Virus record (IMG/VR): IMGVR_UViG_3300045988_148821
Span: 1-44,815 of that record
Direction: 5' to 3' (one strand)
DNA from: a virus
DNA: 44,815 nucleotides
Part shown: positions 1 to 44,815 of the stretch, one piece after another
Numbering within the stretch: the first letter of the stretch is position 1
How the letters are laid out: each line of letters starts with the position of its first letter
The notes under the pieces: model-generated
Told to the model about the DNA's origin: nothing
The model's database searches: none
What the model saw: the letters and a program-made list of their open reading frames with translations, nothing else
Translations under genes and position numbers: made by a program

Positions 1-1191
1 CAAAACGTGTTTATTGGCGGTCGTTTCCTCTCCGATTCTCAGGACAAGACTGCGAAATGTACGGGTGTACGTTTAAGTAAGGAGGCTGTCGGTTCTCGGT
101 GGGGGGCTAACGGTAACGTCTTTGTCGGCTGTGACTTCAGTGGCAGGAATGTTGACTACGCCATAGATAATCTCGGTGCTTGTTACAACAGTTTCTTTGG
201 GTGCCGTTTTGAAGACGGCGTAAAAATTCGTTTTAAAACTGAAACAGCAGATGGGTTTATCGCCTACAACACCATTGTTGGGGGCCTGGGAACTGAAACT
301 CTGCAAGTTGAGATTGACAGCACCGCTGGCGGAACGATCCGAAACAACGACATAAGCTCCTCGGCGCGCCGTGCCTATGACTTTTTTGGGGACGATAGCT
401 TTTTAACAGTTGGACGGTCGTTGACCCAGGGTGTGTTTGCCCGATTTTATGTGGGTAAGAATGCAACCCAAGCGAAGGCCGCGGACAATGATTGGCTTTT
501 CGATATTTCGACGTCCGGCATTCGCACCAAAAAGTACTACACAACCCCGTATGCAAACATTACCCTGGACAACAAGATCACTCTTTCGTCTGGGGCAGGT
601 ACCGGCTCCGTCACGATTGGGCAGTTGTACGACAAAAACATACTCTTTGGCGGTGATAGTTTGCAAACGGTTTCGCCTGAGACGACAGAAACCGTGGCAC
701 TCGGTAGGGCAGATCGCCTTTGGTCAGAACTCTTCGCCGCAACGGCCACGATCAACACGTCCGACGCCCGCTGCAAAGAGAACGTCGCCGCGCCCGACGA
801 CGCCCTCATGCGTGCTTGGGGCAAGGTAGGGTTCAAGGTCTTCCAGTTCAAGGACGCGGTTGAGAAGAAGGGCGACGACGCACGAATCCACGTCGGCGTC
901 ATCGCCCAGGAGGTGAAGGCGGCATTCGAGTCCGAAGGCTTGGACGCCTCGCGCTACGGGCTTTTCTGCCACGACTCATGGGAGGATGAGTACGAGGACG
1001 TCACCGTGGTGGATCAGCCGGAGGTGACGGACGAGGACGGGAACATCACGACGCCCGAAGTGTCGCACGTGGAAAAACGCCTGGTGATTGCAGCCGGAGA
1101 CCGGTACGGCATCCGCTACGAAGAAGCGCTGGCGTTGGAGTGCGCATACCAACGCTGGCGCCTGGCGCAGATTGAGGCGCGGCTGCCATAG
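1..1191 (+). CDS. Tailspike/tail fiber protein 2, C-terminal 396 codons (5' part at 44092..44815; gene spans the circular junction) with an intramolecular-chaperone (peptidase S74-like) auto-processing end
   Basis: Position 1 is in codon phase with the open frame starting at ATG 44092. The C-terminus carries TSDARCKEN (Ser 760-762, Lys 775-777) followed by HVGVIAQEV...YEEALALE, typical of self-cleaving tail-fiber chaperone domains. Stop TAG at 1189-1191. Confidence 0.85.
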   Translation, partial: QNVFIGGRFLSDSQDKTAKCTGVRLSKEAVGSRWGANGNVFVGCDFSGRNVDYAIDNLGACYNSFFGCRFEDGVKIRFKTETADGFIAYNTIVGGLGTETLQVEIDSTAGGTIRNNDISSSARRAYDFFGDDSFLTVGRSLTQGVFARFYVGKNATQAKAADNDWLFDISTSGIRTKKYYTTPYANITLDNKITLSSGAGTGSVTIGQLYDKNILFGGDSLQTVSPETTETVALGRADRLWSELFAATATINTSDARCKENVAAPDDALMRAWGKVGFKVFQFKDAVEKKGDDARIHVGVIAQEVKAAFESEGLDASRYGLFCHDSWEDEYEDVTVVDQPEVTDEDGNITTPEVSHVEKRLVIAAGDRYGIRYEEALALECAYQRWRLAQIEARLP

Positions 1192-1204
1192 CACAAAACA
1201 CAAG

Positions 1205-1229
1205 CCCCGGGAAACCGGGGTTTTCGTTT
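1205..1229 (+). terminator. Rho-independent terminator after the tailspike gene
   Basis: CCCCGG-gaaa-CCGGGG stem-loop followed by TTTTCGTTT. Confidence 0.8.
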
Positions 1230-1292
1230 ATGTGCGCGTATCCACAACACTTTGCCCGATCATTCTCGTGTCAGTAATTCCAGGCCTTTCGC

Positions 1293-1336
1293 GGGGGTGC
1301 AGTTGTTGGCTTGCGCGTCTGGTTTACTTGCGGTAG
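1293..1336 (+). promoter_or_regulatory. Late bipartite element copy 1 (box 1 exact, box 2 degenerate), upstream of the holin
   Basis: GGGGGTGCAGTTGTTG, a 19-nt spacer, then TTGCGGTAG. It lies between the terminator at 1205-1229 and the holin ATG at 1357. Confidence 0.6.
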
Positions 1337-1356
1337 TCAACGAGAACGAGATTCCC

Positions 1357-1653
1357 ATGCAGGAACACAGTGAAGCGTATTCCTACCTTTTTTCCATAGG
1401 GGTAGCGGTTATGGCACAGGCAGCGATGGCTTTAAACAGAAAGGCGAAGGGGGAACCCTTCAGCATGCTTGAGTTTGTTTCGTCATTGGTGGCGGCCGGC
1501 GTCATGGGCCTGTGCATCTGTATGGCCTGTCATGCCTGTGGCCTGGGGTACGAATGGGGCGGGGCGCTGGCCGGTCTCGGGGGAATGCTTGGTAAGGACG
1601 CCGTCGTGGAAATTGTCCTGCCGGCGCTTAAGAAATACATGGGGATTCAGTGA
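1357..1653 (+). CDS. Putative holin (about 3 hydrophobic segments)
   Basis: 98-aa protein with hydrophobic stretches (YLFSIGVAVMAQAAMAL, FVSSLVAAGVMGLCICMACHA, GGALAGLGGMLG). It is the first gene of the cassette that contains the endolysin and spanins. ATG 1357 chosen inside ORF 1252..1653. Confidence 0.6.
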   Translation: MQEHSEAYSYLFSIGVAVMAQAAMALNRKAKGEPFSMLEFVSSLVAAGVMGLCICMACHACGLGYEWGGALAGLGGMLGKDAVVEIVLPALKKYMGIQ

Positions 1654-1791
1654 TGATCCGATTAGGTTGTACACAAGGCTGGACGAATTAGGTTGCACAT
1701 TTCGAAGAGAATAAAAAGAAACCTCCGAAGCGGTAGGACGCGACGGAGGCTGAGTACAACGAACTAATAGAAGTTACGAGATTGATTATAT

Positions 1792-1938
1792 ATGAAATTA
1801 GCAGAAATTGTAGAGGCCTTAAGTATGGCTCAGGATTTGCCGATTTTGCTCGCTCTGCCGATTTACATAATTGCTTATGCGGCCGTGGCCTGGATGATCG
1901 CGAAGGCTGTAGAGGCGTGGCGGAGGGCGCTGAAGTGA
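1792..1938 (+). CDS. 48-aa single-TM protein (holin/antiholin-like lysis accessory candidate)
   Basis: ATG 1792 gives MKLAEIVEALSMAQDLPILLALPIYIIAYAAVAWMIAKAVEAWRRALK. Its TGA (1936-1938) overlaps the endolysin GTG (1935) as GTGA. Too short for the 60-aa ORF track. Confidence 0.5.
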   Translation: MKLAEIVEALSMAQDLPILLALPIYIIAYAAVAWMIAKAVEAWRRALK

Positions 1939-2312
1939 AGTTTGGTTTCTTTGACGAAAAGGAGCTGCAGAGTCCCAATGATCCGCACAAGTCTCCTTTT
2001 CCGCACGTGGTGCGCGATGAGCTTTTGAATCTTTTGAACCGCATCCGCCGGGAGTGGGGCAAGCCGGTCATTGTGAACTCGGGCTATCGCAGTCCGGAAT
2101 ACAACGCGACGATTCCTGGGGCCGTGCCTAATTCGTATCACACGAAAGGCATGGCGGCGGACATTCGACCGGATGATCCGTCTCTGATTTCCGAGTTTCA
2201 GGACTTGTGCCTGGAGCTCAATAAGGACGGCGGTGCCGGGCTTTACGACGCGTTCGTCCATGTTGACGTGCGTGGTCATCACGCTTTTTGGGACTACAGG
2301 GGTAGTAAATGA
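1935..2312 (+). CDS. Endolysin, peptidase M15-type (D-Ala-D-Ala carboxypeptidase-like, zinc-dependent)
   Basis: SGYRSPEYN, SYHTKGMAAD (H-x6-D) and FVHVDV motifs. GTG 1935 is preceded by GGAGGG 7 nt upstream. The longer ORF from 1782 has an implausible N-terminus. Confidence 0.8.
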   Translation: MKFGFFDEKELQSPNDPHKSPFPHVVRDELLNLLNRIRREWGKPVIVNSGYRSPEYNATIPGAVPNSYHTKGMAADIRPDDPSLISEFQDLCLELNKDGGAGLYDAFVHVDVRGHHAFWDYRGSK

Positions 2313-2525
2313 AAAAATTATCCGACTCTCATCTGGAAGAATTGGGGGACGACGGTTCGCCTGCATCACACCAAGAAAGGCCGCGTCTATATTCAGGCGC
2401 TTATCACCGATGAAAAGCAGTTCGCCGAAGGGTACGTCAAGCTGAGCCGGCAGGAGGTTGATGACTTCATCGCTATCCTGACCGAAGCGAAAGAACTCCG
2501 GGCCAAGAAGAAGGGGAAGAAGTGA
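2309..2525 (+). pseudogene. Small lysis-cassette ORF interrupted by a +1 frame change at a G5 run (about 72 aa if repaired)
   Basis: ATG 2309 overlaps the endolysin stop (ATGA) and reads MKKLSDSHLEELG up to GGGGG at 2344-2348. The start-less frame-0 ORF 2313-2525 continues TTVRLHHTKKGRVYIQALITDEKQF...KKGKK. Its TGA overlaps the next ATG (2525). Confidence 0.4.
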
Positions 2526-2791
2526 TGTGTGAATGCTACCGACGGACGGAATTGTCGGATACCGTTAAACCGATGTTAAGCGCCGACTACAAAGAACGCT
2601 TCAAGGCTGAGTACCTTCAGCTTCTGATCCGAAAGGACAAGCTGGAGACTATGTGCTTCTTTTGGGACAAAGGGGACTTGGACTTTAATCCGACGTGCCC
2701 CCGTGAGCTTTATCAGAAGCAGCTCGACGCTATGAGTAGCTATTTGGATGTGCTTCGGCAACGGGCGAAACTCGAAGGGGTCGAGCTGTGA
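2525..2791 (+). CDS. Hypothetical small phage protein (88 aa)
   Basis: ORF 2522..2791. ATG 2525 overlaps the upstream TGA, and its 3' end overlaps the i-spanin start (GTGA at 2788). Confidence 0.6.
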   Translation: MCECYRRTELSDTVKPMLSADYKERFKAEYLQLLIRKDKLETMCFFWDKGDLDFNPTCPRELYQKQLDAMSSYLDVLRQRAKLEGVEL

Positions 2792-3204
2792 AAGACTACG
2801 TTTACATGGTGGCGGTCGTCTTGGCCTTCGGCGCGGGGGCTTGGTTGACCTCCGCGCACTATGACCGGGAAATTGCCCTCATGGAGGCGGCGCAGTCTGA
2901 CGCGCTGCGGGCGGCGGAGAGAAAGAATGCAGAAGGACTTTCAAAAGCAACAGACACGATCAACTTGGCGCAAGCTGAGTACAACGATTTGCGCAGTGAG
3001 CTTGATCGTGCTCGCGCCCGGTTGCGCCACGCGGACGGTAACGGCTCCGCCGGCGGAGATTCCGCAGACACTCTTAAAAAGCGAGTTGCCCGACTGGAAG
3101 GCCTGGTTCAAAGATTGGCTGACTCTGGTTCAGAGTGCGGCCGACTCTATCAGCGGTGTGCCGCAAACCACGACGCATTAGCTGCAGTAGTAGGAGGAAA
3201 GTAA
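2788..3204 (+). CDS. i-spanin (Rz-like)
   Basis: N-terminal TM (VYMVAVVLAFGAGAWLTS) followed by a long charged coiled-coil region. An embedded +1-frame lipoprotein ORF lies within it, downstream of the endolysin. Confidence 0.8.
   Translation: MKDYVYMVAVVLAFGAGAWLTSAHYDREIALMEAAQSDALRAAERKNAEGLSKATDTINLAQAEYNDLRSELDRARARLRHADGNGSAGGDSADTLKKRVARLEGLVQRLADSGSECGRLYQRCAANHDALAAVVGGK
2927..3181 (+). CDS. o-spanin (Rz1-like lipoprotein) fully embedded in the i-spanin gene
   Basis: ATG 2927 with GGAGAG 6 nt upstream. Signal-like TTICAVSLIVLAPGC with a Cys for lipidation (lipobox slightly non-canonical) and a Pro-rich mature part (TAPPAEIPQ). Confidence 0.7.
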   Translation: MQKDFQKQQTRSTWRKLSTTICAVSLIVLAPGCATRTVTAPPAEIPQTLLKSELPDWKAWFKDWLTLVQSAADSISGVPQTTTH

Positions 3205-3205
3205 G

Positions 3206-3409
3206 ATGGAAGCGGTAAAGGTATTCTGCCCGGAATGCGGGAAGCGTCTCTTCGACCTATCGCTCGAACACCCTCCGGGTGGTACGCTACGGATACGGTG
3301 TCGCAAGTGCAAGACGCTTGATGTATTTGACCTTTCTGTATACAATAAACCCGATCTGCAGAACCGTTCGGATTCTGCTTCACACAAGGCCCCTGAGCCT
3401 AATCCTTAG
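3206..3409 (+). CDS. Mu Com-like zinc-finger protein (putative translational regulator)
   Basis: VFCPECGKRLFDL...LRIRCRKCKTLDVF matches the Com pattern C-x2-C-x-K-x-LF ... IRC-x2-CK (four Cys). 67 aa. Confidence 0.7.
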   Translation: MEAVKVFCPECGKRLFDLSLEHPPGGTLRIRCRKCKTLDVFDLSVYNKPDLQNRSDSASHKAPEPNP

Positions 3410-3447
3410 CGCCAACCGAGCGCACATTTCCAGAGAACCACGAGTTC

Positions 3448-3471
3448 CATGACAACAGGAGTTTTGTCATG
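3448..3471 (+). promoter_or_regulatory. Perfect 8-bp stem-loop occluding the start codon of the gene at 3469
   Basis: CATGACAA (3448-3455) and TTGTCATG (3464-3471) form the stem. The loop CAGGAGTT carries the SD, and ATG 3469-3471 lies in the 3' arm. Confidence 0.6.
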
Positions 3472-4110
3472 GCTTTTGAAGAATCTTCCGGTGTCGCCAA
3501 GGCTGGTTTGACTACCGGCATCATCGGTACCGCTTTGTCGGGTTTGTTGGCCCTTGGTGGAAACGGCGGCGGTCTTTTGGGCGGCGGCCTTTTCGGAAAC
3601 AACAACGCGCAGATGGCGGCCATGGGTGTTCTTGCTGAGAAGGACGCCAAGATCGCTGAGCTGACCGCGCAAAAGTACTCGGACAACCAGGACGCCGTGC
3701 TGTATCAGGCGACCCGTTCCGAGAACGAGAAGCTCGAAAACCGTCTGATGGCTTTCATTACGCCCCTGTCCCAGGAGGCTGCGCAGAACCGCGAACGCGT
3801 TGCAGTGCTCGAAGCTCAGCAGGCGAAGAATGGGGAAATCGCTGATCTGCGCGAAAAGCTCGTTCGCGCCGAACTTGGTGGCCGCATCGACGCTGTGGCG
3901 CAGGCCTGCGACTGCGGCATCCGTCAGAACTCGGCTGCCATTGCCGCCTTGCAGAACACTGTGAACGGCATCACGCAGACGATCATCCCGCAGTCCGTCA
4001 TCTGCCCGCCGGTAATGCCGCGTTACAACGCGTGGCAGGCTCCGGCGACGACTGACGTGGCTCCGGCCACTCAGCCGATTTCCGGTACCGTCCGGGTGCA
4101 GCGGAGCTGA
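3469..4110 (+). CDS. Hypothetical protein with Gly-rich hydrophobic N-terminus and a coiled-coil centre (213 aa)
   Basis: N-terminus GLTTGIIGTALSGLLALGGNGGGLLGGGLFG (glycine-zipper-like), then heptad-like charged region and a Pro-rich tail. No family recognised. Confidence 0.6.
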   Translation: MAFEESSGVAKAGLTTGIIGTALSGLLALGGNGGGLLGGGLFGNNNAQMAAMGVLAEKDAKIAELTAQKYSDNQDAVLYQATRSENEKLENRLMAFITPLSQEAAQNRERVAVLEAQQAKNGEIADLREKLVRAELGGRIDAVAQACDCGIRQNSAAIAALQNTVNGITQTIIPQSVICPPVMPRYNAWQAPATTDVAPATQPISGTVRVQRS

Positions 4111-4112
4111 CC

Positions 4113-4454
4113 ATGAGAATGCCGATTGGAAATCTGCAGGTGGTGGTGCTTGAGTTCGTGCAGCAGGTGCTCATCCCCGCAGCTGAGACGAAGGGCGGCA
4201 TGCTGCCCTTCTCAGTCGGCATCGTCGGGGGCCTTGTTGCGAGACAGGCTCCCGCGATGGCTGCCCAGTATCTTCCCCTGATGAAGTCTCTCGGGATAGC
4301 TGACGAACAAAACCGTATCGACGTTGACCTGCTTTATGAGGAGGTCTCGAAGAATCTCGAAGCGCATCCGTTCAACATCGGGCCGTATAAGCCGGATAAG
4401 GCTGATCTGGATAAGCTGCGGGAAATCATGAACCGCCATGGAGAACAGTCATGA
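4113..4454 (+). CDS. Hypothetical protein (113 aa)
   Basis: ORF starting 2 nt after the previous stop; coding-like composition. Confidence 0.55.
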   Translation: MRMPIGNLQVVVLEFVQQVLIPAAETKGGMLPFSVGIVGGLVARQAPAMAAQYLPLMKSLGIADEQNRIDVDLLYEEVSKNLEAHPFNIGPYKPDKADLDKLREIMNRHGEQS

Positions 4455-4630
4455 ACATGGATCAGACGAAAATGCAGTGCGAACGCGCCGTCACCCAGTT
4501 GACAGAAGAACTGGATCGTCGCCTGGATAACGCGCGGGATTCTTCCCACATGAACCGTGAGGAAATCTGCGCGGTGAAGGACTTGCTCAAGGCCCTTTGG
4601 TATGCGAAGGCTGTCTGCAAAGAAGCATGA
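4451..4630 (+). CDS. Hypothetical protein (59 aa)
   Basis: ATG 4451 overlaps the upstream TGA (ATGA). Reads MNMDQTKMQCERAVTQLTEELDRRLDNARDSSHMNREEICAVKDLLKALWYAKAVCKEA. Just below the ORF-track cutoff. Confidence 0.5.
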   Translation: MNMDQTKMQCERAVTQLTEELDRRLDNARDSSHMNREEICAVKDLLKALWYAKAVCKEA

Positions 4631-4647
4631 CGCCTTCAGGTAAAATT

Positions 4648-4678
4648 GAACCCCGGGTACCTTCGGTGCTCGGGGTTC
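4648..4678 (+). other. GC-rich stem-loop at the end of the cargo operon (no U-tract)
   Basis: GAACCCCG (4648-4655) pairs with CGGGGTTC (4671-4678). Confidence 0.5.
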
Positions 4679-4745
4679 CGTGTCTCAGGCGCTCGAAGGC
4701 GCTCGGAACATCTGCCCGACATTGTACTCATTTCTCGACGGTACT

Positions 4746-5010
4746 GGGGAGAAAAATGGGGAGAATTTTAAAGGTCGCCCGCTATGCCAATAAAGACAGG
4801 GATATTCAATTCTGACCTACCGCACCATTTATAATTTTTTGAAGTACCCCTCGAACGCCCGCCATTATTGGTTTGGGCGTTTTTCTTTGTTTGAAATCCG
4901 CACGCTCAACTACGTTTCTCCCTGCTTTCTCCCTATGAACAAATATGAACAAATGCGAACAAGTGGTAACCTTCGCTAGGGAGAAAACTAGGGAGAAAAT
5001 TTTTCTCCCT
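4746..5010. repeat. attP-like field of short protein-binding-type repeats upstream of int
   Basis: GGGAGAA(A) motif x7: forward at 4746, 4758, 4978, 4990; inverted (TTTCTCCCT) at 4915-4923, 4926-4934, 5002-5010. Three 10-bp-phased (T/C)GAACAA(A/G)T repeats at 4936-4964. Confidence 0.65.
4854..4893 (+). terminator. Terminator-like hairpin plus T-run inside the att region
   Basis: AACGCCC (4854-4860) pairs with GGGCGTT (4875-4881), followed by TTTTCTTTGTTT. Confidence 0.45.
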
Positions 5011-5027
5011 GAAACGGAGGAATTCTC

Positions 5028-6317
5028 ATGGCGGTCAAGATTACCCAGAAGAACGCCTCTGGCTTTCCTGCCGGGGTGTATCAAGATGTATCTCTGCAGT
5101 GCTTCTATCTGATAGTCCAAAAGGGCGAGAAGTATCGGTGGTGGGTTTACCGGCGCACAATCAACCGGAAACGGTACGACACCGGGCTGGGGAGCGTGGC
5201 GAAAGTTCCTTTGGCTAAGGCAAGGGCTGCAGCGCAGAAACTGAGTGCACTCACTGATGACGAGTTCCTGGCGATGCGTGAGCAGAAGAAGGAGAAGCGA
5301 GAAGCCGAGAAGGCCCCGGCGAAAAAAGACATTACGTTCGCCCAGGCGGCCGAACTCTACATTGCCCGTCAGTACGAAGAACGGTATTGGACGCAGGAGA
5401 AGTCAGGTGAGAAGACTTTCCGGAATCATTTGAAAAACCACATACTGCCTTTTATAGGTGAAGTTCCGGTAGACCAACTGACGCCCGAAGATGTGCAGTT
5501 GGTGGCCGAAGATACCAAGGACATACCGGCGACGCAGGAACGCTGCTTGTCGCATATCTCCGTTGTCCACACATGGGCTGGCTCAAGAAAGTATCTTTCT
5601 GATCCAGACAGGCGCAGCCCGGCTAGTAAGCAAGGGCGGCTACGGTTCATGATTCCGGCGACAAAAGTAAAGAGGGGCCATCGTGGCGCTCTGTCTCCGG
5701 AAGATCTACCCAACTTTTTCGCTGCCTGCATGGCGCAACCCCAGATCATCAGCCGACAGTGCTTTGAGCTTTCTATTTTGTGCGCTCTGCGTTCGGAGAC
5801 GGCTCGCAAACTACGGTGGGAACACGTCAGGTGGGACGAGAAGATTATCGTGTGTCCGCCTGAGATCATGAAGGTTCCGGAGAATGGCCCGCTGGTGGTT
5901 CCGATGTGCCCACGTGTTGAGGCGTTTTTAAAAACGGTCAACCCGAATCCGCCGGCGGAGGGCTTGATCTTCTCGAATCATTGGGGCGAATTGCTGACCG
6001 ACTCGATAATTAGCCGATATGTAAAGCTGACTCCGGGCAAATGGATTGATAAGCAGCAGACGTTGTTGCAAGGGAAAGAAGTCCGGGCGACTCAGCACGG
6101 CATAGCCCGGGCCACGTTTATGACATGGAGTCAGGACGACGTGCTGGGGAATGACTTGCGGTTTGACGTGAAGGTGGCGCACCGGGCGCTGCATCATAAG
6201 GTGAAAGATGACGGCGGGGATGGGGCCTACGAGCGGCAGACGTTGTTCCTGCGCCGGCGCGAACTGATGACCGCGTGGGCGGATTACTGTTTCAGTAAGG
6301 TGAAGGAAGCTGTATGA
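5028..6317 (+). CDS. int: Tyrosine recombinase/integrase, P4-like
   Basis: N-terminal arm-binding-like region (FYLIVQKGEKYRWWVYRR). Catalytic signature ALRSETARKL ... HGIARATF (H-x-x-R) ... HRALHH...GAYERQ (Tyr). SD GGAGG sits upstream of ATG 5028. Confidence 0.9.
   Translation: MAVKITQKNASGFPAGVYQDVSLQCFYLIVQKGEKYRWWVYRRTINRKRYDTGLGSVAKVPLAKARAAAQKLSALTDDEFLAMREQKKEKREAEKAPAKKDITFAQAAELYIARQYEERYWTQEKSGEKTFRNHLKNHILPFIGEVPVDQLTPEDVQLVAEDTKDIPATQERCLSHISVVHTWAGSRKYLSDPDRRSPASKQGRLRFMIPATKVKRGHRGALSPEDLPNFFAACMAQPQIISRQCFELSILCALRSETARKLRWEHVRWDEKIIVCPPEIMKVPENGPLVVPMCPRVEAFLKTVNPNPPAEGLIFSNHWGELLTDSIISRYVKLTPGKWIDKQQTLLQGKEVRATQHGIARATFMTWSQDDVLGNDLRFDVKVAHRALHHKVKDDGGDGAYERQTLFLRRRELMTAWADYCFSKVKEAV
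5494..5532 (+). promoter_or_regulatory. Degenerate sixth copy of the late bipartite element, inside the int coding sequence
   Basis: TGCAGTTGGTG (10/11) at 5494-5504, an 18-nt spacer, then ATACCGGCGA (9/10 to copy 2 box 2) at 5523-5532. Confidence 0.45.
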
Positions 6318-6913
6318 GACAGTTGAAAACTTTTACTTTAAAACTAAAAGGTGACACTGATTATCCTGGCCTGATTGAGATTAAAGCTGAAAATCTGATA
6401 GACATTGCAGATTTAGATGTAGATGTAGCAAAGGCCAAACTTGAGGTGCTATGTCGCTCGAAAGGATATAACGGGGTAATTGATGCCGTTTTGTTTTCTC
6501 GGTTTGAGCCTGCAGTAAAACAGGTGATGATCCATATTACCGGTCGGCCGGTTGTTTTCTCTGCCTTAACTGCGAAAGACAGAGTAGTAGCCGGTGGCAA
6601 TGCAACGATTGGGTTCTTGTCGTCACGAGTGTTCCGGCGGGGCTTAGCGCTTGTTTTCTTTTTTACCGTGGTGGTCTTTGGGGGGATATTCGCTGTCCAC
6701 AAATACAATCATATGATTAAGTACGAGGGGAGAAAAATCTATATTTCATGTTTAGCAGAACATAATTTACTAAAAGGTAATGAAAACTATGGGTATATAT
6801 TTGATTTTGAGATAAGGAGAGAGGCGAATTTCGATAAAAACAAACAAAACGTCATCAGATTGTGTGATAAAAAAGAAAGTGACTTTGTTACAAAAAGAAC
6901 GCTTTTTGATTAA
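6314..6913 (+). CDS. Membrane-anchored hypothetical protein, AT-rich moron coupled to int
   Basis: ATG 6314 overlaps the int TGA (ATGA). One TM segment (LALVFFFTVVVFGGIFAV). The 3' third is conspicuously AT-rich compared with the rest of the genome. Confidence 0.65.
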   Translation: MRQLKTFTLKLKGDTDYPGLIEIKAENLIDIADLDVDVAKAKLEVLCRSKGYNGVIDAVLFSRFEPAVKQVMIHITGRPVVFSALTAKDRVVAGGNATIGFLSSRVFRRGLALVFFFTVVVFGGIFAVHKYNHMIKYEGRKIYISCLAEHNLLKGNENYGYIFDFEIRREANFDKNKQNVIRLCDKKESDFVTKRTLFD

Positions 6914-6915
6914 CA

Positions 6916-6957
6916 AAAATAATCCCCGTCAGATTTTCGTTTGACGGGGATTATTTT
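6916..6957. terminator. Bidirectional terminator between the convergent moron and xis genes
   Basis: Perfect 16-bp stem AAAATAATCCCCGTCA / TGACGGGGATTATTTT with a 10-nt loop and A/T tracts on both sides. Confidence 0.85.
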
Positions 6958-6982
6958 CGTGACGCTGCGAAGATGATCGCCT

Positions 6983-7195
6983 TCAACATACAACGCCTTC
7001 GGCAATCCATCGGTTAAGTTCGGACTCCTTAAACTGAAGCATTCGGCCCGTCTTTACCGGGGTGATGAACTTCACCTTGCAAAGGGTTGAGCCGCGGGAG
7101 TTTGTGTAGCATCCCCGCACCCAGTTCCGGATCGTGTCAACTGAGACGTTGAGGCGCTTGGCGACTTCCTTAATGGTCAGCAACTTTGTCTGCAT
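6983..7195 (-). CDS. xis: Excisionase-family HTH DNA-binding protein
   Basis: LLTIKEVAKRLNVSVDTIRNWV helix-turn-helix; 70 aa; located next to the int module. Confidence 0.7.
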   Translation of the reverse strand: MQTKLLTIKEVAKRLNVSVDTIRNWVRGCYTNSRGSTLCKVKFITPVKTGRMLQFKESELNRWIAEGVVC

Positions 7196-7613
7196 TTTTC
7201 TCCCCTTTCCCGTCCCACGGCCGGAAACGCTCTATCACGATGTTGTACCGGGCCAACGTCCCAAGTATGGGTACATACCAATGTTCCCCGTCATAGACTG
7301 CTCCGCCTTTAAACTTCCCGCCTGTGGTGAAATGCCCTTCGCACTGCATCCACACGTTCCACGCATCAGCCGGCGGCTTTATCAGCGGGAATTCGTTCCA
7401 GGCGTCCGGCGTGTATTCGTCGTTCTTCCGGATTTGGTCGAGGTCTACGACGATCTTGGCGTGGATGCCGTCGCCGAACACGCGGACTCGGGCTTCTTTC
7501 CATTCGTAATCGATCGCGGCGGAGGTGGCTTCCTGCAGCTCCTGGGTGAACCCCGGGAAGGCTGACTCGATCATGACGTGCTTCGATTGGTCTTTGAGTT
7601 CGTAGCGTTTCAT
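7170..7613 (-). CDS. Hypothetical early protein (147 aa)
   Basis: ORF in the leftward operon with coding-like composition; overlaps xis by 26 nt. Confidence 0.6.
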   Translation of the reverse strand: MKRYELKDQSKHVMIESAFPGFTQELQEATSAAIDYEWKEARVRVFGDGIHAKIVVDLDQIRKNDEYTPDAWNEFPLIKPPADAWNVWMQCEGHFTTGGKFKGGAVYDGEHWYVPILGTLARYNIVIERFRPWDGKGEKNADKVADH

Positions 7614-7625
7614 TTGGCGGCCTCC

Positions 7626-7940
7626 TCAATCTTCTCCGAACGCTTCCTGGGCAGCTTCTTCGTTTTCTATTTCTTCGGTTTCCACCATATCAGCTGCCAT
7701 CATCAGGACGTTGGCGAGTTCTCGGGCAGATTCCGGAGAAAGGCGTACGTTTTTAATGCCGCCGCAGAGTCCTTTTTCGTCTGTCCAGTTTTCGCGTTTG
7801 ATTTCCAAGACCAAAGCGCCGTAATCAGCTGAACCGGAAGACTTGATGATGACAGTGTTCGTTACGCCGTCGGCAATGGTTCCGGGCGTGTTTTCTTCTT
7901 CGCGGGTAGAACGGAGTTTCAGGGAAAAATTGATCTTCAT
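7626..7940 (-). CDS. Hypothetical early protein (104 aa, acidic C-terminus)
   Basis: ORF in the leftward operon. Confidence 0.6.
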   Translation of the reverse strand: MKINFSLKLRSTREEENTPGTIADGVTNTVIIKSSGSADYGALVLEIKRENWTDEKGLCGGIKNVRLSPESARELANVLMMAADMVETEEIENEEAAQEAFGED

Positions 7941-7954
7941 TTTGTGTTCTCCTC

Positions 7955-7981
7955 AGGCGGGGTACAAGTTGTACCTCGCCT
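7955..7981 (-). other. Intercistronic 11-bp stem-loop between recT and the next gene
   Basis: AGGCGGGGTAC / GTACCTCGCCT (one G-U pair), 5-nt loop, no U-tract. Confidence 0.4.
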
Positions 7982-7990
7982 CTTCAGTTG

Positions 7991-8851
7991 TTAGGCAGGT
8001 TCGGCGACGGGAGCGGGTTCTTCCTCTTCCGGAAGAATCTCGATGCCTACGCCCTTCTCGGTAGCGATACCGTCGATCACGTCGGACGCGGTGACGGTTT
8101 CGCCGCGGTCGGCCTTCTCGTCAACTTCTACGGCGCGCTGCGCTTCGATGCTGACGGGGAGGAGCTTGAACAACCGGCGGATCACGGTCTTCTTCGCCAT
8201 TTCGTCCCAGTGGGTGACCCACGGGCCTTTCGTGCCGGCCTTCGACTGGCTGCGCACGGCTTCGATTTCGGCGCGGCTCATCACATCAAACTGGAAACCG
8301 CCGCCGACAAGACGGGCCACGGCGTAGACGTGGGTCACGGGGCCGCGGTCTGCCATAGCTGCAGGGACGTGCCGGCAGTCCTCGTGCAAGCCGAATTCGT
8401 AGTGGAATTCGTCGGCCTCGTGCACACAGTGAGCGGAGATCGACACGATCTGTCCGGAACGACGGGCAAGGTCGATCATGCCGCGGTAGCCGATAATCAG
8501 CTGCGCATTCGGGCGGCCGTCGGAAGCCTTGCCGTTCCCGAAAGGGAGAAGGTAGCAGTGCCCCAGGGCCGAACCTGGTTCGATGCCCAACTGAGCGCAC
8601 TGCAGCACGCACCCGTAGAACGACGTTGGGGAGCAATCAAGGAGCGCCGGCGTCTTGCGGCATTCGCTCATGACGATACGCGTCAGGCGCTCCGGCGTGA
8701 GGGACTTCGGCAGGGCCAAGGCCATTTGCTTCTGAAACGCCTTGCCGGTCACCACGTCCAGCAGAGAGCCTTCTTTCGTGGCCTTGACGGCGACGGCCTT
8801 CTTGGTCGCGGCGGGGTTGACTTTTTCGAGGAGAGCGTCGGTAGTAGACAT
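7991..8851 (-). CDS. recT: RecT-family single-strand annealing protein
   Basis: Contains LIIGYRGMIDLARRSGQIVSISAHCVHEADEF and other RecT-like blocks; paired with a YqaJ exonuclease gene. Confidence 0.85.
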   Translation of the reverse strand: MSTTDALLEKVNPAATKKAVAVKATKEGSLLDVVTGKAFQKQMALALPKSLTPERLTRIVMSECRKTPALLDCSPTSFYGCVLQCAQLGIEPGSALGHCYLLPFGNGKASDGRPNAQLIIGYRGMIDLARRSGQIVSISAHCVHEADEFHYEFGLHEDCRHVPAAMADRGPVTHVYAVARLVGGGFQFDVMSRAEIEAVRSQSKAGTKGPWVTHWDEMAKKTVIRRLFKLLPVSIEAQRAVEVDEKADRGETVTASDVIDGIATEKGVGIEILPEEEEPAPVAEPA

Positions 8852-8862
8852 TGTGTTTACCT

Positions 8863-8893
8863 TCTAAAACGGGCGGGGCTGGTGGCCCCTGCC
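8863..8893 (-). terminator. Terminator/attenuator-like hairpin between the exonuclease and recT genes
   Basis: On the minus strand: GGGCAGGGGC-cacca-GCCCCGCCC followed by GTTTTAG. Confidence 0.45.
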
Positions 8894-8918
8894 CTGAGTG
8901 AGTGAAAAGGGATTGCGA

Positions 8919-9941
8919 CTAGAACACCCGGAGAATCCGAGACGGCTCAGAACGTCCGGCGTACTGGGCCCAAAGTTCGGGGTCATCAGCCTTCAGCTGC
9001 TTGGCGTTGAACATCGCGCGGGACTGGGACTTGAAGGTGGCTGCCTTCTCGCCGCCGATGAGAATTCCTTCGTTCTCGCCGATGAAGCCGGCAATCTTGG
9101 TGGCGACGGCCTCCATCTGATCTTTGATGCTGGTGGCCTTGTCTTTGAGTTGGCGGTATTCGCCGATGGCAATGGCGGCTTCCGGAGAGGCTTCGACCAT
9201 GGGGCCGACTTCGCGGCGGTACAGGTGCCGAATGTCGTCCAGGTCTTTCGGTTCCGGTGCCTTGCCGCCGAGAACGTTTCCAAACCAAAAAGCCTGCAGC
9301 GTGGCAACGATGGCGTTGATGGCGTCTTCGTTGCGGTCAACCTTGTACATACGGAAGTCGTTTCCGCCGATGAGCACGGCCACGTAGCAGACGTGAACCC
9401 CGGTGAGGCGCATGTACCACTGAACCTGCGTTTCGTAGTACAGCGGAATCTCGTGTTCCGTGACGATCTTCCCGGCCTTGATCTCGTCTTCCTGAGATTC
9501 GCCCCAGAGTCCGGACGCATAGGCGGACGCGGTCTTGCATTCCAGAATGGCGTCCGTCGTGATGAGCGCTTCACCCTCCTCCGGATTCTTGGCCGGCCGC
9601 ACGTTTTTCTGAATCTCCGGCATGACGACGGCGCGGTCGATGTTGGCCCGCATCCAGTCGCCCTCACCGTCTACGAACGTGTAGCCCACGCGCTGAACCT
9701 TCATACCGGTGCGTTCCTGGAATTCCTTGGCGACGATGTCTTCCAGGATGGTTCCGAAGTGCATCGAATCCGTGGCCGGCTGCGGTTCGCCTTCGCCGCG
9801 CTTGTCCTGCCACAGTTCGACCGGCGTGCGCCACGGGGAGAGCCCCAGGGCTGCAGCCACGTCAGAACCGCCGATGCCCTTGGTGCGCTGCTGCAGCCAC
9901 TCTTCGCGGGCGAGTCCGGTGATGGGGATGAGTTTTGTCAT
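8919..9941 (-). CDS. YqaJ-like recombination exonuclease
   Basis: GIGGSDVAAALGLSPWRTPVELW motif. ATG 9941 (AAGGA 6 nt upstream) is preferred over the ORF-track start at 9980, which would overlap the upstream gene. Confidence 0.85.
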   Translation of the reverse strand: MTKLIPITGLAREEWLQQRTKGIGGSDVAAALGLSPWRTPVELWQDKRGEGEPQPATDSMHFGTILEDIVAKEFQERTGMKVQRVGYTFVDGEGDWMRANIDRAVVMPEIQKNVRPAKNPEEGEALITTDAILECKTASAYASGLWGESQEDEIKAGKIVTEHEIPLYYETQVQWYMRLTGVHVCYVAVLIGGNDFRMYKVDRNEDAINAIVATLQAFWFGNVLGGKAPEPKDLDDIRHLYRREVGPMVEASPEAAIAIGEYRQLKDKATSIKDQMEAVATKIAGFIGENEGILIGGEKAATFKSQSRAMFNAKQLKADDPELWAQYAGRSEPSRILRVF

Positions 9942-9952
9942 TTCTGTTCCTT

Positions 9953-10240
9953 TTAGTAGCCGAAGCAGTATTTGTTCCACAAGTCGTGGACTTTTTTGCG
10001 TTTGTTTTTAATTTCCTGAACCCAGTACTCGTGGACGAGTTCCTGATCCCAGAGATAGCTTTCGATTCTTCCGAGATCCCAGACTTCGATACAGTCTTTC
10101 TTTGGGGTCACGATCACGTCTGAGTACCTGACGTAGATGTGGAGTACCTCTTCCGGAAGTCCCAACATCCTTGCCGTCTGTTTCCGGGTGAAGATGGTTT
10201 TTCCTATCATCATCGGAGTTCCGTTGACTAACCTTCTCAT
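9953..10240 (-). CDS. Hypothetical early protein (95 aa, possible HTH)
   Basis: ATG 10240 overlaps the upstream stop (ATGA). Contains TRKQTARMLGLPEEVL. Confidence 0.55.
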   Translation of the reverse strand: MRRLVNGTPMMIGKTIFTRKQTARMLGLPEEVLHIYVRYSDVIVTPKKDCIEVWDLGRIESYLWDQELVHEYWVQEIKNKRKKVHDLWNKYCFGY

Positions 10241-10482
10241 GCTGCCTCCTCGTTGATTGCCTTCGGGTAGTACTCGTTGAGCCATTCGGCGGCGCTTTCG
10301 GCGCTGATGTAGTGGTCGATGGCTTCGATGTACTCCCGGTATTCGTTCCAGAGAAAATCTGTGTCGTTCATCCAGTCGTCGTTCACGAGTTCTTCGAACC
10401 ACGTTGGCGGCTCGTCCGGGTCGTAGATCGCGCCGACGTGGATAAGGTCTTGGCGGCTCATGCCGGTGGGGTAGTTGCTCAT
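10237..10482 (-). CDS. Small, strongly acidic, aromatic-rich early protein (81 aa)
   Basis: 19 Asp/Glu against 3 Arg/Lys by direct count; many Trp/Tyr. Confidence 0.6.
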   Translation of the reverse strand: MSNYPTGMSRQDLIHVGAIYDPDEPPTWFEELVNDDWMNDTDFLWNEYREYIEAIDHYISAESAAEWLNEYYPKAINEEAA

Positions 10483-10751
10483 TCGTCCGCCTCCGTAAAC
10501 GCCTCGTCGAATTCGTTGTATGCCTCTTCGAGCCGCATGAGTGCGTTGTCGATCTCGACTCGGGCTTCCGGGTGATACTGTCCGTCGGACTTCAGCAGGT
10601 CTTCGCAGAGGTCAATGGTGTTAAGGCCTTCCCCGTAGGCTTTCTCTCCGACTTCACGGCGGGCGGCGTCTTCAATTCGGTTGATGCAAGAGTCGATCAG
10701 GTTCACGAAAACCTTTGCGAAATGATCGGCAGGGATGACGATGGCGCTCAT
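10479..10751 (-). CDS. Small acidic early protein (90 aa)
   Basis: ATG 10751 with GAGG upstream is preferred to the TTG at 10769. C-terminus reads EEAYNEFDEAFTEADE. Confidence 0.55.
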   Translation of the reverse strand: MSAIVIPADHFAKVFVNLIDSCINRIEDAARREVGEKAYGEGLNTIDLCEDLLKSDGQYHPEARVEIDNALMRLEEAYNEFDEAFTEADE

Positions 10752-10758
10752 GGTTGCC

Positions 10759-11001
10759 TCACTCGTCAAGGTTGAGGGCGTCCATCAGGCGGGAGAACTC
10801 GTCTTCTTCGAAGGCGTAGGAGTTCGGTGCTTCTCCGCGGCTGTCGTCAATCACGGAAACGGTATGCAGTCCGGTGTAGACGATGTAGCTTTGGCTGCCG
10901 CTCTCGAACACCATCACGCGTTCAAGCGGGTTGACGTTGAGCGGCTTCCAGGTGTTGGCGTCGCGGATCAAGTCTTCGTTGTGGGTGCTGAGATCAATCA
11001 T
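10759..11001 (-). CDS. Small acidic early protein (80 aa)
   Basis: ORF in the leftward operon. Confidence 0.55.
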   Translation of the reverse strand: MIDLSTHNEDLIRDANTWKPLNVNPLERVMVFESGSQSYIVYTGLHTVSVIDDSRGEAPNSYAFEEDEFSRLMDALNLDE

Positions 11002-11057
11002 TTCTTTCTCCGGTAAGGCAGGGCGCGGACAGAAGCGGTCTGTCGGCTGGTGCGCCC

Positions 11058-11126
11058 TTTGATCTGCGGCTCCCGAGGTAGAGATAAATGAAAGCTCCGA
11101 TGATTAATTAAGAGCCGCAGATCAAA
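11058..11126. repeat. 15-bp perfect inverted repeat with an AT-rich 39-nt loop in the 146-bp early-left spacer
   Basis: TTTGATCTGCGGCTC (11058-11072) pairs with GAGCCGCAGATCAAA (11112-11126). Two further hairpins flank it, at 11020-11058 and 11126-11146. Confidence 0.7.
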
Positions 11127-11147
11127 AGGCACGAGGCCTTTTGTGTG

Positions 11148-11372
11148 CTAGATGAACGTTGCAATCCAGCTGATGAACTCGGAAATCCAGTGGTACAACT
11201 TCATGCACCCGAAGATGACGGACGCGCCGAACATCGCGCAGAGCAGGATGCAGACTGCTCCGCCGATGACGTTCATCAGTGCGCTCTTCCACGCGGGTTT
11301 CGGTGGCGGCAGGGGCTTGCCGGAGAAGATGGCGGCGCAGGGTTCTTTGTAGATGTTGATGATGTCGGTCAT
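11148..11372 (-). CDS. Small membrane protein (74 aa)
   Basis: Hydrophobic segment ALMNVIGGAVCILLCAMFGASVIFGCM. Confidence 0.55.
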   Translation of the reverse strand: MTDIINIYKEPCAAIFSGKPLPPPKPAWKSALMNVIGGAVCILLCAMFGASVIFGCMKLYHWISEFISWIATFI

Positions 11373-11394
11373 TTGCTTTCTCCTTCCCCCGGCG

Positions 11395-11445
11395 GGATGA
11401 TTAACGGCGCAGGGCCTAGCAATCTCTGCTTTCCGTTAATCATCC
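11395..11445. repeat. 13-bp perfect inverted repeat in the divergent spacer 11373-11462
   Basis: GGATGATTAACGG (11395-11407) pairs with CCGTTAATCATCC (11433-11445). The 3' arm abuts the SD AAGGAGGA of the gene at 11463. Confidence 0.65.
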
Positions 11446-11462
11446 TTAAGGAGGATTCTTTT

Positions 11463-11699
11463 ATGACTTTTCAAACTGAAGATCAGAAACACGATGAAGA
11501 AATGAAGCACTTCATTGAATTCCTCGCGGTTGTCCTTGGTGGTGGGATTCCTGTAAAACCCGTTCGTTTGTGCACCGTTCCGACGGCTTTCTATTCGGTG
11601 CCTCAGTGCGTTGATTACGCAACCGAAGCGAATTACCACGCGAATGTTGCTGCCTTGATGGAGTACGCGAAGCGCTGCGGGTTGTTCAGGAATTCATAG
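11463..11699 (+). CDS. Hypothetical protein (78 aa) encoded opposite to the surrounding early-left operon
   Basis: ATG 11463 with AAGGAGGA upstream. The 3' end overlaps the convergent gene 11686..11922 by 14 nt. Confidence 0.55.
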   Translation: MTFQTEDQKHDEEMKHFIEFLAVVLGGGIPVKPVRLCTVPTAFYSVPQCVDYATEANYHANVAALMEYAKRCGLFRNS

Positions 11700-11922
11700 C
11701 CTGAACCTCAGAAGCCGTGCGAGGAAAATCCTCGGGGCGCTTCTGAGCCTCGAACTCGGCCTCTTCACGGGCGAATGCTTCGTCGTAGAGGTCGAGCAGT
11801 TTGCGGATGCGCGCTGCTTTTTTCTTGGCGTCGTTTCGCCAAACGGGTGCGTCCTTTTCGAGCTCTTTCGCGCTGTGTTTAATGAGCAGGGCGACTTCGG
11901 CGGATTTGATGGTGATGGTCAT
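11686..11922 (-). CDS. First gene of the leftward (PL-like) operon, hypothetical (78 aa)
   Basis: ATG 11922 preceded by GGAGG; charged helical protein. Confidence 0.55.
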   Translation of the reverse strand: MTITIKSAEVALLIKHSAKELEKDAPVWRNDAKKKAARIRKLLDLYDEAFAREEAEFEAQKRPEDFPRTASEVQAMNS

Positions 11923-11957
11923 GTTGCCTCCGTTGTGGATTCTGTCCATCTAAAACT

Positions 11958-11995
11958 GACAAACGGAGTGTACTTTGTCTATTTAAAATAGTCAA
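11958..11995 (-). promoter_or_regulatory. PL-like promoter with overlapping operator-like inverted repeat
   Basis: Minus strand: -35 TTGACT (11990-11995), 17-nt spacer, -10 TACACT (11967-11972). GACAAA-N10-TTTGTC (11958-11979) overlaps the -10. Confidence 0.55.
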
Positions 11996-12063
11996 GCTGA
12001 AGTGGACAAATTGACGGTAGGTTGATCTATGTCAAAAACTGATGGACGCTAAAGGCAAAAGAA

Positions 12064-12083
12064 AAGCCGCCCGGAGGCGGCTT
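12064..12083 (-). terminator. Rho-independent terminator downstream of the repressor gene
   Basis: AAGCCGCC / GGCGGCTT stem; on the minus strand it is followed by TTTTCTTTTG. Confidence 0.75.
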
Positions 12084-12175
12084 TGTATTCGGCACTTCGA
12101 TGTTGTTTCTTCTGCGATGTTATGTTTATGTTTTCGCAGTTCCTTGCCGATGAGAAGATTTTGCGCTCAGAGGGG

Positions 12176-12814
12176 TTATGGCGCAAAGAAATGGCCGATA
12201 ATTTTTACTTTGCCAACGACGTTGTACCCCGTTAACGTTGGAACAAGAATCGGCGGATAGCGAACGTTGTCGCTGATGATGTTAAATCCGTCGGGAACCA
12301 TCTGCAGGCGTTTGAACGTGTGGATTCCGCGGGGATTCTTGAGCAGATACAGGTCATCAGCATCGTAGTCTGTGACACTAGTATCTACGACGAGGAGGTC
12401 TCCAGCAGCTGCGGTTGGTGCCATGGAGTCGCCACGCACCAGGTGGAGTCTGAGTTCGTCTAGGGGCGAAGACGGAACAAATGAGCGGAGCCACGCGACA
12501 GAAACTTGCATGACTTCAATGGCCGGACGTAGTTGCTCGTCCGGATCGCGAAGAATCTTCAACATGATACTGTCCTTACTAGATGTCAGATTCCCGGCAC
12601 TGTCCGGTTGGCCGCCAGCACCATATCTCAGGTATGACGGTGTTGTACCGAGTATTTGACACAATCGCTGTAATGTCTCCTCATCTCTTGGCAACGTTCC
12701 ATGTGACCACGTACTGGCCGCTTGACGTGACTTGCCTACTTGTTTTGCAAGTTCTGCTTGGGTTAGGCCGCGTTTCTGCAGCAACTCCCTAAAACGGGCT
12801 TCGTAGTCGTTCAT
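12176..12814 (-). CDS. cI: CI-like repressor (XRE HTH plus S24 LexA-type autopeptidase)
   Basis: LTQAELAKQVGKSRQAASTWSHG helix-turn-helix, an Ala-Gly linker candidate (YGAGG), GDSM Ser and FKRL Lys of the S24 dyad. Divergent from the cro-like gene. Confidence 0.9.
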   Translation of the reverse strand: MNDYEARFRELLQKRGLTQAELAKQVGKSRQAASTWSHGTLPRDEETLQRLCQILGTTPSYLRYGAGGQPDSAGNLTSSKDSIMLKILRDPDEQLRPAIEVMQVSVAWLRSFVPSSPLDELRLHLVRGDSMAPTAAAGDLLVVDTSVTDYDADDLYLLKNPRGIHTFKRLQMVPDGFNIISDNVRYPPILVPTLTGYNVVGKVKIIGHFFAP

Positions 12815-12834
12815 GTGCTTCTCCCGGATTAAAA

Positions 12835-12920
12835 GCAGTTGACAGAGTACACCCTAAATGGACTCTGTGTAGGTGCGAGGCTATGGACAAACGCCACTTC
12901 AAATGGATATAATTGTCTCA
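12835..12920 (+). promoter_or_regulatory. OR/PR region: PR-like promoter and operator-like repeats
   Basis: -35 TGGACA (12884-12889), 18-nt spacer, -10 TATAAT (12908-12913). ACAGAGT-N13-ACTCTGT (12842-12868). GACAAACG (12886-12893) and a 12/14 match to the OL 14-mer. Confidence 0.6.
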
Positions 12921-12945
12921 CTTAAATTGACTGAGTGAGGTTTAA

Positions 12946-13167
12946 ATGGATTTTGACTTGAAGAATGTCAACGTCGTTTCCTTGGCGTTGCTGAAATTCA
13001 AAACCCAGAAATGTCTTGCTGAAAGGCTTGGCGTTAGTAAGCAGACGATTTCGATGTGGAAACACAAACGTGTTAGCGCTGACCGTGTCAACGATTTTTC
13101 TGATGCCACCGGTATACCACGTTCATTGATTCGACCGGATTTGTATCCGGAAGCGAAAGAGCTGTAA
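12946..13167 (+). CDS. cro: Cro/YdaS-like HTH regulator
   Basis: LAERLGVSKQTISMWKHKRVSADRV...IRPDLYP; 73 aa; first gene of the rightward operon. Confidence 0.75.
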   Translation: MDFDLKNVNVVSLALLKFKTQKCLAERLGVSKQTISMWKHKRVSADRVNDFSDATGIPRSLIRPDLYPEAKEL

Positions 13168-14042
13168 TGCTCATCGGCGGCCGTATGAACTATGTGCAGC
13201 TTCACTTAGGCGACTGGATCGCCGGGACGCTTGACCTGACGCCAACAGAACGAGGCGTCTACATGGATTTGCTCGTCCGGTACTACAAGGAAGAGCGTCC
13301 GCTTATGCAAGACGAATGCAAACGCATTGCACGTGGATATGCACCTGCAGAGCAAGAGGCTATGCACTACGTATTGCAAAGGTTCTTCACTTTGGAAAAC
13401 GGCGAGTATCGGCAGTCGCGTTGCGACGAGGAAATCGAAAAAGCGCAGGCGGTTTCCAATAAAAGAAAGCGTGCGGCGGCGTCCCGGTGGGCAAAAAAGC
13501 CTGAAATCGATGCAAGTGCATATCCAAATGCAAAGCAAACGCAATGCGAATGCAATGCAAATGGAATGCTAACCAATAACCATAAACCAATAACCAATAA
13601 CCAAGTAATAGAGAGAGTAAACCCAGTTAATACGACAGGGGGCGATTTTTGCCCGACGGTGGACGACTTCGGTGCTGCGCCTGAGGCAGTGCCCGAACCG
13701 CCGCCGGCTGCTACTGGGACAGGAGTGACCCGCACGCCGCTCTATCCATTCCCTGACTCTCTCCCTGAGGACTGGGGCATCGCTGCAGCAAAGCAGCGCC
13801 CCGACGTTTCGGCTGAGGCCGTCTTCCTGAAGCTGCGCGACAGGCTGCGTGAGCGTTATCCCGGGGAGAAACGCACCATGGCTATGTGGCTGCGCCAGTT
13901 CCTGCAGTGGATTGCCACTGAGCGCGTTATCGGCAAGCCGCTTGGCCGCGAAGAAACGCAGGAAGAGAAGCAGAAGAGCATCGAGAACGCTGAGCGGTTT
14001 GCTGCCGCCATGCGGAAACGTTTAGAGGAAGCCAACAAATGA
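13167..14042 (+). CDS. DUF1376 (YdaU)-type replication initiation-associated protein
   Basis: N-terminus YVQLHLGDWIAGTLDLTPTERGVYMDLLVRYY matches the DUF1376 pattern. The start may instead be ATG 13185. Confidence 0.7.
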   Translation: MLIGGRMNYVQLHLGDWIAGTLDLTPTERGVYMDLLVRYYKEERPLMQDECKRIARGYAPAEQEAMHYVLQRFFTLENGEYRQSRCDEEIEKAQAVSNKRKRAAASRWAKKPEIDASAYPNAKQTQCECNANGMLTNNHKPITNNQVIERVNPVNTTGGDFCPTVDDFGAAPEAVPEPPPAATGTGVTRTPLYPFPDSLPEDWGIAAAKQRPDVSAEAVFLKLRDRLRERYPGEKRTMAMWLRQFLQWIATERVIGKPLGREETQEEKQKSIENAERFAAAMRKRLEEANK

Positions 14043-14647
14043 GCAACCCGATTGACATTGGTCGCCTCAAGGAGGCGATGACCGACATGGCCGAGGTCTA
14101 CGGCTGCCGGGCTCCTACGGATCGCTCCGTCGGGGTGTGGCAAGAAGTCCTCAAGGACTTGGACGCCCAGGCCGTCTTGAACGCAATCTACAACTGGATT
14201 CAGTCCAAGCCCAAGGCCGCGACGCCGTCCGATATTCGCACCCTGGCCGGGGCCTGGGTCAGCCGCCGGCTCGAAGAGCGGGAGGAGCTTGAGAAAGGCT
14301 CCGAAGAGGACTTCCGGAACACCGTCCGCCGTGAGGCTGATCCGTGCGTCTCACGCGCAATGAGCCGTTGGCGTAAGGCCATGAAGGAGTCCTACCGGAC
14401 GATCAACCGGGACACCTGGTGGCAGACCGAATTGCTGGCTATCTACGGCACACCTGGAATTGCCACGGCTCAGGCTGACGCCGTCCGCATCTTCTGCCAC
14501 GGTGAGCCGACTCAGGAACGCGTCCAGGAAGCCCGGCAGAAGGTCGCTGCTCAGAACGAGCGCGAAAGCCGGATTCTCAAGCCCTTCGCCGAGTTCCTGG
14601 CCGAAGAACGCGCAGCCGCCATGGGCGGTACTTGGGGGGAAGCATGA
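14039..14647 (+). CDS. Hypothetical protein, putative replication accessory (202 aa)
   Basis: Translationally coupled (ATGA) behind the DUF1376 gene; no motif recognised. Confidence 0.5.
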   Translation: MSNPIDIGRLKEAMTDMAEVYGCRAPTDRSVGVWQEVLKDLDAQAVLNAIYNWIQSKPKAATPSDIRTLAGAWVSRRLEEREELEKGSEEDFRNTVRREADPCVSRAMSRWRKAMKESYRTINRDTWWQTELLAIYGTPGIATAQADAVRIFCHGEPTQERVQEARQKVAAQNERESRILKPFAEFLAEERAAAMGGTWGEA

Positions 14648-14943
14648 CCAAACCTAAAACCATAGAAATCGTCAGCTATGACGGAAAGTATCCGAACCTG
14701 TGCCGCGGACGCTTAACGCTCAAAGTCGGCGGGAAAGAATACGTCACGCACCCCGGGGTGCTGTGTCCCGGTGAAGGTGCTGGGTGCAGCTGTGATAGCG
14801 ATGGTAATTGGACGACGGATCGCGGCGATTGGTTCGTTTATCCGGAGGATCTACCGAAGGAAATCCGACGCTATGCAGCCCGGATTGAGGCCGCCGTTAA
14901 TGAGTCTGATATTGAAAAGCCGTGCTGCGGCGGCTGCATTTAG
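14644..14943 (+). CDS. Cys-rich hypothetical protein (99 aa)
   Basis: ATGA-coupled. Cys clusters LCRG, LCPGEGAGCSC and a C-terminal PCCGGCI. Confidence 0.55.
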   Translation: MTKPKTIEIVSYDGKYPNLCRGRLTLKVGGKEYVTHPGVLCPGEGAGCSCDSDGNWTTDRGDWFVYPEDLPKEIRRYAARIEAAVNESDIEKPCCGGCI

Positions 14944-14951
14944 GAGGCGAA

Positions 14952-15182
14952 ATGATTAACGACGTTGATTTCAAAGTCTTGGCAGACCCTGGTTTGCAGA
15001 CGGTTTCGGTTGAGGTCAAAACCGAACTGGATAACGGCGCGTGGTGCGCTACGACTGATCTCTCTGAGGATTCGGCTCGAAAGTTGATTCGAGACTTGGA
15101 AGAGGCCTTGCGTGTGCTGAGGGCGTCGCGTGGTGACTCCGCAGAAAACCTTTCACATGATTTTGGCGAGGAGGCGGTATGA
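14952..15182 (+). CDS. Hypothetical protein (76 aa)
   Basis: ATG 14952 preceded by GGAGG. Confidence 0.55.
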   Translation: MINDVDFKVLADPGLQTVSVEVKTELDNGAWCATTDLSEDSARKLIRDLEEALRVLRASRGDSAENLSHDFGEEAV

Positions 15183-15469
15183 GCGAAACCGTCGAATTCA
15201 TGCAGGCAAAGACGCTTTACCGCACTGCAGTCGTCAAGGTCGAGTTGCTGGAATCAACCATCGGGAAGCCGATTCGGGTGAAGGACTCCTACATGGTCAC
15301 GGTCTACGTCTATTCCGGTCACGGGGAATACGCAGTCCAGGCCGGGTTTGAAGGTTCGGATCCGAACTACGTCTACACGCCGCGCGCCTGGTGCCCGACT
15401 GAGATCAACTGCGCCAACGTCGCGCAGAAGTTCGTAGAGGACTGGATGAAGAAGGAGGAAGAGGAATGA
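15179..15469 (+). CDS. Hypothetical protein (96 aa)
   Basis: ATGA-coupled ORF. Confidence 0.55.
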   Translation: MSETVEFMQAKTLYRTAVVKVELLESTIGKPIRVKDSYMVTVYVYSGHGEYAVQAGFEGSDPNYVYTPRAWCPTEINCANVAQKFVEDWMKKEEEE

Positions 15470-15966
15470 TTCGCGTACGTTCTAACTGCGGCCGTGTCGT
15501 CATTGAGATTGTAAAAGAAACCGGCGAAATCCTCTCGGAAACAGTGTCGGCCCCGAGAGCCCGGGAATTCACCCACGACGTGACGAAGGTCTGCAACAAG
15601 ATCGAAAACTGGAACTGGGCCCCCGGTGGCGGCGCTATTCACGAACAAGTCATTCATGTGGACAACGCCTGGTACCCCATAGAGGAGCCTCCCAAGGATT
15701 CGCGTGAGGTTCTCATCACCACTGAAGGCCCGGAAGGTCGAAACATAGCGGTTGGTTTCTACGTTCCGGAAAGGAAAACCTCACAAGGGAAGACGCTGCC
15801 GGCGCGTTGGTTGGTGCCCTGCCTTGGGGTGGAGGCTGATGGCGTCCGGGCCCAAGAAAGGCTTATCGCGTGGTCTCCGTGCCCGCGCCCGGCGGTGATG
15901 AAGAAAACAATCAAGTTCCCGGACATTCGAATGGGCGGTGACTATGGTGTGGGGGTGTCGGCATGA
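15466..15966 (+). CDS. Hypothetical protein (166 aa)
   Basis: ATGA-coupled ORF. The C-terminal half (AWYPIEEPPKDSREVLITTE...) resembles small phage Nin-region domains; not assigned. Confidence 0.55.
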   Translation: MIRVRSNCGRVVIEIVKETGEILSETVSAPRAREFTHDVTKVCNKIENWNWAPGGGAIHEQVIHVDNAWYPIEEPPKDSREVLITTEGPEGRNIAVGFYVPERKTSQGKTLPARWLVPCLGVEADGVRAQERLIAWSPCPRPAVMKKTIKFPDIRMGGDYGVGVSA

Positions 15967-16103
15967 ATGACTTCGTTGTCGGTGCCCTTGCCTGGGCGGG
16001 TGCCGTTGGCGCCGTGGTGCTCATTTGTTGGGGCATCAACAAACTCGCGGCAATGGAGATCAAGGAGTTACAGAAGTTCGAGGAAAAGGAGGCTGAAAAA
16101 TGA
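15963..16103 (+). CDS. 46-aa single-TM protein
   Basis: ATGA overlaps on both sides. Reads MNDFVVGALAWAGAVGAVVLICWGINKLAAMEIKELQKFEEKEAEK. Confidence 0.45.
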   Translation: MNDFVVGALAWAGAVGAVVLICWGINKLAAMEIKELQKFEEKEAEK

Positions 16104-16456
16104 CTTTGACCGCTTGGGATATTTATTGGGTGACGCGGCTGGATGAGATCAGCATCGCGCTTGGGATTGCGATTCCGGTGCTGCTTATTGTGCTCGCGCT
16201 CTCGACGTTTGTGTACTTCGTGACTGAGTTTGAAATCAAGGGGGCGAAAAAACTTGCGTGCGGGCTTGTCCCGTGGATCGTTGGGTTGACGCTGGTGAAT
16301 ACGCTCATCCCCAACACAAAGCAGGCCGCCGCGATGATCGTTCTTCCGGCAATCGTCAACTCTGAGGCCGTGCAGCAGCTTCCGGGTGAACTCACGACGT
16401 TGGCCCGGGAATGGTTGCAGGAATTACGGCCCGCGAAGAAGGGAGGTGCGAAATGA
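16100..16456 (+). CDS. Membrane protein (118 aa, about 3 TM)
   Basis: Hydrophobic segments IALGIAIPVLLIVLALSTFVYFV and LVPWIVGLTLVNTLI. Confidence 0.55.
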   Translation: MTLTAWDIYWVTRLDEISIALGIAIPVLLIVLALSTFVYFVTEFEIKGAKKLACGLVPWIVGLTLVNTLIPNTKQAAAMIVLPAIVNSEAVQQLPGELTTLAREWLQELRPAKKGGAK

Positions 16457-16656
16457 AAACGCCTGCCGGAGTTTCTAACGCTGTCGCTACGAAACTGAAC
16501 CGCGCTTACAAGACCGGGCATGACGTGGGGCTTAAGGGCTCGGCACCTTCCGTAGAGGCCGCGCAGTTCAAGACGACACTTGAGCAGCGGTATTTCTGGA
16601 TGGGCGTCTGCGACGCTCAGGTCGAAAAGAACAACAGGGAGGATGAGAGCGAATGA
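16453..16656 (+). CDS. Hypothetical protein (67 aa)
   Basis: ATGA-coupled on both sides. Confidence 0.5.
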   Translation: MKTPAGVSNAVATKLNRAYKTGHDVGLKGSAPSVEAAQFKTTLEQRYFWMGVCDAQVEKNNREDESE

Positions 16657-17027
16657 CAGAGATCGTCGTGAAACTTCCCTGGCCCCCGCAACAGTTGAAG
16701 CCCAATTGGCGGGGACACTGGGCGGCCAAGGCCCGGGCCGTCAAGCGGTACCGAAGCGATGCGGCCTACCTTACCCGATGTACGACGCCGCTCACCTTCG
16801 ATGGTTACGCCGGCAAGGTCGACATTCAGTGCGAGTTTTGCACGCCAGACCGCCGGGCTCGCGATGAAGACAACCTTGTCGCAACCATGAAGGCCGGCTT
16901 TGACGGTATCGCCGACCGCCTGGGCATCAACGACAGGAAATTCCACCACCTCGAGCACCAATATCGGTTCTCAGGGCGTCAGCGTTATGGGTATGTGCTT
17001 GTGCATGTTTTCATCAAGGAGGCCTGA
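16653..17027 (+). CDS. rusA: RusA-family Holliday junction resolvase
   Basis: RRARDEDNLVATMKAGFDGIADRLGINDRKF matches the RusA acidic catalytic block. Confidence 0.85.
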   Translation: MTEIVVKLPWPPQQLKPNWRGHWAAKARAVKRYRSDAAYLTRCTTPLTFDGYAGKVDIQCEFCTPDRRARDEDNLVATMKAGFDGIADRLGINDRKFHHLEHQYRFSGRQRYGYVLVHVFIKEA

Positions 17028-17029
17028 CC

Positions 17030-17236
17030 ATGGATGACGAGAACTTTCACACCTTGCTGCCCGAGTGGGCGCAACTCCTTCTCCGGAAAGCGGCATCCGT
17101 CCCCAATACTCCGGAAGACCCGCGCAACCGGGACAAGTGTATCGAGACCGTCGACCACGAATTGCGGCTCCGGATACCGGGTGCATTTGTCTCCGACCGA
17201 GACGCCCAAAATGTTGTATGTCGAAAGAAACGATAG
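17030..17236 (+). CDS. Hypothetical protein (68 aa)
   Basis: ATG 2 nt after the rusA stop; coding-like. Confidence 0.45.
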   Translation: MDDENFHTLLPEWAQLLLRKAASVPNTPEDPRNRDKCIETVDHELRLRIPGAFVSDRDAQNVVCRKKR

Positions 17237-17429
17237 AAACCAGCCCGTCGGCCAGTCACATCACTGGGCCCGGTGGACGGACGCCGAAGTCCGGTGGGTA
17301 CTGCAACTGCATGAGGGCGGCATGAGTTACACCCGGATTTCGGAAAAGCTGGACATGCCGCGGTCTACGGTGGCTGCCATCTGCCGCGGCGAAATCCGGC
17401 CAAGGATTAACGAGTTGAGGCGAGCATGA
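17211..17429 (+). CDS. Small HTH protein (72 aa), candidate late regulator or terminase DNA-recognition partner
   Basis: WTDAEVRWVLQLHEGGMSYTRISEKLDMPRSTVAAICRG helix-turn-helix. The stop overlaps the terS ATG (ATGA). Confidence 0.5.
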   Translation: MLYVERNDRNQPVGQSHHWARWTDAEVRWVLQLHEGGMSYTRISEKLDMPRSTVAAICRGEIRPRINELRRA

Positions 17430-17833
17430 CCGAGAAGAAGGAGACGACGAAGAAAGCCAAAGCAGCGCCCGCCAAGAAGGCCAAAAAAGGGGTACCTAAT
17501 TCGGAGGCAACACAGTTCAAAAGCGGTGCTAAAGCGGTGGAAAGTGGCCGAAAAGGTGGGGTTGCGTCCGGACAGGCAAAACGTGAGAAAAAAATTCTCA
17601 CCGAGATTCTCCTGAAGAAGTTGGCAAAGAAACTTCCGGACGGCGGCACGGTGGGTGAAGCCGTGGTGGATTCCATCATTGCAACGGCTATGGGCGGCGA
17701 CGTCAAGGCCTTTGTCGCCATTGCCGACCGCGTTGAAGGTAAGCCCGTGCAGCAGGTTGACCTTTCTGGAGAATTGTCGGTGGCTGACCGTTTGTTGGCC
17801 GCCCGGGCGAGGATGCAGCAGAAAAATGATTGA
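17426..17833 (+). CDS. terS: Putative terminase small subunit
   Basis: Lys-rich N-terminus, position immediately upstream of and overlapping terL, 135 aa. Confidence 0.55.
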   Translation: MTEKKETTKKAKAAPAKKAKKGVPNSEATQFKSGAKAVESGRKGGVASGQAKREKKILTEILLKKLAKKLPDGGTVGEAVVDSIIATAMGGDVKAFVAIADRVEGKPVQQVDLSGELSVADRLLAARARMQQKND

Positions 17834-19406
17834 TGAGTTGAACCAAGAATTAGCGGATTTCATTGGGCAGTTCTACGCCGATCCCTTGGGGTATGTTCTC
17901 GCCGCGTACCCGTGGGACTCGAACCCGTCCATCCAGTTGTGTACCCTTCCGGAACCGTGGCGGGCTCGGTATCCCAACTGCCACTACGGCCCTGATGCTT
18001 GGAGTTGCCGCGTAATGGATGAGATTGGCCGCCAGGTGCGTGAGAACGCCTTTGATGGCCGGCACGCCGTGAAGCCTATTCGGATCGCTGTCAGCAGCGG
18101 CCACGGCATCGGCAAGTCCTGCCTGAGTTCCTGGCTGATTGACTGGATCATGAGCACCCGGCCCTACGCGAAGGGTACGGTGACCGCTACGACAAACGGT
18201 CAGCTGGCGACGCGTACGTGGGCCCAGATCAAGTCTTGGACGACCAAAGCCCTGACTTACGATTGGTTCGACGTGAAGGACGGCCGCGGCTCCATGGAAC
18301 TGCGCAGTCGTGAAGCGCCCTCCGAATGGTTTGTCTCGGCCCAGTCCTGCCGCAAAGAGAACTCCGAAGCCTTTGCCGGTCAGCATGCCGCCAACTCGAC
18401 GTCGTTCTACCTTTTCGACGAGGGTTCCGGTATCGACGACAAAATCTATGAGGTGGCAGAAGGCGGCCTCACGGACGGTGAGCCGATGTTCTTTGTCTTC
18501 GGCAACCCTACCCGAAACTCCGGCGCTTTCTACGACATTTTCCACAAGTACCGAGACCAGTGGACGTGCTTCAAGATCGACAGCCGCGAGGCCCAGATTA
18601 CCAATAAGCCCGCTATCCAGGCCTGGATCGACCTCTATGGCTATGACTCCGACTTTGTCCGCGTCCGTGTCCGGGGCGAGTTCCCGAACGCGTCCGACTG
18701 CCAGTTCATTCCGCAGAACATCGTAGAAGCCGCAATGGCCCGGCCGTCCATGGAATTCCACCCGGGCGAGCATCCGGTGTGCGTGGTTGGGGTGGACTTG
18801 GCCGGCCCCGGTTCCGACGATACGGCAATTGCCACGCGTATCGGCCCTGAAGTTCTCAAGATTGAGGCTTTCCACGAGACGAGCGTCACGGCGATGTGTA
18901 CCCGCATCAAAGAGCACGTCAATTGGCTTTACGACACCTACGGCTTTGAAAAGGTCTACGTCTTCATGGACAGCGGTGGTATCGGCTACCCGTACGTCAC
19001 CCTGCTTAAGGAGTCCAACTTCCCGGTGAACGGGGTGAACTTTGGCCAAGGCGCCGACAAGCCGATGGTGTACCTCAACAAGCGCTCGGAAATGTGGGCC
19101 CGCATGAAGGAATGGTTGCAGGGCCCGATGGCTAAGCTGCCCGACGACGATGACCTCAAGTATGACCTTGTGGCGCCGGAGTACTTCCACCAGATTACCG
19201 ACAACCGCCTGGCGCTCGAGTCCAAGGAGGAGATGAAGAAGCGCGGTCTGCATTCCCCCGACAAGGCCGACGCGCTGGCCCTCACGTTCGCTGAAATTGT
19301 CTACGAGCGTGCCCAGTCTGTGGGCCCGGATCAGGGGCGCGCCAGTTACTTCACCCGCGAGTCCCGTCGCAACTCTCTCTCCAACCGCCGCCGCTTCAAT
19401 CGCTAG
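17826..19406 (+). CDS. terL: Terminase large subunit
   Basis: Walker A VSSGHGIGKS and Walker B FYLFDEGSG, with a C-terminal nuclease-like half. ATG 17826 overlaps the terS end; the ORF-track start 17655 is a spurious extension. Confidence 0.9.
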   Translation: MIDELNQELADFIGQFYADPLGYVLAAYPWDSNPSIQLCTLPEPWRARYPNCHYGPDAWSCRVMDEIGRQVRENAFDGRHAVKPIRIAVSSGHGIGKSCLSSWLIDWIMSTRPYAKGTVTATTNGQLATRTWAQIKSWTTKALTYDWFDVKDGRGSMELRSREAPSEWFVSAQSCRKENSEAFAGQHAANSTSFYLFDEGSGIDDKIYEVAEGGLTDGEPMFFVFGNPTRNSGAFYDIFHKYRDQWTCFKIDSREAQITNKPAIQAWIDLYGYDSDFVRVRVRGEFPNASDCQFIPQNIVEAAMARPSMEFHPGEHPVCVVGVDLAGPGSDDTAIATRIGPEVLKIEAFHETSVTAMCTRIKEHVNWLYDTYGFEKVYVFMDSGGIGYPYVTLLKESNFPVNGVNFGQGADKPMVYLNKRSEMWARMKEWLQGPMAKLPDDDDLKYDLVAPEYFHQITDNRLALESKEEMKKRGLHSPDKADALALTFAEIVYERAQSVGPDQGRASYFTRESRRNSLSNRRRFNR

Positions 19407-19450
19407 GGGGTGCAGTTGTTGCCCTCTTTCTCCGCCGATCATGCCGGCGA
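19404..19450 (+). promoter_or_regulatory. Late bipartite element copy 2
   Basis: TAG(terL stop)-GGGG-TGCAGTTGTTG (19411-19421), 19-nt spacer, ATGCCGGCGA (19441-19450). Confidence 0.6.
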
Positions 19451-19461
19451 AGGAGGAGGGC

Positions 19462-19923
19462 ATGACTATTTCTGTGCGGATGACGCCGGTCAAAGCATTG
19501 GCCGACGACAAATTCAGGTCGTTGTTTGATCTGTATGCCGCAGAGTCCGGCATCGAATCGTTCGGCAATTGGGCCGTGGCGTGGCAGAACTATGAAGCGC
19601 TGGAGAACACCGGCTGCCTGGTGGTGTATGTCGCCTACGACGATGACACGCCTGTGGGCATTGTCGGCTGCCTGATAACGCTTCACCTGCATTACCGCGT
19701 CCCGATGTTGGCAACGGACGGCTTTTTCGTTCTTCCGGAATACCGTGACAAAGGCGTAGGCGGACGCTTGCTGGCGTCAGCCTACCGCCTGGCTAAGGCC
19801 AAACGCATTGAGCACGTTGAGATCAGCTGCCCGCCCGGCGGACACCTCGACCGCAGTCTGTCTGTTAAGCCCTACTTCACCTTGGTTTCCAAAATCTACG
19901 AAAGGAGCTTCAAATGGGGTTAG
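19462..19923 (+). CDS. GNAT-family N-acetyltransferase
   Basis: Motif A RDKGVGGRLL within a GNAT-sized (153 aa) protein. AAGGAGGA upstream of ATG 19462. Confidence 0.75.
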   Translation: MTISVRMTPVKALADDKFRSLFDLYAAESGIESFGNWAVAWQNYEALENTGCLVVYVAYDDDTPVGIVGCLITLHLHYRVPMLATDGFFVLPEYRDKGVGGRLLASAYRLAKAKRIEHVEISCPPGGHLDRSLSVKPYFTLVSKIYERSFKWG

Positions 19924-20228
19924 AAGCAGCCGCATGGGCTGCCGTGGCCGCAATCGCAGCCAGTACGGCATCCAGTGCTTACAGCAGTGCGAAGGAACGA
20001 CGCGTCCAGCGTGAGAACGCCCGTAAACAGGAGGCGGCCGCCAAGAAGCAGCTTGCCGCCGAGGATGAGGCGCAGAACCGCGCCAATCGCAAGCAGGCCG
20101 ACATTGAAGGCTTGCTTGATGCCGGCGACACGTCCGGGGCAATGGGTAACTCGGCCAACCTGACAGGGGCCGGAGGGGCATCGGTCAATAAGGACTTGCT
20201 CGGTAAGGGCGGGACGCTCGGGAGCTGA
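19914..20228 (+). CDS. Small virion-type protein (hydrophobic N-terminus plus charged helix, 104 aa)
   Basis: AAAWAAVAAIAASTASSAY followed by a KQEAAAKKQLAAEDEAQNRANRKQ coiled region, located between the GNAT and portal genes. Confidence 0.4.
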   Translation: MGLEAAAWAAVAAIAASTASSAYSSAKERRVQRENARKQEAAAKKQLAAEDEAQNRANRKQADIEGLLDAGDTSGAMGNSANLTGAGGASVNKDLLGKGGTLGS

Positions 20229-20230
20229 GC

Positions 20231-21985
20231 ATGAAGGCTAAAGCATCAGAGCTGCGCCAACGGCTTGCCCAGATGAAGGCGACTCGAACGTCCATAGAGC
20301 CGCTTTATCGCAAGCTGCAGCGCTATATCCTGCCTGAAACGGGGCGGTTCGACGAGGTGCCCGGGGTCGAGTCCGAAGAGACCGGCTACGAGTTTATCAA
20401 CGACGCGACGGCCACGGACGCAATAGACGTTCTCGGTGCCGGCATGTTGGGCGGCATGACGTCGCCGGCGCGCCCGTGGTTCCGGCTTACAACGCGCTCT
20501 CCGGAACTGGACGAGAACACCAACGTCAAGCGCTGGCTCTCTGAGCTGCAGACCGAAATGCAGATGGTGTTCGCCAAGTCCAACGTCTACCAGGCGCTCA
20601 ACAATGCCTACCTGGAACTCGCCTGCTACGGCACGGCCTGCCTGGTGGCGCTGCCGTCCGACCGCAGGGTTATCCATTTGCATGAGATGACCGCCGGCGA
20701 GTACTGGATCGAGGAGGACGCAGAGCAGCGGGTGAACACCGTTTATCGGCAGATCGTCATGACGTCTGCTCAAATGGTGGAAGTCTTCGGAGAGTCCGCC
20801 GTGAGCGATGGTGTACGCGAGGAGGCCAAGAACCCCGCCGCATGCTTCAGGACGCACACGGTCATCCATGCCATTGAACCGCGCCCGGACTACGACCCGA
20901 CGAAGAAGGATAAGTACTCCATGCCTTACCGCGGGGTGTATTTCGAAGAGGCGGCCGGCCAGTACACCTACGAAATCGGATCGGATGAACTTCCGAACGC
21001 ACAGGATCGAGTGCTGCGGGAAGAGGGCTTCAAGACGTTCCCGTGCCTTGTTCCGCGTTGGGCTATCAGCAAGCGGTCTCCCTATGGCCGCAGCCCCGGC
21101 ATGAAGGCCCTGGGCGTCGTTATGGCCCTGCAGGAAGAGACGACCATCAAGGAGCGCGCTACGGACTACACGGTGAACCCGCCGTTGCTCGTTCCGGAAG
21201 AGTACGAAAGCAAGCCGCTCGACTTCGGCCCCGGCGGCGTCAGCTACTGCAACCTCACGCAGGCACAGCAGGTGAAGACCGCTTGGGACGTCAGGTTAGA
21301 TCTCAACGCCGTCAAGGTGGACATTGACGACAAGCGCCAGAGCATCAACAACTACTTCTACAAGGATCTTTTCCTCATGCTGGCCCAGACGGCTCGCTAC
21401 GGTCGCACAGCTTACGAGGTTGAAAAGCTCGACAAGGAAAAGATGCTGATTATGGGCCCGGTGCTCGAGCGCCTTCACCTCGAACTTCTCGACCCGCTGA
21501 TCGCGACGACCCTGCAGTGCATGCAGCGCTTCGACCTGATCCCGCCGATGCCCGACGAGATTAAAAGCCTGGACAGTATTTTCGGGGAACGTGAGTACAC
21601 GCAGAACGCCGAAGAGAAGGGGCCGGGCGACTACATCAACATTGAGTACGTGTCGATCCTGGCGCAGGCCCAGCGTGCCGCTGGCGTGGATGCCATGAGT
21701 ACCTACGTTCAAAGCCTGGCCGGTGCCTCTCAGGTTTGGCCGAACGCTATCGACAATCTCGACGAGGACAAGTGGGCCCGCAAGCTAGCCGACCAGTTGG
21801 GGGTCGATCCGGAAATCATCCCGAGTCAGGAAGAAGTGGATCAGAAGCGCGAACAACGGGCCCGGCAACAGCAACAGGCCCAACAGCTCGAGTCCGCCAA
21901 GCAGCTCTCCGACATTGCCAAAAACATCCCGCAGGCGAGTTCGGCCGACGCCATGAAAGCCATGAGCGGATATGCCGGCATGTAG
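20231..21985 (+). CDS. Portal (head-to-tail connector, T7/BPP-1 type)
   Basis: 584 aa; position after terminase; N-terminal pattern LAQMKATRTSIEPLYRKLQRYILPETGRF typical of podovirus connectors. Confidence 0.8.
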   Translation: MKAKASELRQRLAQMKATRTSIEPLYRKLQRYILPETGRFDEVPGVESEETGYEFINDATATDAIDVLGAGMLGGMTSPARPWFRLTTRSPELDENTNVKRWLSELQTEMQMVFAKSNVYQALNNAYLELACYGTACLVALPSDRRVIHLHEMTAGEYWIEEDAEQRVNTVYRQIVMTSAQMVEVFGESAVSDGVREEAKNPAACFRTHTVIHAIEPRPDYDPTKKDKYSMPYRGVYFEEAAGQYTYEIGSDELPNAQDRVLREEGFKTFPCLVPRWAISKRSPYGRSPGMKALGVVMALQEETTIKERATDYTVNPPLLVPEEYESKPLDFGPGGVSYCNLTQAQQVKTAWDVRLDLNAVKVDIDDKRQSINNYFYKDLFLMLAQTARYGRTAYEVEKLDKEKMLIMGPVLERLHLELLDPLIATTLQCMQRFDLIPPMPDEIKSLDSIFGEREYTQNAEEKGPGDYINIEYVSILAQAQRAAGVDAMSTYVQSLAGASQVWPNAIDNLDEDKWARKLADQLGVDPEIIPSQEEVDQKREQRARQQQQAQQLESAKQLSDIAKNIPQASSADAMKAMSGYAGM

Positions 21986-22029
21986 GGGGGTGCAGTTGTT
22001 GACGAAATCACAGAGGAAGATGCCGGCAT
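21983..22029 (+). promoter_or_regulatory. Late bipartite element copy 3
   Basis: TAG(portal stop)-GGGGG-TGCAGTTGTTG (21991-22001), 18-nt spacer, ATGCCGGCAT (22020-22029) overlapping ATG 22028. A second ATGCCGGCAT lies at 21972-21981. Confidence 0.6.
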
Positions 22030-22318
22030 GACAGCGAATGACAAACGCGCAGAGGCCAAGAAGAAGCAGGAGCAGGCCGCCCAGCAGGAGAAAAACGACT
22101 GGGAATGGTTCACTTCTGACGAACGCGGACTGCGCATTCTTCACCGGGCTATTGGCTTTTGCGGCGTGTTCCGCAACGGCTTTAACCCTAATGCGTTGAC
22201 GATGTCCTTCGGTGAAGGGCAACGCAACGTCGGTTTGTATCTGTGGGATCGGCTCGCGCGGTTCACGCCCGAGAAAGTCCCGCATTTTTTAGAGATGAGA
22301 GACAGCGATGGCTATTGA
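22028..22318 (+). CDS. Bbp19-like small head-module protein
   Basis: WEWFTSDERGLRILHRAIGFCGVFRNGF...FGEGQRNVGLYLWDRL resembles the Bordetella phage BPP-1 Bbp19 family pattern. Confidence 0.6.
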   Translation: MTANDKRAEAKKKQEQAAQQEKNDWEWFTSDERGLRILHRAIGFCGVFRNGFNPNALTMSFGEGQRNVGLYLWDRLARFTPEKVPHFLEMRDSDGY

Positions 22319-23036
22319 AAACGCACCGGGTCAAAATTCAAACAACCCCGCCGCTGCAGCCGCACAGCCGGACGCAGCACCTGCCGCGGCTCCCCAGGAT
22401 CAGCCCCCGGCCACTCCGCCGGCCACGGATCCGAAGGCGCCGGACTCTCAGCCTGCCGCTAACGCCGGCGAAGGTGACCAGAAACCCGCAGAGGATCAGG
22501 ACGGCCTTTTAAAGGGCACGGATCCCCAGAAGCCCGAAGGGGAAGAAGGCAAGGAGGGCGATGAAGAAAAGCCGTCCGTGTTGGGCGCTCCCGAGGAGGG
22601 CTATCAGTTTGAAGGCTTCAACCCGGCTGACGCCGGCGTGCAGGCTTTCAGCGAAGTTGCCAAGGAGCTCGACCTGTCCCAGGACAGTGCAAACAAGCTC
22701 ATGGCGCAGACGATGGCCGGGATTCAGGCACAGCTTGCCAAACAGCGCGCAGAGCTTCGGCAGCAAGCCTTGTCGGACAAGGAACTCGGATTTACGGATC
22801 CGGCAGTCGTGAACCGAACCAACGCGGTTTTCGGTAAGTACTTCGCCGGCAAGCCTCAGCTGATGGCAAAGATTCGCGCCTTCAATCTGGACGTGGATCC
22901 GGACTTCATCGGAGTCATGAAGCAGTTGGGGGCCGATATGTCCGAAGGGACGTTCGTGCAAGGCAAGAAGGGCGCCGTGGATACAGGCGTCGAAGACTAT
23001 CGAAAGTTATATCCGAATACTCGTATGAACTACTAA
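22308..23036 (+). CDS. Putative scaffolding protein
   Basis: Ala/Pro/acidic low-complexity N-terminus and helical C-terminus, positioned between the portal and capsid genes. Confidence 0.55.
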   Translation: MAIENAPGQNSNNPAAAAAQPDAAPAAAPQDQPPATPPATDPKAPDSQPAANAGEGDQKPAEDQDGLLKGTDPQKPEGEEGKEGDEEKPSVLGAPEEGYQFEGFNPADAGVQAFSEVAKELDLSQDSANKLMAQTMAGIQAQLAKQRAELRQQALSDKELGFTDPAVVNRTNAVFGKYFAGKPQLMAKIRAFNLDVDPDFIGVMKQLGADMSEGTFVQGKKGAVDTGVEDYRKLYPNTRMNY

Positions 23037-23046
23037 GGAGACGCGA

Positions 23047-24033
23047 ATGTCTTATGGTTCTGGAACTTTACTTGACCTGAGCCGGCTCTCGAACAAGGTG
23101 CCGGCCTCGGTCATTCACACGATCATCAACGCCCAGCCGTTGCTTGACCAGATGTGCTTCACACCGAGCAACGACGGGGTGAATAACCGTTCGTCAGTGA
23201 TTACTGACTATCCGGAAGGGCAGTTCCGCCGCTTCAATCAGGGTACCAAGCCTGAGAAGGCCGGTGGCATCACGCAGGTTGATCCGACCTGCATGCTTAA
23301 TACCTGGTCGAAGATTGACGCCAAGGAACTGAAACTGAATGGGGGTTCGGCAGAATGGCGCTACAACCAGGAAAAGCCGTTCCAACGCGGTATCGCGAGC
23401 AAGGTGGCACGCACGATTTTCTGTGGGTCTCTCAAGTCTGACCCGGACAGTATTAACGGCCTTCGTACTCGCTATGGCAAGACGGGTGCCGGTTATGAAG
23501 ATGTGGTAATCAATGCCGGCGGTGAAGCGTCCGCGTCCAAGGGATTGACGGACATTTTCATCGTGAACTGGGACAGAACGTTGGTTCACGCTATCTATCC
23601 TAAGGAAGGGGTGGGCGGTCTGCAGATGACGGATCGAGGGGAACAGGATGCCTACGATGACCAGGGACGCCGCTTCCGTGCCGTGATTACGGACTACGAC
23701 TGGGATCTTGGTCTCGCCGTCGAAGACCGTCGACAGGTAGTGCGTATTGCCAACATCGACGTTGCTTCTCTTACGGCGGATGCTTCCGGCAGTTTGGACT
23801 TGGTCGATATGTTGATTGATGCGGTCGAAATGTTCCCGGAATCGCTTGGGGCAGGTGCCGCCATGTACATGACTGCCCCGCTCCGCGCCATGCTTCGCAA
23901 GCAGATTCGCCATTGCAAAAACGTCAATCTGGACTGGGAAACAGTGGCTGGCCGCAAGGTGGTCAGCTGGGACGGCATTCCGGTTCACAAGTTGCCGACT
24001 TCCATTCTTCCGAACTACGCCAAGCCCATCTAA
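23047..24033 (+). CDS. Major capsid protein
   Basis: 328 aa, strong SD (AAGGAG), canonical position; fold not verifiable by eye. Confidence 0.75.
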   Translation: MSYGSGTLLDLSRLSNKVPASVIHTIINAQPLLDQMCFTPSNDGVNNRSSVITDYPEGQFRRFNQGTKPEKAGGITQVDPTCMLNTWSKIDAKELKLNGGSAEWRYNQEKPFQRGIASKVARTIFCGSLKSDPDSINGLRTRYGKTGAGYEDVVINAGGEASASKGLTDIFIVNWDRTLVHAIYPKEGVGGLQMTDRGEQDAYDDQGRRFRAVITDYDWDLGLAVEDRRQVVRIANIDVASLTADASGSLDLVDMLIDAVEMFPESLGAGAAMYMTAPLRAMLRKQIRHCKNVNLDWETVAGRKVVSWDGIPVHKLPTSILPNYAKPI

Positions 24034-24047
24034 GAGGAGATTGAAAA

Positions 24048-24464
24048 ATGCTTTTTGATAATGATCTCATGTTCTCGGACGGGCAGACCTTCTCGGCCAC
24101 GGCCTCCGGAACGAAAGTGATTGACTGCGGCCAGGCCATCCTTACCACCGGCATCAACGGTGTTATTGATCTTTATGTCCTGGCTATTGTGACGACGGAC
24201 TTCACCGGCACTGGCACGATTAAGGTTGAGCTGCAGGACTGTGATACTGAAAACGGCACGTTTACTACGGTGGCTTCAGCACCGGCCGTGGTGGCGACGA
24301 AGTTCGCGAAGGCCGTTATCCCGATGCCGCTTGAGCATCGCCGCTACCTGAAGCTCACCTACACCGTGGACGGTACGGTGACCGCCGGCAAGGTGACGGC
24401 AGGTATCACGACGAGCCTCGAATCGCATCAGCTCTTTCACGCGGAAGACTATTCCTTCCAGTGA
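24048..24464 (+). CDS. Putative capsid decoration/cement protein
   Basis: 138 aa, beta-rich composition, directly after the capsid gene and followed by a strong terminator. Confidence 0.4.
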   Translation: MLFDNDLMFSDGQTFSATASGTKVIDCGQAILTTGINGVIDLYVLAIVTTDFTGTGTIKVELQDCDTENGTFTTVASAPAVVATKFAKAVIPMPLEHRRYLKLTYTVDGTVTAGKVTAGITTSLESHQLFHAEDYSFQ

Positions 24465-24488
24465 TAGACCGCTCGTCATGAGCAACCG

Positions 24489-24514
24489 CAGGGGCCTCGT
24501 GCCCCTGTTTTCGT
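24489..24514 (+). terminator. Rho-independent terminator after the capsid/decoration genes
   Basis: CAGGGGC-ctcgt-GCCCCTG followed by TTTTCGT. Confidence 0.8.
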
Positions 24515-24526
24515 ATGGAGATTTAA

Positions 24527-25147
24527 ATGGCGACTGAAGTAGATATTTGCAACACCGCCTTGTCGCTCCTGGGGTGCCGTGCGGACATAGCCAGTATCTC
24601 ACCGGTGGAGGGCGGCCGCTTTGCGGAGGTGTGCGCCCGAGAGTATCCGATTGCCCGGAACTTGGTGCTTGAGGCTCACGACTGGAGCTTTGCGTGCCGG
24701 CGGGCCAACTTAGCCGTTTTGCGCACCGACCTCTTCGGGTGGCAGTTCGGGTATGTTCGGCCGGCGGATGCCGTGAGCATTGTGGCCGTCGTTCCGGAAG
24801 ATGACAGATACTTTGAACACCCGCACGAATTCATTGTGGAGGCCGACCAGGAATCCGGGGTGAGCCTCATCCTCACAGATCTTCCGGGGGCCGTCTGTCG
24901 CTATCTGGCCCGCGTCACAAACACGTCACTCTTTCCGGAACAGTTCTGCCAGGCCGTGGCGTTCAAACTCGCGATGCGCCTTTCCGGAAACATCATCAAG
25001 GGGACGCCGGGGCAGCAGGTGGCGGTGAACCTTGAGAAGCAGTATCAGACGATTTTGGCGTCAGCCATTCATTTCGACATGAAGCAGCGCCGCAAAGATT
25101 TAGATCTCCGCGCGACGTGGTCTAAGAAGCGGGGGTTAAGAGTATGA
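24527..25147 (+). CDS. Head-tail adaptor / tail tubular protein A-like
   Basis: N-terminus EVDICNTALSLLGCRADIASISPVEGGRFAEVCAREYPIARNLVLEAHDWSFA matches the gp11-like adaptor pattern. Confidence 0.7.
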   Translation: MATEVDICNTALSLLGCRADIASISPVEGGRFAEVCAREYPIARNLVLEAHDWSFACRRANLAVLRTDLFGWQFGYVRPADAVSIVAVVPEDDRYFEHPHEFIVEADQESGVSLILTDLPGAVCRYLARVTNTSLFPEQFCQAVAFKLAMRLSGNIIKGTPGQQVAVNLEKQYQTILASAIHFDMKQRRKDLDLRATWSKKRGLRV

Positions 25148-27825
25148 CCGTAGTTACCCAAAAGAGTTTCGCCGGCGGCATCATGGGCCCGATGATGTTG
25201 GGCCGCAGCGATGACCCCAAGTATCAGGCCGGCCTGAAGGTGTGCCGGAACTTTATCTGCCTGCCCCAGGGGGCCGTCCAGAACCGCCCGGGGTTTGCGT
25301 ATGTGGCTGAGGCCAAGTATCCGGACAAGCGGGTGCGGCTGATTCCGTTCACGTTCTCCCGAGACCAGACGATGATCCTGGAGTTCGGCCACAAGTATGT
25401 CCGGTTCCACACCAACGGGAAGACGCTGCAGAACGATGACGGCACGCCCTATGAGATTGCGTCCCCGTACGACGCAGACGACGTCATGAAGCTGCATTAC
25501 ATCCAGTCGGCCGATATTCTGACGTTGGTGCACCACAGCTACCCACCAGCAGAGCTGAAGCGCTATAGCGTCCAGGATTGGCGATTCGAGACGATCAGTT
25601 TTAACCCGACGTTGGCGGCCCCGAAGAACGTGAAGGCGGTGAAGGCCACAACAGCCGAGAATGAAATCAACGCCGACAAGTACACCTTCAAGTACTGCGT
25701 GACGTCCCTCAACGCCGACCGCACGATTCAGTCAGAACGCAGCGCTATCGCCTGGTGCACGGCCAACATATACAACACCGGAACGACGATCAAGATTTCG
25801 TGGGATAAGGTGGACGGGGCGCAGTTCTACCGGGTATACCGCAACGAAGGCGGCGTCTACTCCTACATCGGCGAGACTGAAGAACTGGAAATCATTGATG
25901 ACAACATCGCTCCGGACAGCGAGTACACGCCGCCACGTATTGATGATCTTTTCCACGCGGCCAACGGTATTTCAGCGGTGACGGTGACCAACAGTGGTAG
26001 CGGGTATTCGGATGTTGTGAACGGAGTGAAATCATTAACGAGCGTTGATAAATCTTTTCTTGGCAACATTGGCAGCGGGATAGAGCCGACGTTTACGGTA
26101 AAAGTGCAAATAGTTGATGACGGAAATTCTGGATCTGGAGCCAAAGCGACCGCGGAATTCACGTCAGATGTAGGCCCAGACAGATGGTCTGAGGATGGCT
26201 ACAGACCAACGCGGTACGGCTACACGGTGACGGTTACGTCTATCAAGGTGACCAATCCCGGAAAGAATTACCTGAAACCGAGAGCTAAATTGACGCTTTA
26301 TGCCCACCACACGACCACTGGGCAAGGATTGGCCAGCGGTCGAGAAGTGGACTCAAAATTAAGCACCAAGACGGTCACCATGCCCCGTCAGAACTTGGCA
26401 GCCACGGCCTACGTTACCGATAAGACGGGGCGTGGGGCAGAGCTGCAGCCCGTGATTGTCGGTGGCAAGATTACCGAAATTAAGGTGGTGAAGAGCGGGG
26501 AGAACTATACGGAGCCCAAAGTGGTGATTAAGGCCTCTATCGGTTCTGGGGCGACTGCCACAGCAACGGTGGCAAAGGCGGCCGACTATCCCCAGTGCGT
26601 GACGTACTTTGAACAGCGTCGGGTATTCGCCGCTACGCCGACGCAGCCGCAGGGTATTTGGATGACGCGCACGGGCACGGGGAATGACTTCACGTATTCC
26701 ATTCCCGTGCGTCCGGATGATCGAGTGTCCTTCAAGATTGCCAGTCGTGAACGCCACGAGATTTTCCATTTGGTGCCGCTCAATCGTCTGATAGTCCTTA
26801 CGGAGGCGGGCGAATGGGTGGTGACGTCCGTCAATTCTGACGCCATCACGCCCGAGTCGGTGCAACTCAAAAGCCAGTCTTTTGTCGGCGCCAACATGGT
26901 TCAGCCGTTGATTGTGAACAATACTGTGCTCTATGCGTCCGCGCGTGGTGGGCATATCCGGGAACTGGGCTACAACTACAACGCCGGCGGCTATGTGACG
27001 GGCGACGTGAGTATCCGGGCTGCGCACCTTTTCGACAGCTATGAGGTGCTGGACGGGGCATTCGCTAAGGCACCGTACCCGATTGGGTGGTTCGTTAGCT
27101 CTTCCGGAAAGTTGCTGGGGTTCACATACGTCCCGGATCAGCAGATCGGGGCTTGGCACGAACACACGACGGACGGGATTTTTGAGTCCGTTGCAGCCGT
27201 GGCCGAAAACAAGATTGACGCCATTTATTGTGTGGTGCAGCGTGAGGTCAAAGGCGAGGTGCGCCGTTTTATCGAACGCATGGGCGAACGGGAACACGAC
27301 GATGATGCGGACGCCTTCTTTGTGGACTGCGGCGGAACGTATTCCGGAGAGCCGACGGACACGGTGACGGGACTCACGTGGCTCGAAGGAAAGACCGTCA
27401 ACATCTTGGCCGACGGGGCCGAGATGCCGCAGCAAGTGGTGAAGGACGGGACGATTAAGCTCGACGTTGAGGCGCGAACGATTCACGTCGGCCTGCCGAT
27501 TGATGCCGAGATTTGCACGTTGCCGGTGACAATTCCCATGAAGGACGGCTCCGACGGCGGTTCGGTCACCAAGAATGTCAACTCAGTGTTCATGCGCGTG
27601 TACCGGTCGAGCGGCATCTTTATTGGCCCGGAAGATGGTGAAGACGTTGAGTTCCGGCAGCGCACCACGGAAGACCCCGGCAGTCCTCCGGATCCGGTGA
27701 CGGGCGGCGTGGACATTGACCTGCAGCCCGAATGGAGTGATTCCGGAGCGGTGTCCGTCAAGCAGAAGTCGCCGCTGCCCCTGACCATTCTCAGCATCGC
27801 CGCCAATATGCAGCTCGGCGGGTAG
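25144..27825 (+). CDS. Tail nozzle / tail tubular protein B-like (893 aa) with a three-repeat insertion
   Basis: N-terminus QKSFAGGIMGPMMLGRSDDPKYQAGLKVCRNFICLPQGAVQNRPGF is typical of podovirus nozzle proteins. ATGA-coupled to the adaptor gene. Confidence 0.7.
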   Translation: MTVVTQKSFAGGIMGPMMLGRSDDPKYQAGLKVCRNFICLPQGAVQNRPGFAYVAEAKYPDKRVRLIPFTFSRDQTMILEFGHKYVRFHTNGKTLQNDDGTPYEIASPYDADDVMKLHYIQSADILTLVHHSYPPAELKRYSVQDWRFETISFNPTLAAPKNVKAVKATTAENEINADKYTFKYCVTSLNADRTIQSERSAIAWCTANIYNTGTTIKISWDKVDGAQFYRVYRNEGGVYSYIGETEELEIIDDNIAPDSEYTPPRIDDLFHAANGISAVTVTNSGSGYSDVVNGVKSLTSVDKSFLGNIGSGIEPTFTVKVQIVDDGNSGSGAKATAEFTSDVGPDRWSEDGYRPTRYGYTVTVTSIKVTNPGKNYLKPRAKLTLYAHHTTTGQGLASGREVDSKLSTKTVTMPRQNLAATAYVTDKTGRGAELQPVIVGGKITEIKVVKSGENYTEPKVVIKASIGSGATATATVAKAADYPQCVTYFEQRRVFAATPTQPQGIWMTRTGTGNDFTYSIPVRPDDRVSFKIASRERHEIFHLVPLNRLIVLTEAGEWVVTSVNSDAITPESVQLKSQSFVGANMVQPLIVNNTVLYASARGGHIRELGYNYNAGGYVTGDVSIRAAHLFDSYEVLDGAFAKAPYPIGWFVSSSGKLLGFTYVPDQQIGAWHEHTTDGIFESVAAVAENKIDAIYCVVQREVKGEVRRFIERMGEREHDDDADAFFVDCGGTYSGEPTDTVTGLTWLEGKTVNILADGAEMPQQVVKDGTIKLDVEARTIHVGLPIDAEICTLPVTIPMKDGSDGGSVTKNVNSVFMRVYRSSGIFIGPEDGEDVEFRQRTTEDPGSPPDPVTGGVDIDLQPEWSDSGAVSVKQKSPLPLTILSIAANMQLGG

Positions 27826-27865
27826 TGCAGTTGTTGGCCCCTGTGGCGTTGTGAAATGCCGGCAT
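27823..27865 (+). promoter_or_regulatory. Late bipartite element copy 4
   Basis: TAG(nozzle stop)-TGCAGTTGTTG (27826-27836), 19-nt spacer, ATGCCGGCAT (27856-27865). Confidence 0.6.
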
Positions 27866-27881
27866 TACCACGGGGGCAACA

Positions 27882-28481
27882 ATGGCCGGAGAATCCACAG
27901 GCTTGACGACCGTCCAGACCGCGGGGCTTTGGGGCACCGCGATTCAGGCCGTCGGCAGCATTTTTACCAGTTATCAGGCGTCACGCTCAGCGACGGAACT
28001 GTCGCGGATCCAGCAGCGTATCGCCGAGATCAATCAGCAGCGGGCGACGATTCAGGCGCAGGCAGCGCTTGCCGCCTCGAACCGCAACATCGCCAACATC
28101 ACGGGCCAGTACGGGCGCTTAAAGAGTAAGCAGCGCGTCGCCATGGCCGCCAACGGTATCGCCATAGGTTACGGATCCAGCAAGGAGATTTTGGCGACGA
28201 CCGACCTCTATAAGCAGCAGGACGCCAACACGGCCTATGCCAACGGACTCAATGCGGCTATGGGCTACATGAGCAAGGCGACGGCCCAGTATCAGGCGAG
28301 TATCGCTGCAGGCGGCAACAAGTCCAATTCCGGCCTGGTGGCGGCCGACAGTCTGCTTACCGGCATCACGAAGGTGGCCGGCTACTACGTGGATCAGGCG
28401 TCCCGCAACGCGCCGGCAGAGAACGCCGGCGGATCCACGAAGGATGCAGCGACCAACGAATATCCCCCGACCTGGGTTTAG
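27882..28481 (+). CDS. Internal virion protein (199 aa)
   Basis: Hydrophobic N-terminus (GLWGTAIQAVGSIFTS), Gln/Ala-rich helical body, located between the nozzle and large ejection proteins. Confidence 0.55.
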   Translation: MAGESTGLTTVQTAGLWGTAIQAVGSIFTSYQASRSATELSRIQQRIAEINQQRATIQAQAALAASNRNIANITGQYGRLKSKQRVAMAANGIAIGYGSSKEILATTDLYKQQDANTAYANGLNAAMGYMSKATAQYQASIAAGGNKSNSGLVAADSLLTGITKVAGYYVDQASRNAPAENAGGSTKDAATNEYPPTWV

Positions 28482-28496
28482 TGAGGAGTGTGACAG

Positions 28497-30635
28497 ATGG
28501 CAATTGTTCCGATGCCCGATGGGCCGCGGGTCAACCCGACCGTGCCGCAGGGAGAATCTGCAGGGCTTTTGAAGACCGGCGGCGACGCAGTGGCTAAGAA
28601 GGCGGCCGCGCAGGCTATGGAGGCTTCAAACGAATTTCTGAAGGCAACCAACGACGCCTACGAACGGATGTCCAAGGCCCGCGCTGATGCGGCCATGAAC
28701 GACATTCAGATCCAGGTGAACGACCTCATGAACGGTGAGGGTGGGGCCTTACGGCAGACCGGCACCGATGTTGTGGAGCGCCAGGACGGCCCGTTTGTGA
28801 AGTACTACGACGATCAGATCAGCAAAATCATCGGTGACCGAATCCAGAACTTAGACCAGCACCAGCGCGGCTTGTTGACGGATCGACTGAAGCGTTACCG
28901 CGCCGACCGTCAGCTGGAGCTTACGAACCACATGGTGAAGGAGGCGGACGCCTATCAGAAGGAAACGGCCAAGACGTCCGGATCCATAGCAGCCGAAACG
29001 ATTACGGTCAACCCGTCTGATATTCGCAGTGTCGAAGAGAATGCCAAGACGTACGCCGATTCTTACCGCACGATTCACCGCGGGGAGCCGGAAGAGTCGA
29101 TTAAGAAGGGCATTGCCGACGGCGTGAGCGGTGCCATTGTGGACGGCATCAAGACCCTTTTGGCGAACGATAACCCGGAACAAGCGCAGGCCGTACTACG
29201 GCATTACCGCGGCGGCAAGCTCACGGCCTACGATGTTCTGAAGGTGCAGCCGTTGATCCGTGACGCCCTGCAGAAGAAGGCAGCGGCTGCAGCAGCGGCG
29301 CAAGCGGCCGCGCAGACGGTGAACTCCCTGACGCCGGAGTCTGTCGCCAAGTCTCGCCTGGCGCCGGCCACGGGGAAGGACTTTGACCCAAAGGAATTCG
29401 GTAAAACGACGAACATCGTCTCTGATGCCGGCCGTCCGGAATGGGCGCCGGCGGCGTATCTGCTTGGGGCGGATAAGGCGAAGGAAATCGTGGATAACTG
29501 GACGCGGGAGGTTTTCGACGCCCAGGAACGAGGGGATCAGGCCGCCGTCGCCAAGCTGCAGCAGCAAAACCCGCTGGAAGCGGCCTTGAACCCGCAGCAG
29601 AAAGTCGCCTTGTCCCGGTACCGCAACACGATTGAGGCCGTTCGTTCCGGAGACAAGGACACGATCCGCACACAGGTGATTGAGGCCAATCCTGACCTGG
29701 ATCCGGCGACGGTCGAAAAAGTGACGAAGACCATCTTTGAGCAGCGGCAGTATGCAAACCGCGTGGAGCGAGAGGAGCGCAACCAGCGGGCGGCTCAGGT
29801 GTTCACCAACCTTCACGCCGGCACGGATATTGAGGACATACCCGCGGCGCAGATGGAAGGTCTGTCAGATCCCCAGAAAGCCGGTATGGCGGAGTATTCC
29901 CGCCGGCGCCGGCTTAACAGTTTCACGACGGACAGTGCCCTTTACTACAGCCTCGCCTACGACAACGAAAAGCTGAAAAACACCGAATGGGCCGACCTTT
30001 ACGCCATGGCCGGCAGCTTTACGCCGGCGGACTTCGACACGTTGGCCAATCGGAAGGTGATGCTCGAGCAGGGAGCCGACACGAAGGACAACTCAGCCAC
30101 GGTGATTAAGTCCGTTGAGGATGCCTTAGAGCGTCAGGGACTGAAGCCCGACGGCAAGACCGACAAGGCTTTTTACTCCCGAATCTCCCGCGCCATCGCA
30201 GACCGGGTGATTGACAAGGTGAACGCAGACTTCGGAAAGGGATGGGACGATGAACGGATTCGTAAGGAAGTGGTGGCCGCGGTTCAGACGCAATTCACCA
30301 CCATCGGCACGCTTTGGAATTCGGACTACAAGGTGGCCGATTTCCTCAGCAAGGAGTCGTTTTGGAATGACAAGGGTGTGCGGGACATGGCCGACGCCGC
30401 GCTTAAAGCAACCGGTTATCCGGATCCGAATGACTTGGATCGTTCGGAATTTCTGATTACGTGCTTTCTCAATCCCCGGCGGCCGTTTCCGGGTGAAGCC
30501 CAGTTCATCAATAAGGCGCCTATCACCGAAGTACAGCAGATACGCCAAGCCTATCAGGCGGCGCACAACGGCGCCGAACCGGATCAACACACGATTGCGC
30601 GCGCTCTTTTGAACGCTCGCCTTGTCCGTAAATAA
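28497..30635 (+). CDS. Internal virion / ejection protein (712 aa)
   Basis: Large helical protein in the internal-core position of podoviruses. Confidence 0.55.
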   Translation: MAIVPMPDGPRVNPTVPQGESAGLLKTGGDAVAKKAAAQAMEASNEFLKATNDAYERMSKARADAAMNDIQIQVNDLMNGEGGALRQTGTDVVERQDGPFVKYYDDQISKIIGDRIQNLDQHQRGLLTDRLKRYRADRQLELTNHMVKEADAYQKETAKTSGSIAAETITVNPSDIRSVEENAKTYADSYRTIHRGEPEESIKKGIADGVSGAIVDGIKTLLANDNPEQAQAVLRHYRGGKLTAYDVLKVQPLIRDALQKKAAAAAAAQAAAQTVNSLTPESVAKSRLAPATGKDFDPKEFGKTTNIVSDAGRPEWAPAAYLLGADKAKEIVDNWTREVFDAQERGDQAAVAKLQQQNPLEAALNPQQKVALSRYRNTIEAVRSGDKDTIRTQVIEANPDLDPATVEKVTKTIFEQRQYANRVEREERNQRAAQVFTNLHAGTDIEDIPAAQMEGLSDPQKAGMAEYSRRRRLNSFTTDSALYYSLAYDNEKLKNTEWADLYAMAGSFTPADFDTLANRKVMLEQGADTKDNSATVIKSVEDALERQGLKPDGKTDKAFYSRISRAIADRVIDKVNADFGKGWDDERIRKEVVAAVQTQFTTIGTLWNSDYKVADFLSKESFWNDKGVRDMADAALKATGYPDPNDLDRSEFLITCFLNPRRPFPGEAQFINKAPITEVQQIRQAYQAAHNGAEPDQHTIARALLNARLVRK

Positions 30636-30646
30636 CCGAGAAAACT

Positions 30647-44815: not shown

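Follow-up and report, generated by a model that had tools for sequence, protein, structure and literature searches.

The Com/mom system of phage Mu is the textbook example of how a protein can switch on translation by reshaping an mRNA structure that inhibits it. To our knowledge, the system has been studied essentially in one phage and on one target. In the Mu leader (AF083977) the hairpin AUGC-cugcga-GCAU is directly followed by the stem-loop CCCACG-gagaaacau-UGUGGG, whose loop holds the Shine-Dalgarno (SD) sequence and whose 3' arm includes the GUG start codon. Using SELEX, the RNA recognized by a Com protein was defined as a bipartite motif, NGAGNNCC(N)2-3GAGNNCCNN, in which a CC(N)2-3GAG loop is combined with a closing C-G pair (PMC6483171).

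Genes resembling com have been found ahead of several other kinds of gene. Com homologues precede DNA adenine methyltransferases in FluMu (HI1522.1/HI1523), Pnm1 and phage B3 (ORF47/48), with possible Com-binding sites at the 5' end of the methyltransferase gene (PMC3299994). In tailocin clusters of Pseudomonas, com-like genes (PF10122) precede an L-type bacteriocin gene (llpA), other cargo and, in some strains, a lytic enzyme; according to the review that describes them, their regulatory role “remains to be explored” (PMC6240691). Between them, these two sources already report Com-like genes ahead of methyltransferases, bacteriocins, a lytic enzyme and glycosyl hydrolases (PMC3299994, PMC6240691).

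Here we describe a locus in the window, i.e. the whole stretch of 44,815 nt of viral DNA that was analysed, in which a small zinc-ribbon gene is followed by a gene whose start codon lies within a predicted stem-loop. A sequence-only reading had proposed that this is Com logic wired to an unrelated target. The target is indeed not Mom-like, but the arrangement is less new than was supposed, given the Com-like genes before non-Mom cargo cited above.

Gene organization

The module is placed after a holin/endolysin/spanin cassette and before a tyrosine integrase gene, and it is carried by a prophage. Its first gene (3206-3409; plus strand, like all features described below) is listed among the open reading frames as encoding a 67-aa protein. 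The SD of this gene (GGAGG, 3193-3197, read from the sequence) lies within the 3' end of the spanin-like ORF upstream, the stop codon of which (3202-3204) is separated from ATG 3206 by 1 nt. Such a short gap suggests that the gene shares a transcript with the lysis genes and may also be translationally coupled to them. Downstream is a trio of genes for proteins of 213 aa (3469-4110), 113 aa (4113-4454) and 59 aa (4451-4630, from the ORF list), the last of which overlaps the stop codon of the 113-aa gene. A gene of similar size is called at the position of the 59-aa gene in all related loci.

The trio always adjoins holin, endolysin and spanin genes. The phages with the module carry integrases, either of the tyrosine type or, in L015, a serine recombinase, and they are not Mu-like. 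A search of genome contigs for the host yielded two MAG contigs labelled Coriobacteriaceae/Collinsella and nothing else; these labels conflict with the presence of spanin genes and are thus probably due to mis-binning.

The zinc-ribbon protein

The 67-aa protein has an N-terminal Cys4 zinc ribbon of the CxxC...CxxC type, as expected of the protein partner in a Com/mom-type switch. The Cys pairs are those of CPEC (residues 8-11) and CRKC (residues 32-35). A GKRLFD motif is also present, and the tail is rich in Pro, Ser and Asn, a composition which by itself suggests disorder. An alignment of the orthologues with Mu Com shows no variation at the four Cys or at F16, and among the orthologues the GKRLFD motif is kept at the protein level together with the four Cys.

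The earlier claim that this protein matches the Com zinc-finger pattern holds for one profile collection and fails for another. PHROG 6417, annotated “translational regulator”, matches the window protein significantly across the zinc-ribbon domain (residues 3-58, E=4.7e-4, 21 bits). It also matches eight of the ten aligned members, including Mu Com (2.8e-10), with orthologues ranging from 5.4e-9, the best value outside Mu, to 6.8e-5; the L027 orthologue does not match PHROG 6417. Two orthologues also match phrog_13819 (gpCom), at 1.4e-4 and 1.4e-3. The Pfam search for Mu-like Com that had been proposed as a check was negative. PF10122 (Zn_ribbon_Com) gives no match to the window protein even at E<=10 and is reached by no orthologue, the best scores being 16.6 and 14.1 bits against a gathering threshold of 22.9 bits, whereas Mu Com, as positive control, scores 36.8 bits. 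With Pfam, the window protein matches generic zinc-ribbon families only, all below threshold, and a BLAST search of the Com-like protein against deposited phages gave no match. For this protein, PHROG profiles are more informative than Pfam.

The proteins of the trio

In the 213-aa protein, a hydrophobic N-terminus rich in Gly precedes a long helix (residues 47-171), and the tail is rich in Cys and Pro. The protein was modelled as a single long helix with disordered ends (pLDDT 63.6). A word-indexed search returned 689 relatives (323 clusters at 50% identity, E<=1e-3), and no significant match was found in Pfam, PHROG, NCBIfam or PADLOC. Comparison with solved structures gave weak matches of the coiled-coil type only, and PDB profile searches with 9 and 61 members of the family returned nothing beyond coiled-coil noise. 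The 113-aa protein has a confidently modelled alpha-rich fold (pLDDT 90, pTM 0.79) without a PDB match at E<=0.001. The relatives of this fold are all uncharacterised viral proteins, two weaker ones being from the uncultured phages cr118_1 and cr108_1.

PADLOC and NCBIfam searches gave nothing useful for any of the four module proteins. In Pfam, PHROG, NCBIfam and PADLOC, none of the 213-, 113- and 59-aa products matches Mom or a methyltransferase, in agreement with the earlier view that the payload is not Mom-like. By these searches, the target encodes neither Mom nor another DNA-modification enzyme.

Predicted start-occluding stem-loop

The start of the 213-aa gene lies within a predicted translation-inhibition stem-loop (3447-3472, RNAfold). 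The 8-bp core described in the sequence-only reading, in which CATGACAA (3448-3455) pairs with TTGTCATG (3464-3471), is present as reported, and one additional C-G pair extends it to a perfect 9-bp stem (3447-3455/3464-3472; CCAUGACAA/UUGUCAUGG, loop CAGGAGUU). The SD (AGGAG, 3457-3461) is found inside the loop, CAGGAGTT (3456-3463), and the start codon (ATG, 3469-3471) sits in the 3' arm. The 9-bp stem appears in both the minimum free energy (MFE) and the centroid structure of RNAfold.

The stem alone is not beyond chance. Folding of 51 nt gives a z-score of -1.85 and folding of 96 nt one of -0.97, and the window has four distinct perfect hairpins of at least 9 bp (five entries, two of which are overlapping versions of one), compared with 2.5 ± 1.8 in shuffled sequences. 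Three things lift the stem above chance: it covers the SD and start codon, it is conserved in relatives through compensatory variants, and the exact Com-site motif lies directly 5' of it. A terminator can be ruled out, as there is no U-tract and the loop holds the SD. An Rfam scan of 3150-5100 at E<=1 found no match.

MFE folds also predict a lower helix that brackets the stem-loop (3441-3478), in which CGAG (3441-3444) pairs with UUUG (3475-3478, codons 3-4). This helix is weak in the window, whereas in most relatives it has 6 bp (GAGUUC/GAAUUU). Its 5' strand, CGAG, is the 3' half of the candidate Com site described below, and in predicted folds the lower helix and the Com hairpin are mutually exclusive. 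Forcing the Com hairpin costs 1.3-4.7 kcal/mol, removes the lower helix and shortens the inhibitory structure. Even then, 8 bp of the modelled stem remain over the AUG, and energy alone thus does not explain the opening.

Candidate Com-binding hairpins

Three small hairpins with Com-type features precede the stem-loop. The proximal candidate site, GAGAACC-AC-GAGUUCC (3433-3448), is the most telling. Its sequence, GAGAACCACGAGTTCC, matches the SELEX motif exactly, loop and closing C-G pair included (PMC6483171), although that motif was obtained with Com of Haemophilus sputorum, which is very distant from the 67-aa protein. It is close to identical with the designed binders RNA I and RNA II (PMC6483171). 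The GAGNNCCNNGAGNNCC pattern has a single match on both strands of the 44.8 kb, where 0.13 would be expected. Judged by its sequence, the target mRNA would therefore seem to present a Com recognition hairpin at 3433-3448. The hairpin itself, GAAC-cacga-GUUC, spans 3435-3447; it is the GAAC/GTTC hairpin earlier said to abut the 5' side of the stem, and the sequence bears this out. Hairpin and stem-loop (3447-3472) share C3447, placing the binding motif directly 5' of the structure that sequesters the start.

The distal hairpin, AGGC-cccuga-GCCU (3387-3400), has CC-N-GAG in its loop and lies within the 3' end of the zinc-ribbon ORF. The middle hairpin, GCGC-caaccga-GCGC (3409-3423), has a C-N4-GA-like loop, and its first base is the last base of the TAG stop codon (3407-3409). 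Loosely defined Com-type hairpins (4-bp stem with G-U allowed, loop N2-4) are not rare, with 15 in the window and 19.9 ± 4.3 in shuffled sequences. Only the strict motif, the clustering of three hairpins and their position carry meaning. Two further loose matches, at 24322-24340 and 24767-24781, fall within structural genes and were judged to be due to chance.

Conservation and co-occurrence among related phages

The three-hairpin array and the start-occluding stem are present in all related phages with the zinc-ribbon gene, except for the L013 group, which keeps the proximal hairpin alone of the three. Apart from that group, class A loci retain the array, be it coding or non-coding, and its stems covary. 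The proximal motif is conserved in all class A loci. Where scored, its loop, CC(N)2-3GAG, lies between -30 and -36, on stems that read GAAC/GUUC, AAGC/GCUU or AGC/GCU; in L013 the stem is ACGC/GCGU, at about -32. In class A loci having the array, the distal hairpin is kept at about -74 to -84 from the ATG with the stems AGGC/GCCU, GGC/GCC and GAC/GUC, and it is intergenic in L027. The sequence of the middle hairpin is kept both where it is coding (L028, L063, L021) and where it is not (window, L016, L027); its stem is invariant, which makes a covariation test impossible for this hairpin.

The start-occluding stem is maintained by compensatory changes across six versions, among them CCAUAGCAAA/UUUGCUAUGG, (G)CAUAGCA/UGCUAUG(U), CCCAUGAU/GUCAUGGG and CCUGUGACAAA/UUUGUCAUGGG. 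MAFFT places the leaders of L016, L022 and L027 out of register, and a model-fitted alignment was therefore used instead, in which pairing is still undercounted for these three. In this alignment 82% of stem cells pair, compared with 29-42% when the partners are slid; double changes occur in 7 cells, and the covariation score is 0.170 (0.107 ± 0.017 in shuffles). Conservation of the hairpin in relatives, on which the sequence-only reading had staked its proposal, is thus found for array and stem alike outside the L013 group. A search for hairpins of 5 bp or more across the ATG was negative for that group, and the MFE fold instead has a 7-bp hairpin just 3' of the start codon.

Relatives that lack the zinc-ribbon gene lack the array too. 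About 20 distinct leaders of this kind (class B, with no CxxC ORF within 600 nt upstream) have neither a Com-like ORF nor a site, while loci with a Com-like ORF have the site. In class B the same start codon is hidden by a different hairpin occluding the ribosome binding site (RBS), with 9 bp and the AUG in a triloop. Occlusion by itself therefore needs no Com, which would suit a constitutive translational attenuator: the stem-loop might simply restrain synthesis of the 213-aa protein compared with that of the lysis genes upstream and be opened by ribosomes or temperature with no activator, the zinc-ribbon protein binding, for example, DNA or another protein. The statistically ordinary stem and the generic, sub-threshold Pfam matches of the window protein would fit as well. 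We nevertheless regard this explanation as unlikely. It does not account for the exact Com-site motif abutting the stem, for the conserved three-hairpin array with its covarying stems, for the presence of that array exactly where the zinc-ribbon gene is, or for the PHROG link to Mu Com.

Between loci, the 3351-3470 stretch is 97-100% identical and the flanking genes are 47-85% identical; where loci are close, their conservation could be due in large part to recent module exchange. The L001-type phages become homologous to the window at the beginning of the zinc-ribbon gene, showing the module to be mosaic. A BLAST search of the module DNA against deposited phages gave no match. Mosaicism and a nearly invariant block might also mean that the inverted repeats act as DNA, either as operators or a late promoter for the trio, with the zinc-ribbon protein as transcription factor, or as a recombination joint of mosaic modules. 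A weak sigma-70-like match at 3318-3346, within the zinc-ribbon ORF, points the same way, but it fits at only 9 of 12 positions, and promoter-like matches are only about twice as frequent as in shuffled sequences (4 found, 1.8 expected). Moreover, CC(N)GAG is retained in the loops despite covariation of the stems, as predicted for RNA hairpins and not for a DNA operator, and the three repeats and the stem are all sense-strand features of the gene's 5' leader. A role at the DNA level is thus improbable. It is more improbable still that ribosomes ending the zinc-ribbon ORF melt the structure and re-initiate at 3469, the ORF product being irrelevant: although the two genes are adjacent on the same strand with no terminator-like site between them, and the ORF ends 32-33 nt before the target start in L028 and L063, gaps of 59 nt in the window (38 nt to the stem), 114 nt in L027 and 87 nt in L013 would, from the ribosome footprint, be too long for a terminating ribosome to open the stem, and at the protein level both the GKRLFD motif and the four Cys are kept.

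A probable Com-type translational switch

The locus is probably a Com-type translational activation switch, in which the zinc-ribbon protein would bind leader hairpins and free the start of the 213-aa gene. This is favoured by the match to the SELEX motif, the layout shared with Mu, the compensatory stem, the covarying array, the co-occurrence of ORF and site, the near-identity of 3351-3470 beside more diverged flanking genes, the PHROG link to Mu Com, and the shorter inhibitory structure obtained on forcing the Com hairpin. The analogy with Com/mom drawn in the first reading appears sound, in that every in-silico test came out in its favour (motif, Mu layout, PHROG, co-occurrence and non-Mom payload).

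From these features we infer binding, the direction of regulation, a conformational switch and its timing. The 67-aa protein would be made from the late lysis transcript and would bind one to three of the small leader hairpins of the next gene, each of which has a 3-4-bp stem, with CC(N)2-3GAG in the loop of the distal and the proximal hairpin. When the protein is absent, the SD and AUG of the 213-aa gene would be locked within the stem-loop, which in most relatives would be lengthened by the lower helix using the 3' half of the proximal site. By fixing the proximal hairpin, the protein would withdraw the lower helix and the outermost C-G pair, and the destabilised structure would allow ribosomes to initiate. 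The outcome might be that the first protein of a lysis-associated three-gene module is made with a delay and in a threshold-like manner.

More tentatively, the trio might be a previously unrecognised component of the lysis cassette. Its first product might be a membrane-active coiled-coil protein, so harmful that two independent ways of burying its RBS evolved, and in one lineage a divergent Com might read a cooperative three-hairpin array, giving a sharp, late, all-or-none switch. If this is true, the locus would be a natural protein-RNA timer distinct from the single-site system of Mu. In either case, the analysis flags an uncharacterised three-gene module embedded in the lysis cassettes of many gut phages.

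The locus would be a second, well-diverged instance of the Com/mom type, with protein, binding motif and inhibitory stem all readable from sequence. About a dozen natural variants with compensatory changes make the mechanism directly testable. Two features are suggested here that are not established for Mu, namely that three binding hairpins stand in tandem, so that cooperativity would be possible, and that a lower helix competes with the binding hairpin. The locus also supports the suspicion, raised by the bacteriocin/tailocin cargo in Pseudomonas, that Com-like proteins are general gatekeepers of late, possibly harmful phage cargo.

Comparison with known systems

The likeness to Mu Com/mom extends to protein, gene order and RNA. 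In both, a small protein with an N-terminal Cys4 zinc ribbon and a tail rich in disorder-promoting residues is encoded just upstream of the target in the same transcription unit. The layout of the leader is identical: a short hairpin, with a closing C-G pair and CC(N)2-3GAG in its loop (PMC6483171), is joined without spacer to a stem-loop with the SD in its loop and the start codon in its 3' arm.

The differences lie in the target, the genome context and details of the leader. The Mu target is Mom, whereas the target here has no DNA-modification domain. In Mu, com (401-589) overlaps the start of mom (540), whereas here the regulator stops at 3407-3409 and the target starts at 3469. The Mu leader has one Com hairpin, a stem of about 6 bp and a GUG start; here there are three tandem Com-type hairpins, 9 bp and AUG. 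Mu mom lies at one end of the genome of a transposable phage and is driven by a dedicated late promoter under the control of Dam and C, whereas the module described here is positioned after the lysis cassette. Thus neither the overlap of regulator and target nor the position at the end of a transposable-phage genome, which mark the Mu mom operon proper, is found. Finally, Mu Com scores above the Pfam Com threshold and the window protein below it.

The Com homologues of FluMu, Pnm1 and B3 resemble the present case in that a Com-like gene lies immediately upstream of a non-Mom gene. There, however, the payload is a DNA-modification enzyme at the right end of Mu-like transposable phages, whereas here it is a coiled-coil/alpha-helical trio in integrase phages. 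The com-like genes of Pseudomonas tailocins are similar in that, according to the accessible part of the review, a small Com-like gene directly precedes cargo adjoining the lysis cassette (PMC6240691), but they differ in protein subfamily, host range and cargo. Whereas that part of the review mentions no RNA target for them (PMC6240691), in the present locus both a binding motif and a start-occluding stem are identified and conserved.

Genomic setting

The window represents a prophage end, encoding a tail fibre with an endosialidase-chaperone domain (7-1191), a holin (1252-1653), an M15 endolysin (1782-2312), a crAss001_48/Sequestin-family protein (2522-2791), a spanin-like coiled-coil protein with an N-terminal membrane segment (2788-3204), the zinc-ribbon protein (3206-3409), three ORFs of 213, 113 and 59 aa (3469-4630) and a tyrosine integrase (5028-6317). 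A gap of 1 nt separates the spanin-like stop codon from the zinc-ribbon ATG, and the SD serving this ATG falls within the spanin-like gene, from which we infer that the zinc-ribbon module is read together with the late lysis genes. A weak sigma-70-like promoter match (TTGATG-17-TACAAT, 9/12; the consensus may not be that of the host) is found inside the zinc-ribbon ORF at 3318-3346, and a transcript from it would begin just upstream of the three-hairpin array described below. Embedded out of frame in the spanin-like gene is an ORF (2861-3181, containing ...LIVLAPGCATRTVTAPPAEIP...) that could encode an o-spanin lipoprotein, with a non-canonical lipobox; a clearer embedded candidate is present in the related locus L016 (6877-7140, MLSAC...).

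The zinc-ribbon protein

The 67-aa ORF at 3206-3409 is present as claimed, with the product MEAVKVFCPECGKRLFD...LRIRCRKCK. The sequence-only reading assigned it to the Com zinc-finger pattern and named a Pfam Mu-like Com search as a check. Here that check was negative: PF10122 gave no match to the 67-aa protein even at E<=10 (the positive control, Mu Com, scored 36.8 bits), and its cut-off of 22.9 bits was reached by none of seven orthologues (top score 16.6 bits). In contrast, the PHROG profiles placed the protein in phrog_6417 "translational regulator" (E=4.7e-4), together with orthologues (5.4e-9 to 6.8e-5) and Mu Com (2.8e-10), and two orthologues also matched phrog_13819 (gpCom; E=1.4e-4 and 1.4e-3). 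An alignment with Mu Com shows no variation at the four Cys, at the Phe within K-x-L-F or at the Lys that follows the last Cys. A word-indexed search with the 67-aa protein returned close relatives only. We conclude that the 67-aa protein is a divergent Com-like zinc ribbon, outside the Pfam-defined membership.

In three related loci (L021, L029 and L034; e.g., L021 about 2610-2820) CxC replaces CxxC in both knuckles of the Com-like ORF (VRCRCGKRLFD...ILCRCK), and the three hairpins and start-occluding stem are intact. The one-residue loss matches between the two knuckles, which suggests a genuine variant and not an error of assembly. In L016 (4705-4935) the Com-like gene, which lies between those for the holin and the 213-like protein, was missed by the source annotation, as was the same gene in L024; such small ORFs are probably under-annotated, as the Pseudomonas literature likewise notes.

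The start-occluding stem

On reading the sequence, the proposed 8-bp stem (CATGACAA, 3448-3455 / TTGTCATG, 3464-3471) was found at its coordinates, and one extra C-G pair extends it to 9 bp (3447-3455/3464-3472). The remaining elements of the proposal were also borne out: the SD (AGGAG, 3457-3461) lies within the 8-nt loop CAGGAGTT, the ATG of the 213-aa gene (3469-3471) is part of the 3' arm, and a mini-hairpin (GAAC-CACGA-GTTC, 3435-3447) adjoins the 5' side, C3447 being common to both structures. The 9-bp stem is predicted in the MFE and centroid structures (RNAfold). By itself it is unexceptional, with a folding z-score of -1.85 (51 nt) or -0.97 (96 nt) and with 4 perfect hairpins of at least 9 bp in the window versus 2.5 +/- 1.8 in shuffles; its weight comes from position, conservation and neighbouring elements.

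A word-indexed search with the 213-aa protein gave 689 matches, a separate search of clusters at 50% identity gave 323, and 65 related loci were gathered. In class A, relatives whose 213-like proteins are mostly at least 60% identical, all loci have an upstream CxxC...CxxC ORF (with the CxC knuckles in the three loci mentioned), whose product shares 27-81% aligned identity with the 67-aa protein. In every class A leader that was scored, CC(N)2-3GAG occurs at -30 to -36 relative to the ATG, and a stem that includes the ATG in its 3' arm begins at -19 to -26. This stem was found in six versions: CCATGACAA/TTGTCATGG, CCATAGCAAA/TTTGCTATGG (9 bp in L064, CCATAGCAA/TTGCTATGG), GCATAGCA/TGCTATGT, CATAGCA/TGCTATG, CCCATGAT/GTCATGGG and CCTGTGACAAA/TTTGTCATGGG. 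In a model-fitted alignment of 12 distinct leaders the stem is paired in 82.4% of cells, versus 29-42% with slid partners, both sides have changed in three pairs (seven cells), and the covariation score is 0.170 versus 0.107 +/- 0.017 in shuffles (reached by 0/500), figures that are conservative because three rows are still mis-registered and that are also biased towards the model.

Three loci (L013, L014 and L015) have a Com-like ORF nearer to that of Mu (MQAKRCDNCNKKLFE...CPRCK) and a site, GAACGCC-GC-GAGCGUU, that closely resembles the one in Mu. A hairpin of 5 bp or more across the ATG was not found in these loci; in the MFE fold a 7-bp hairpin is predicted immediately 3' of the start codon. 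The only two genome-collection matches, L063 and L064, are MAG contigs labelled Coriobacteriaceae and Collinsella (Gram-positive), which are probably mis-binned, since the phages carry spanin-type genes and an autotransporter gene flanks L001.

Candidate Com sites

SELEX with a Haemophilus Mu-like Com gave the bipartite motif NGAGNNCC(N)2-3GAGNNCCNN, of which Com binds the loop portion, CC(N)2-3GAG, when it is presented by a short hairpin with a closing C-G pair (Nowacka et al. 2019, PMC6483171). The candidate site at 3433-3448, GAGAACC-AC-GAGUUCC, is an exact match to this motif, unique in 44.8 kb on both strands (0.13 expected), and differs from the designed binders CGAGAACCAGAGAGUUCCGG and AGAGAACCCGGAGUUCCCU (PMC6483171) essentially only in loop bases.

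Scanning of leaders for stem-CC(N)2-4GAG-stem revealed an array that is conserved in all class A loci, with hairpins at about -80, -57 and -33 relative to the ATG; the exception is the L013 group, which has the proximal hairpin alone. In the window these are AGGC-cccuga-GCCU (3387-3400), GCGC-caaccga-GCGC (3409-3423) and GAAC-cacga-GUUC (3435-3447). Among loci the distal stem covaries (AGGC/GCCU, GGC/GCC, GAC/GUC), as does the proximal one (GAAC/GUUC, AAGC/GCUU, AGC/GCU), and the middle one is invariant. Under this loose definition hairpins are common (15 in the window versus 19.9 +/- 4.3 in shuffles); what counts is that three of them cluster within 61 nt on the sense strand and are conserved. 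The array is retained although its location varies, from the 3' end of the ORF in L028 and L063, to a position spanning the stop codon in the window, to one wholly between genes in L027 (114-nt gap), which points to selection on nucleic acid rather than peptide. Consistent with this, identity between the window and other loci is 97-100% over 3351-3470, and only 47-85% in the flanking genes of those loci.

In the stretch 4640-4710, just past the 59-aa ORF, there is a further strong hairpin, AACCCCGG...CGGGGTT (4649-4677), followed by GGCGCTCGAAGGCGCTC, whose minus strand, GAGCGCC-TTC-GAGCGCC (4688-4704), is the only sequence in the window that fits the Com motif with a 3-nt spacer. Identity of 82-87% is kept over 4604-4716 in L005, although neighbouring genes fell to 33-48%.

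Relatives without a Com-like gene

Class B (L038-L062) has a 213-like protein about 50% identical (30% in L061 and L062), and L065 behaves alike. These loci have neither a CxxC ORF within 600 nt upstream nor a Com-type hairpin in the leader; regulator gene and presumptive sites are thus present or absent jointly, a contrast that counts as one observation, not twenty, because the class A/B split is essentially one phylogenetic event. Their occluding hairpin is different: 9 bp, from about -9 to +12 around the 213-like start, with SD-proximal bases paired with codons 2-4 (GGUGAAUUC), the AUG as triloop, and a class B 5' arm that varies only by pairing-preserving transitions. The payload start codon is therefore predicted to be buried in both lineages. 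Upstream of the occluding hairpin, class B has a strong hairpin, GCGCGAGG...CCUCGCGC then Us, which might be a terminator or antitermination site heading the late operon.

The payload genes

Family and solved-structure searches with the 213-aa protein gave nothing past coiled-coil noise; it is modelled as a single long helix spanning residues 47-171, between a disordered N-terminus that is hydrophobic and rich in Gly and a tail rich in Cys and Pro. For the 113-aa protein the predicted fold is confident (pLDDT 90); it has no match in the PDB and resembles uncharacterised viral proteins only, including two weaker matches from uncultured phages cr118_1 and cr108_1.

The trio is a conserved three-gene module (window 3469-4630; L013, L016, L038, L063 and others), present also in the AT-rich contig L065. 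It neighbours lysis genes in no fewer than four arrangements, which involve three different holin/endolysin sets: the trio follows holin-endolysin-spanin, separates holin from lysozyme, or precedes either holin-lysozyme-spanin or holin-M15-spanin. This association suggests that the trio acts in or around lysis, or is cargo released at lysis; toxicity of the payload is a guess. In L021 a 442-aa ORF (4122-5450, minus strand) that by eye looks like a group II intron reverse transcriptase/maturase follows the trio by about 100 nt; in other loci this position is occupied by an integrase or by host genes.

Proposed mechanism

When most class A leaders are folded without constraints, CGAGUUC, the 3' half of the proximal site, is taken up in pairing with codons 3-5 (GAAUUUG) and the Com hairpin does not form. 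The resulting predicted lower helix lengthens the inhibitory stem; it is weaker in the window (3441-3444/3475-3478). Forcing the Com hairpin costs 1.3-4.7 kcal/mol; the lower helix is then lost together with the outer C-G pair, and a stem of 8-10 bp is left. We suggest on this basis that the zinc-ribbon protein would capture the hairpin form of the proximal site, perhaps cooperatively over the three sites, and so destabilise the inhibitory structure, as has been proposed for Mu (PMC6483171). Destabilisation is the weakest part of this model, because the residual stem is predicted to be still stable.

Comparison with known systems

The native Mu site GAAUGCCUGCGAGCAUCCC is placed just 5' of the translation inhibition structure, the stem of which contains the mom start codon (PMC6483171). 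The Mu leader (AF083977) consists of a hairpin, AUGC-cugcga-GCAU, and, directly 3' of it without a spacer, the stem-loop CCCACG-gagaaacau-UGUGGG, whose loop contains GGAG and whose 3' arm contains the GUG start; the architecture is that of the window, whereas the sequences differ. The Com/mom-style logic proposed in the sequence-only reading is supported by independent evidence absent from it, and the locus quite probably works as a Com-type translational activator.

A Com-like gene ahead of non-Mom cargo is not new, given the following precedents. In FluMu, Pnm1 and phage B3, adenine methyltransferase genes follow a Com homologue, and possible Com sites were noted (PMC3299994). A PF10122 gene, with a role that "remains to be explored", precedes about 90% of llpA bacteriocin genes in Pseudomonas and is also found there before glycosyl hydrolases, other tailocin cargo and, in some cases, the lytic enzyme of the tailocin (PMC6240691). 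What is new here is a divergent Com-like subfamily under the Pfam threshold, a candidate RNA signature that is complete, readable and conserved, the three-hairpin array, the predicted competing lower helix, and the payload itself.

Follow-up and report, generated by a model that had tools for sequence, protein, structure and literature searches.

Repeats at the late gene junctions of a BPP-1-like podophage as probable sigma-70 late promoters of a family-wide design

The window analysed here, a stretch of viral DNA of 44,815 nucleotides, contains the exact 11-mer TGCAGTTGTTG five times, on the + strand only (1298, 19411, 21991, 27826, and 41780), and the question raised by this locus is what such a repeat does at these positions. 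Shuffled windows contained 0.04 +/- 0.20 copies and five copies were reached in 0/100 shuffles. The recurrence of an exact 11-mer at five sites of one strand, to which the preliminary description of this DNA had drawn attention, thus stood up to the shuffle test. All five copies are located at late gene junctions. A G-run lies 5' of each of them (that of copy 4 being broken by a TAG), and copies 2 to 5 abut the TAG stop codon of the preceding gene, namely terL (17655-19406), portal (20231-21985), nozzle (25144-27825), and the gene of a giant protein (30647-41776). Copy 1 is situated 3' of an intrinsic terminator and 5' of the holin gene. The late intergenic spacers longer than 40 nt are 19407-19461, 21986-22027, 24465-24526, 27826-27881, 41777-41833, and 1192-1356, and the element is present in every one of them except the terminator spacer 24465-24526. 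The G-runs, the stop codons of these four genes and the presence of the element in all long late spacers save the terminator one had been claimed from the sequence before, and our gene and spacer coordinates agree with the three claims. The sites and the terminators of the late region are as follows.

1202-1223, + strand: intrinsic terminator after the second tailspike gene, ending the structural transcription unit 5' of promoter 1
1293-1335, + strand: predicted late promoter 1, serving the lysis cassette; G-run 1293-1297, box 1 GTGCAGTTGTTG 1297-1308, TTTACT 1323-1328, predicted start about 1335, holin ATG 1357
19406-19450, + strand: predicted late promoter 2; box 1 19410-19421 immediately 3' of the terL TAG (19404-19406), GATCAT 19437-19442, discriminator GCCGGCG, predicted start 19449/19450
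21986-22030, + strand: predicted late promoter 3, of the leaderless kind; box 1 21990-22001 3' of the portal TAG, GAAGAT 22016-22021, GCCGGC 22022-22027, predicted +1 at ATG 22028
24488-24508, + strand: intrinsic terminator 3' of the capsid and decoration genes, in the sole long late spacer without the element
27823-27865, + strand: predicted late promoter 4; box 1 27825-27836, sharing its first G with the nozzle TAG, TGAAAT 27852-27857, discriminator GCCGGCA, predicted start about 27864
41774-41818, + strand: predicted late promoter 5; box 1 41779-41790 3' of the giant-protein TAG, GAGAAT 41805-41810 and discriminator CCCGGCA, start predicted at about 41817

Promoter 2 precedes a GNAT-like ORF (ATG 19462), with a predicted leader of about 12 nt beginning at the Shine-Dalgarno AAGGAGG. 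Promoter 3 precedes a phrog_528 ORF (22028-22318), promoter 4 the gene of an internal virion protein (ATG 27882), and promoter 5 that of a 751-aa tailspike (ATG 41834).

The layout recovered across the phage family consists of GG-GTGCnnGT (box 1), 16-17 nt, an nAnnnT hexamer (mostly TAnnnT), a GC-rich discriminator and the predicted start, relative to which box 1 lies at about -38 to -28, the usual position of a -35. In the window, the box takes the form GG-GTGCAGTTGTTG and is asymmetric, with no dyad; hexamers that are nAnnnT-type or TATAAT-like lie 26-27 nt after the G of GTGC in all five copies. A TAnnnT-type -10 at a fixed distance from an upstream element is thus found both in the window and in the family. 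Several of the window hexamers (GATCAT, GAAGAT, and TGAAAT) are weak -10 elements. A consensus scan of the + strand for sigma-70 promoters found none at any of the five sites; TTGTTG is only 14-15 nt from the hexamer, too close for a -35, and no extended -10 (TGn) precedes the hexamers in the five copies, so that the window sites have no functional -35 or extended -10. The canonical early promoters of the preliminary description are present as it gave them, with PR (TGGACA-N18-TATAAT) at 12884-12913 and a PL-like site (TTGACT-N17-TACACT) at 11995-11967 on the - strand. Since these early promoters of the phage have canonical -35 and -10 elements, the host reads sigma-70 promoters. Matches to TGCAGTTGTTG with one or two mismatches are at chance level in the window. 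TGCAGTAGTAG at 3183 was considered as an extra copy; it has neither the GTGC core nor a hexamer and is therefore no copy. GGGTGCATTTGT at 17179-17190 fits the geometry of the element (CAAAAT at offset 26) and was rejected as a site: it lies inside a coding sequence, the start predicted from it falls past the ATG of the regulator gene discussed below, and it is absent in the related loci L099 and L100. The match is probably due to chance.

Megablast of the late region against cultured phages gave no match and relatives were therefore found via their proteins. In a genome collection, the two hits were metagenome bins of taxa that are implausible as the host. Repeated k-mers after the stop codons of long ORFs were usable in low-GC loci and noisy in high-GC ones; they were discarded, and the replacement seeds for the box search came from the gp16-like to fibre junction. 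From these sequence comparisons, the five repeats represent, in this phage, an element common to the family of BPP-1-like podophages, of which 28 box variants were seen. In relatives at 75-81% portal identity (GC 48-62%), the box is kept after terL, portal, and nozzle. L007 and L002 have the variant GTGCAGTAGTTG, L008 and L010 the variant GTGCAGTTGTC. BPP-1 has GGGTGCCCGTGCC four times, ahead of terS, GNAT, bbp19, and the fibre gene, and the lytic Caulobacter phage Jess A has GGTGCGCAT(G/A)A four times at equivalent places. Sites orthologous to promoter 2 were recovered in L001, L002, L007, L008, and L010 as well as at the terL to bbp24 junction of BPP-1; in the promoter 3 orthologues of the same five loci, the hexamer is kept 6-7 nt 5' of the ATG, a layout also found at bbp19 of BPP-1. 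Many distant relatives have second copies at the promoter 4 junction, and the element is present at the promoter 5 junction in 63 of 80 related loci. Epsilon15, too distant a relative, has neither the element nor a regulator homologue at the equivalent position.

What these comparisons conserve differs in part from what had been proposed. The downstream strings ATGCCGGCGA (19441-19450), ATGCCGGCAT (22020-22029 and 27856-27865), and ATCCCGGCAT (41809-41818) are where the preliminary description placed them, and it had taken them as a second box. The ATGCCGGCAT string is lost in the relatives at 75-81% portal identity, and the palindrome cannot be kept as a conserved second box. Of the bipartite element expected in relatives, box 1, the hexamer and the spacing are maintained, but ATGCCGGCAT is confined to close kin. 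This "box 2" is the end of the putative -10 followed by the discriminator GCCGGC and the predicted start site. An unbiased offset scan that took in all box matches found the A....T pattern at offset 26 in 19% of them, against 1-6% at other offsets and 4% on the minus strand, and position 1 of the hexamer was T in 59% without being imposed. At the gp16-like to fibre junction, the core and TAnnnT at exactly offset 26 were found together in 44 of 80 loci (0.5% at random positions). The architecture, its conservation and its geometry hold across the phage family.

We analysed how far the start codon lies 3' of the hexamer, using the 159 non-redundant instances in which this distance is 5-8 or 15-35 nt. 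The start codon lies 5-8 nt past the hexamer in 57 of them, 55 of these being ATG and only 5 having a Shine-Dalgarno-like motif, and 15-35 nt past it in the other 102, 80 of which have such a motif. Taken as sequence evidence, this bimodal distance argues most strongly for reading the elements as promoters. The 57 sites with a start codon 5-8 nt from the hexamer imply leaderless mRNAs, and this geometry recurs at dozens of independent junctions. It resembles that of lambda cI transcribed from PRM, with a -10 hexamer 6-7 nt 5' of an ATG without Shine-Dalgarno, except that the latter concerns a single regulatory gene and the sites described here late structural operons across a phage family.

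A candidate for the protein that reads box 1 is encoded shortly upstream of the late genes.

17211-17429, + strand: candidate late activator, an HTH protein of 72 aa with three helices; stop codon overlapping the start of terS (17426)

This is the only non-structural protein common to the window phage and BPP-1 (44% identity, E 2e-10). It has 261 homologues at E <= 1e-5; among the 120 matches listed, most of the named ones are called "hypothetical protein" and a few have generic labels of the HTH type. The homologues lie directly 5' of terS in the loci with a readable downstream gene, and sites were found downstream of the regulator in 40 of 42 loci (84 on the + strand versus 23 on the - strand). 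The recognition helix also varies with the box: IGRICRY goes with GTGCACGT, AKICRYERR mostly with GTGCCCGT, AKICRYE(M/I)R with boxes in ..CAT, and AAICRGEIR with GTGCAGTTGT. This association was reached in 3 of 2000 permutations, by a statistic that ignores kinship, and perhaps no more than a few evolutionary events underlie it. In Pfam, the family matches generic HTH models only, with no match to Mor in any of 45 members. The structure model of the regulator is of moderate confidence (pLDDT 73), and Foldseek returned no significant neighbour for it (best E 0.05), the non-significant matches being the generic HTH of IS21 transposase, resolvases, and NarL; the fold therefore says nothing on activating versus repressing. 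Gene position and co-variation suggest that the 17211-17429 protein is likely the late activator. The earlier proposal of late promoters dependent on an activator or an alternative factor, with a leaderless mRNA at ATG 22028, thus gains comparative support from the spacing, the recurrent leaderless geometry and the co-varying HTH protein. Among the genes that were scanned or called, neither an RNA polymerase nor a sigma factor turned up; the largest early ORF is the integrase (429 aa) and the giant protein has polyvalent-protein domains only. The protein 3206-3409 had been labelled "Com-like", a label that Pfam does not sustain, since the only models matched are generic zinc ribbons, none of them reaching its cut-off, and the Com family is not among them; its PHROG match is to "translational regulator" (E 5e-4).

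We consider it probable that the repeats are host sigma-70 late promoters in which box 1 replaces the -35 and is read by the 72-aa HTH activator; we infer promoter activity, start sites and the identity of the activator from the features above. The HTH protein would be made at the end of the early-right operon, shortly 5' of terS, and would bind box 1 as a monomer, recruiting or stabilising the host sigma-70 RNA polymerase that would use the five late promoters. Five units would thereby be switched on: GNAT through portal, scaffold and capsid, internal virion proteins, tailspikes, and lysis genes. Transcription from promoter 3 would start at the A of ATG 22028 and give a leaderless mRNA, and the other four promoters would give short leaders beginning just 5' of the Shine-Dalgarno. 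No element was found ahead of terS in the window; terS and terL therefore need another promoter.

Some of the leadered copies also contain strong hairpins, which extend across the predicted start site.

19418-19462, + strand: hairpin across promoter 2; 5' arm in the promoter spacer, -10 in the loop, 3' arm from the Shine-Dalgarno through to the ATG
27830-27886, + strand: hairpin across promoter 4; core arms GCCCCTGTGG 27836-27845 and CCACGGGGGC 27867-27876, the 3' arm including the Shine-Dalgarno GGGGG
41786-41851, + strand: hairpin across promoter 5; spacer and -10 region paired with the Shine-Dalgarno, the start codon and the first tailspike codons

The hairpin of promoter 2 has a predicted energy of -36.2 kcal/mol (z -3.17; equally stable in 0/200 shuffles) and that of promoter 5 of -38.2 kcal/mol (z -4.94). 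The promoter 4 hairpin is kept in 5 diverged relatives, with both-side changes in 6 of 17 pairs, and the equivalent of the promoter 5 hairpin in 17 distant relatives shows compensatory changes in 6 of 7 consensus pairs. The local hairpin of promoter 1 is no better than shuffles (z 0.08) and none was found at copy 3. At leadered sites, spacer-leader complementarity is above a mismatched-pair control (p 8e-4), the excess over shuffled spacers being modest (8.75 versus 7.63 spanning pairs, p 0.02). Leaderless sites show no such excess, and we rejected the hairpin as a general feature of these promoters. Rfam 15 at a permissive threshold gave no family match to the elements; the sole match at a copy (19419-19463) was a hairpin-shaped one to a miRNA model, with 33.8 bits for a gathering score of 82. 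There seems to be an RNA-level layer in leadered copies, with hairpins predicted to pair with the Shine-Dalgarno. The conserved hairpins exceed what promoter function alone explains. One tentative possibility is that leadered promoters are nested in hairpins so that the origin of a transcript would decide its translation: read-through RNA would have both arms and hide the Shine-Dalgarno, whereas RNA initiated at the activator-dependent promoter would begin between the arms and stay open. The expression of each late block would then depend on the 72-aa activator through two locks.

The sites could also be real late promoters with another reader of the box (another phage protein, a host factor, or an alternative sigma), or promoters at which the HTH protein occupies the -35 position in the role of repressor or timer. 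The activator was assigned only from where its gene lies, from its co-occurrence with the sites and from the co-variation of helix and box; its fold, a three-helix HTH, is generic and had no neighbour of significance, and a protein at -38 to -28 could in principle block the polymerase. Nevertheless, we hold these variants to be unlikely: the box varies between phages of different hosts and tracks the recognition helix of a phage protein, we found no sigma or other shared regulator, and, the promoters having no -35 or extended -10, a pure repressor model leaves no means of switching them on. Still less probable is that the repeats act primarily as RNA, a single-stranded box with a hairpin hiding the ribosome-binding site being the target of a translational activator or a nuclease, as for Mu Com at mom or the RNase III sites of T7. 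The pairing of strong hairpins with the Shine-Dalgarno or AUG after copies 2, 4, and 5, their compensatory changes and the complementarity of leadered sites would all fit. However, the 57 sites of relatives without hairpin excess, mostly without Shine-Dalgarno, keep box and hexamer, as does copy 3, and an RNA site explains neither a hexamer at one fixed offset nor its distance of 6-7 nt from the ATG. The translational regulator proposed earlier also loses ground because the box would lie outside the leaderless transcript; activation of the Mu Com type was rejected, the 3206-3409 zinc ribbon having no match to Pfam Com and the hairpins occurring at copies 2, 4, and 5 and not at copy 3. The absence of an Rfam match points the same way.

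The same observations weigh against nut- or put-like processive antitermination, in which a linear box and a hairpin would modify polymerase coming from PR. The box-plus-hairpin arrangement does resemble boxA/boxB, and the genes from PR onward are all co-oriented with few terminators, but the late region has only two terminators, neither shortly 3' of a site, and there is no boxA consensus; we give this reading very little credence. We find it just as hard to credit that an immunity protein blocks elongating polymerase at the sites in the lysogen, in the manner of the stoperators of cluster A mycobacteriophages that had been invoked for these repeats. The likeness is real, with short asymmetric sites, all co-oriented with transcription and abutting or near stop codons. 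Stoperators, however, share the sequence of the early-promoter operator, serve as binding sites of the immunity repressor and are spread over the whole genome, whereas a scan of the window allowing up to two mismatches found no box 1 at PR/PL or in the early region, all five exact copies being in the late region, and PR has around it repeats of the AAATGGA type, which are unrelated to box 1. Here, a -10 hexamer accompanies every site at a constant offset, often with the start codon at +1, and the lytic phage Jess A has the sites as well.

Reading the repeats as activator-dependent sigma-70 promoters invites comparison with known systems. The middle promoters of T4 (MotA/AsiA) are also many and scattered over the genome, with a TAnnnT sigma-70-type -10 and a phage-specific box that replaces the -35 and is recognised upstream by a phage protein; the MotA box is centred near -30. 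The MotA box is unrelated in sequence to box 1 GTGCAGTTGT, MotA is a two-domain protein whereas the candidate here is a single HTH of 72-80 aa, and the T4 class is middle whereas this one is late with many leaderless members. We found no MotA box, and no match to MotA/AsiA among the profile-scanned proteins and precomputed Pfam hits. The class III promoters of T7 (phi9, phi13, and phi17) share the gene order, the position before the scaffold block, internal virion proteins and tail fibre, the abutting of the preceding stop codon and the terminator after the capsid gene. T7, however, relies on a single-subunit polymerase of its own and on promoters of 23 bp, whereas no such polymerase was found among the scanned or called genes of the phage here, which keeps a sigma-70 -10. 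The four late promoters of Mu have a -10 with a poor -35 and a small HTH activator over the -35 (PMC4461284; bioRxiv 10.1101/2025.05.02.651988), and the likeness extends to a temperate phage with dispersed late promoters. Mor/C proteins, however, are dimers of 129-140 aa on dyad-symmetric sites, as opposed to an asymmetric box of about 10-12 bp and a protein half that size; neither a protein of this family nor a dyad site was found here. The RinA/ArpU/LtrC activator gene lies immediately 5' of terS, like the candidate gene here, and controls morphogenesis and lysis genes (PMC3152322, PMC3753634). These activators use one promoter 5' of terS, whereas the five predicted in the window are dispersed, with none before terS, and no Pfam family specific to RinA/ArpU/LtrC was among the hits of the regulator family.

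A literature search found no published description of the element or of a late-transcription scheme for BPP-1-like podophages, and this late-promoter design, recurrent across the family, appears to be undescribed so far. These podophages are widespread, including BPP-1, the model phage for diversity-generating retroelements, Caulobacter and Limnohabitans phages, metagenomic viral contigs and prophages. The element would provide a regulatory map for them and a testable function for an unnamed protein family. If the activator assignment is true, proteins of 72-80 aa and boxes of 10-12 bp would form compact, naturally diversified promoter/activator pairs; if the leadered promoters are in addition locked by their hairpins, the co-varying pairs would be natural orthogonal minimal transcription switches. 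The leaderless sites suggest that, in phages of Proteobacteria, structural operons are routinely translated from leaderless mRNAs. By pointing to leaderless ATGs, the element can also improve gene starts; the annotated start of terS in BPP-1 lies upstream of a promoter-plus-ATG unit.

The exact 11-mer TGCAGTTGTTG, hereafter box 1, occurred five times in the window, always on the + strand (copies 1-5, starting at 1298, 19411, 21991, 27826 and 41780), against 0.04 copies in dinucleotide-preserving shuffles. The preliminary description was thus correct on the number and orientation of the copies, also when set against shuffled sequence, and direct reading of the flanks confirmed the G-run that it had placed before each of them, with G residues 5' of all five; its coordinates for the strings proposed as a second box downstream (box 2) also held. 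Copies 2-5 start at, or a few bases from, the TAG that ends the preceding gene. The window represents a contig of about 44.8 kb in circularly permuted form. Its gene identities, checked with PHROGs and Pfam, are listed here together with the second tailspike and the late terminators.

1202-1223: intrinsic terminator, 3' of the second tailspike
1357-1653: holin
17655-19406: terL
19462-19923: GNAT-like protein
20231-21985: portal
22028-22318: phrog_528
22308-23036: protease/scaffold-like protein
23047-24033: capsid
24488-24508: sole other late terminator
24527-25147: tail tubular A
25144-27825: nozzle
27882-28481: internal virion protein
30647-41776: polyvalent protein, 3709 aa
41834-44089: tailspike
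44092-44815 joined to 1-1191: second tailspike, 619 aa, spanning the window ends (pectate-lyase fold and Peptidase_S74)

The structural genes follow the T7 order, and the capsid shares about 34% identity with its counterparts in BPP-1, BcepC6B and epsilon15; no nucleotide-level relatives were found among cultured phages. The relatives recovered by protein-seeded searches fell into three groups: nearly identical contigs, five phages or contigs with 75-81% portal identity and GC from 48 to 62%, and 79 more distant loci obtained via the C-terminus of the giant protein, BPP-1 among them. In the 75-81% relatives, box 1 was kept after terL, after the portal and after the nozzle, as GTGCAGTAGTTG (L007, L002), GTGCGGTAGT (L001) or GTGCAGTTGTC (L008, L010). 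A -10-like hexamer was retained 16-17 nt past GCAGTNGT, reading GATCAT, GATCAT, CATCAT, AACAAT, GATTCT and AATCCT after terL and TGAAAT, TTTCAT, TCTCAT, TTTAAT and TTGAAT after the nozzle. Of the two-box element initially described, box 1 and the hexamer position were therefore conserved, but the palindrome ATGCCGGCAT serving as box 2 was lost. In the distant relatives, GGTGCACGTA, GGGTGCCCGTGCC, GTGCGCGTA or similar directly followed the stop codon at the junction between the gp16-like and fibre genes, with TAGCCT, GACAAT, TACTGT and the like 16 nt further on; in one of these loci (L033, ~11373-11400) the box was tandemly triplicated (GTGCCCGTGCCCGTGCCCGTGCC). In BPP-1, GGGTGCCCGTGCC was present four times in one orientation, upstream of what is probably the true terS start, of the GNAT gene bbp24, of bbp19 and of the fibre gene bbp9, and the distance from the G of GTGC to the hexamer was exactly 26 nt each time; the lytic Caulobacter phage Jess A carried four GGTGCGCAT(G/A)A copies at equivalent places. 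At BPP-1 26250-26318, the annotated start of terS (bbp26) lies upstream of a complete unit, GGGTGCCCGTGCC-N16-AAAACT-gcgcgc-ATG, and the true start may be this downstream leaderless ATG.

The geometry was quantified with seeds taken from every locus, namely the ten bases at its fibre junction that start with GTGC (or GTAC, ATGC, GTGT), giving 28 variants. At this junction, the core with an A2/T6 hexamer at offset 25-27 was found in 63 of 80 loci, against 6.8% of random positions, and the core with TAnnnT at exactly offset 26 in 44 of 80, against 0.5%. With no hexamer filter, A....T stood at offset 26 in 19% of all seed matches, compared with 1-6% at each other offset from 14 to 44 and 4% on the minus strand. 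T occupied hexamer position 1 in 59% of cases, unimposed, and the discriminator was 73% GC, with GCCGGC and GCGCGC most frequent. If the hexamer is set at -12 to -7, box 1 spans about -38 to -28, and what had been taken for a separate box 2 is, on these geometry tests, the last two bases of the predicted -10, the discriminator GCCGGC and the predicted start site. The early promoters are canonical (TGGACA-N18-TATAAT at 12884-12913; TTGACT-N17-TACACT on the - strand). Both the -35 and the extended -10 are absent at the late sites, so that the host sigma-70 holoenzyme would need help at the upstream box. No sigma factor or RNA polymerase gene was found among the scanned or called genes of the phage, the giant protein having polyvalent-protein domains only.

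For the 159 non-redundant sites whose start codon lies 5-8 or 15-35 nt downstream, the distance from the hexamer to the start of the next long ORF had a sharply bimodal distribution. The leaderless class (5-8 nt, mode 6-7) comprised 57 sites, 55 with ATG and five with a Shine-Dalgarno-like motif; the leadered class (15-35 nt) comprised 102, with ATG at 83 and such a motif at 80. A leaderless mRNA is expected to have just such an ATG, with no ribosome-binding site and 6-7 nt beyond a -10 hexamer, and we see no reason why an RNA-binding or repressor site should have this geometry. Copy 3 (GAAGAT-gccggc-ATG 22028) is of the leaderless type, as are its orthologues in L001, L002, L007, L008 and L010, and the leaderless mRNA predicted at 22028 thus holds as far as the sequence goes. 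Two other readings that had been proposed for box 1 fared less well: as stoperators, the sites fit neither in their distribution nor in their operator sequence, and as RNA elements for a regulator they are contradicted, like nut-like signals, by the existence of leaderless sites and by the constant geometry of the DNA.

Stable hairpins follow copies 2, 4 and 5 (z -3.2, -1.6 and -4.9). In each, the promoter spacer supplies the 5' arm and the Shine-Dalgarno or ATG falls within the 3' arm; the -10 is in or close to the loop, and the two arms flank the predicted start. The after-nozzle hairpin was conserved in five diverged relatives, with 6 of 17 pairs changed on both sides, and the fibre-junction hairpin showed compensatory changes in 6 of 7 consensus pairs across 17 distant relatives. 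Over the whole family, spacer-leader complementarity at leadered sites was -12.7 kcal/mol, against -10.2 in a mismatched-pair control (p 8e-4), an excess that was modest against shuffled spacers (p ~0.02-0.03); at leaderless sites the excess over mismatched pairs was not significant. These features fit a hairpin lock, in which read-through RNA would be closed, hiding the ribosome-binding site, and locally initiated RNA would leave it open. Alternatively, the hairpins could shield the preceding message at its 3' end or act as attenuators of read-through. In L001 (~16427-16495) and L002 (~14872-14940), a T-run (GGGGGCTTTTTT) follows the after-nozzle hairpin, and the predicted promoter there appears nested in a terminator-like structure. 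In Rfam, the hairpin at copy 2 (19419-19463) hit a microRNA precursor model with 33.8 bits, below the gathering score of 82; we regard this as a coincidence of shape.

In a tblastn search of all window proteins against BPP-1, only one non-structural protein was common to both; this is Bbp27, which aligned with the C-terminal part of ORF 17034-17429 (44% identity, E 2e-10). Since homologues are 71-82 aa long, the gene is 17211-17429, encoding 72 aa. It lies directly upstream of terS in the window, BPP-1 and Jess A, and the sequence downstream looks alike at many other regulator loci. Named homologues are mostly "hypothetical protein", a few with generic HTH-type labels; there is no dedicated Pfam family, and the 45 members matched HTH_38 (36), Sigma70_r4_2 (13) and Mor (none). 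AlphaFold modelled the protein as a three-helix HTH carrying an N-terminal arm (pLDDT 73); HTH domains from IS21 transposase and serine recombinases came nearest to it in structure, none significantly. Each of these domains recognises an asymmetric site of about 12 bp on its own, a mode of binding that would suit box 1. Of the 42 regulator loci extending 5 kb or more downstream, 40 had sites on the + strand there (84 + strand and 23 - strand sites). The recognition helix IGRICRY went with GTGCAC(G/A)T; AKICRYERR, shared by proteins that differ greatly elsewhere, was mostly paired with GTGCCCGT; where the helix was AKICRYE(M/I)R, the boxes ended in CAT; and the helix of the window, AAICRGEIR, accompanied GTGCAGTTGT. 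This association was reached in only 3 of 2000 permutations and, because these ignore shared ancestry, the co-variation of helix and box is suggestive, not conclusive. Neither protein nor element was found in epsilon15, the negative control. We thus consider this protein a candidate both for recognising box 1 and for activating the late promoters. Just before its ATG, GGGTGCATTTGT (17179-17190) differs from box 1 at one of 12 positions and is followed by a correctly spaced CAAAAT; it lies within coding sequence, its predicted start is beyond the ATG and it is missing from the loci L099 and L100. It is probably a chance match, and may be an autoregulatory site.

The predicted late layout mirrors the T7 late region, with the host polymerase instead. 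Promoters would stand after terL and ahead of four blocks: scaffold and capsid (followed by a terminator), internal virion proteins, tailspikes and, beyond a further terminator, the lysis genes. Activator-dependent late promoters lacking a -35 (T4 MotA, Mu C) are well known, as are RinA-type activators encoded adjoining terS (PMC4461284, PMC3152322, PMC3753634). The present promoter family with its putative tiny HTH partner, the frequent leaderless design and the nesting of predicted promoters in hairpins pairing with the Shine-Dalgarno appear to be new; no description of them was found in the searchable literature.

Some further observations were made. Three AAATGGA(C/T) repeats, unrelated to box 1, flank PR (12855-12951) and are probably CI/Cro operators. 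The 3709-aa virion protein (30647-41776) occupies the gp16 position and has LPD23, DUF7178 and a weak ART-PolyVal match; the gp16-like proteins of BPP-1-like phages are far shorter and have in common with it only its C-terminal ~450 aa. In Jess A, terL is annotated at both record ends (19-1662 and 42955-44598), which suggests a long terminal repeat or an assembly overlap in the deposited sequence. A small protein in the lysis/accessory region (2522-2791) carries a crAss001_48 ("Sequestin") domain.

Follow-up and report, generated by a model that had tools for sequence, protein, structure and literature searches.

The gap between the 893-aa tail protein gene and the internal virion protein gene of this phage (27826–27884) carries a hairpin that encloses the Shine-Dalgarno (SD) sequence and the start codon of the downstream gene. 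This arrangement raises the question of what a hidden ribosome-binding site (RBS) might do at this junction, and whether other junctions of the same genome share it. The window, meaning the whole stretch of viral DNA that was analysed, is 44,815 nt long and corresponds to IMG/VR record IMGVR_UViG_3300045988_148821. It belongs to a temperate podophage of the BPP-1/epsilon15 type. The nearest cultured phages are BPP-1-like, with 42% identity at the portal, and a megablast search of GenBank phages with 9.5 kb of the window returned no matches. A long block of co-directional genes on the plus strand starts at approximately 13.1 kb and includes replication genes, RusA, a small HTH protein and a DUF5681 small terminase. 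The Bbp19-like gene is followed by a scaffold/protease gene, a GP7-type capsid gene and a Bbp16-like gene. The coordinates of the features discussed here are collected in Table 1, where the five junctions that carry the repeated element described below are numbered J1 to J5.

Table 1. Genes, repeated-element parts and hairpin arms in the window, in order of position
Feature	Position	Strand	Details
Tailspike gene	7-1191	+	
J1	1202-1359	+	Terminator 1202-1223; box 1 1297-1308; holin ATG 1357
J1 hairpin	1303-1311 with 1335-1343	+	Inner stem 1314-1317 with 1329-1332; uses box 1
LydA-type holin gene	ATG 1357	+	
Integrase	5028-6317		
CI-like S24 repressor	12176-12814	-	
Small C-terminal HTH protein	17034-17429		Sub-threshold Pfam hits
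Terminase large subunit	ends 19406	+	
J2 (terminase large subunit, GNAT)	19410-19467	+	Box 1 19410-19421; 5' arm 19414-19437; 3' arm 19445-19467
J2 hexamer GATCAT	19437-19442	+	Followed by discriminator; predicted +1 G19449
J2 SD	19451-19459	+	Inside 3' arm, as is ATG 19462
GNAT gene	ATG 19462	+	
Portal gene	20231-21985	+	
J3 (portal, Bbp19-like)	21972-22030	+	Palindrome copy 1 21972-21981, inside portal gene; box 1 21990-22001
J3 hexamer GAAGAT	22016-22021	+	Box 2 22020-22029; ATG 22028 is predicted +1
Bbp19-like gene	ATG 22028	+	
893-aa tail protein gene	25144-27825	+	
J4 box 1 GTGCAGTTGTTG	27825-27836	+	First G is last base of tail gene TAG stop
J4 hairpin 5' arm	27831-27846	+	Six box 1 bases and spacer GCCCCUGUGG
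J4 weak -10-like hexamer TGAAAT	27852-27857	+	
J4 box 2 ATGCCGGCAT	27856-27865	+	Last two hexamer bases, GCCGGC, predicted +1 A27864, T
J4 hairpin 3' arm	27868-27882	+	SD GGGGG 27872-27876; A of ATG 27882-27884
Internal virion protein gene	ATG 27882-27884	+	
3709-aa polyvalent (giant) protein gene	30647-41776	+	
J5 (3709-aa giant protein, 751-aa protein)	41779-41836	+	Box 1 41779-41790
J5 box 1 small hairpin	41781-41790 with 41794-41803	+	Formed by box 1 itself
J5 SD-hiding arm	41804-41814	+	Overlaps hexamer GAGAAT 41805-41810 and discriminator
J5 3' arm	41821-41833	+	Predicted +1 A41817 before it; ATG 41834 after it
751-aa protein gene	ATG 41834	+	

A repeated late element

The junctions are marked by a sequence designated box 1 (GTGCAGTTGTTG), which occurs exactly five times in the window, at positions 1297, 19410, 21990, 27825 and 41779. 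All five copies lie on the plus strand and in intergenic gaps of the late region. Copies 2 to 5 are followed after 18–19 nt by box 2 (ATGCCGGCAT) or a near match to it. An element consensus was built from 28 copies in 12 genomes, anchored on box 1, and gave GTGCRGTWGTYG for box 1, or GTGC(A/G)GT(T/A)GT(C/T)(G/A) with the alternatives written out. The second conserved signal in these copies is an AT at +30/+31, which is the 3' end of a hexamer (TGAAAT, GAGAAT, TTCAAT, TGTAAT, GATCAT and others). The gap from box 1 to the hexamer ending in AT is 14–15 nt in 24 of the 28 junction copies. Past the hexamer, the window has GCCGGC and an A. Box 2 is predicted to combine the final two hexamer bases with a GC-rich discriminator and a +1 A, which would be its ninth base in the reconstructed promoter. 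The hexamer is a weak match to a −10 sequence, as the canonical A at position 2 is absent from about half of the copies. The geometry seen is box 1, 14–15 nt, a hexamer ending in AT, 6 nt and an A, which is the predicted +1. The start sites predicted in this way are 19449, 22028, 27864 and 41817, with another expected near 1335, and those at 19449, 27864 and 41817 fall between the arms of the hairpins described below.

Each copy of the late element most likely acts as an internal promoter, and box 1 of J4 is its predicted recognition element at about −39 to −28. Across genomes box 1 varies (TTGTTG, TAGTYG, TTGTCR, TAGTTG) while the copies inside each genome are alike, which implies a co-evolving trans-acting reader. 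The upstream stop codon adjoins or overlaps box 1 at nearly every junction, and where the two adjoin the stop is TAG, since its final base is the first G of box 1. A strong intrinsic terminator (1202–1223) lies between the tailspike gene on one side and copy 1 with the holin gene on the other. In L283, the most distant of the relatives, a terminator hairpin precedes a box 1-like element that has TTAAAT at the same 14-nt spacing and an A seven bases after it.

Several other readings of the element were considered. Sigma-54, sigma-32, sigma-28, ECF and plain sigma-70 promoters were rejected by eye as models of box 1 and box 2, which differ from them in spacing or in key bases, and a sigma-70 promoter scan of the window placed nothing at the junctions. 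A leader peptide starting from the TTG inside box 1 was dropped, as the frames and lengths are inconsistent among the copies. A 14-mer box 1 scan of IMG/VR returned mostly chance matches. The combined box 1 and box 2 pattern gave 48 single matches in genome contigs, none of which is similar to the window at the nucleotide or protein level, and these matches are therefore attributed to chance. Box 1 is absent from 80 portal relatives at about 40% identity, so the element is restricted to this lineage. In the literature, the motif matched nothing but unrelated primer sequences. The small HTH protein (17034–17429) is only a candidate, by position, for the reader of box 1; searches of PDB, NCBIfam and Pfam did not identify it. 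No homologue of MotA, AsiA, C or Ogr was detected in the window phage.

Hairpins over the ribosome-binding sites

The original prediction held that hairpins downstream of the late element bury the SD and start codon of the next gene, with box 1 bases serving as the 5' arm. Burial was measured as opening energy, the ensemble free energy needed to make positions −14 to +3 single-stranded. At J4, the structure of minimum free energy (MFE) from RNAfold is the very helix that had been proposed, with 15 pairs between the two arms, of which 14 are Watson-Crick and one is U27842–G27872. The helix has G27837 bulged and ends on A27882 of the start codon. This fold has a free energy of −30.5 kcal/mol and a z of −2.23, with 3 of 200 shuffles equally good. 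Its opening energy is 14.1 kcal/mol, and stays mostly high (8–15 kcal/mol) over 50–150 nt of upstream context. The pairing proposed for J2 is present in the MFE and stronger than claimed, as the arms cover both the SD and ATG 19462 (−33.2 kcal/mol, z = −4.06, 0 of 200 shuffles by RNAfold). It carries an opening energy of 27.8 kcal/mol that is stable over 50–150 nt contexts (23–28 kcal/mol). At J5 the expected pairing was likewise found in the MFE, stopping one base short of ATG 41834 (z = −2.44, 3 of 200 shuffles by RNAfold), and its opening energy of 14.7 kcal/mol is also stable over these contexts (15–18 kcal/mol).

The remaining two junctions gave different results. At J3 the two copies of ATGCCGGCAT pair in the MFE as had been suggested, though this pairing exists only in the clade of the window and depends on context. 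The J3 fold has a z of −2.96 (0 of 200 shuffles by RNAfold) and an opening energy of 14.4 kcal/mol, which is unstable over 50–150 nt contexts (4–15 kcal/mol). The J1 hairpin is no stabler than its shuffles (z = 0.02), its opening energy is 8.2 kcal/mol and the RBS is not buried. One compensatory pair was seen at J1, with C1316–G1330 replaced by U–A in the relative L128. Compared with shuffled controls, copies 2 to 5 are unusually stable (z = −2.2 to −4.1) and copy 1 is not, with z near 0 and an RBS that stays open. The RBSs of 26 other plus-strand genes served as controls and have a mean opening energy of 6.9 kcal/mol (sd 3.5). With values of 14–28 kcal/mol, the RBSs of J2 to J5 are 2–4 times costlier to open and are outliers among the 30 window genes. 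The J2 to J5 stems of the window have no T-run and are absent from terminator scans, so they are not intrinsic terminators. A search against Rfam 15 gave zero matches at the gathering threshold over the whole window.

Only in copies 4, 2 and 1 does box 1 play the 5'-arm role given to it. The claim fails for copy 5, where box 1 forms a separate hairpin, and for the family generally. In the window, box 1 supplies 6 bp of both the J4 and the J2 stem. Across the family as a whole, its complementarity to the stretch preceding the AUG does not reach significance (mean z = −0.46), and only L278 and L281 give a p of about 0.01. The conserved 5' arm in the relatives is the putative promoter spacer located just past box 1.

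RNA beginning in box 2, which lacks the 5' arm, had been expected to be open, and its predicted opening cost of 3–5 kcal/mol is consistent with this. When the 5' end was scanned, the opening energy fell to 2–6 kcal/mol once the RNA starts past the 5' arm. Relative to the box 1 end, this drop sets in at +4 in J4, and at +16 to +25 in J5 and J2. At J4, loss of the 5'-arm spacer lowers the cost of opening the RBS from about 15 to about 2.5 kcal/mol. All the orthologues reach 1.5–8 kcal/mol when the RNA starts at the predicted +1 (+38), from typical values of 15–27 kcal/mol. In L278 and L281 the truncation is nearly without effect (10.1 vs 8.2 and 7.7 vs 7.6 kcal/mol).

Conservation of the junctions in relatives

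The close relatives are five IMG/VR contigs from one sample that are 88–92% identical to the window. A further 14 lineages with 49–78% protein identity were obtained from a portal-based metagenome scan and from look-ups of internal virion protein homologues. When the capsid was used to find related loci, not even the close relatives were recovered. In those close relatives, no change is seen at J3, J4 or J5. The J4 block 27796–27949 is the second-longest run of 100% identity in approximately 28 kb that average 89% identity. At J2 some close relatives have changes in the 5' arm without compensation, and the fold of one variant is weakened from −33 kcal/mol to −21 kcal/mol.

The J4 hairpin is kept in relatives at 57–97% protein identity with differing stem sequences. 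In the distant relatives a box 1-like element is found directly past the stop codon and is followed by a hairpin with a quite different stem. The window stem is GCCCCUGUGG/CCACGGGGGC, and the stems of the relatives include CCUCGCUGUGGUG/CAUCACAGCGAGG, GCCCCCG/CGGGGGC, GCCCUCG/CGAGGGC, CCGCCUCCGUG/CACGGAGGCGG and GUCCCCUGA/UCAGGGGAC. Fifteen distinct J4 sequences were aligned with MAFFT, and the RNAalifold consensus contains a helix of 11 pairs, eight of which have both-sided (compensatory) changes. Pairing is found in 91.3% of the cells, compared with 73.1% in shuffled alignments (reached in 0 of 500) and 39–56% with the partner strand slid along. For covariation the alignment scores 0.49, and shuffles score 0.20 (0 of 500). 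All 16 J4 sequences, including that of L283 at 49% identity, have z values of −2.4 to −6.7. In 14 of the 16 the plus strand is 3–13 kcal/mol stabler than the minus strand. This asymmetry arises from G–U pairs and points to an RNA helix rather than a DNA palindrome. A DNA palindrome acting as the operator of a dimeric protein was rejected, as the arms change with compensation and the fold is strand-asymmetric. The hairpin at 27826–27884 is a conserved, strand-specific RNA structure under selection.

The view that stems of differing sequence with the same outcome reflect selection on structure is borne out by the J4 covariation and by the J5 hairpin of L273. In this relative at 64% identity, the SD and AUG of J5 are buried by unrelated sequence, with two lineages being available for this junction. 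The J2 SD and AUG are hidden by differing sequences in L273, L275, L185 and L188. A pyrimidine anti-SD is paired to the J2 SD in the window, L188, L273/L184, L275 and L185, and the SD is free in L267 and L278. The J2 RNAalifold consensus is weak (−0.48 kcal/mol), with one-sided changes in the SD stem.

Two groups of lineages depart from the J4 pattern. In L278 and L281 the conserved core helix excludes the SD, and, together with the slight effect of truncation in these lineages, this indicates that burial of the SD may not be the sole role of the hairpin. In the clade of L267, L270, L271 and L279 the J4 stem is followed by a terminator-like, U-rich run (CUUUCUU to CUUUUUU). In some lineages the hairpin may act additionally or instead in, for instance, termination, pausing or RNA stability.

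J3 also differs from the other junctions. In all lineages the Bbp19-like gene starts with an ATG at +38/+39 from box 1, 7–8 nt past the hexamer. The five other lineages examined lack an SD there, and the window has an SD-like GAGG 11 nt upstream. Because the AUG coincides with the predicted +1 in all lineages, a leaderless mRNA starting at the A of the AUG is more likely here, which suggests that the Bbp19-like gene is read from a leaderless transcript.

A proposed promoter inside the hairpin and its alternatives

The hairpins exist, are unusually stable, are specific to the junctions, are conserved by compensation and are strand-specific. Thermodynamic estimates suggest what they would do to translation. 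The most likely function, at slightly better than an even chance, is an RBS occlusion that depends on the transcript isoform, with the hairpin enclosing an internal late promoter. Box 1, read by some factor or sigma, would form this promoter with the weak −10-like hexamer and the discriminator. The DNA from box 1 through the promoter spacer would also encode the 5' strand of the hairpin, and the 3' strand would hold the SD and start codon of the first downstream gene. A polymerase arriving from upstream would produce a long RNA in which both strands are present and the ribosome site is sequestered. RNA from the embedded promoter would start in the loop or in the 3' strand, would lack the 5' strand and would be open to translation. 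With the read-through RNA closed and the promoter transcript open, the first gene would be expressed mainly when its own promoter fires. The genes upstream of J3 to J5 are also late, which makes it hard to see what would be gained by silencing the read-through RNA. The likely benefit would be the insulation of late modules from read-through of the early right operon, perhaps with the silent first gene giving rise to Rho-dependent polarity.

An extended form of this scheme, considered unlikely, would make the junction cassettes translation-gated insulators. A closed RBS would lead to a Rho stop, with each module relying on its own box 1 promoter. The hairpin and U-tract of L267 would be a terminator that its own transcripts escape, and a single factor would read box 1 both as DNA and as RNA.

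Translational coupling, by which the ribosome finishing the upstream gene would melt the 5' arm, located from a few bases past the stop codon onward, and open the downstream RBS, is quite improbable as the main function. Coupling by RNA structure operates at MS2 coat-replicase and rpmI-rplT, and the junctions resemble MS2 coat-replicase and infC-rpmI-rplT in that a downstream RBS is closed by an upstream segment. The position of box 1 at or over the upstream stop codon is in keeping with coupling. At J3 of the window the 5' arm is part of the portal gene and would be opened by the ribosomes that translate it, and at J4 of the window a ribosome on the stop codon would reduce the opening energy from about 15 to 6.5 kcal/mol. 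The closing segment lies past the stop codon, however, in contrast to MS2 and rplT, and the SD-hiding arm lies past box 1, mostly outside the reach of a terminating ribosome. Only at J3 and partly at J4 of the window does the 5' arm fall in the upstream ORF or within about 12 nt past the stop. Removal of the 12 nt after the stop codon, which mimics cover by a terminating ribosome, leaves the RBS closed at J2 (25.6 kcal/mol), at J5 (17.9 kcal/mol) and in 9 of 14 J4 orthologues (16–21 kcal/mol). Coupling also leaves unexplained the conserved box 1, the hexamer at a fixed distance and the copy 1 located behind a terminator. Box 1 could instead, or in addition to its promoter role, be an RNA operator, bound by a phage protein that opens the hairpin as Mu Com does at mom. 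The resemblance to Com-mom is a stem-loop over the SD and start codon with a specific sequence just 5' of the stem, and box 1 is immediately 5' of the 5' arm or overlaps it. It is always on the coding strand and is uniform inside a genome while varying by genome, as an RNA operator might be. The fixed 14–15 nt spacing between box 1 and the hexamer and the J3 AUG at +38/+39 are constraints of DNA geometry that an RNA operator would not need, and they point to a promoter acting at the DNA level. Copy 1 and the L283 element sit downstream of terminators, and no Com-like protein was found among the selected window ORFs that were scanned. The operator is accordingly rated very unlikely.

Roles at the level of RNA processing or RNA ends are rather improbable. 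The hairpins would then be RNase III sites or protective stem-loops at 3' ends, or in some lineages terminators of upstream transcripts, and burial of the SD would be a by-product of short spacers. In T7-like phages, intercistronic hairpins of similar size are commonly processing sites. The core stem without the SD in L278 and L281 and the U-rich run past the J4 stem in the L267 clade fit such roles. The window stems, however, lack the T-run and the terminator-scan listing of a terminator, and their length of 11–16 bp is small for an RNase III site. In most lineages the SD is located in the 3' arm, and the J2 5' arm is a pyrimidine anti-SD. The last alternative is that the pairing has no selected function, with GC-rich intergenic DNA folding readily and a purine-rich SD pairing by chance with a pyrimidine-rich spacer. 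The modest z values of window J4 and J5 (−2.2 and −2.4), the J1 hairpin that equals its shuffles, the one-sided changes in the J2 SD stem and the uncompensated drift in the close relatives would all agree with this. The J4 pairing, by contrast, was reached by none of the 500 shuffles and the slid controls stay at 39–56%. In addition, the orthologue z values extend to −6.7, the fold is strand-asymmetric and four junctions are outliers among the 30 window genes. An absence of function is already disfavoured by the J4 covariation and is given only a very small chance.

Relation to known phage systems

The predicted promoter resembles T4 middle promoters with their MotA box, the C-dependent promoters of Mu and the Ogr-dependent late promoters of P2, in which a box unrelated to sigma-70 replaces the −35 at a fixed distance from a weak −10. 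Multi-copy activator-dependent promoters and the window elements are also alike in having several copies per genome, each before a block of late genes. The box sequence in the window is unrelated to those of the MotA, C and Ogr types. The T4 middle, Mu C and P2 Ogr promoters are not known to be coupled one by one to hairpins that hide an RBS.

The hairpin design has a counterpart in phage T4. According to an account of T4 gene e and I-TevI, late promoters there are located in DNA that codes for the 5' strand of a structure inhibiting translation, so that their own transcripts are translatable and read-through RNA is silent (PMC3014915). The same account describes for gene e, I-TevI, soc and gene 49 an RBS-sequestering hairpin with the promoter in the DNA of its 5' strand, an arrangement that is predicted for the window (PMC3014915). 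The sequences are unrelated, as T4 uses TATAAATA with gp55 and the window would use box 1 with a weak −10. Unlike T4, the window phage is a temperate podophage, and the design occurs at three to four junctions of one co-directional late region. Its role may be insulation or dosage control rather than a gating of early against late expression. The start site and the translational effect were mapped in T4, and in the window they are deduced by calculation.

The predicted late promoter, with box 1 GTGCRGTWGTYG, a weak −10-like hexamer, a GC-rich discriminator and one leaderless gene, would be an architecture that was previously undescribed. For annotation, an intergenic hairpin beside a phage promoter may be a translational gate and not a terminator. 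If the proposed function is true, the placement of a promoter inside a hairpin known from T4 would be a recurrent and independently evolved device, used systematically in uncultivated BPP-1-like podophages.

Box 1 variation and a candidate late regulator

The 3' half of box 1, which opens the element read as a late promoter, varies by genome (TTGTTG, TAGTYG, TTGTCR or TAGTTG) and is uniform across the junctions within each genome, as compared among the copies in the window and in the related phage contigs L267, L273/L275/L185 and L278/L281. On this sequence comparison box 1 is evolving in concert, and its within-genome uniformity implies a co-evolving reader that would be either phage-encoded or host-specific. 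The product of the 131-aa ORF (Table) is a candidate late regulator by gene position. It features an HTH at the C-terminus, with sub-threshold Pfam matches that include sigma-70 region 4. The first 59 residues are non-protein-like in appearance, thus M60 may be the true start of this ORF.

Table. Coordinates of features in the window and related contigs
Feature	Genome	Position	Remarks
Terminator, bidirectional	Window	1202-1223	After tailspike gene, upstream of holin promoter copy
Near-copy no. 6 of the element	Window	5493-5532	Within integrase gene (5028-6317)
Sigma-70-like promoter	Window	12884-12913	TGGACA, 18 nt, TATAAT; 11/12 matches
131-aa ORF	Window	17034-17429	Between RusA and small terminase
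J3 box 1-to-ATG segment	Window	21990-22030
J3 box 1-to-ATG segment	L267	4173-4214
J3 box 1-to-ATG segment	L273	4143-4184
J3 box 1-to-ATG segment	L275	4076-4117
J3 box 1-to-ATG segment	L278	4078-4119
Terminator	Window	24488-24508	After Bbp16-like cement gene, directly ahead of gene at 24527
Polyvalent virion protein, 3709 aa	Window	30647-41776	DUF7178, LPD23, weak ART-PolyVal match
J2 junction	L187	9174-9239
J2 junction	L053	4384-4450
J4 junction	L267	9934-10001

Gene content and the Bbp19-like start

The gene encoding the polyvalent virion protein occupies one quarter of the genome, and its versions in relatives range from 2400 to 3710 aa. At the portal/Bbp19-like junction (J3), the start codon ATG of the Bbp19-like gene is invariably placed at +38/+39 relative to box 1, and an SD is absent in most lineages; this fixed position, mostly without an SD, predicts that the Bbp19-like mRNA would be leaderless. 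Gene callers place the start at in-frame ATGs further upstream in L273, L275 and L278, and these calls are probably wrong.

The near-copy within the integrase gene is composed of GTGCAGTTGGTG (one mismatch), 14 nt, GGACAT, ACCGGC and G. Its spacing is identical to that of the late junctions and its location is a coding region; it could be a chance occurrence or an internal promoter directed at 6314-6913.

Terminators, a probable early promoter and junction hairpins

Both predicted intrinsic terminators are convincing. The top sigma-70-like promoter of the window adjoins the repressor gene on its right, is directed into the plus-strand block and is probably the early-right promoter. The hairpin at the terminase large subunit/GNAT junction (J2) would be the first one met by its read-through transcripts.

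In the close relatives L187 and L053, the J2 5' arm changes from CCCUCUUUCUCC to ACCUAUUCCCCC and the 3' arm is unchanged. The MFE structure is an alternative fold in which a G-run upstream of box 1 pairs with the new C-run, leaving the SD partly free. At the tail/internal virion protein junction (J4), the basal stem of the hairpin is rich in GC in the clade of L267, L270, L271 and L279; next come 5-6 consecutive U residues and then the AUG. This hairpin resembles an intrinsic terminator, one that would not act on RNA started at the embedded promoter.
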